Shown: positions 1 through 64,000 of the stretch, one piece after another
Position numbering within the stretch: position 1 is the stretch's first letter
Layout: every line of letters begins with the position of its first letter
NCBI RefSeq assembly: GCF_000150275.1
Contig: NW_002060954.1
Span: 62,001 to 126,000, forward strand
DNA from: Trichoplax adhaerens
Taxonomy: Eukaryota > Animalia > Placozoa
Direction of reading: 5' to 3'
DNA: 64,000 nucleotides
Translations under genes and position numbers: made by a program
The notes under the pieces: generated by a model
Told to the model about the DNA's origin: nothing
The model's database searches: none
The model's input: the letters and a program-made list of their open reading frames with translations, nothing else

Positions 1-169
1 GATGATATCAGGTATATTTTAGATTTACCGAAATTCCTTGTCGTAGATAGATAAAGTTATTCTCAAGAAAATACTATCAGAAGCTGTTGGCAGTTTTTAA
101 AGTTACAAAGACCACGACACAAGCAAAGAGATGCACCAATTGCATAGTGCAGTCTGAATGTGTAATCTA

Positions 170-810
170 TGTACAGTACAGTACAGTACAGTATTCAGTA
201 TCACCCTTTACTGTACAGTACAGTACTGTAAAATTACAGTAAAAGAAGGAAAGAAAAAGACGGGAGCAGCACGGTGCAGTGTACAGTACATACTGTACAG
301 TAACAGCTGTGCGTACTGTACAGTACAGTGCTGTACTGTACTGTGCACTGTACACACTGTACTGTACAGTCATGGACTACAGTACAGTACTAAAACTGTA
401 CAGTACTGTATTGTATTTTCCGTAAATACTGTACTGTACAGTACAAACAAAATGAGGCCAAAAGGTTCTCATTTGATACTGTCGACCGTGGCCGATTGCT
501 AACCAGACTACAGTATCAGAGATCATTGATGGTACAGTACTGTACTGTAGTGTGCGGTACAGAACTATTACTTACAGTACTGTACAAATAAAATTAGGCC
601 AAAAAGGTTCTCATTTGATACTGTCGACCGTGGCCGATTGCTAACCAGACTATCAGAGATCATTGATGGTACAGTACTGTAGTGTGAGGTACAGAAGTAA
701 CAGAACCATTACTTACAAAGTTAAGTGAAGGTTGATTCAATGGAGTGTATTGTACTGTACACTGTACAGTGTACAATACGGTATCTGTTTATTGTACTGT
801 ACAGTATCTG
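170..810. repeat. CAGTA/TACTG pentamer array upstream of CaMKII
   Basis: Dense runs such as gtacagtacagtacagtacagta and palindromic junctions tactgtacagta. Confidence 0.9.
445..716 (+). repeat. ~140-bp direct tandem duplication (2 copies)
   Basis: aggccaaaa(a)ggttctcatttgatactgtcgaccgtggccgattgctaaccagacta...gagatcattgatggtacagtactgt occurs at ~455 and ~596. Confidence 0.92.
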
Positions 811-867
811 ATCAGTTTGGCAGTGAATAAAAATCTGTTACCACTTCCGTTGTTTGCGGGATCAAAG

Positions 868-6639
<5,772 letters not shown>

Positions 6640-8785
6640 AATCTTTCCCTTACAATGAAATTCAAATTTTAAGCTCTCTTCATTGATCTGGCTGATTCAT
6701 TGCTTTTCTGTATCGGTAATTTTAAGTCATAATCAGGTGATTTGGCTTACCCATACATTTACATGATTGTATTGCTAATACTTCGGAAACGTTCTAAAGT
6801 TAAATCAGCTCAATTGTTCAATATTAATTTATTTCATTGATAAGTTATTCCGAGTTACTACTTTATAATATCGACTTAAATATACTTCGATAGACATAAA
6901 TTCATCACATCAAGTTGTAGTGTTATTTCGTTGTGCTGTTACGGACAATATTGCTCCAGTATTAGTGGAGATGGAATAGTGATTAAGCTAACGCTTGTGA
7001 GACTGACGCCGAAATGATATGTAACAAATTATTAATGTGAAATAAGTCACTTATCATCTCAAAATGCTTACTTGTAAAATGTTGCTAGATCCTATAATTT
7101 GTGAATGTAATACTCGAATGGCAAGAGAATTATATAAGGTTATGCTATGTGGGATCAGAACCTACAGCGCTTAAGGTTGCTAAAACGATGACTATTACAT
7201 AGTTCGTATACGTCGCTCTTGTGTGATGAGTAGTAACAGTGCTGCCTTCCTTTTAATGTAATACGTTAAGTTTTGTCTTTCCTGTTTAACAAAGAACCAT
7301 TGATGTTTAGCTCATTCCTATCACATAAACCATAACTAATTGTAGCAATTGCTTAGCATTTATGCTGTTATTTAAAATTCTTTAGCAACTCCTCGACGTA
7401 AATGTATTGAATTTATTAGCTTTATTATGCTCTTCGACTGGGTTGTTTTACAGTATTATACTAAATGAGTACATCGATAAATACAAATGTGCGGTATGAA
7501 GTAATTTTAAAATGTCTAGCTCTCGTTTTCGTATCGTAATTATTAATATTAACAGGCTGTACCCTACAGTTATTTGCGAACGGTCTAGGGTCATGAATTT
7601 TTACTCTTTTAAATCTACTGTGGACAGTGACAACAATAACTAATTACAGTAACCTGTTTCGTGATTTGTAAAATAGATAGATAACTGATGTCATACAACA
7701 TTTAATATAGTAGTAATATCTCGGATAGTCTTCATTCAATATATATGCTTTGTGTTATGTACACGCATATACAGTAGTAATTTATTGCTACTGTACGAAT
7801 CAGTAAAAGAAAAGTTTGACCCCTAAAACACCTAACTTTCTGACAGAGTATGACAAATCCCTCCTGCAAGATACCCGCAGAGTATTTATTAGAGATAGTT
7901 TATGATACGTAGCCTTTGCCATTGCATGCACCAGTACAGTTCGCTGTAGAACAATAATTGGAACAGTATGAGTATTGATATCCAGTTGAAAGATACATTA
8001 CTTCAACGCCGGCTAGCTAAGTAAGTTACTGAAGAGTTTCAATTGTGATCGAAGTCGCAATCGCCATATTATCAACCGCATTCTATAAAGTGCTAGTAAC
8101 AGCTACGATCTCTCCATAAGCTACTGTACATTTACTCTCGGCAGCTTTAACATTTTCACTCAAAGATGCCTTTAAATCCCCTAAGGTAATTGACGAAGTA
8201 ACACTCATGCACCAATAGTACATTTCAGGCAATCCGGTGGCCTAATCACAGGCACTTCTCCGACTTTTCTTGCACCAAAACCATTTCTGGACCGTTAAAC
8301 AATGTATCTATTTACTGTCATAGGGCAAGTCAGTAAAACATTTTTCAGGTACTGCACGATGTGTAGACGTACTAGACCATATGAAGTTGATAAACGCCCG
8401 AAATTATCGTTTGAATCTTGCAAAATTAACACCTTTACTTATAATTAATCACCATATGCAATCCTGTTTTACGCAACTTAATTTCATAGTTGTGTGTGCG
8501 CTTTACAGCCCTATTGCAATGCTAAAAATATCATTGATATTGATATTGATATTTTGCTGTATCAATATCAATATCACCGCAATTTTCCTCACAGATTAGC
8601 AAATGTCAACATCAATCAAGGAAAGGTCAAGTTCTGAGCGAACCAAAATTATATTAAAATGATACTTTGTAAAGCAGCTGACAACAGCACTGCGCTGTGA
8701 CATCTACGTACAGTACGTAACCATCAACAGGTGTAAACTGTAACGTACAGTACAGTACAGTATAAGTATGCACTGTACTGTACAG

Positions 8786-8896
8786 TACACGGTATAAAGT
8801 TATTGAACCTCTGACAGGTCTATCAAATGGTAATACTATCCGTTAAATGAGCACATTATCGTAAACCGTCAGCAAAGCGACGGGAGTTTGCACTAG
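8786..8896 (+). mobile_element. Helitron-like element 3' end (copy 1)
   Basis: GC-rich hairpin ccgtc-agcaaagc-gacgg, then 9 nt, then CTAG|T (CTAG 8893-8896). A near-identical inverted copy lies at 18747-18857. Confidence 0.7.
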
Positions 8897-9775
8897 TATA
8901 GTAGTATCAGCTAATTAGTAAAGCAAGTATTCAAAATCATATACTGTATAAGGTTATTTTAGTAAGCACCGGATATAAAATTATGGTATTTTGTATAAAT
9001 TTACAGACCATACGCAATACATCGATTTATATATTAGAGAAGGTGTTAATGTTTACAATTAGAATTAAAGTTCGCATTAATTGTGTGTGAATTATTAAGA
9101 ACTGCTAATGGATTCTCACATGAATTGTTATTTTGTTAATTGATATTTACCGAGAATTTATGAAACTTGAAATCTTTGTAATAAGTATAGTTAATCCTTA
9201 CTAAAGATATCTCATGGTATTCTATGAGAAGTAATTGAATTAGACTGAATTCTGATGTACTGTTTTTTATCTAAAACTTGTAAAATCTTTGTAATCAAAC
9301 GTGTTAATTGATGCATGACTATATAAGAGAGCTCTCCTGAAAATAAAATCAAACTTTTCTTAAGCTCTAAATTAATTGCTGTTACGGTCGTTGAGGACCA
9401 GTAATATAAACATATTACATAATCAGGTCTGAAGCGTATAACTTGGTATAAGCTGTTAGCAAGCCTATAAAAAAGCATACTCGTACTTGTATCAATCACA
9501 TACGTATAATAGATGCATATGATCTATTTAAGCAATAGTAATTTGATTGTCAGGTTTTGGTCTTCATATAACCTACTCGTACATCTAGACAACACTAGAT
9601 GCAACTGACGGCGAGAATCTTTGGTGTATACCTGTATTCACTGCTAGTTGCAGTATAAAAGATTTTATGCGTACAGGGAGTTTGATAGCGAGGGGAGCGT
9701 TAACTAGCTGTCTGCCTGCGTCGTTATGTATTCCTATACAGAACTGTACCGTACAGTATACTATAGTTCACTAAA

Positions 9776-10447
9776 GGCCACCCGTTTTCAGGTGCTGGTG
9801 GACATTGTAGTTGACAAGCCACTTTGTTGAAGCCAACAGTAATTTAGTGTACAGTTCGAAATCGAAACTAAAGTGCAGGATGTACGATTGTATATGAGAG
9901 TTTCTAACCTTATAAACAGCTGAAAAGCTGACATTTACATAAATTAGAAAAATTTTAATGATGTAATGTTTTTGATTGAGATCCAAATTGTGTACTTTTT
10001 AAGGCATCATTGACTGATCGTTAAGCGAAAAAATAATCCGGATTTGATATCGACAATGTAGTTTAAATCGACATCGAAGGGGTGGGATTGGCAAAATTTC
10101 CTTGCAAAATGGCATAAAACGACGCTAAAAAATCGAGCCAATCGCGCTCCTTCGAGATGGTTTGAAATTATACCGTAGGTATCAAACATGGATTTTTTTA
10201 CGCTTAACGATTAGTCAATGATTACCTTAAAAGCACACAACTTAGATTTCAATCAAAAACATTACATCATGAAATTTTCCGAATTTCTGTAAATGACAGC
10301 TTTTCACCTGTTGTTAAGGTTAGAAACTAACATACTGTATACGATCATACATCCCGTACGCCAGTTTCGAACTGTACTCTAAATTACTATTACTTTCATG
10401 AAAGTCGCTTGCCTTCTTTCATGTCCACCACCTAAAAACGGATGGCC
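9776..10447. mobile_element. ~670-bp fold-back / MITE-like long inverted repeat
   Basis: Arm 9776-10092 is an imperfect reverse complement of 10137-10447 (ggccacccgttttcagg vs cctaaaaacggatggcc; atgatgtaatgtttttgattga vs tcaatcaaaaacattacatcat); loop ~45 nt. Confidence 0.8.
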
Positions 10448-10534
10448 GGACACCCGTCTGAAAATGAGGAATCGTGTGTAAAAACTTAAAAACTTTGACG
10501 ATGCCAACTAATGGCAACTACTGTTAGATCTGTC

Positions 10535-11290
10535 TACTGTAAAAGCTACTGTACGCTTAGTGAGTGAGTGTACTGTACTGTACTGTAGTGTTATGGACAT
10601 ACTGTACAGTACAGTACAGTACAGTATTGTACTGTTCTGTTCATTACAGTATCCAGAAATGCCGCTGAAACGGCTATACAGTACTGTACTGTACAGTAGA
10701 CTGTACAGCACAGTGTCTTCAAGGCATTTATCCAAACATATCTGCTGGCATATTTGCTTGGACAAGGTATATTTGCTTAATAAAGGTATAGAGCCGTTTC
10801 AGCGGCATATTTTACAGTTACACCTGTCGATAGTACTGTACAGTACGTACATACAGTACAGTACTGTACAATACAGTATGGTTATACAGTACTGTACACC
10901 GTACAGTACGTCAAGGAATACTGTACAGTACTGTACAGTTAGGGTGAAAGTCAGCTAAAATTTCATATACTGTACACTGTACAGTACAGTAATGTTTCGA
11001 CATTTCAACCAAGTCGAGGAGCAAGAGGCTAAAAGCTTACGTGTAGCGTGTAATAACTTTGAAATTTACAGTACAGTGTTGGTTGGTTTTCGGTACTGTT
11101 TTATTGAAATCGTGAAAGGTTTCAGACCTAAACTACTGTATGTACTGTATACAGTAGACTCCATACGATGGAGCACATACAGTACTCCTGGTACAGTACT
11201 ACTTCGGCTAACTTCATGTGCATCATACTGTACAGTGTACTGTACTGTACGCTGTATACGATACACTACAATACTGTACAGTACAGTATG
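10535..11290. repeat. CAGTA/TACTG pentamer array upstream of 4E-BP
   Basis: Repeated cagta/tactg units in both orientations. Confidence 0.9.
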
Positions 11291-11404
11291 ATGTTATTTA
11301 CTCGTGCGATGCACTCACATTCTAACTGTAACTTAGATCTTCCAATTTATATAGCTCCGATCTCTGCTAGCTTCCTACAGTACTTGTTCGTTTCCAGCGA
11401 AGTC

Positions 11405-12197
11405 ATGTCTGACTCTACTAGAAGTAAAACAGTCGACATACCTTTCAAACGCATTTTAGTTACAGATCCTTGCCAATTACCCAATAGTTACTCTACCACG
11501 CCAGGAGGAACTATCTTTTCTACCACTCCTGGTGGTAAGGTTTTACTGATAGTGTAGCTGATATTACTGTACTACGGCATTATTTTATTTTACAGCCACT
11601 GTAATAAATTTACAACTGTATTATTAATATACCTTTGTGTAATCGCAAATCAGTAATTTACGCTAGCCTAGTGTCCTTTCTACTGTGTACCAATTGTTGG
11701 AGATCACTTCAGCTACGATCTAGTGCAATATCTAATACTGTCACTTCAAATTAGATACTTTTGCTACTTTCTGCAGTTATACTTACTTCTCTGGCTGCAA
11801 AATACAGCATAATGTATTCAAATTACCCTTAATTATGTACTCTGCAATCTCTATTTTAATTTAAAAGGGACGCGTATCATTTATGATCGAGCATTCTTAT
11901 TACAAATGAGAAACTCTCCTCATGCTCAAATTCCTCCATCGAACTTACCGAATATCCCTGGCGTAACAAGTCCTCCTATAAAAGAAGATAAATTTCCTAA
12001 GTCGAAAGACCATCCGGAAAAATCTACAAATCCAGTCACTTCGAGGCCGAACGTTGAACAGAAGGAAGACAAAGGTATGCATTTGCTAATTGATTGGAAA
12101 ACATCTTCAAACTGCATGATGATCGTTCAGCTACTGTACCTCATACCGTTTTGTTATAGGTGAAGAAGAACAGTTTGCTATGGAAATGGAAGAATGA
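11405..12197 (+). CDS. EIF4EBP: eIF4E-binding protein (4E-BP), 3 exons (11405-11534, 11868-12074, 12160-12197)
   Basis: [16 protein letters not shown]|[17 protein letters not shown] contains the canonical TP phospho-sites and the YxxxxL-phi eIF4E-binding motif; IPGVTSP; TOS-like C-terminus QFAMEMEE*. Confidence 0.96.
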
Positions 12198-13875
12198 TAA
12201 TACATGTCTTGACTGATTACATGTGAAGGTAACAGTATATAAGTCCGCATAGTGCGGTAGAATAATGATGTAATAGCTACATAGTAAGCACTTTTTCAAG
12301 TTGAAGCAGTCACTGAAAGCCTGAAGTCATACGAACAACTGTGGATTTGCACTTCATTATAAGATTTTATAAATGCTGATTTCATAATATAATTATATTA
12401 TACTATATTATACAGCAAGTAATAGCTCCATGTCTGTAATTTTATTAATATCAGTTTAGCTACATTATAGGCGTAGTTGATGACCAGTTAGTAAAATCTA
12501 CTATTTGGACAATCAAAGCATATGGTGTCTTTCATACATATTATGGTAATGCAAGGGACTATGTATGCCTTTAAAGTTGAATCTAATGATTTAAAGGTTA
12601 TACGCATAAATTCTCTGTAGATATTATCTGTTGATTTTATAACTGTTTTAACGGGAACTTTTGAATTTAAATATTTTCAAGTCAATACGAAATTAAGGTT
12701 TTCTAATCTTGGATGTTTACATTTGTCGTCAGTTGACATCGCATACCTCTTGTCTTATTTCAATAGAATCAATAATTTCGATATACATTGCTTATAATGT
12801 TATTTTCTCTCATATCTTGTACTGATTCGGTGATAAATAAAATTTTAACATTGTAATCCAGTTATGTTAGTAAATACCAATATTCCAGGAATAGGTAAGA
12901 TTAGCTTTCCCGAAATGATTGTCGATTATAGCAGCGATTCTAGAAAAAATTGCGGCCCAATGTAGTATCCCTTGTTTGCTATTGAAGAGCCGACTACTGT
13001 TATTAAAAGATACAGTAACGCCCTCAAAAGTAGAATCATATTTTAATACGCTTTCAACTTTGAAGTACAGTCCGACTGCTTAATTTGGATCAATGCTCAT
13101 CTGCTGCTGATTAAAATATAGTATTACATGCACTCAAGCATCATTTCTAACAGACCCTAGTATAGTGCTTAATAAACTGTAATTTTTTATTTAACTATAA
13201 AACAGAAAGAGCTAAAGCTAGTGTACTCACTAAAGATCCAATGTATAAATAAACAAGACCTGATAGAAACCAATGATATTCTTCAAAACGTTTAGCAATT
13301 GTATCACCATACGTATTGCATAAGTAACTCAAATTTTAAGCTATCTTTCACTTACAATGGAATTAGATGAAATACTACAATAATTTGCAAAATAGACTGT
13401 ATGTCTACATTGGCAGAAACAAGTTTTGAAAAATAGAATTGCACGCAGGTATTATTACATAGTGATGGAACGCAGACCCGTTCTTAAATTCGTAGGACGG
13501 TAGGTAAGCTGAGTTTATTTTAAGAATGTTAATAAGGCAACATAATTAATAAGCATTTATTTACACAGCGTATCGAAGGTTCATTCTAGTAAAGAAATCG
13601 ATAACATATTGAACCTTAAGGCTCTAGCTGCAATTCAGTTCAGGTATTGTGCATACATGTCTTTCCTATCTAAAGGTGCATCTTCTAAATTCTAATCTTA
13701 AATAGTACACCCAAACAGTAAGTAATAGAATAGTGCAGTAACGATCTAACCGTCAATTACCCGTTCGTGTTAATCGTAAACTTAACATCATCAATAGAAT
13801 CAAGTCTCAAAATATAGGCTAAGCTAAACTCTGCAAATTTGCCAACTTAGCACTTAAAGTTTACATTTACTTCCT

Positions 13876-16800
13876 TTAGCCGGTTTCTGGCTTCTTATCA
13901 CTAGCTAGATCTGGAAATGATGGTGATAAATTTCCCCAGATTTTAGGAATACTTTCTCCAAAGTATATTTTCGTGTTTTTCGCAAGTGCTTCATATTTTA
14001 TTAACTCTAAATATTGCGGAGTTAACTTTACCTACAACACGATGTAGGAGTAGAACATTCGAAATTTAAATAAATTACATTATGACTTATGCTGTCTAAA
14101 ATTTTAGTCCACCAGAAATTGTTGAAGTAGGACAACACTAACCTTGTTAGAATCGGCTAATTTCGTTGCCGCGTAATACTCTGCATCGGCTGTTACTTTC
14201 AAGCGCGCTACATTACCTTCATCTAATTAAATTTATAAATTAGAAACTTGGTATCGATGCATGATTGCTCAACATAGATAAAATGTTTATGTTAATTTAA
14301 TACTGAAAAGGCAGAAATTATACCTTCGATTTGTGCCATTTTTTTAAGGCTTTGTTTCTCCATAATCTTTTGATCAAATTGAATTTTAGCGACTTGAGCC
14401 TGCTTTTCTGCCTCTGTCGAAAATTGGTTAACAAATATTGCAGAAGTTTCAATACTGAGTGCTCTAGATCTATATTATTTATAAGTCTATCTAGTCTTTA
14501 GTGCTAATTTATTAACAGGATATAATAATATTAAGACCTATTACTGCTCTTTTTCTTTCGGTTTCTGCCTCTTTCTCGACAACTTTCTGCTTTTGTTGCG
14601 AAATTAACAACTTTGTCTTCTCTCCCTCCCTAAGTTTAAGCGTATTTATAGATTGATCTTGTCATTGAATATTGAGAGATAACCTATACAATAATTACTT
14701 ACATTATCTCATAATTCCTCCGAATAGCCTCGGGAATTTTAGGCTTAGTAACGCGAACAGCCTATTTTTGAGAGTATCCAGCAAGAAATATTTCGTTGTT
14801 AATTTGAAGTATATACTCATATTTGCTAGCGTACTAGCTAAGCTGGTTGATAATTGATGCAATATACCTGGATAGTTAATCCTGGTGCCATTAAATCAAG
14901 GTCGTTTTGTAAGGAGATTTTTAAATTTTCGTCAATCTTGTCTGTTCAATAGTTAATTAGATACAAAGTGTCGAATTAGTGCCCAACTGAAATTAAATTA
15001 CGCACCCGACATCTGCATTAGATCAACTCTACAATTATGTAAAGTAATCTTGTTATAATTCTCTGATTTACGAATCGTATGTGTAATTACCGAAGAGGTC
15101 GATGTAAACTTCTTGCAGGTTGTGAACGCTACAAAACTGAAACGATAGACAACTTTTTAAATAGTTAATTAAATAAATCTAAAGAGTTAGCTCCGTATAG
15201 ATGGCGTTTGTATACCTGATTCAATTCATGATGTATTTTATTAAAAATGAGAGTGTTGTCATAATCCGCAGTATAGTTCTTCACAATATCGTAAACTATT
15301 ATTTGAACAAATGCATATTTAGAATGTCTTACTTTGTGTACAAATACTTACATAATATAGCAAGACATAAGAGCATACATCGATATCAACAACATACCAT
15401 GGTTCGAACTTAAAATGTTCACAACTTCGATTCGATCAAAGTAGATCATAACTCCTCCACTACAATTTTAAATAAAATACTTATATATCAATCTCAATTT
15501 CAAAATCTTTTCACTTTATATATATACGTAAATAAATATTTGATAGTACTGTACTGTATGCAAAAGAAACTTTTATCTATGTTTGGAACCAATGTCAGTA
15601 TCATGCCATATAAATGAGAATAATCAATATTTTCTTATATTACAATACGTAATTTGGTGTATTCGTAAAGCAACGTTACCTTGTACCACATGGAACATTC
15701 TTTACTTCATCCGTTTGCAAAGTAGTCTTTTAATTCGTTTATACAGTATATGGACAGTATACAAGTCAACCATTTTACAAATACAAGATTATATGCGAGT
15801 ATGTGTAATATAAGTGCAATAAAAAGCATTATCACTGAAGAATGACGTTACTGCGTTACTACCTTACAACTGCATAAAACGTGATTTGAACGTTAGCGAT
15901 CATAATTTTGAATGTACAGTAGTCCCTACTTACAGTACGAAGCACATTCAAGTAAATAATAATTATACTGTATAGTTACGGTATACGCGTATATATACAG
16001 TATATATAATCTTATATTTTAATAAACCGATGTTCGCTTTGACAGCTACATAGTGAATACAATATATGATATATATATATATACCGTGACAATATACGAA
16101 TACATATATATAATACATATAATTAACCTACAGTATAGTATACAGTACAATGAGCGTTGCATAATTAATAGTTCAAACCTGAACCAGACGATACGTCGTA
16201 AGGAATGGGATCATGACATGAAAGCCTGGCCCGCTAGTTCGTGTTAGAAGAGCCCCACCCTGTAACATAAAGTGTATAGTACAGTATTACGTGTAATCGA
16301 GCCAAGCCTATCACTATCATACAGTTAAATACGTAGAGATTTTCGATTGATAGATTGATTTAAGTTTCAGCATACATCAAAACCCCACGTGTGTAAGAAA
16401 GCAGTATTATTGCATAGTAAACAGTAATGCACTTACCCTATAGTAAACGCCTACGTGTCCTTCAATTTCCAGTATGCATGAAAAAGATCGAATTATCAAC
16501 GATAACCTTAATAATTCTTAATTTTTAAGATTAAACCGCTAAACTAATGGCTGGGTAACAGCATAATACCTATGGCATAATCTCTATAGCATAATACTGT
16601 GCACAGTAGCTTAAGCTGTACTTTTACCATGTATCAGGTACTACAGCAGTCATTTCATGAACTACAGTATAACATTGCTAAGGTTAAGGCACATAAACTG
16701 TATAGGGCATTATGACTGCACTAGTAGCTGTTAGTGTTATTACATTTGCAAAGATAGCAGAATTTTCTACAAGCGTAACGTCTTTTTAAACTACCTTGCA

Positions 16801-17334
16801 GTAGCGTATGCAAATGTACTGTAGCTACCGGCAACCGAGGATAATATTGTAAGTAAGAGTAATAAGTGCATCTATATATTATAATAAAAGGTATATATAA
16901 TTGTATATTCGTAAAATGTAGACCACTACCCAGAAATTGGCGTAGTAAGGTACGTTCTATTAATATTCTTTCTTTATTATGTTGCACAGTACTTATTTAA
17001 ACAATTAATGCACAAATATTAAATTACTACAGTATTAACCATAGTAAGTGTGCTATGTATCTCGTGCAGGTCAAGTTTAACAATATGCGTACAATAAGTT
17101 CCTTAAGTTATCAAGAATCGCTGATAATTAAAATAAATATATATATGACATATATAACATACCGTACTGTACAGTATAATTAATTAATTTAACAACAACG
17201 TACGGTACAATGTTCAATATGCAGATATACGTTTAAATTAATCATAGCATACCTTCATCGATTTTATGAATGGAAAAGTTGAAAAATATTGCCGCTGTAA
17301 CAGCACATATGATCAAAGTACTTGTGATTGACAT
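13876..17334 (-). CDS. ERLIN: Erlin (SPFH-domain ER membrane protein), 13 exons
   Basis: Spliced minus-strand translation: [133 protein letters not shown]...[41 protein letters not shown]...[16 protein letters not shown]. Largely missed by the ORF track because the exons are small. Confidence 0.96.
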
Positions 17335-18094
17335 CTAAACGAGATAAAATGTAAAATAAAATTTATGATAAAAACATACATGCAAGTATTTCTGTACTGT
17401 GTCTAAATAAAGAATTTCTTAGATTCGTCGATCAGATCAATGAACAAGAAAAGTACCGTACAGTACATTGCACTCAGTGTACAGTACAGTACACCGCACA
17501 GTACTGTACAGTACAGTTTACAGGCACGATAGGGCCAAGCGCTTTTACACATCGACTGCGTTCTTATAAGAAGAGTAAAAGCGGTTGGCCCTCCTCGGCC
17601 ACGATAGAGTACAGTACAGTACTATTCGAGTGAATCATGAAAAAACGTTAACGTGGGAAACATTAGTACAGTACTGTACTATACAGTACTGTACAATATG
17701 ATTACAGTGTACACGTGTACATTGTACAGGAAAATCGGTCGACTTTGGTCAGTGTTTTGCGCATGTACTGCACAAATGACTACAGTACTGTAAAGTGGAC
17801 ACGTTGACTACACTGTGCAGTGTACAGTACTGTACTGTACAGTACAGTACAGTACAGTAGCGTACCGTACAGTACAAGCTTACTGACAGCACAGTACTAT
17901 ACTGTACTGTACTACGTACTGTACATTGTATGGTTACGAGGTACAGTAGTTTTAATAGGAAAATTTTCTTCAAATTTCTGACAGCTAGTCGCACATTATT
18001 TTCAGTTAAACAGCAACAGTGACAGTAAGAACGAATTCATCATTACAGTCAAACGGACTGAAAATACGTATAGTACTGTACAACTAACGGAAAG
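17335..18094. promoter_or_regulatory. Probable bidirectional promoter ERLIN/OSTC filled with CAGTA/TACTG repeats
   Basis: Divergent start codons 760 bp apart; dense pentamer arrays; YY1-like AAGATGGCGG overlapping the OSTC ATG. Confidence 0.7.
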
Positions 18095-20224
18095 ATGGCG
18101 GAATATTTGTATGGTCTCCCGTTTTCAGTGGTAGATCCTCCTAATTTACGCTTAAAAAGGCCTTCCTGGTTAGTCATTCCAGGCCCAATGCTGGTCTTCT
18201 CAATCGTCATGCTTTCCTATTTTTTGGTAACCGGAGGTAAGACAGTACCATGCAGGGATAGATGGAAGATACCGTTTATACTATACATTAATTTAAAGAG
18301 TTCTGTTTCTCTATTGACAGTGAGTACTTTATTTTCATAGAACATAGTCTGGAGTCTGGACTCAGGACTAGTGCTACAATATCAGCACTATCCTTCATGC
18401 ACTCACCTAAATTAGAGCACGTTAATAATAATTAATTAATATATAATCTCTGAGCTCTCGGACATGTCTAATAAACTTCTAGTAGATACCTTGATTTTTA
18501 GACATCTAACTAAATTTGATTCAACATGTGAGAAGTTACTTCCATCCATTTTATTTTAGGAATAATTTATGATGTTATTGTTGAACCGCCTAGTATCGGA
18601 TCAACCGTGGACGAACACGGCCACTCTAAGCCGGTAAGACAAGACACACATGTTGAGAAACCTTCATCCGTAATAATGTGCTCATATACATACTGTACAC
18701 TGTACAAAATTTAGTTGCAATTCGTTCAGCACAATTTTAATTAAGACTAGTGCAAACTCCCGTCGCTTTGCTGACGGTTTACGATAATGTGCTTATTTAA
18801 CAGATAGTATTACCATTTGATAGACCTGTCAGAGGTTCAGTAACTTTTTACCGTGTATCCGAGTACGAGCGTTCACATGCACTGTGCTACTAACACAGAG
18901 TACATTTACATACTGTACCCTAGTATTGTATCATTAATTACAGCACTGGCTATCCGCTTCCATTCACAATGAACGGCAAGAATCTTTTAACAACTGCGTT
19001 CGTAGTGTTATATATCTTGATGCTCCTCAGCAGCTGCTATGTCGGTTCACAATGAACTGGAATAAGCAATTTTAGTGATATTCCCAACCTAACACAAAGC
19101 ACCTTTACGTACTGTAGTAGCGTAATCATTAATTACTAGTTACACTTTTCTGTAGACTATGAACGGCAAGAGTCACCAACAACTGCTGTCTCAGTACATT
19201 TCGGTTCAAAATGAACGGGAATAGTACTGTAGCTCTCTACTGTATATTCGTTCAGTAAATACGAGTTTACTTTAGTCGATAACTCGGAAGGAGATCGTTC
19301 TGCCAGAGTAAGCGGAATACAGTAGGTTCAAATTAAATTTTGATAATTAAATATAAGCAGTATGAGCGACTGCTACTCGTATTGTAGCCTAAAAGTCACA
19401 AAAAAATCTGTACCGTACTGTACTTTGGCCGATACTTGCGTGTGCCAGGCCGTATAGTATTACTTACTTAAATACTGATAGCCTACTATTATCATTCACT
19501 ATATATATACTGTATATTTTTGTTAAGGTTCTTACTCTTTACGTAAGTAACAAGTGTATTTCCAATTGAAATTGTTGAAACTTAGAATTAAAGAAAGTAA
19601 GGTTTCAACTAAACATTACCAACATTAACGATGTCTTCATAAGTCCTGCATTTAGAAACTAATTACAAATAATGCAAAGTTACCCTCTATTTATTAAAAC
19701 ATCTGTTTACTTCAGGTTGCATTTATGGCGTATCGAATCAATGGACAATATATTATGGAAGGTCTAGCCTCTAGTTTCCTATTTACTTTAGGTGGACTCG
19801 GGTTTGTTATCCTAGATAAGTCAAATGTGCCAACTATGCCGAAATTTAACAGATACTTATATTTGTTTTGCGGCTTTATCTGTGTGTTGCTGTCCTTTTT
19901 TTCATGTCGTGCGTTCATGACAATTAAATTGCCGTAAGTTTATTATTTCTTCTAATTATGCCTCTAATAAAGTATGCTTTATTCAAATAAAAGTTATTAT
20001 AATCGCTAACGCTTCTTCAGTGATCATATTTTGTATTCTCTTAACTACATATACGCGCACATATACAATTCGATACTTTAAAAACTGATTGCAAAAGGAA
20101 TCTTGTTTTCATTATGTTCTGTGATTTAATGTGGAAGATAGTAAATAAAAAATTATTATAACTACGAAATGAAAAATAATCACAATTTATTTCATATTTG
20201 CATAGGGGATATTTACAAGCTTGA
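18095..20224 (+). CDS. OSTC: Oligosaccharyltransferase subunit OSTC/DC2, 4 exons (~18095-18236, 18560-18633, 19716-19933, 20206-20224)
   Basis: [29 protein letters not shown]|[24 protein letters not shown]|[34 protein letters not shown]...FMTIKLP|GYLQA*. Confidence 0.96.
18747..18857 (-). mobile_element. Helitron-like element 3' end (copy 2, in OSTC intron 2)
   Basis: A|ctagtgcaaactcccgtcgctttgctgacggtttacgataatgtgc... is the reverse complement of 8786-8897 with only a few substitutions; homology stops at or immediately after CTAG|T. Confidence 0.7.
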
Positions 20225-20579
20225 ATGTCGCCATCCCTGGATGTCCAATTAGTAGGAAATGAAGTTTTGCGATATCGAAGATTTAAGATGTTAAAGAATT
20301 GTTTTAATAGTAACACTTGAGGAGATTTTGCTATATTGAAAGTAAATGAACTATATGAAATTCCGTCAAATGTTTAATTTAGTAAGAAATAAAATTAACG
20401 TGAGATTTTTCGGATTCCCTAGTATTAAAGTTTTATAATGAGACGACTAGCTTTCCTGAGTATGTCAATATATTGCAGTACAGAGAATGGCTTTGCTTGT
20501 TTGATAGTAAGCCATTCTTTATGGTAGATGGTAACTGAAACATATCATTGACTGTAGCTATGCAGTACTTTCTAATTTT

Positions 20580-20880
20580 CTATACAGTACGTTTCACTTT
20601 CCCCCAAGCTGCGTTGCAGATGCAGAAGTGTAAAGTACAGTACACAGTACTGTACCTTACAGCTTTGTACCACACATTGTACAGTACTTAATCGATTATA
20701 CTGTACTGTACAGTACACTACGCTAGGTAAATAACTTCGGTGCTGTACCTAGTACAGTACTACCTACGGACCACAATACACTGCGCTAAACCACTAGCTC
20801 ATGTACGGGACGGGACTTACTGCAGTATGGATAGTTTCGTAATACTGTGCAATCCACATATACTGTAGAGTACAGTACAC
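20580..20880. repeat. CAGTA/TACTG cluster between the convergent 3' ends of OSTC and FBXW7
   Basis: gtacagtacacagtactgtac, tactgtactgtacagtac and similar runs. Confidence 0.75.
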
Positions 20881-22046
20881 TATACGGTTCTGTGCACGTA
20901 TGAAGAGGTAAATTAATTATACAAAAAGTTATGCAACTGTACCTCGTAAGCATTAAAAAAAGCATAACTTTCACATTTAAAGTCGGACTGAGTAATTAAA
21001 TCGTATTTACTGTTAAAAGAATTTGTATAGAACTATACAGAGTGGTATCTTATAAAAATTGTGTAGACTGGCCGATTTTAATTATTATATATATATAATT
21101 ATATCATTGAAACTAGACCCATCAACGGTATAATGCATTATCACTTAACTAATATAAAGCCAAGAGGGACAAAGTATAAATGATCAACATTAATACCAGT
21201 AGCGTGATCAGGATCTTATCATTCTGAAGCTCAATAGTCACATAATACCTTGAAATATCCAGCGTCTCGATCACAATGCAATTGATTTATTGCACTGTGG
21301 CTTAGTAACTTCCTACATAGCAGATTTATTATCCAGTACAACACGTCGCTCCAAGATATAAAACATACTATATAACATATATAATAATAAATACGTACAT
21401 GATATGCGCATATATATATATATAAGCTGCATTAAAATAATAAAGATCGATCGAATATCAGTGTTTATAAATCTGTTCAAAATTAATATCCCTCGTATTT
21501 TCTCCGACTACTGTAATCCGTGTCATAACAAAGTATGACGCAAACGATTACTGCGATACTGTATGTTAAAATGTTATTTCCAATTTAAATAACATTATGA
21601 AATCTGTTTTGCATAAAAGAGTAAACAAGATAACCCACAGTATGCAGGATAAAAAGTTAAGTCTAGCAGATCTAAAGTATAAAAATCTTGATCTTAATAC
21701 ACATTTAAGCAAGATTTTAAACATAGTTATCATTATTCTAGACAACTACGTCAGGTCGCTCGTTGTTGCTGCTTTTACGAAAAATCCAATCAAAACCGAT
21801 TCCCAGCAAGATAAACAAGAAACCAAAATATGCATTTGACACGAATGAAATACGTATGTTCCTGTGGTAGTTTCTCGTTACTACATTATAACGTATACGT
21901 ACAATTAAGTTGGTACAGATATAATTTGCCACGTGTAAGCAAATACATAAGAGGCATGCACTGCCAAAGTGATTAAGCAAAAATTAAATATAGTAATATT
22001 TAAAACATACAAAAGATATCAAGTTCATCAACTCTGAAAACGCTAA

Positions 22047-25000
22047 TCACACGTCGAAATCAAGAATAAGCAATTTCGTTTCTTCCGTTCCATTTCTACT
22101 ACCAACCGCACATACAAGCCTCTTTTCATCGCAGCAGATTCGCCATACAACACCACCTAAAATGCGTACGTATTATCCGAATTATCAACATAAATGACGT
22201 TAACAATAGAATGATCTAATCAGTAAATAATTATAAAAGTTATAGGTACTAAATCTTTAAACTCACCGCTTCCACCACTATCTAATGAGATCAGGTCTCT
22301 AATGTAATTGCCAGTAGTAACATCCCATACTTTGACGGTTCCGTCATCAGAGCTAGTTATAACAAACTTGTTGACAAGTTCTAAGCAGGTTACCGCACTC
22401 TGCCATCAACAGTAAATATGAAAATTACATTACTAAATTACCAAGTCAGGATATGTGATTATAAATGAATCGTACACTACCAGACATGTAATGTATATGT
22501 GCGCGTATCTCATAACATCTTTAACTATTAATAACAGTACAATATTCAATTTAGCGGAATGCAAACTACTCTTGATTGAATATTACGTACATATGCATAA
22601 TCATCTATGTTAGTACAGTCAATAAATGCGTGCATAAAAAAGATACAGTCTACATACGGTTAACAAGAATGCTTTAATTAAGCTGAAAGTAGCTACTGAG
22701 CTACGTTTCTTAGGGTCAAGATACTAAAAGTTTAAAACTATTTTAATATAATTTCACTCTGATGTAAAATCACAGAAATGCACCTGAACTGACCCTGTGC
22801 TTATTCCGGCCTTCTAGGGTTTGTAGACACTGGCCGGTTCTAATGTCCCAGATCTGGAAGAAAATAAAACTTTACTATCATTATCTTCGCAAAAACCAAC
22901 TAAATTGATAATAATAAAAGAAAGTCGTAGCTACATATGCTAGTATACCTTCACTGTTGAATCCGCATTGCCGGAAGCCAATGTGTTATTTTTTAATTGC
23001 ATTCCACTTGTTAGAGATTGGTGACCTTTAAGTGATACGATCAGTTACAATCAATATGCACATTTCATGTCTATCGTTACGATCAACAGCTTAATTTAAT
23101 TCAAAAACCTGTAAGAACATGTTCACATTCGCCAGTTTCGATATTCCAAACACGAATGGATGTATCCAATGATCCGCTCACGATGTGAATTCCATCAAAC
23201 TATTGTAGTAACAAAAACCATTTCTTGTGAATAATGAAAGCATAACAAACATCGATACCATATATTACCTGCAGTGAATAAACTCGATTGCTATGCCCTT
23301 GTAAGGTACGCAGGCAGAGACCTGTATCCGGGTTCCATACCTTCACAAGAAAATCGTAAGCACCACTAATGATGTGTTTTCCATCAAACTGTACACTAAT
23401 GATATACGAAAAAATATAGACCTGAGTGAGATTACCGAATATTAGACGTTTAAAATACGCGCAACAAAATAAACCAACCATCGAACTGCCGCAACATGGC
23501 TAATTAACACTTTCAGGAGTTTACCGTCTTCAATATTCCATAAACGAAGTGTAGCATCCCTTGAACCGCTAACAACTTAAAAAAGGTAACGCACACATCA
23601 ATTCATTGACGATTATCTTATTACCTACTAATGTACATGAAAGCCACTGCTACGTTAATCAATAGAGTAAACTTGAGTTCATAATACCTCGAGTATCACA
23701 TGCATGTAAACATCTGACGGTAGATGTATGACCAGATAAAGTGTGAATGCATGCGCCACTATCTACGTCCCATACCTATTGTGTTGCACAATATGGATAT
23801 TGCAAACCCCTCTACAAGTTATGATATTACGTTTAATAAAGTAGCAGCTTCAATGAACATTGAACCAACCTTCAATGTTCTGTCAGTTGATCCGCTAATA
23901 ACGTAATTGTTGTGAAGTTGCGACGCCCACACACCTCCAGTATGCCCACAAAGAGTTTTTAGACACTAAATATAAATTAAAGCAGAATAAATCACAATGG
24001 GGGCATGGACTTGCAATGCAGTTCGCAACCGATGTTATATTCCTGGCAATAAAATTATTTTGACACAAAAATGAACTTGCTCATATTGCCATTTATCAGT
24101 AAAATAGATAAAATACGAAAGTAAAGTGGCACTATTCAGTATATGCTGTACCTTCCCCGTTGATGCAGACCATATTTTTACCGTATTATCATCTGAGGCG
24201 CTGATAATCTTATTATTGTAAAAGTGTAAGCACGTGATCTAATAGAACCCGTAAAGAATCCGGAGCAACAGAAAGTGAATGGCAGCAAATGATAGTAACA
24301 ACTAAAATTAAAAGTCTAAGCGGGTAAATATACTGCAATATTTCAATATGGTATCTATTTTCAATAGTAAATTGCTTAATAATCAAGTAGCAATCCAAGC
24401 TGATTATTTATACCGCCATCTATAGTTCATCCAAGTATTTCTTACCACATAATCATTATGTCCTTTTAACACTTTCATTGCTTTGTAACGTGCATTACGC
24501 CAATTGTGGTCCAGTCTAATGTAGGTTTGGTACACCTATATATCAGATCGAGCATGACTCTAGTATACTGTAGTATCGCATAAGCAAATCTGGACAGACC
24601 ACATTGCTCTGCAATTCGTCACAAAGCATAGAAGAAATATTTGCCAAAACCGTAATATAAAAATGTAAAGTATCAATAGTTTAGCACTTACTTTCTTCCA
24701 ATGGATCATTTGAAACCTTTTTTTGCCTGGTTTAGCTACAATGTCTTGAGATCTTACATCCATCTCGAAACATTTACGCTGCCACAACCTCCAGGGATAA
24801 TTAGAATTGTATCATAAATACTATTATTTAGTAATTTAAATAAGTAGCATAGAAACATAATACACGTATTTATTCGCCGTAAATAAATTTCATAACAAGG
24901 CTTACAGGTTATCATCGGCGATGCCTCTCCAATACCGACAAGTCTGAGCTGCGTTTAATATATCTTTAGGCCGTAAATAAGATAATACATGTAGCGCCAA

Positions 25001-26795
25001 CTGTTATGAATAAGATTTTACAGTGTAAGCGTCGAAGATACATTCAATAAAAGTAAAGTATTCAAAAATCCTTGCTCTACTTTATACCTCTTTGGGTAAA
25101 AAAGATATGAAATCCCTTTGAAAATGTGGTCTAACTCAAAAAAAATAGCAATAATTAATTATGAATAAGCCTATCTCCTACAACTAATTATCACCAGTAC
25201 AGTATATTATCGAAGCTTACTCTATTTGTTTCATGACGAACTTTGCTTCTTCCAATTTACAACTGGAAATAATGTAGAAAAAGACAAAAACGGTAAAAAG
25301 ATAACTTCTTAATTCCAATGCTTACGTATAGATATGCATGCTCTAAACTTGTATTTTTCCTTTAAATTCTTATACAGCAGTATACTTGTAACTAAACCAG
25401 ATTATTGAATGTACATAATTTATCAACAGTTATCAATTCTATTCGTTCAAATTATGGTTACATAAAATATATTATCATTATCTATTAATTATATTGCCAC
25501 CTGACAATCAAACGATCTCGACAATGCAATCAATATTACACGAGTAGGTTATAGTTACGCTATAGAAAATTTACAGATACACAATACAGCATCGCACTAT
25601 CCACTCTATAGAGAAACCAGTGTGCATAATACAGTAAATAATGGAGTACCAAAACAGTCTGCAATTTATCTACTAAAGAGCAGCTTGCACCAGGATTACA
25701 ACTACCAAGATTCACATTATACAATCACAATACAGTATAAAAATTCTAACAGTCTTGCTGCAGAAATTACGATTTTAATCCACGAATGCTGAATAACAAT
25801 CTAAGATGTAATTTAATCTTACTATGAATGCAGCAAAAATATCATATCTATAGTTTTTAATGTACAACGAACACTTGCAAATATTGAGTAATACATTTCA
25901 CAACTTATAAGGAACGTGGTATCTAAATCATCATAAATATGACCTTTCAGTGATCTTGCTCAAAGCACGCCGCCTCCAATCCTCATTCCAGTCTTGAAAT
26001 AAATTAACCCATCCATCGAGAATTTCGTCGTCGGCTGAACAGTCACCGCGCATGCATTGTTCTGAGCACTGACTGCAAATATCCACACCAAATTTATTAC
26101 GGTTAACTTAGCCATTATATGCAATTACTTGTATTCATACACATCTAATAGACTACTAATTGAAACGTAACATTCCTATAAATGAGGAAATTTTTAATTT
26201 TTATCATTTCTATTATAGGTCACAGTTCTATATCCTTACAATTGCTAGATATTTTAAAACATGGTCTCCATCAACAATCAGTGAATAACTTTCACCTCAT
26301 ACATTAACACATAGTTATCTCAAATTCATGCACAGTTACGTCCGGATATAATAATGAATGCTCAGCAAATCATTAAAAGTAATACTCCTATACAAAATGC
26401 AAGTAAAGGCTGCAATAAAACTATGAAATGTTCATGGCTATCTATAATAGTTATATAATTATATATAAGTAAGCCAAGTAAATAGGCATGTTTTAACGGT
26501 GCGCACCTGTAAGCTTTTTTATTGTTCCTTAATCTCTTTTGTACTCGCTTTAAACGGTGTAAAATAATGTTAATGAATCTCTGTCAGTGTGAAATATGTA
26601 AGTCATGATAGTCCTACCTCAAATATACGCATATATAACAAGCAATTTGCTACTGAATATTTACAAGTGCAAATAAACTGCTACGTTACTGAAAGACATC
26701 TTTATGAACATTAAAGTGTATACTATACTCTATAGCAACACGACCTTGGAAGACGAAGGCTGAGAATGGGCTGAGATCTCTTTGTTGCACTCCAT
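22047..26795 (-). CDS. FBXW7: F-box/WD40 protein FBXW7 (Cdc4/Ago/SEL-10 orthologue); start codon tentative
   Basis: [25 protein letters not shown] (dimerisation domain/F-box) followed by WD40 repeats [43 protein letters not shown] (the three phosphodegron-binding arginines are retained), and the end [29 protein letters not shown]. Probable ATG at 26795 ([10 protein letters not shown]); an upstream exon near 26920-26980 looks like 5' UTR. Confidence 0.94.
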
Positions 26796-26984
26796 CACAC
26801 CATTCCTGGAATGCCGAGATTAAAAGACTTAATATGATTACTTTCTACAAGGACTGACTAAAGTTGAGAATATTATATTAATAAATAATAACCAATAACA
26901 ATTTAGAATCCATATACAGCACCTTGTCGATTATGTTATGCATTTTACATTTTACTTTGAATTGAATTCGGGAAGCCTTAACCT

Positions 26985-27352
26985 ACAGTACGGTATAGTA
27001 ATAAGCTAAGCGGAGTAAGTACTGTACAGTAGAGCACAGTATTGTACCGTACTGTACAGTGTACAGTACTGTACAGTAGTACAGTACAGTACAATACAGT
27101 ACTTATTATTATTATACTGTACAGTACTGTACAGTACAGTACTATTTAGAATTAGTACTGTACAGTATTTGTCTCACTCGTGATTACTGTACTGTACAGT
27201 ACAATACAGTACAGTACAGTACCGTAAAAGAAAGAAGGAAAGAAATAAAAAAACCCATCGTACGGTATACTGTACTGCTCCCACAGTACTGCACTGCGCA
27301 GCAGTAAATTCTCTGGGAAAGCTACAGTAGTGTTTGAAACAGTAGTACTGTA
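26985..27352. promoter_or_regulatory. Probable bidirectional promoter FBXW7/CNOT6 with CAGTA/TACTG array
   Basis: Divergent genes with starts <1 kb apart; near-continuous pentamer repeats 27018-27222. Confidence 0.7.
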
Positions 27353-27627
27353 AAGGTGCAATGTATCTATTTCATTTCACTACAAGTCTCCATATACAGT
27401 AGACATTAATACTATGTATTCTACGCAGTGTGAAGTGTGGAGCTCAATTGAAGTTTTTGGATTCTTGGTGTAAATTTAGAATATTTTGGAATACGTACAA
27501 AATAAGTTCGATTAATACAAGTTACAATACTATACTTAGCATTAACCTTGCGAATGATATTATCGTACAAGGACTACGGATTCCCATTAATATTAATTAA
27601 CTGTGAGCCAATTTTATCATATAGCGT

Positions 27628-30155
27628 ATGTCAGCGAATTCTAAGCAACGATTTAAAGATAAATATAAGTATAAACCTCCTGATCCCAGGCGATCTCATC
27701 GGATACTAAGCGCAGAAGAGATCACAGCAGGCAAAGGTAGCAAATGGAGCGAGTTAAGAATAGAATCTAACGTGCGAATTTTATCTCCCAAGATATTTGG
27801 TATGCGCTTTTTGACAGCGCTGTATTTAAATGATAATAAATTAACCGCGTTGCCCAGTGAGATAAACCTTTTGGATAATTTAACCTACCTTGACGTCTCT
27901 AATAACAACTTGCGATCATTGCCCACGTCAATTGGTGATATGGTTAACTTGCGAGAACTCAACCTATCGAATAACAATTTAAGGAGGCTTCCTAACGAAG
28001 TAGGTAAATTATTCCTTTTGCAACATCTAAGGCTTCAAGGAAATCCTTTACCACCTGAGATTTCAAGTATTCACACCGAGACAAATGGCACAAGCAAGCT
28101 TCTGTTGTATTTATTAGACAATCTTGAAGGTGAGACTGGCAGAAGACAATCATGTCAATGATAGTGGTCTCTAGCTCTACAAACTGTACACTCACATCTA
28201 GCACGGTTTCTATACAGTATTTCCCGTCTCTTTCCTAACTTTAGTTGCGTTACCAATACTTGAATTCTGCATACGCGTAGTAGATGCTCTACGTAGCTGA
28301 ACACCTGAAGCATAGCCAAAGATTATACCTATAATTGCCATATGCAGTAAACGTATTGCGATAGCCCATTGTTGATCCTAGCTTAACGTTGATAGTGTTG
28401 CACGTAACGAATATTGCAATGTGTCTAAACTCGAAAAAAAAGGGTTTTTTTTTTATAAAGTTTTAGTTAGATATTTTTGGACTGATATACGTTCTAATGC
28501 TCCCTTTATCGACCGATGTCTAACATACTGTAGTTTAAAAGGTATTGTTTATATTACAGTTTGCCCTCAACCTCCTCCTAGGGACTGGATTTGCTTATCA
28601 GACAGCGGTCGAGAAGTGACGCGTAAGTACAATAACTATATCTCTGTTATGGTGTACATATGCAGTACTACATTATGAGACTGAACGATAACTGATAACT
28701 GCTAACAGTGTCATATGCTTACTGTATATATATACACTAGCATTAATTCTCCTTGCGTACTAAACAAATTAGTTCACCATTTCGTTTTATTATTTTTTCA
28801 GCTTATGCTTTTACCGTTATGTGCTATAACGTCTTATGCGAAAAATACGCTACAAGATCATCTTATGGTTATTGCCCAAGCTGGGCTCTTGCATGGGACT
28901 ATAGACGGCAAAATATTATGAAAGAAATATTACACTATAATGCTGACGTAATATGTTTACAAGTAAGGTTAAATAGTGTGCATTTCTTAGTATTTTGGGA
29001 ATTTCATTGTACGTTGGCATAACATACTTAGTTATAACGGTTTATACCTTGCTTCTACTTTACAGGAGGTAGCTACGGATCAATTTTATACGTATCTGTT
29101 GCCAGAATTAAAATTACACGGCTATGACGGAATATTTGGGGCCAAGTCTAGAGCTCGTACTATGGTCGAGCCTGAAAGATCTGCTGTGGATGGATGTGCA
29201 ATATTCTTTCGATTGAATAAGTATATATCTTTATATCCATCACTGTTAATTTTCACATAGCCTTATGTTATGCAATTATCAACTTTATTTTCGTCGATCT
29301 CTTCAAGATTTACACTAGTGAAAGAGGATCTGATTGAATTTAATCACTTGGCCATGATGCATGCGGAAAAATCTGAGGACATGATCAATAGAGTAATGAC
29401 AAAAGATAATATTGCTATGATATGTGTATTAAGAGTCAACAAAACTGATAGCAGTGGTAAACCATTAAGATTAATTGTTGCGAACGCCCACATGCATTGG
29501 GATCCAGAATTTTCGGATGTAAAAATTGTCCAAACTGTGATGCTCGTCCATGAAATTTATTCCCTCATGAAGACTATAGCGTCCGAAATCGATTGTGGTA
29601 AGCCGCAAGATTGATACTGAAAGTCTCATTAAATCTTTTTTGTACTACACGATTTCGATGATTAATCATGTAGGTACACGAATAAAAACTCCTAGTAACT
29701 TCTGCGTTATAATTCATTAATTAATAGCTATCTCAGAAATCCCATTGGTGGTTTGTGCTGATTTAAATTCACTGCCGTCATCAGCCGTTGTGGAGATGTT
29801 GACTTCCGGTAACGTTTCAGTAAAGCATCCCGACTTTAAGGGAAAGAGTTATGATGGCTATTTCAATAACTCGTGTAATATTTTAACTCGAGAAAATAAT
29901 TTAGTGTTGCCGTTTAAGCTTGCACATGCTGCCAATCAAGATTTTTTGCCATACACGAATATGACCTATGACTTTACTGGAATTATAGACTATATTTTGT
30001 TCCCTAGTAAGCTACTGTATCCTAGTGGAATTCTGGGAGGCTACAGTCAGGCATGGGTTGAGGAAAATAAGATTGTTGGATATCCTCATCCTCACGTACC
30101 ATCCGATCATATTTCAGTTCTCATTGAGCTGGACTTCAAACTCGGCCAAGACTAA
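27628..30155 (+). CDS. CNOT6: CCR4-NOT deadenylase CNOT6/CCR4, 6 exons (27628-28129, 28560-28622, 28802-28962, 29066-29220, 29308-29597, 29728-30155)
   Basis: N-terminal PPDPRR plus leucine-rich repeats; EEP nuclease motifs FTVMCYNVLC, YGYCPSWALAW, ICLQEV, KSRART, NAHMHWDPEFSDVK, CADLNS, GIIDYI, PSDH. Confidence 0.97.
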
Positions 30156-31480
30156 CCTTATACTGTGCGATGTTATCTTAAACGCTTTTCTTTCCCATAC
30201 TAGTATAGCAAATAGTCCACATACATGTCCTAGACTACTGAAAATGTACTATATATTTGGCCACATTGATACAAGATGCATGCACAATTAGATACCTATA
30301 GTTATAAGTAACTTGTAGCTTTACCAAACTTGGATATTAGTCACGTGTATGTATATCTGGCTATTATATATATATATATATTAGTATATAAATCCTTCTG
30401 ATTGTGGCGTTAAATTTCAACACGCTACTGGAGTCTCATTATGTAATCAATTTGGAGTCTATATATGTATTGTGTCATCTTAATTCGGTAGAAAGTTGCC
30501 AAAACTATTACTATATGCAACTTTTGATTAGTTGCTGGAACGTGACCATGCTCTACATGAAATCTTTAGATTGACATGATGCTGTAGTAAAATCATTTTT
30601 TTGTGTAAACATATAAAACATTTTATAAATGTGCAGATCATTCTGTATTGTTTCTTCGTCGTCAGCGAACGGTACTATCATGACCCACAATTACCAGTAT
30701 TAGTATCAAGAAGCAAAACTCTATGAACAGTGAGTCCATAATTCCAATATACAATAGAATTCCTCTTTATGAACTATAATTCATAGATGCACTGTGTTAA
30801 TATATAAATTTAACGACAATGAGCAAGAAGAGTAGAAGCGAAATCAGAACATTTGCACAGTAATGATTCCAGCAATATTAAGTACGGTACTTCCGTGTAC
30901 AATATGAAGAACAGATTGATTTCATTTAATTGGCTGCATTTATAGATCAGATATGGAAGTCAAAAGGATAAAATTATCTCTATAGAATTTGTGTCTCAAC
31001 GCTAGAAACACAACCTCATTCTCTAAAATATAAAAAACATGCAAAGGAAGCTGTTACAATATTCAATGACATACCGAGAAGATACAATTCTACAATAGCA
31101 AGCAGAAATTATTGAATTGTATGATGCAACTAGGATTAGCTACTTTTATTAATATTTAAGATATGAAGATGTTTCAAATACACAAATTTCGCCTTAAGGT
31201 ACATTAAATTAACGTTATACTACAGTGGTCATGATCTCTTCCGTGTAATATCTGCATCATGGGATCAAGATTGAGCTGCTTTTAATTCATTTTGAGAAAT
31301 AAATTATCTCAAAATAAGCAAGTTTCGACTTGGTGTACGCTGTATAATCACAATAATGATCTATTCCGTGCATTATCTAGTATATTTTACAACAATAAAC
31401 TTGTGAATTAAGGTGCAGCGTTAACATGCAAGAAAATGTAATATAGTAGTACCTATCTATAAACATTTGTTAGTATATCC

Positions 31481-32319
31481 TTAAATTGCCTTTTGCAAAT
31501 GTACACTTGAATCTAATCTAGTATAACCAGTATTTTGCGACAAATAGTGGCGAATTCCTCGACTTCGAACTTCTGAAATGAAATCAGCTACCTAGGTATT
31601 CATATAAAATGTTTTTACAAGAGCGAATTCAGTTTTAATACGTAGAAATGTAATATTCAGGAGATTTTTAGTATCCTATTCAATTTTTAAGTAAAGTAGA
31701 GAGTATAATTCTTACCAGTAGGCGATTTCTAAATATTGAAAATGCCAATGCCAATATCATGAGAAGGAAGAAGCATATTAACGGAAAGCGACTTTTTGCC
31801 GTATTATCATTACCCCATAGATTTGAAAACTGAAATTTAAATATTGGATCATTCTGTCTATATCTTCGAGAGGATTGCTTCTGGTTGAATGGAGCTATAG
31901 ACATTGAGGAAGAAATCAATACGTATAACGAAGCATACGATTGAAATTTTAAGTCTTACAGAGAGAATCGAGAAGCTAAACTAATCATAAGCTCTGCAAA
32001 CTGATATTAGTACACACTGAGCAAATAGCCTTATGTAAAATATATGATACGTATGTGTAATTACAAGCGTAGAGAAATCGCCACTATGTTTCCATAACAC
32101 TGTATTGTCCGTAGTAACTCATGCTCCACAATAGGGCACAAAACCTTGCTTACTTGGATTATTACCGCTACTATTCGTGTTCGTTATTTCAAAGCTTTGA
32201 TTTGCAGAATGATTTGGCTTTATTCTTTCATTCTCTACTGCTGGCTTAGAATTGACTAGCAGAATAAAGCAAGTTAACAATACGAAAAAGATGGAGAGAA
32301 TCTTTTGATCTGGCGCCAT
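31481..32319 (-). CDS. Small type I membrane protein (151 aa), TGN46/TGOLN2-C5orf15(KCT2)-like; exons 32154-32319, 31716-31894, 31481-31591
   Basis: Phase-compatible GT-AG splicing yields a signal peptide (MAPDQKILSIFFVLLTCFILLVNS), an N/S-rich lumenal part with NxS sequons, one TM (FPLICFFLLMILALAFSIF) and a tail RNRLLVADFISEVRSRGIRHYLSQNTGYTRLDSSVHLQKAI* with a YxxL sorting motif. Family call comes from recalled tail motifs (DYQRLD / EYHRLD). Confidence 0.75.
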
Positions 32320-32525
32320 GCTATCAGCACAATATATAGGATTATACGCCAATAGCTCCGCAACGTGTGGTAATAGAAACAATTTTAAGGTCATGATACT
32401 AAAAACAATAAATTGATGATGCTGTGACATATGCTAACCAATCTTGCTACGATATCGTCAATGTTAGAATCATGTTTTGCCGTATGTTTATACTGTACAG
32501 TAACTATGACTGTCTTGCCAGTGTT

Positions 32526-32605
32526 TCAATGTGCAATACAGTGCTAGTTCAAGATCAAGATTGAGGCTCAATGTGCAATACAGTGCTAGTTCAAGATCAC
32601 GATTG
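32526..32605 (+). repeat. 42-bp tandem duplication
   Basis: tcaatgtgcaatacagtgctagttcaagatca(a/c)gattg at 32526 and 32568. Confidence 0.9.
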
Positions 32606-33973
32606 TATGACGAAATCAGAAACTACGGCGTTGTTAAGTCAATGTGATAGATGACACAGTTTTTAATACAGCTGTTAATCCTCATTAAATGATAGAGTGA
32701 AGCGATAATACCTATTAAGTATTCCCTTAAAATTAATGATACCAAGGCGATACTCCAGTACATCATAAGCAATACAGTTAGACTAGATTAGCTCTTATTG
32801 CCATATAATTACAAGTTGCCATTTAGGTAAGATTAATTTTACTATGCAAATTTTTAATCTACAAGAAGCTACATTTATTTATACTGCGTTTGGTAAATTG
32901 TATGCCCATTTGTAAAGCATTATCTATGATCATTACTTAGCCAAGTATATCTTTATTGTTATATCTCCTACTCAAAGTCGATAATTCGGTCATCTCTCTT
33001 CTACTTTGTGAATACTCAAGAATCACACGACACATAGTTATCACTTTTATAGTCTCACTTTTGACACAATATATATATACTACCGTATTACTTTGTACAT
33101 GAAATGAATACAACAAAAACTTAATAAAAATATATTAGTTAGCCTGAGCATATAATTTTATTTCTGCCTGTTCAATAAGCGTTTAAATACTGTGCATCTT
33201 TATAGATGATAGCAAAACGAAAATAGTAAAGTGACTGTTTCTATGCTTCAGTTGGATGTAAAGATTTATAGTCATTAAACGATATTTCATCACAAACTGC
33301 AGAGATACGTTCCGAAATGTGAGTATTCAATAAATTAGCATATCAATTGGTGTTGCTTATTACGAAGATATTTTTGTTTAAGTTTTTGCCTCAGAGTCGT
33401 AATATTATGGGTATTTTTATGGTTTATAAAATACTGCAGACTTTTAAAGTTACGTCTCAAACTCATTAGAATTATACAATTATTAGTAGTAGCTTCGGTA
33501 TGTGTAGGAAGACAGTAAGGATAGTGTTAACGATAAGACGTTATCAGAAGGTATTATAACGCACATGATGCAGTATATGATGTAAGTAATAACAATGCTC
33601 TGTAACTGTAATTTCTATGCCAAAGCATGATGTTAAGTTATCGGATTCAGAACTGTAAAGGTACTGTATTACTGTGACTGTACAGTAGAACCTAGGACGG
33701 AATAAAGTAGAGTTTTCTGTTGGCATAATTTTGTGTTTGTAGAAGCTGTCCTCAACTGGATACATAACAGAAACTTTATTAATAAAGTAAATACGAATGC
33801 AGTTACCTAGCAAGTCGAGTGAGCTTGCAAAGTAATGCGCTAACTAGCGCTATGACAGTATACTACGCACACTTCTTTCTTAAATTGAAAATTTAAAGCG
33901 ATTAGGTAGTATGCAATCAACACTTTCAGTTCGACTTTATATTGATGATAAAAGAAAGTTTTAAGTTATTGAT

Positions 33974-36900
33974 ATGAGACAGGTTATATAATAAGGCAGT
34001 AGCATAATTCATACGATAAAATGATAAAATTACTCTTTACTGTTTAGACCTTTGAAAGTACATAAATCTAATTTACACAATTACCTAGATATATTTTTTT
34101 AAACCGCATAATATACAAATTGATACTCAGCTAGCAGTAAATATTTATACTATTATCTCAAGAAAGTATGGAAAATGACAAGATCTTACAGAACAGTACT
34201 ACGTAATTCTTATATTGTAGCGGAAACAATACTATAGTACTAAATTAGTGTTCACATAAGAATTATAGCTATATTATGATGTCTCGAAATTTGTTGATCA
34301 CCGGAAAACAGTTATTGTACGCTATTAGCCCATTTATGTGAACGTTATGATTACGCCAAGCGTTAAATAACAAATACAAAAATAAGTATACTGTACAAAC
34401 TGAGACCCAGTTCGCCATGCGATGTACAATACGGTATATTAGAATGACGACGTTCCAAACACAGTTATCATTTGCTGTTATGATATGTATAATAAATTAG
34501 AGTTAAATCTTACTGTGATTAATTAATTAATTAATTATTATCTAAATAAAACGCTGGAACCAACCCTATACCAGCTAGTATACAATAGGTCGTAAGAGTT
34601 TGATAGTGAGGAGCATTTTCTCATTATTAATTGATCTGTAAGCTTCACGAAGCCTTCAGAAAGCAAACAGCCTATAAAAGATTCGTTCCGAAACTATATA
34701 CACTACGTGATATGATAAAAGGCTGTTGGGCTGTAGGATTTGTTATGATGCCTTGATTTGTGCTTTCTCTAGATTAACGAGGGCGCCATTGATGGTATGA
34801 AGAATCCCAACGAAATCCATGATATGCATGCCCGATTCGAAGATATTTACTCAACTATAAGTCCTATTCTGATAACAAAAGCAGTGGATATCCCTAAGTT
34901 TACATCGTTTCTTATTTGCAAAGTAAATATTTTATTGCGCTGTAGTAAAAGCATAAAAATGATTAGTTGATATGTGAAATTCTAGATATGCCCTTACATT
35001 TGAACTATCTATGTCACTGTATAATACTTAGGAGCTGCATGTTTACATTTTAACTTAAGATGGAAGCAGCCTTATATCTTTTATGTTTTTTTCAAAGGTG
35101 TATTGATGAATTTTTTAACTTCGTAAATGTATTTTAAATTTCAAAAATTTGTAATAGATAAATTTATTCAACATCGAAATTCATGAAAATCGTTTTCAGC
35201 AATCAGCTTCCGTTAGAATCTGCTTGGAAAAATTTCTCGATCAGTGTTTGCTTATTTACCGAAGAAAGTACAGAGTAAATATATAAAGTCATTTAGTTTT
35301 TATTCAGTCAAAATAAACTATGCCAGCTACGTATGATACTATGTTACAATGACCTGTTATAAAATATACTATGGAATGTAGTTGTACATACAGTATACAT
35401 ATTCAGGTCCAGGTTCAAACCCGATATATGTAAGCGTTTAACTTCTACAGTATAAGCGCGCAAATATATCGTATACTTAGATAATTATGTTGATCGCTTC
35501 TACTGTTTCTGTAGTACAGTAAATCTTTATATAACTGTAGATGTCATCTTTCTAGAATTACTAAAATTTTTCTGAAATTATAACTTACAAGGAGAATCAC
35601 TCCGTTGTGTTAAGATACGAAGATCTTGTCAACATTTATAGTTTCATAATAATGAACGAAGTTAGGATCTGTTTACCAACAAAGTTGACTGTCAATGAAA
35701 GAATCTCTGTTTTTAAAGTCACACTTGACGAATATTTACGTGATAGGTAGGAAATTTAATCTGCCCTTGTAAAGATATAAATGTTTTCTATTGCTATTTA
35801 AGATCTTATACCATATGTATTGCACTACATAGGGATTACTGCATGCAAAGGAAATTCGAAAAGGTGAGCAATACGGGAATTATGAGGACCAAGTAATTTT
35901 AGTTTAGAGTATAAAGAAACTCAAATATTGGTTCTAATAGTAGCATTTGCAGCTCAAGAGATTCAAAAACATCGGCAGAGGGATGGTAAGTTTTTATACG
36001 CTGTTCAAATTATGCTTAAATGTTAATGTACATTAGCGGATCAGTAGTTGACTTTGCGCTTTTCTAGTATAGCCTTAACCATATAGTGTTTGGTATATAG
36101 TAACTATATGGGTAGTATTTAATTAAGTACAAATTTCTGACTTTGACTCTGGTCCGAAAAATTTTATTGAACTCTGCAGCCGAGATTTACTGTGCAATAC
36201 CGTACTGTGTTAGATTAACGTAATTTTAAGCTGAATCGCCCAATATCCATAAGTCATAAGTCAATAAAAGTTATACACGTAATGTAGAAATCGATGAGCG
36301 CGAATTAGGGTTTACACAGTAATAAAAGTAAGTTCTTTCATAATCGCTAATTATATACACTGTATTCATATTTTAAGCTTATTTTAGTGATTCTATACCT
36401 ATCAGCCAATAAACATAAGACATGCAATATGAAAATTGCAATCGATAAGCACACTGAAATACGCATAGTAGAAATAAAGAATCATTTAGGATTTATGAAT
36501 AGAGCACTACTTAGGGTTATTCAGGAGAATTTTATAACAATGGACTCTGATCCAACTCAGAAAGGTCGAGCTATCACTGATTAATTATTAAAAAACTGCT
36601 AACTACACCTATGCATCGTGCTATCTGTTATACTATATATATGAACTTGCAATCTACATTACTTCCTTATGTACGCAGTCTATTTAACACCAACGAAAAG
36701 ATCTACGATTGATTACTGTGGTTAATACTAGTGTTACTTACAATTTTGTGAGCAAGCATAGTTGTTAACAGTATGTTATAATCCCAGGGTATTACGCTGT
36801 TATCGTAAAGGAACGTACAGTACTGTACAGTACAGTACAATAAATTCTTTGCTTAGTGTATCCGAGCATGGACATTATAATGCTCTTCTTAGAATAGTTC

Positions 36901-39712
36901 TATACTATGGATTAGTATATAAAGAACTTGCTAAGCAAGAAATAAAGGATTAAGTAAGTAACTATCGTGCGGACTCTTGGATTGTTGTTGTGAAATATAA
37001 CAACCAGCATTTACGTCTAGTTCGTGCCGTAAGTCTGGACTAAGTCCGGACTTTGCACACCGCTAAACTCAGGGCGTATCGTACTGTACAATAATTAAGC
37101 TTTACAGATTCATATATTGCTTTAATTAATTAATTATTCAGTCTTATCCATTTCTACATTTTAAAAAATGGAAATGTAAACGGTTACCTTAGGGCTGTGT
37201 TGTTATGAATTCATGTACAGTAAACGGCCAGAGTCTCCAGTACTCATCACAGAAAAAATTATCGTAGAACTTGGTAATTAACATTTAATATTTGATACAT
37301 ATATAAACAAACATTTTAGGACAATTTACAAAATTACAGTAACACCACAATACATTAAACTGTAGTATATCTATAATATTAAGGCTATTCATAACAGTAC
37401 TTAGTACGCAGGTAATTGTTAGAGATTTAGAAACTTTATTTTATAAATTACAAATCACGATTGGATTGCAGATCTCGCAGCAATAATCAGAAAATTTACG
37501 TTAACCACATTAGAAATTTGCATAAATTACGATATAAAGATTTAATATTACCAATAAATCACTACGATAAAACGAAATACAGTACAGTAATCTTAATCTT
37601 AATTATTTAAACAGTATATATGTATACATACAGTACACTATATATATATTGTAACTGTTCCCGCGATTATGATGTGCAGTTCATCCATAATTCATCATAG
37701 ATTTGCTTGTTGTGGTTAGCTTTTACTATAAGTGCATCGACGGTAACGCGAATTTTCGATAAGCCATCTGATGTATTAACTTTTTGTAACGTTCCAGCGT
37801 ACATTATTTCAGCAAATGTTAACTTAATTCACGTACGCTTGAGAGAGAGATCAAAGCCATTGTTGCACATCTTTCCGCTCGTCCTAAATCAAGTACAGCT
37901 CGATCAAGAGTCTTGCATTGAGATTTCAAGCAAGAACTAATCGGTTATGAGCCAATCATATGTGTATTTAAGCATGACACAAACACGTGACGCTAGCCAA
38001 TCATATGTGCGGAAAAATGTGATGGAGAGTCCATTTCTAAACCGGCTTAACAACTCCCTTCGGTCGAATAAATAAAATAGTAATAATTAATTATTATTAA
38101 TTTGTATCTAATTCTTTATATTGCAATAGCTAAATTACTGTAGATTATTTTAATTTTATAACAAGCCGTTTCCTTTGTTACATTTTGCGGATCAATGTTG
38201 ATCCCATTTTGTTATCAATATTCCTTAATCAGCCAACGCTATATGTATAGTGTATGTGTATATTTGTTATTACTATAAGGATTGATCTTATAACTCATGA
38301 CAGCATCTTAATACAGATCTCAGTTTCCTCTGTTGTAAATATCAATGCAAGATCCATTTAACGCATACTGATTACAAAGAGGTAGAATCACTTTAATTTA
38401 TGGAAGCTCAAGAGCGAAACTTGGTTATAGAATCGCACTTTCCCTAATGACAAAGCCCTAAAGTCGATTTTGTAATCCCAATAAATTTTATTTTACAAGT
38501 ACATTATACCTCTCTTTATTCTTCTAGCACTATTCATCAGCAAGGCTATTTGGAATTTCATTAGAACTATTAACCGATGATCTTCAACCTATGCCCGTTA
38601 CGGTCGAACGGTGTATTAAAGATGTCGAACTTCGAGGTAAACTTAGATACATTACGGTACATCGCATTACACTGTGTTTGCAGGGAAGGATAGCTCAATC
38701 GAACGCTGCATTGCTCCTGGTCTTTTAGTCCCAGTACGAGGCTCTACTAAATACTTATTTATTCGCAGGTCTGGAGGTACCCGGTATTTATAGGAAGTCT
38801 CCTAATATGGAAAGCATTACTGCTTTATGTAATGCACTTGAGCAAGGTATACGTATTCGTTTACGTAATTAACATAGTAGGTTAAATCCTCAATAATATA
38901 ATAAGACTGATGCTAAGTTGTATGGTTGCAGATTTGTACTGTAATTTGATTGGATATCCAGTGATAACAATTGCGGCGCTTGTTAAACAGTTTTTTCGAC
39001 AATTGCCGGAACCACTGTTGACATTTTCCTTATATCCTAAGCTCATAGAAGCTGCAAGTAGACACCACTTGAGATATATGAAACTTGACTATATGATTCT
39101 GTAACTAGCAAAACTTCGTGCTAAAAATTAATGCCTATTTTATGCACTGATTCATTTTAGAGATAGACTGCGCTAATAAGCGTACCATGACACTTAATTC
39201 ATTAATTGAATCACTGCCGAAGGCCAACTTATGCATACTTGATAGAATGATTGTCCATCTAGCTCGGTAAGTGATATTAGAATGTATCAGAGAACATGAA
39301 ATCACATGCAAGACCTGATCTTCTAAAATGCATTTACAGTATGAACGTGTTTCTTACTGTAATTAGGATTGCCATCTGCGAAAAAAATTTCATGACTACT
39401 TCTAGTTTAGCTATAATATTTGCTCCAAATTTACTACGATCGAAAAATAGTGACAAAGAAGATGAATTCCGAGATATTTCGAAGAAAACAATGTTAGCTC
39501 CGATTTGCATAGTTGATAATGTACTAGTAATAACTTATAATTAATTGAAGTATTTTCATGTATTCTTCTTAAATTATATTCTTATTTGTGTAGAAAAAAT
39601 TTCTAGAAATAATTAAATTAAACGTAATCTATTACTTAAATTTTGTCACAGTATTCTTGAAACACTTCTATCAGATTGTGAAGTAAAGCTGAAAACGGAA
39701 TATGGTTGTTAA
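33974..39712 (+). CDS. RhoGAP resembling the myosin IX tail, with no motor domain; 5' end and exons in 35830-36570 uncertain
   Basis: RhoGAP exons 38528-39712: SSARLFGISLELLT..PVTVERCIKDVELRG-LEVPGIYRKS (Arg finger)-ALVKQFFRQLPEPLLTF-ILDRMIVHLAR-NFMTTSSLAIIFAPNLLR. Upstream exons 34773-34922, 35158-35274 and 35593-35746 encode FLICKIN...LRYEDL...FKVTLDEYL. Start may be ATG 33974 (MRQ|INEG) or 34797. Confidence 0.8.
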
Positions 39713-40334
39713 ATTTATACAGTTAATGCAAGCTATAATAAATGACGATATTTAAATATAACCTTTATTGTTTTAGATAGCCGATTGTATTAATTGACTT
39801 TCGATTTATTATCCACTTCACTCAGAATTATTTGTTTCGTATATCGCGGAAAAGTTAAGGATTTTACAGTCTAGGTCTGTGAGCATTTAAAAGAAACCTG
39901 CTAATAATAATACTCAATAATTATATAATTTATTTATTCCGCTTTACCGTTAGCCTGTTAATAAAATAAAAATTTAACCTTCATCAGATACACACACGTA
40001 AATACGAAATTGGAATATTACCAGATCTTTGTGAAATATAGCCATTTTACATTTCAGTGCACATCCGCTTTGTCTATTATATTAAAATAAAATAAATCAA
40101 TCAAAGACGTAAGCCAAACGGAATGTGTCATTCCTATAAGTTATAACAGAAGATAAGCTACGGTATTGCAATACGGACGATCATAAACAACTATCATCTA
40201 GATAGGGATTGCAAACCTGTCCGAATTTTATTACCCAGCTAATTTAGAGAACGGTCGTATCAGGGACTTTTCGAACAAGCCTTTTTTTAATTTTTTGCTC
40301 GAGAAGTCCCTGATTGCGTACAATATAGCAGTAT

Positions 40335-45019
<4,685 letters not shown>

Positions 45020-46396
45020 TCTTCCGTTTTGAATACTTTAGCTCTGCTCTTTTTGCAGTAACTTCCATAAGGAAGCCATGATTAAATATTGATTCGGTTT
45101 GAATTTTCAGTATTGGCTTTCTTCTATAAGCATGTTTAATAAAGGTTGTGATTATTTGTAGCTTTCAGTGTACAAAACTTACTGAGGGTATTGTAAATCT
45201 TGATCAGTAATTTACATTTCTTGCTTGCTAGTTGTTATTGTATTTACCAACTAATAAAATTCTTAATGTAATATCGTCTCGATATTATATCATATTAATA
45301 GCACGCTCGTATACTTACTGTTACACAAATATTGAATATCCTTTTATTACTTTACTCCGTATTAAGCTTGTGAAACAACGCACACTCTGCCAGAAGTTAT
45401 TTCGATTTAGTATAAGAACTTTCTTCCAAGGTCTAATTGGGTTTTCAAAGCAATATATGAATACATCTGAATCGGATATTCACCGATATGTGTCGGAATT
45501 AACCTTTAGGTAGTGAGTTTACTAAATACTTAATATACGAAGGCTGACAGTCTTTATATACGTATGTTAGTAAACAACTCGGTTTAAAGAACAGACATAG
45601 ATTGTATTGCTCTCTTCAATAGAGCAGAGTAACAGGATTAAAATGTTATGTGAAGACATACTGCGATGTTTCGCATATACAATATAACATACCAATTTAG
45701 ATAAGATACTACACAATTCGCAACTACACTCACCCTAACATGGTCGATCATATCGTTTGACTATATTACTAGGCTATGTGTTCAAGGAATGTACCTGACA
45801 AATGTATTCACTAATAAACAAATAGCCTGAATAAACTTAAGCTCTTGTAGCTAACCGAGAAGTAGTCAATCTATTAAGTACTTACTAATTATAAGAAATA
45901 TTAGTTTATGAGACATCGTCATGAATTATCAAGGCGCTTAAATTCAGTAGATACAATATCCTTAGATTTTTAGTTTAAATGCCGGTATAACTGCTGGCGG
46001 CATCTTAAGTATTTTCACTGCATAATCTATATAGGCATAAATTTTCAAAACGCGTGGCATCAGGAATATCACAACTAATACAAGTTAACATTGAAATTCC
46101 TTTCTATTCAAATATTCTGTGTTTGTCCAGTTTAGTAATTCACTTATAACAAATACAAATTTACGGCGATTCAGAAGACTCTGTAATAACACCGTAGCAT
46201 ACGCAGTATATCGCATTTCAACTAGCAATACGTGTACAATAGCTATAGTTAAGATGAAATTTCAATAGAATTTTTCTAATTTTCTATCTTGCACCGCGTC
46301 TTTAATAAAACAACAGTGATCGGCTGTCAGTAGCGCACGTGCATATAATTAATAGGTGTGATCCAATAATTTGGATCCTAGTACTGTAGTACGCTT

Positions 46397-49300
46397 TTAT
46401 ACAGAAGCAGCACCACCACTTCGAGCGCTAGATTGTGCCATCGCCATCTTTTTATCATTTCTATTTTGATAATCGTTGTTGCGATTTAGAAAACTAGGCC
46501 TTCTTCCCCGAAGGAAACTTGGTCTTCGACCTCGAATAAAACTCATCGTCCTTCGTCTGAAATCCCTAATGAAAGCCAGCAAGGGTAACATTTATTTAAT
46601 TGATGCTCCTCTTAATTGCCGCTCCTTAATCAGCTAATATCTAACATGTTTTGAGTAAGCTACGACACTATCATCGAACAGTGTTACAGACAGAAGGTAT
46701 AGCAAAAATCTGTAACGGCTCTGAAAGGGGATTATGTAATCTTTCAGCTTTAAGTACAGTAAATACGCTAGAAACATTTGTATTAGCGACGATAATTATG
46801 ACGTTCGGTATGAATGTATATTCTGTAGCAAATTTGTAAGCGAACCATTAGAAATAACGTATGTTAGATCAAGAACATTAACTCCGGCTATAACAGTAAG
46901 ATAATAACCTCTACCATCAAAGCCTTTTATCACTAAGTTATGCAAGGTAAAAATAAAAGGAAACTAACTCTGAACAGCAAATTCCCATGCGCATGCCGCA
47001 GACCACAGCTCCACTGAATCCAGATAAGAAAACCAAGGCTGTAGAGATCAAACAAGCTAGCAACATGTATAAAGCCATATTTGGCGTAAACGGTAAATTT
47101 AATGTCTGCAATGAGGAATACTGGATAAGAGCAAGAGCTACGTTCACCAAACTTGTAACAACCGTATATGTCGACATGATTACGAAGGTGCTGAGCTGGT
47201 GTTGTTAATGAAAATGATTGTCAGTTAGTATTTCATGAACCCAGCTACATATTGGCTATAAATACTTTGATATTATACTCACTGTTGCTTCAGATTTTTT
47301 ACTCGCAACATCGATACCACAGAGACCTGAAGAAAAAGCCTATACATAATAACGATTCATGAAATAAAAACGGATTTATAATAAGTTCGTGCATATTGAA
47401 ATATGTAGTAATGATAGGAGTACTTACCATAACTGCAACGTAATACGTAAACTGTGTAAAATAAGATCCACGCAATAATATCATAGAGGCAATGCCAGCG
47501 GCCAAACAAAGAAGACCAGAAGCTATTTGACACACTCCGACTTTGTAATGTGCACTTCCGTAAAAGCTGTTACTGTTGCCTGGAGAGCAGAGATTAATCC
47601 CAACATACTTTTGGACAACTATTGCAGCTAACGTAGAAGACATCATTGCAACTAAGCTGGACACTCCAATACCACCAAATATAATTGAAAGCTTTATAGT
47701 CTCTGTTGGCTTTTCGTTAAAATAGCCTATAAAGCCATACGTACAAATACAAAGCGAAACAGGTGCAAGTGCTCTTGACATTAGACATAGTACTCGGAAC
47801 CATATTGCCTGGAAAATAATTTGATTAGATAAATCATACCTGACTTCGTAATAGGAAGGTTAACTAAATGATCCTTACTAGATATACTGTTTTTTTATAT
47901 CTCGATGTAATCCCAAGTGTAGCAGATGTCAGTAACTAAAAAAATACATATTATGTTAATAAGATAATAATAAAATTATCGCTCAAATCTGTCTATCAGA
48001 GGCATTCATTGCTTCAAAATTTTATTAATACCGATACAGCTAGATATAATGGAATTGTTGAAAAAAGCCAGAAAGAATCAAACAAAGAATAAATTCCCAG
48101 GGCAATCAAGATCATGCCGGCAATGAGTTGCGATAGCGATAACTGAAATATGGTAAGACCACAAATGCTTTGATTAAATAAGCTTATATCATCGTCTTCG
48201 CATTCTTGTTCATCGTAACTTCTAAGTTGTAACTCGGAGTTCCGAAGAGTTCCCATTCGTCCTAATTTATTGCCTGATGAAATCGCAACCCATACAATAT
48301 TAGCTAGCGATACTCCTGTCACTGCCATATTTGCTCCAAATATCCCACGTTCGTAAATGCTGTAAATCTTTAAATTATAGATAATAAACATATAGGTACT
48401 TCGAATGGCGTTCACTAAACAAGCAGCAATCACTAGCAAGGCCAGTGCAAACCTTCCTGTATGCTGGAAAAACATAAAATATTATGAGAATTACGGTTCT
48501 AAACTTTATGTTCTTAAAATGTTTAGTAGTTGAGCTGCGATCTATTTATAACGCATTATCATATTATCTATTATTACTTAGTAGCTATACTTTACCAATG
48601 ACTCGTTGTTTCTTTGGCTTAAATAAATCGATGTGAGGCCAGAGGCAAACATCTAAGTATAAAACAAGAAATAACTAACCTTAGGATTAAAGTCCTCAAC
48701 CGAATACTAGTTTTATCGTTTTATACTGTAGTCATTTGAGATTCGTTATTTACTGGATTGACAATTTATTAGCGACAATATTAGTATTATGTTTTAAGTG
48801 ATTATAGAAAATCTATTTAGGCAAACAAGTAAATTTAAAGCTTATTCCTTAGAAATTTTTATTTCTTAACATAAGTTATTCTTTAATTAGTACCATTGAT
48901 GGAACATTTTTACTTCAGTATAACAATCGAATTTCAATTTCGTCAAAGTTACAACCCCTAGATTAAAATGGCGGCTAATAATTTATTCGAAATTTTGGTC
49001 CGTTATTATTATTTTTCTTATGGTTACATCTTACGGTCATAAAATTGTTTACTGATAAGCATTTACCAAGCCCTAATAACTTTTGCTTGCGTAAACTTAT
49101 AATACCAGATAGCATCAAGTAACTTCCATTAAAATGTAAGTACTACTAATCTGTATTTAAAACGATCTAAAACTTGTACAAATATAGATAATTATAACCG
49201 GATATGCAAAACTATAAAATTTAAATTTTAATTGAGATCCTTTCTGTACTGGCGGTGATCTTACATTCACTGGACTAATAAAAGCTACTATGTGCAGTAA

Positions 49301-49970
49301 TATGTTTTTATACGACCAAATCTATTATTATAATTATCAGTCGAATGTACATGGTGACGGTAGCATTCTTGGAATAAATAAAAATATGAATATCTACTTT
49401 AAAAGTTAGAGTTTGCGTAAAACTGCACATACAATTGTGCAGAAAATATCAAATCAAGTGCACTCTACATAAGGGATCGATTGCTACAGATAGCGCGGTT
49501 TACAACAGTGGTCAAACGTATAATATCGCATTTAATGTAATTTCATTTTCAACCCAAAGACAGTTTTAAAGAAAGACTTTGGCATTTCTCATTAACGTAT
49601 GTTTACGCTTAAGCTTTGTAGCATGAGTTTTAAATTCGTCTGAAATTGATGATACTGTACAATATTATTGTACCCGGATATACAGGTCCTGTACATGTAA
49701 TCGTAAACTGTAGAAGCAATATTTGTGATTGATAATTTTAATACGATTATGAATATACGCCTGTACCAAAGGTAAGTTTCTCGTTAGGTAACTTTTTTTC
49801 TAATTGTGCGTATTTACCGAAATCCCTAGCATTCCTGGATCGAGTAATAGGGTCAGAGCCTGTAAGGAATCGAATCCTAGATTCCCTCTAAAATACCACG
49901 ATAAAACCGCGACAGCGAGACTGCATGCAGCTAGGCATAACTGAATAACGGCAACTGTTATGTACGCCAT
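46397..49970 (-). CDS. Triple MS4A/CD20-like tetraspan-repeat membrane protein A (~510 aa, ~12 TM); exons 49818-49970, 48596-48652, 48032-48463, 47879-47935, 47428-47808, 47283-47339, 46969-47195, 46397-46565
   Basis: All junctions are GT-AG and in frame. There are three 57-nt phase-0 micro-exons (MFASGLTSIYLSQRNNESL, LLTSATLGITSRYKKTVYL, AFSSGLCGIDVASKKSEAT). TM1-type motifs VAVIQLCLA, LSLSQLIAGMILIALG and VGVCQIASGLLCLAAG resemble CD20 LGAVQIMNGLFHIALG. The cytosolic tail is basic. Confidence 0.85.
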
Positions 49971-51643
49971 GGACACAAATTTAATAATATCATACAGCTA
50001 CCATCCGGAAACTAATGAGGAAATTATCTGTTGTCAACTCTACGACCTTAATACGGAATAAGTTAATAGTCATTGAGGGCCCAAATGTCTGTTTGCTTGA
50101 CGTCAGCTAACTATTTAAATATTTACTCTATTTATAACCACTCACAAACGAAGAAAATTTGGCTCTTGGCACGGAAAGATTTTTAAATAAACAAGATACA
50201 GTACTGCTACCGAATTTTAACAGTTAATTAATTTTATGTTGAGTTGTACCGTACAATATAGCTACCTACTCGATCTACTTGATATTGATTTATGAGAACT
50301 CAAAATAGTTATAATTACATAATTTAACGACAATTATAATTACCTAACTTGTAGCAAGGAAAATATGATAGTTATTACCAGTATATATTATTAAAGCTTA
50401 GGATATCTACATAATCGCATCAAGTACGCAGACAAGACTACAACTGTGTATGCGTATGATCTAGATGTCGAAAACCTCTAAACAACAAAATACTGAACTC
50501 ATCATATCAGAAGGATTTCAGTGCCAATACGCATATAAAGGCTTTCTTGAAATAAAACCCTACATTTGTACGTGCATTAGATCATCGCTTTATTAGATTT
50601 GGGGTTAGTGTTAGATTGCTTCAAAAGATGTTCCAAATTCCTTAATTGTTCCATATTATTAACTGCAAATAAAGCTATACTATATCTAATGCAGGATAGC
50701 TTCGAGTAATAGCAGGAGTACTCTGATATTTGTGCTAAGAAATATATATTTAACAAAATGTATCAATCATGAAGATTTCATTACATAAAAAAATATATAA
50801 ATCCCCAAGTAAAAGGAGCATATAAAGATTTACTACACTACGTTTTAATAATCTGCGCATTATACAGAGCCGGACTAGCCCTGCGAAGACATTATTGTAT
50901 TGTACAGTGCTACAGATTGATCAGTCATCCAACTGAACAATAATATACTCGTATATACGCGTATATATTATATACTGTACGCCTTTCTTCCGTAGAGTTT
51001 ATTGCTATATAATATGATTATTAATTAATTGATCAAAATGAAAACTGTTAAATTGTATCAATGTATAATGTACACATTTATACCTGTACATGTGTGTATG
51101 AATAAGGGAATTTAATAGAGTACAGAATGTCTTCTACTTAAATTTTATAATTACAATAAAAATATAATTAAGGTGTTTCTAAAGCGATATTAGCACGATT
51201 GCGTTTAGAGAGTTACTCTAATGAACTTGTAATTCTACTGTATTGTAGGTAAACTACATAACACCGTATAAATTAATATACAATGGAATTAATTAATAGA
51301 TCCGAGATTCCATGCTGTACTGTATCTCAGTTACAATATCAATGGTACAGCTACATGCGGCTATAATCTCTGTACATCAAGTTAATAACGTCGTTCCTGC
51401 CATTAGAGCACTACCGTACTGTACACAAGGAAGGACTTTTTTCCTTTTCAATAGTCCCTAGTCCCTGCCGTACAGTACTGTAATCCTTAAATGTATGTTA
51501 ATGATATCTAATTTGTATAACAATAGAACAATTGTTTAAGCCTATTTGCAAGCGATCCTTCAAAACGCTAGCTGCGGAAGCGTTATACCAGTCTTCACCA
51601 AAGGAAGAAAGGCGTTTTCTAAAGTGTAATCAGACGCTTAAAA

Positions 51644-54600
51644 ATGTATAAAACTTGCGGAATTATCAAAATATTTTTTTCTCTTGGCTTAGCAACTTGT
51701 GCTATCCTAGGATGGAATGAACTACGCAATCTGCCACATGCTTGGAGCTCTTCAGCGCTTATTGATCCTTTTATGCTTGCCGTGATGGTAACAAGTCGAT
51801 ATATGACTACATAATTATTTTAATCAAACCTTTTCACGCGACCTACGCGATCATTAAAATTTGATTGATGCCCAGTTATTTCAAGTACTATTGAAATTAT
51901 AAATGCCTAAGCTCTTTACTTAAGTTATATGACTAATGTAAGATATCAGACTTTAAATTTTGCAGCTACCTAAGCAATAAAAATTGAGCAAGAGCCAACA
52001 GTCAGTCCCTTTTGAATTTAGGCGCAAACGAGTGTAGCATGATTACTATTTAAGCTAGTTGACGTACTGTACGCATGACATAGGAAAAATAATTTACTAC
52101 TAGCTGGAAGCTAGTTCTTTCAGTACTTCATCCATAATAAACGCTGCTAAATGAGCTTTTTGATGGCAGAAACATATATATGTAACATGTAGTACCAAAA
52201 TAATCAGAATTAAGCTTTTATTTAAAGAAAATTTCGGTTTTCTAAATATTCAGAAAGAAACTACTGACTACACGTATAAACTATAGATTGTAGTGAGGTG
52301 GCAATTAATAAATGCTTACTATAGTAGCTATAAAATTTACCGCGCTAAGAGAATGTATAATATTTGTATTATAACTGTGTATTATGTAATTATTAATATA
52401 TGGAATAGCAAATTTAATTGAGTCTAATAGGTTGAAACTAATTGAGCTTCATCACTATTCACGAAATGATTTTAGGCAATTACAGCTGGTTCACTATCAA
52501 TCAAATATGACAATGTTAACTCTGTACCGCTGGTAAGCAACTCAGATATATCAGCGTAGATAGTTCATATTGTAATGTACAGGACAATTAAATCTAGGAA
52601 ACCCATACGTTACTGCTGATGTTACATTGTGCTCATTTAACTAATTTAAGGACCATGGGTTCCGGTAGTTCTTCGGTCATTAAAGTCATTAATTTTGCTG
52701 TACTATATTGAATGTATGCGTATATTTATGCCGTAATCAAATTTGATATGGATTAATTAATTGATTAATTGTTTTTAACCATGTTTTACTTCATCTGCTC
52801 GTGACCTTAAAAATCTTCTATTTATACTTGCTTAGACGACTGGTTTAATAGCTTTCAGCATCTATGAGGCTACTTTTGCTGCTGTTAACATCTGCCGTGG
52901 AACTATTGCTTTCTATAAATCTGGGTCAAATTTCAAGCAATCTCCGCCTGTTTTATACGGATTTAACATGGGTTTTTCAATTTTCTTCTTTATCACTTCT
53001 TTGGCTGTGGCAACATTTAATGGTTTCAAGCTAGATAGCTTCAAAACAACTGAAATTAAAGACCCAAATTATCGATTCCCTATCAATCGTCGCCTTCAGA
53101 TCGCTGTCTTAATGCTGGTAAATTCACTTATCATGCATATCGTTGGATTCGTTTTGGTGGGAACAGTTCCTAAACACTACTCTTTACCTTTAAATTACCA
53201 GGGAGCAATGGTAAATATCTCACATCTATTGGATAATTAGATGAGTGAATTAGGTTTAGCAAATCATTATTTTATATGGATTTATTCTAATACGACTGCT
53301 CATTGTGCTGAACTTGTAACAATACCATAAATAACGATCTAATTTAACTTATTACAGTTAGAAGTCGCGGGAATTCTTGGGATATTAAGCTACGCAACAA
53401 ATCAAAAGAGTATTGTAAGTTAAATTTTAAATCATTTATTAGCTTAGCTACGATAATATATAATTCGAGCTTGAGATCTTAACAAATTTTAAGAATCTTT
53501 GAACTATAGTTTTAAAACATTTATCGTTATTGCAATATCAGGTAGCTTGGTTTAAAGTTAGCGCGATATTAGCGTCAATATCTGCTTTACTTACTGGCTT
53601 TGCTTCCGTTCATGATCGGCTATACATGCTAATGGGAAGCAGCCCTTCGAAACCTATGGGATCAAATATGCTAATTCTCATGATACTTCACGATGTTACA
53701 CCATACATTGGATTAGGCCTTTCGTTATTTGCTGCCTTTGCAGTTGATACCGAAACTGATACCAATGTTAATATTGAGAAGCAGCCCAAAACAGATAAGA
53801 ACTACTGCATTGGTAATTCCTCAATGATTTTTGCTAGCATTCAGCTTGGTTGCGCTGTTGCGATTTCGCCGATGTTCCCGTCGCCTTTTCATAGTTTCCT
53901 GAGTTTCGTCGTTGCTTCACTTGTAAGTGGATATGTAATAACAAGTTATATTTAATAATGTAATTTAGATATACCGTAGTTAATGTTCCTCTGCTGTATC
54001 GTAAATTTTACGACAAATTCCGAAGTACCATCCATTCTGTAAATATATCATTGCAACAGGAAGTATACACCACATAGGCGTCTTCAATTATAATCAATTG
54101 TTAACTAATCATGTAATTAAAATGTAGAAGATAATTTGGCAATTATAGTCATGACATTTTGTAGTATAAACATTTGTATGCAAAAATCAATTTTTTGGAA
54201 AGTCACGGAAAAATCAGCAAAAACCCCTTTTAATGTTAACGAAATCTACAAAGCTCTCTTATATTTGAATTGTACTTCATCAAGATTTGACTCGATATTT
54301 TTAGATTTGGATAAATTATTTTATTACGCCGATAAATGATACTCAACTCAATTATCTTATTATTTTAACTATGTGTCCATATACGTATTACAGTTATTTG
54401 CTTTAGGAATCTTAGCTCATCTATCCTCGAAAACAACATGCGAATCCTTAGTAAGTATTTTGGTTGTAGGGTTCATTAGATCAGTAACTTTGTTCCTAAG
54501 TGTTTATGCCATGCGTTGTGTTTCCACTCTTAGTCGTTAACGTTAGCACGAGGGACTTTGATACACTCCCCATAGTAAGCTTACTAAAAGTCTCTTTTAT

Positions 54601-55014
54601 TTAGGATTTACTACATTTAAATAGCATAGCCGTAATAACGTATTATACCCTCATCTTAGTAATTCATTACCTTATCTTATGCTAACACATTAGGTGCAGT
54701 ACAACAAGTTACTGTATTCTTACATACAGTACATAACACCATGCTAATGTGGTCTTTATGATCTTTCATTTTAATAGAGAGTAAGCACTTATTCATTCAC
54801 AATCCTGAGTATCTCCTCGGTATGTATCAATGTGATCGCCCTAACGGTTATCTATGTTGTCACCAATCCTTACGGTTCTGGGATACGAGGTATTGATTTG
54901 GCAATTCTAATCGTTGAGGTTATTAATGCAATCTTGTTTATGCTATTTGGTTCACGGGCAGCCGAATATAATCCTGTGACATACATTAGAGAAAGGAGTG
55001 GTACTGAAGTTTAA
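51644..55014 (+). CDS. Triple MS4A/CD20-like tetraspan-repeat membrane protein B (~435 aa, ~12 TM); exons 51644-51787, 52476-52532, 52836-53210, 53358-53414, 53542-53922, 54394-54450, 54778-55014
   Basis: All introns are phase 0 GT-AG. Three 57-nt micro-exons (AITAGSLSIKYDNVNSVPL, LEVAGILGILSYATNQKSI, LFALGILAHLSSKTTCESL). Exon-by-exon correspondence with protein A: LIDPFMLAVM vs LLDPGMLGIS; VAWFKV vs AIWFRV; exon 5 is 381 nt in both. Ends SGTEV*. Confidence 0.85.
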
Positions 55015-56339
55015 GATTTGGTCGTAATTCTGCTTCTGACATTCTATAGCTTAAATAGCTAATCTACAGTATGTTTAACTGGTTATAGCGTTTTTTTACC
55101 GTTTGAGTCACTTTATGTCTTAATGGTAACTGATCTTAGTGTGATCGATCTGTTAAATGTATGCTGTGCATTCATAATAGAATTAGAAATATACCATTAG
55201 AATCTTGTAATTTCGAAATAATTGCGGCGTGTATAGTGGCGAGGTTGCAATATGCGTACGTACAGTATTACAAACACAGAATTCAAAAGTTTTTTATGTA
55301 GCAACGTCAGGAGTTCGATAGAAATAAATAATATTTTGTGATTGTCGAAGTTCTGAATTTATTAAGTGTCAAATGATGAGTTTATTTACTCTATTATAAC
55401 CGTGATTGGCGACCGTAGACTGATGTAACGTGACTATGATCTGCCATCATAGCTCTGCAACCTCATCAGCAGCATATTTATCAAATCTCTAGAGATCGGT
55501 ATCATCAATATCATATAGTAGGAAAAGTCGAAACTGTTGCCTATCTTTCAACATTTGATAATGTAGTTACAGTACAGTACATTAGGTAACTAAATTTGAC
55601 TCCTTACATGCATTAGTTTTACAATTGCCTCAGAATTTGCTATTTTTAATTTGTAACAGCAGTCCTAAATGCTTTCAGCATTTCGATATGCATGTATAGC
55701 AGATCACCTTTACTAGTATTACAACCTACGTAAGATATTTTGTTGATACCTTTGTACATCGAAAAAATCCGTTTTTACAGTCTCCCTGGTCATATGACTA
55801 ACTCAAGAAATTGATGTAATCATAGATAGTAATTTTAGGTTCGATTTATGGTTTCGATGAGATTGATAGTCACATCCACACAACATTATTTTATCCCGGT
55901 TTAAGTCGCATTACACTTTATAAAGTATTCCGTTAATCTATAATCAAATTCATTCGGTGTAATGCTCATGCATCACCTATCATCTCCACTATTAGATGAA
56001 ATTTACTTTTTATTTAAGGCTATTAAGGCATTACAGTATCTTGTAAGTGAAATACTAACTTTATCAATAAAGAAGCAAAAGATGCACAATCAAAGTACAT
56101 GGTATTTAACGAATAGGCAAACTACCTACACAATTTTATCCTTAATGTACATCAGTTAAGCTAACAATTACTTTCAAATAATATCTAGATAAATGTTACG
56201 ACGGATATATCTTTACTGATACAGTATTAACACGACCTTCATGCAGTAGCATAAACAAGCAACACGGACATCGGAAATCGAAACATCAATTAAATTTCTC
56301 CCGCAGTCTGCATTATAGTATAATTACAACCAAATTGTT

Positions 56340-60202
<3,863 letters not shown>

Positions 60203-60384
60203 AGCCGCAGAATACGTACACCAGCAATTTATTAGGATTAGAACCTATACGAACCTGGACGCATGAAATTTAGGCCAACGTCACTGCTGACAGCCCGAAA
60301 AACACGATGGTATCACTCGAAGTAAGTACACTGTGATAGTGTGATCAATGATATGAATTTCGTTTGTTCAACTATACTAAAATT

Positions 60385-62312
60385 GAGTACTGTACTGTAC
60401 CGTAAGTTCACTGCAGTACTATACTGTACTGTACAGTACAGTACTCAGGAATCAAGAAGAAGTCAGTTGCAGTACTGTACAGTGTAGTACGCAACGTACT
60501 GTACAGTACACGTCTCTCAATACATACTGTACAGTATTTTTCTCCTGCTGTAAAGTACTGTACAGTACGTACTAGAAAGCTATCATTACACTGTACAGTA
60601 CGGTTAATCAATCAATTTCTTTAATGTACTGTACAGCACAGTACTATACGTACAGTACAGTACGTTAAAATCGAAAATTCTAGTAGATTACGAGGCTTTC
60701 AAAGGCTTTTTATGATATGAAAAAATTGACGAGTCTAGTTCGTATTGCACCTCTGTATCATTCAGTGTGCAGTACTGTACAGTACAGTAATGTAATGATA
60801 AACCTATTGTTAATTAAAGAATTCAAAACCGCCTATGGATGCACTGTACAGTACAATACTATCTATGTCGATCTACAGTACCTCTTCATGTTGAAGATAT
60901 GTTGATTGGGTTATTTTCCTTTCAAAATTTATCTTAATAAACATTTCTAGCGATTTCATTTCATTTTATAACTGCAAACTGTACAGTATGTACTGTACTG
61001 TACTGTATAATGTACAGTATATATACTGTACAGTACAGTACATTGTAGTAGGATAATACTGTACTATTGCATGACTACCGTATTGTTTTTTTTTACGGGA
61101 CAGTTTATGCAAAAATCGACTTTTCGTAATTAATCGATGACGTGCTAGACCAAGACTGTGCAGTACAGTATAGTACAGTATGTACTGTACTGTACTGCAG
61201 CGTGACCCTTTCACGAAATGCTGCTATACTGTACAGTACTTAGACTTGAGCCTGTACTGCATGCACTGTACACTGTACAGTAGGCTGTATTGCTGAAAAA
61301 CGAAACCTTACGCCGAGCGAATAATAATTTAGCTAAACTCTTCAAACTATCGACTATAAAAATTTTTACGAAATTATTTCAGCTAAAATCTAGCGAAGAC
61401 CAGGGGGAAGTCGAGGAAATTCGGATACCTTAATTAATCTAATTCTTTATAGTAGATAGCAATGGTATCGTACAGGATACGGATACAGTAAGTCCAGGTA
61501 CAGTTGTACGGTACAGCGCACGAAGGCCGCTTAGAAGTGTACTGTACTGTACGGTACAGAATATAGGCTACACTACTATAAACCATAGTTTTAGATTCAC
61601 GGTACGCCGAGTACCCTGTACTGTACAACTGTACCTGGATTTACTCTATCGTATACCGTATGATATCATTGCAATGAACTAATTTGAAGAATGAGATGGA
61701 GGCATCCGAATTTCTTCCACCTCACCTTAAAACAGTCTTCGCTAGATTTTAAACAAGGTAACATCCAAAAAGCAATCATTGTCGGTAGTTTGAAGAGTTG
61801 AGCTAGATAATCAGTCGCTCTGCGTGAAGTTTTGTACTGTACAGTACAGTATGTACTGCACAGTACAGTACATACAGTATGGTAGAAGTTACAGTCGGCA
61901 CTTATCTTTCGTCTGTCTGTAGTAACGTCAGTCATGACCAGGCCAGTCCTGTTTACTGTATTTTCGGCGTCTCCATAAAGTTATTTTCGGCAAACGCCGA
62001 AATTACCCATAACTTCGTTTACGTCACCACAATTTCGAATAAATTTTGTCCATCTAAATTATACTGACTACTAAGTAGTACTGTAGTCTACTGTTGAAGG
62101 TTTGCATTACTCAGCATAATGTAAATTATGTCGGACAGTACGTTATACTGTATTGCTGCGTCAACGACTTCCAAGAGAAATTCTGTACCCCAGGGAGCAA
62201 TCTATGAGTCATGACTTTACTGTACTGTACAGTACTGTATACGGTACGCCGTGCAATTGCAGGTTAACACTAATGTTAATGCAAGCACAGTACTGTACTG
62301 TACAGTACTGTA
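60385..62312. repeat. Extended CAGTA/TACTG array region upstream of UBE2D
   Basis: Several blocks of pentamer repeats over ~1.9 kb. Confidence 0.88.
61307..61829. mobile_element. ~520-bp fold-back / MITE-like long inverted repeat
   Basis: taaaatctagcgaagac (61384-61400) vs gtcttcgctagatttta (61735-61751); aactcttcaaacta vs tagtttgaagagtt; tccaggtacagttgtac vs gtacaactgtacctgga. Arms ~220 bp, loop ~75 nt. Confidence 0.8.
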
Positions 62313-64000
62313 AATGCGGCCTCCAGCGTACAAGCAACATGAAAGTAGCTAAAATTAATTGTAATCGTAAGGGAAAATTAACCATATGCCCCTATAATCG
62401 TAATTATCTATGCTATATAATGTAACTAGACTAGATAGTGCCAGCATAAAACATCTTCAATAGCATATATGTTATATGTGTATATACGCCCTGGTACACT
62501 GGTAAATAAATAATTAATATATAATAATACCGTACTGTATAACGCAAAAAAGTAAGCGATTTGCGCTAGTGAATAATGTCTTGCTGGTTAAAGTGATTGA
62601 AGATTGGTGATGGATGTTACGAAGATATCGTTAGAATTACAGTACAGTACTGTCCGTAGTACATTTATCTGAAGTATCATGAATGGGGAAATTCTATTAC
62701 TGTACTCTAGTTAGAATTCATCGAGGACTCTTTCTCAGCCTAATAAAAATACTACTGTATATCCACATACTGTACGAGTGTGCTAGTATTTTCAGTAATA
62801 ATTATATAATTCAGGTAATTTATTCATTGTTGCTGTTAGATACTTCCAGATCTAGCTGATACTCTGTTAATTTACTGCACTGACTTATAAAAATAACAAT
62901 TTGATTTGTGTTAGCTATCCAGCAGTATAAACCGGTTTAATTAACGAATACGGTATGTACGCATATTCGAAAAAATAGCTAGCTTTCTATATCATGATTA
63001 CATAGCTTTAGTTAAATGCTTTAAAATTACCAGTTAAATCAGATAGCTGATAATACTCCAGGTTTATCCTCAGAAGAACTTTGAGTCTGTGACCCGAATA
63101 TAATTATCGTGATTTGCTTGATTGATCGTCTAATCAGTTTTAATTCACTTTGTAGTAATTACGGCACAGAAAGACATAATTCCACATATGCATTCATCGA
63201 TACAAAATAATATTGTTTTGCTAAAGTTTTTACGTACGTACGGTAAAATCATTACTACAAGCGACTTCATAGCTTATCTTCCTGATCAATTTGGCTGAAT
63301 TAGCTCATTTAGTTACTCAATTATGTTTTAATAAGCAAGAGATAGTCACGCTTAATCGACCCAGATTGTGTCTAAAACGAGGAACGATGAAAGAATACAA
63401 TATATAGAAGAGTAAATAAGCGTTGTAGCGCTTTATTAGTCAAGATCATGTTAGATAGATGTAGTAGAGTTGAGTCATTTAATTTTCTTCAGAGAAGTAG
63501 GGCATAGAGCCAATGATGTCAGGTTATCTGTTTTAAATTATACGAATACGCTATGAGTTAATTTTAGGTCACAATAAGCTTATTTAAGGCCATACATTCA
63601 AGCATGCTCTTTTTGCTTCTATTACAGTTCTGAGTTCTGTACTCCTATGTACGCGTCTTTTGCGTACTGATAGTTATAATTATTGAATACGGTTAACTTT
63701 CGATAGTTATCATTTCTCCCATGTACACATCGTACGTATGAATACGTGCAAGATGTACAGTATGGTAAACGTTAACTTCTTTAACCACCATATTCGTATA
63801 TCTAAAATCCGTGCTACCGTATTTGATATCGTGATAATTTTATAGTATACACGTATATCTACTATTTTTTCGCTTTATGTGAGTTACAGCATAACCCTTT
63901 CTTTAAATATGAAAATGAAACCGTAATATCGATGCTGCAGAGTTTATACGCACGCCGTTGTTTGAGGAAATTTGATTAATAAATTACAAATATATGAATT

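What the first reader, a model, noticed from the sequence alone, without database searches (positions are those of the whole stretch)
46397..55014. Head-to-head pair of 12-TM proteins, each made of three concatenated MS4A/CD20-like domains: candidate new receptor/channel system
Seen: two divergently transcribed genes (ATGs at 49970 and 51644) share an exon plan of first exon, then three rounds of a 57-nt phase-0 micro-exon plus a long hydrophobic exon. All six micro-exons encode 19 aa of the form xxxx[G/A]xxxx+polar loop (e.g. AITAGSLSIKYDNVNSVPL). Each unit has four hydrophobic segments, and TM1 usually carries a Q-[IL] motif (SQLIAGMILIALG, VCQIASGLLCLAAG). Established (recalled): MS4A/CD20/TMEM176 proteins are single 4-TM units with TM1 G..QI..GL, and a segment YIISGSLLAATEKNSRKCL that I recall being encoded by its own 57-nt exon. 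They oligomerise, are linked to cation/Ca2+ flux, and some act as non-GPCR chemosensors in the mouse necklace olfactory system. Inference: an ancestral MS4A gene was triplicated internally, fixing a pseudo-trimer in one chain, and then duplicated in inverted orientation. The two highly diverged paralogues may be co-expressed, possibly as a heteromer, and serve as a chemosensory or ion-conducting system in what appears to be a nerve-less animal. I know of no description of such concatenated MS4As.
Basis: partly seen in the sequence, partly recalled or inferred. Interest (0 to 1): 0.9.

Follow-up and report, generated by a model that had tools for sequence, protein, structure and literature searches.

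The report
Divergent pair of triple CD20-like genes
Two back-to-back Trichoplax genes each make one 12-helix membrane protein built from three very diverged CD20/MS4A-type four-helix units; they are real, transcribed and conserved, belong to a larger placozoan family, and have no known function.

Summary
In Trichoplax adhaerens, gene A (minus strand, 49970-46397, 8 exons, 508-510 aa) and gene B (plus strand, 51644-55014, 7 exons, 435 aa) are transcribed divergently. Each has a first exon followed by three rounds of a 57-nt phase-0 micro-exon plus a long hydrophobic exon, giving 12 predicted helices.

RNA contigs join all seven exons of B at the predicted junctions, and one junction of A. Gene B equals a listed Trichoplax sp. 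H2 protein letter for letter.

Pfam CD20 does not hit either protein. Kinship is still supported. A gene of the same genome whose H2 relative is a bona fide CD20-family protein carries the same 57-nt micro-exon at the same place. The three intron-matching alignment diagonals rank 1, 2 and 3 of 569. An exon-anchored unit profile matches the Trichoplax CD20 profile in exact register (hhalign P 2.3e-7; shuffles reach 20 against 46.7).

Gene A is under purifying selection (dN/dS about 0.09).

It is not just a pair. A third triple gene lies 15 kb beyond the window, and this scan has already reported several such genes elsewhere in this genome. Tandem MS4A proteins were predicted in vertebrates in 2010.

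No function is shown. The channel, chemoreceptor and heteromer ideas are untested.

The parts
49818..49970 (-). Gene A exon 1 (coding part): start codon, helix 1 and first half of helix 2. The 5' end of the RNA lies at about 50007-50020.
   Evidence: RNA contigs end at 50007/50013/50020, and a loose end at 49818 reads into micro-exon 1; 100% match to the H2 gene call.
48596..48652 (-). Gene A micro-exon 1: 57 nt, phase 0, second half of helix 2 plus a short polar loop.
   Evidence: AG/GT. (junction with exon 1 seen in three RNA runs). (57 nt conserved in a distant placozoan).
48038..48463 (-). Gene A long exon 1: helices 3 and 4, a linker, helix 5 and the first half of helix 6. The donor is ambiguous (48037, or 6 nt further).
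   Evidence: start-of-exon register ranks 1 of 276; 87% aa identity to L010.
47879..47935 (-). Gene A micro-exon 2 (57 nt, phase 0).
47428..47808 (-). Gene A long exon 2: helices 7 and 8, a linker, helix 9 and the first half of helix 10.
47283..47339 (-). Gene A micro-exon 3 (57 nt, phase 0).
46969..47195 (-). Gene A long exon 3: helices 11 and 12. It ends in a phase-2 donor.
   Evidence: donor position conserved in L010.
46397..46565 (-). Gene A tail exon: basic cytoplasmic tail with RRRT and two copies of RGRRPSFL, then the stop codon.
   Evidence: the exon's end equals the end of the H2 gene call; the motif block is identical in a distant placozoan.
50021..51586 (.). Intergenic spacer between the two RNA 5' ends, about 1.57 kb. 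ATG to ATG is 1673 nt.
   Evidence: no RNA depth over most of it in X15 and X17; the same divergent arrangement in H2.
51587..51787 (+). Gene B exon 1: 5' UTR from 51587, ATG at 51644, helix 1 and the first half of helix 2.
52476..52532 (+). Gene B micro-exon 1 (57 nt, phase 0).
   Evidence: both joints; 57 nt conserved in L012.
52836..53210 (+). Gene B long exon 1: helices 3 and 4, a linker, helix 5 and the first half of helix 6.
   Evidence: The older model TRIADDRAFT_64204 cuts 31 aa from its end; RNA supports 53210.
53358..53414 (+). Gene B micro-exon 2 (57 nt, phase 0).
   Evidence: rank 1 of 153.
53542..53922 (+). Gene B long exon 2: helices 7 and 8, a linker, helix 9 and the first half of helix 10.
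54394..54450 (+). Gene B micro-exon 3 (57 nt, phase 0).
   Evidence: rank 1 of 153.
54778..55014 (+). Gene B last coding exon: helices 11 and 12, a short C-terminus and the stop codon. The RNA contig runs at least 233 nt further.
   Evidence: rank 1 of 212.

Best explanation
Two divergently transcribed paralogous genes of Trichoplax adhaerens each encode one 12-helix membrane protein made of three head-to-tail four-helix units. The units are very diverged members of the CD20/MS4A-like superfamily.

Each unit keeps the exon plan of the animal's own single-unit CD20-like genes. One exon ends in the middle of helix 2. A 57-nt phase-0 micro-exon encodes the rest of helix 2 and the short cytoplasmic turn. 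The next exon starts at helix 3.

Unit joining fused the last exon of one unit to the first exon of the next. The micro-exon plus fused exon then formed a phase-0 cassette that could be duplicated by recombination within introns (inferred). The triplication came before the split into genes A, B and the neighbouring gene C.

How it works is inferred only. Each unit has an even number of helices, so all three units sit the same way in the membrane, and the chain fixes a three-unit assembly of a protein type that normally works as an oligomer. External loops are only about 10-20 residues. Polar residues recur inside helices: Q in helix 1 of 5 of the 6 units, and N in helix 3 of several units by my reading of the exon translations.

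My best guess, at about 0.3, is a compact membrane-embedded adaptor or modulator of ion flux or of partner-protein trafficking, not a ligand-binding surface receptor. Gene A alone adds a conserved basic tail with three sites of the basophilic-kinase type, which suggests regulation by phosphorylation.

The confidence given below is for identity and architecture, not for function.
For: - Gene models and splice sites.
- One RNA contig spans all B exons; the first A junction is seen.
- B equals P0004, TrispH2_000256, letter for letter. A maps onto a 510-aa H2 gene call.
- Twelve helices in each protein.
- P0005, a Trichoplax sp. H2 protein, passes Pfam CD20 at 44 bits and hits human CD20 at E 1.7e-6.
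- Its paralogue in this genome (L006) has the same three-exon plan, with a 57-nt phase-0 micro-exon at L006:1803-1859.
- Diagonal scan of the Trichoplax CD20 mini-profile against P0004: the three diagonals that superpose the intron positions rank 1, 2 and 3 of 569.
- Taken exon by exon, the starts of all six long exons match helix 3 in the intron-defined register, at ranks 1, 3, 2, 6, 8 and 1 of 209-276.
- hhalign of the exon-anchored unit profile against the CD20 mini-profile: Prob 93.5, P 2.3e-7, score 46.7, exact register. The reversed profile scores 14.4. Hydropathy-preserving shuffles score 13.4 +/- 3.0, maximum 20.
- A alone gives P 6.4e-7 and B alone gives P 4.6e-6.
- BLASTP of P0004 against P0005: the best HSP is in register, E 0.05.
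- ESM Atlas leads (not proof): feature neighbours are CD20 and MLC1 clusters, and a structural match to an MS4A4A cluster has TM 0.56 over residues 138-290.
- Purifying selection on A: dN/dS 0.09, with all exon lengths conserved in a distant placozoan. B is also conserved.
- Family context: gene C has the same plan, and C units against A+B units give P 1.9e-8 in register. Units are positionally orthologous.
Against: - Pfam CD20 gives no hit at E up to 10 on any exon, on P0001 or on full-length P0004.
- Searches of PDB sequences with P0004 and with a six-row half-unit profile are blank.
- Single B units against the CD20 mini-profile are only marginal (P 0.11, 0.009, 0.0008).
- The CD20 mini-profile is tiny (Neff 1.6) and comes from placozoans only.
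- The AlphaFold2 model is unusable (pLDDT 42.7), so there is no independent fold test.
- Atlas scores of 0.83-0.85 are in the range that shuffled proteins often reach.
- Part of the in-register signal comes from the micro-exon motif that prompted the idea, although helix 3 supports the register on its own.
- Nothing tests function.
Confidence: 0.78

Rival explanations
1. The units belong to the same broad four-helix group, but their nearest vertebrate relative is MLC1 or TMEM196 rather than MS4A proper. MLC1 is an eight-helix protein with a 4+4 internal repeat that forms trimers. On this reading the placozoan proteins would be 4+4+4 versions of an MLC1-like scaffold.
For: MLC1 clusters (PF27925) score as high as CD20 clusters in the ESM Atlas feature search, both for the whole protein and for unit 1. 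One Atlas cluster mixes both Pfam families. MLC1 has a 4+4 structural repeat and forms homotrimers (PMC9144339).
Against: These are language-model leads only, at scores of 0.83-0.85. PF27925 is not in the local Pfam copy, so it could not be tested. The only tested, significant links are to a Trichoplax protein that passes Pfam CD20 and to its paralogues. The shared micro-exon is shown for CD20-like genes only.
Confidence: 0.15
2. This is a new four-helix repeat family unrelated to CD20/MS4A. The motif, the topology and the 57-nt exon would then be convergent or chance resemblances among small hydrophobic proteins.
For: There is no Pfam or PDB sequence hit. Zuccolo et al. warned that short MS4A-like similarities occur in unrelated membrane proteins (PMC2826416). 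Pairwise scores are marginal.
Against: Two intron positions, their phase and an identical 57-nt exon length are shared with a CD20-family gene of the same genome. The profile match is in exact register and about 11 s.d. above hydropathy-preserving shuffles. It is seen independently for A, for B and, more weakly, for C.
Confidence: 0.06
3. This is a 12-helix solute transporter of a known fold, such as MFS, and its four-helix periodicity is incidental.
For: There are twelve helices and about 435-510 residues. MFS models appear among the Atlas structural neighbours.
Against: The MFS matches have TM of only 0.26-0.33. No transporter family is found in Pfam. The repeat unit is four helices, marked three times by the same exon cassette, not 6+6 or 3+3.
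Confidence: 0.01

Closest known systems
Single-unit CD20/MS4A-like proteins (Pfam PF04103), in particular Trichoplax sp. H2 'MS4A8' (P0005) and its paralogue at G000:C1409:5090381-5091248
   Same: A four-helix unit. The intron falls in mid-helix 2, followed by a 57-nt phase-0 micro-exon for the rest of helix 2 plus the cytoplasmic turn, and the next exon starts at helix 3. The profile similarity is in exact register.
   Different: Three units in one chain. There are almost no cytoplasmic tails in B, and the outer loops are very short. The sequences are too diverged for the Pfam model. The loop between helices 1 and 2 is 4-7 residues shorter.
[quoted passage not shown] 2010, PMC2826416)
   Same: Several MS4A units concatenated in one predicted polypeptide. 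The authors read this as support for oligomeric function.
   Different: Those have 2 or 6 units that are readily recognisable as MS4A, and they were predicted from genomic sequence. Here there are exactly 3 very diverged units with RNA support, conserved across placozoans and expanded into a gene family.
MLC1 (Pfam PF27925)
   Same: More than one four-helix repeat in one chain (4+4). It oligomerises as a trimer and is viewed as tetraspanin-like (PMC9144339). It is a feature-space neighbour in the ESM Atlas.
   Different: It has eight helices, not twelve. Kinship could not be tested here.
Other triple CD20-like genes of this genome
   Same: The same exon plan (first exon of 153 nt, three 57-nt micro-exons, long exons of about 380-440 nt). 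Unit profiles match at P 1.9e-8. Units are positionally orthologous.
   Different: There is no BLAST-level similarity to A or B. A and B are the only head-to-head pair I examined.

Membership tests
CD20/MS4A-like (Pfam PF04103) | Match to the Pfam CD20 model above its gathering score (27.9 bits) | tested here: not met
   No CD20 hit at E up to 10 on the single exons of A and B, on P0001 or on full-length P0004. The positive control P0005 scores 44 bits.
CD20/MS4A-like (Pfam PF04103) | Significant profile similarity to bona fide members, in a consistent register | tested here: met
   hhalign P 2.3e-7 (score 46.7), against 14.4 for the reversed profile and at most 20 in 60 block shuffles. A alone gives 6.4e-7 and B alone 4.6e-6. 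The reference profile is small and placozoan only.
CD20/MS4A-like (Pfam PF04103) | Family-typical gene structure: phase-0 introns flanking a 57-nt exon for the second half of helix 2 | tested here: met
   The CD20-family gene in L006 has exons ending at 1626, spanning 1803-1859 (57 nt) and starting at 2069, all phase 0. The same holds in all six units of A and B. I did not check the vertebrate exon structure: human DNA was not examined, and no paper was found.
CD20/MS4A-like (Pfam PF04103) | Four membrane helices per unit with a short turn between helices 2 and 3 | tested here: met
   Hydropathy and model secondary structure give 12 helices, that is 3 x 4. The orientation in the membrane was not tested.
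CD20/MS4A-like (Pfam PF04103) | Fold superposable on solved CD20 or Fc epsilon RI beta structures | tested here: inconclusive
   The single-sequence AlphaFold2 model has pLDDT 42.7 and was not searched. The Atlas's own model gives an MS4A4A cluster at TM 0.56 for residues 138-290, which is a lead only.
MLC1 (Pfam PF27925) | Match to the Membrane_MLC1 model; 4+4 repeat | not testable with these tools
   The family is absent from the local Pfam copy. Only Atlas feature scores of 0.83-0.84 exist.
Major facilitator superfamily or other 12-helix transporters | Pfam match and a 6+6 fold | tested here: not met
   No transporter family in Pfam. Atlas structural TM is 0.26-0.33. The repeat period is four helices.

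The most novel reading that the evidence does not exclude
The three units of each chain fold around a common axis into a pseudo-trimeric pore or ligand pocket lined by the recurrent helix-1 Q and helix-3 N residues. The co-transcribed A and B proteins would then form part of a placozoan-specific repertoire of MS4A-derived channels or chemoreceptors in an animal without neurons. Gene A would be gated or trafficked through phosphorylation of its conserved RRxS tail.
Probability: 0.1. Interest if true: 0.8.

Novelty: new variant of a known kind. Interest (0 to 1): 0.5.

Why it matters
MS4A proteins (CD20, Fc epsilon RI beta, the olfactory MS4As) matter medically and as chemoreceptors, yet their working oligomeric state and mechanism remain disputed. 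A 2010 survey concluded that invertebrates lack them.

A conserved, expressed placozoan family in which three CD20-like units are welded into one chain pushes the superfamily back to early animals. It also offers natural fixed-stoichiometry versions for structural and functional study.

The shared 57-nt micro-exon is a useful marker for finding relatives too diverged for sequence models.

For this particular locus the gain is modest. It adds two more members, and a head-to-head arrangement, to a family that this scan has already met several times.

Tried and rejected
- Pfam on each exon, on P0001 and on P0004 gave no CD20 and no other credible family. The same held for gene C exons.
- phmmer of P0004, and hmmsearch with a six-row half-unit profile, against PDB sequences were both blank.
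- A profile of the four long exons against 1.84 billion representatives found only placozoan sequences: P0001, P0002 and P0003. The same profile in the own genome found only its own four exons.
None reached non-placozoan CD20 proteins, so I could not build a broad CD20 alignment.
- AlphaFold2 on P0004 without an alignment gave pLDDT 42.7. I did not send it to fold search because matches would be meaningless.
- An alignment meant to deepen the MSA stacked the paralogue fragments wrongly, so I did not use the second fold job.
- PF27925 (MLC1) is not in the local library.
- Paper searches for the gene identifier, for MS4A in Trichoplax and for a 57-bp MS4A exon found nothing useful.
- Rfam found nothing in 46000-55400.
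- tblastn of A and B exons against the 60 kb beyond the window found nothing significant.

Joined step left out: gene A has no database reference that I could obtain. Its spliced model was never joined or sent to a search or fold tool. It was analysed exon by exon, by reference, with fragments kept as separate alignment rows. The joined form of gene B was used only as database protein P0004.

I re-ran it with references only.

I asked for no complex-prediction job, because I do not claim that A and B bind.
Full report
**Source**

The window is G000:C1403:62001-126000 of a 105,631,681-bp assembly. One product of the locus is listed as TRIADDRAFT_64204 of Trichoplax adhaerens, on a contig of 1,942,820 bp, which is the length of C1403. 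The organism is therefore T. adhaerens.

**Observation**

I rebuilt both genes from open frames and splice signals.

- Gene B (plus strand) has seven exons, all joined by phase-0 introns, and gives 435 aa.
- Gene A (minus strand) has the same seven-exon plan plus an eighth tail exon behind a phase-2 intron, and gives 508 aa.
- In both genes the first exon is followed three times by a 57-nt micro-exon and a long hydrophobic exon. All boundaries are AG/GT.

In three random-primed RNA-seq runs the contigs skip exactly the six predicted introns of B. One 1598-nt contig carries all seven exons, starts at 51587 and runs 233 nt past the stop codon. For A, contigs end at 50007-50020, and a loose end at 49818 reads straight into micro-exon 1.

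The remaining A junctions rest on three things: splice signals, the Trichoplax sp. H2 annotation, and conservation in a distant placozoan.

- The H2 gene call has the same start and end. All eight exons map at 99.6-100%, and the product is 510 aa.
- The distant placozoan contig L010 keeps all exon lengths and splice sites.
- The 2-aa difference from my model probably reflects a second GT 6 nt beyond the weak donor at 48037.

The spliced B model equals database protein P0004 (TrispH2_000256) letter for letter. The older model P0001 (TRIADDRAFT_64204, 404 aa) lacks 31 residues because of a wrong donor. The RNA supports the 435-aa form.

Hydropathy and helix prediction give 12 helices in each protein. 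Helices 2, 6 and 10 are split by the intron in front of each micro-exon.

Plain unit-to-unit similarity is barely above noise.

**What it is**

Direct family searches fail.

- Pfam CD20 hits neither the exons nor the full-length B protein.
- PDB sequence searches are blank.
- A profile of the long exons finds only placozoan sequences among 1.84 billion representatives.

I therefore looked for true CD20-family genes in the same genome. This led to P0005, the Trichoplax sp. H2 protein named 'MS4A8'. It passes Pfam CD20 at 44 bits and hits human CD20 and Fc epsilon RI beta in the PDB.

Its paralogue in locus L006 has three exons. The first carries helix 1 plus the first half of helix 2. The second is a 57-nt phase-0 micro-exon. 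The third carries helices 3 and 4. That is exactly the unit plan of A and B.

I then tested whether sequence similarity, which knows nothing of introns, picks the same register.

- Diagonal scan. In an ungapped scan of a small Trichoplax CD20 profile against P0004, the three diagonals that superpose the micro-exon boundaries rank 1, 2 and 3 of 569.
- Exon by exon. The starts of all six long exons match CD20 helix 3 in the intron-defined register, at ranks 1, 3, 2, 6, 8 and 1 of more than 200 diagonals. The micro-exons rank 1-3 in five of six cases. Helix 1 matches on near-register diagonals, which implies a loop 4-7 residues shorter.
- Profile against profile. I built a unit profile anchored only on exon boundaries, with the A pieces kept as separate rows. 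Against the CD20 profile, hhalign gives Prob 93.5, P 2.3e-7 and score 46.7 over 76 columns in exact register. The reversed profile scores 14.4. Sixty shuffles that keep the hydropathy pattern score 13.4 +/- 3.0, maximum 20.
- Each gene alone. A alone and B alone each reach P of about 1e-6.
- Tool checks. These agree in register but are weak on their own: protein comparison gives P 0.0086, and BLASTP gives E 0.05.
- ESM Atlas. It gives leads in the same direction. CD20 and MLC1 clusters are the nearest by features. An MS4A4A cluster is the best structural neighbour of the middle unit (TM 0.56), while MFS models reach only about 0.3.

My own AlphaFold2 model was too poor to use, so the fold test remains open.

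**Selection and conservation**

Against a distant placozoan contig, gene A keeps every exon length. This includes the three 57-nt exons and the phase-2 donor. Amino-acid identity is 72-89%, dS is about 1.1, dN about 0.10 and dN/dS about 0.09. A fragment of B from another placozoan keeps micro-exon 1 and long exon 1.

**Family context**

This scan's earlier notes list several 'triple CD20-like' genes elsewhere in this genome, including three just beyond this window.

I checked one of them, gene C at C1403:141121-142981 on the minus strand. It has the same plan, down to a 153-nt first coding exon, and all its boundaries are AG/GT in phase 0. Its unit profile matches the A+B profile at P 1.9e-8, column for column; the reversed control scores 14.2.

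Across A, B and C, units at the same position score higher (mean 35.7) than units at different positions (10.4) or units within one gene (5.6). A Mann-Whitney test gives p 0.007, though the pairs are not independent. It produced a family rather than just a pair.

**Mechanism**

What is shown: two transcribed, conserved genes that each encode a single chain of 3 x 4 helices, with units akin to CD20-like proteins.

What is inferred:

- The units all face the same way in the membrane.
- The concatenation fixes a three-unit assembly.
- The cassette of micro-exon plus fused exon, flanked by phase-0 introns, allowed a unit to be added by recombination within introns.

The external loops are short, so a surface ligand receptor seems unlikely. 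Recurrent polar residues inside helices, together with the known roles of MS4A, TMEM176 and MLC1 proteins, make a membrane adaptor or modulator of ion flux my best guess, at about 0.3.

Gene A has a basic tail with RRRT and two RGRRPSFL copies. This block is identical in the distant species and suggests regulation by a kinase.

Co-regulation of A and B is only suggested. Their 5' ends are 1.57 kb apart, the arrangement is kept in H2, and both are present in the same three RNA runs. Contig depth cannot rank expression.

**Comparison with what is known**

Zuccolo et al. 2010 (PMC2826416) already predicted tandem MS4A proteins with 2 or 6 subunits in chicken, platypus and opossum. The same paper concluded that invertebrates lack MS4A-like genes. 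MLC1 is a 4+4 repeat protein that forms trimers (PMC9144339).

The present proteins are a new architecture within a known kind: exactly three very diverged units, ancient within placozoans and expanded into a family. I found no paper on them. H2 lists B as a hypothetical protein.

**Limits**

Gene A's spliced model was never joined or searched as a whole, and that step is left out. The CD20 reference profile is small. No fold test or functional test was possible.

**Verdict**

Architecture, kinship and order of events are supported. Function, the heteromer idea and the claim of no precedent are not.

Noticed in passing
window 53118-53210 (end of gene B long exon 1): The public T. adhaerens model TRIADDRAFT_64204 (P0001, 404 aa) omits 31 residues, most of helix 5 and the start of helix 6. 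RNA joints and the H2 protein support the 435-aa form.
   Followed up: yes
window 54514-54720 (gene B intron 6): A dispersed repeat of about 208 bp with at least 40 copies of 81-94% identity across the genome. It shows a strong depth spike and many loose ends in the sequencing runs. I did not determine its type.
   Followed up: partly
window 49100-49847 (gene A intron 1): RNA contigs cover most of this intron, including the unspliced exon 1/intron boundary. Inverted joints sit at the RNA's 5' end (49780|50007 in X15; a loose end at 50020 in X16 reads into the sense strand of long exon 1). These are probably nascent RNA plus fold-back cDNA artefacts, but an independent transcript is not excluded.
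   Followed up: partly
window 46397-46565 (gene A tail exon): A basic C-terminal tail with RRRT and two copies of RGRRPSFL, which are consensus sites of the basophilic-kinase type. The block is identical in a distant placozoan although dS is about 1.1. Gene B instead ends in a T-E-V carboxy terminus that fits a class I PDZ-ligand pattern. I did not check conservation of that ending.
   Followed up: partly
window 48031-48037: Two possible GT donors lie 6 nt apart at the end of gene A long exon 1. This would explain 508 aa (my model) against 510 aa (H2 annotation). Both GTs are also present in the distant placozoan.
   Followed up: partly
G000:C1403:141121-142981 (-), 143966-146000 (+), 179593-182010 (+); loci L021, L023, L026: Further triple genes lie 15-56 kb beyond the window's end. 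I annotated the first (gene C) and it matches A and B at profile level. The other two show long hydrophobic exons, and one also a candidate 57-nt micro-exon, but I did not model them.
   Followed up: partly
G000:C1409:5090381-5098282 (loci L006, L008, L013-L019) and C1408:3618838-3618963 (L007): Single-unit CD20-like genes of T. adhaerens: two tandem paralogues on C1409, and a separate gene on C1408 whose first helix carries an MS4A-like LGAIQ motif. The H2 orthologue of one is named MS4A8.
   Followed up: partly
L009:1-3375 and 14696-16502 (H2 locus flanking the pair): The neighbours of the pair in H2 are a TIP49/RuvB-like ATPase gene and a ubiquitin-conjugating E2 gene. There is no obvious functional link.
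   Followed up: no
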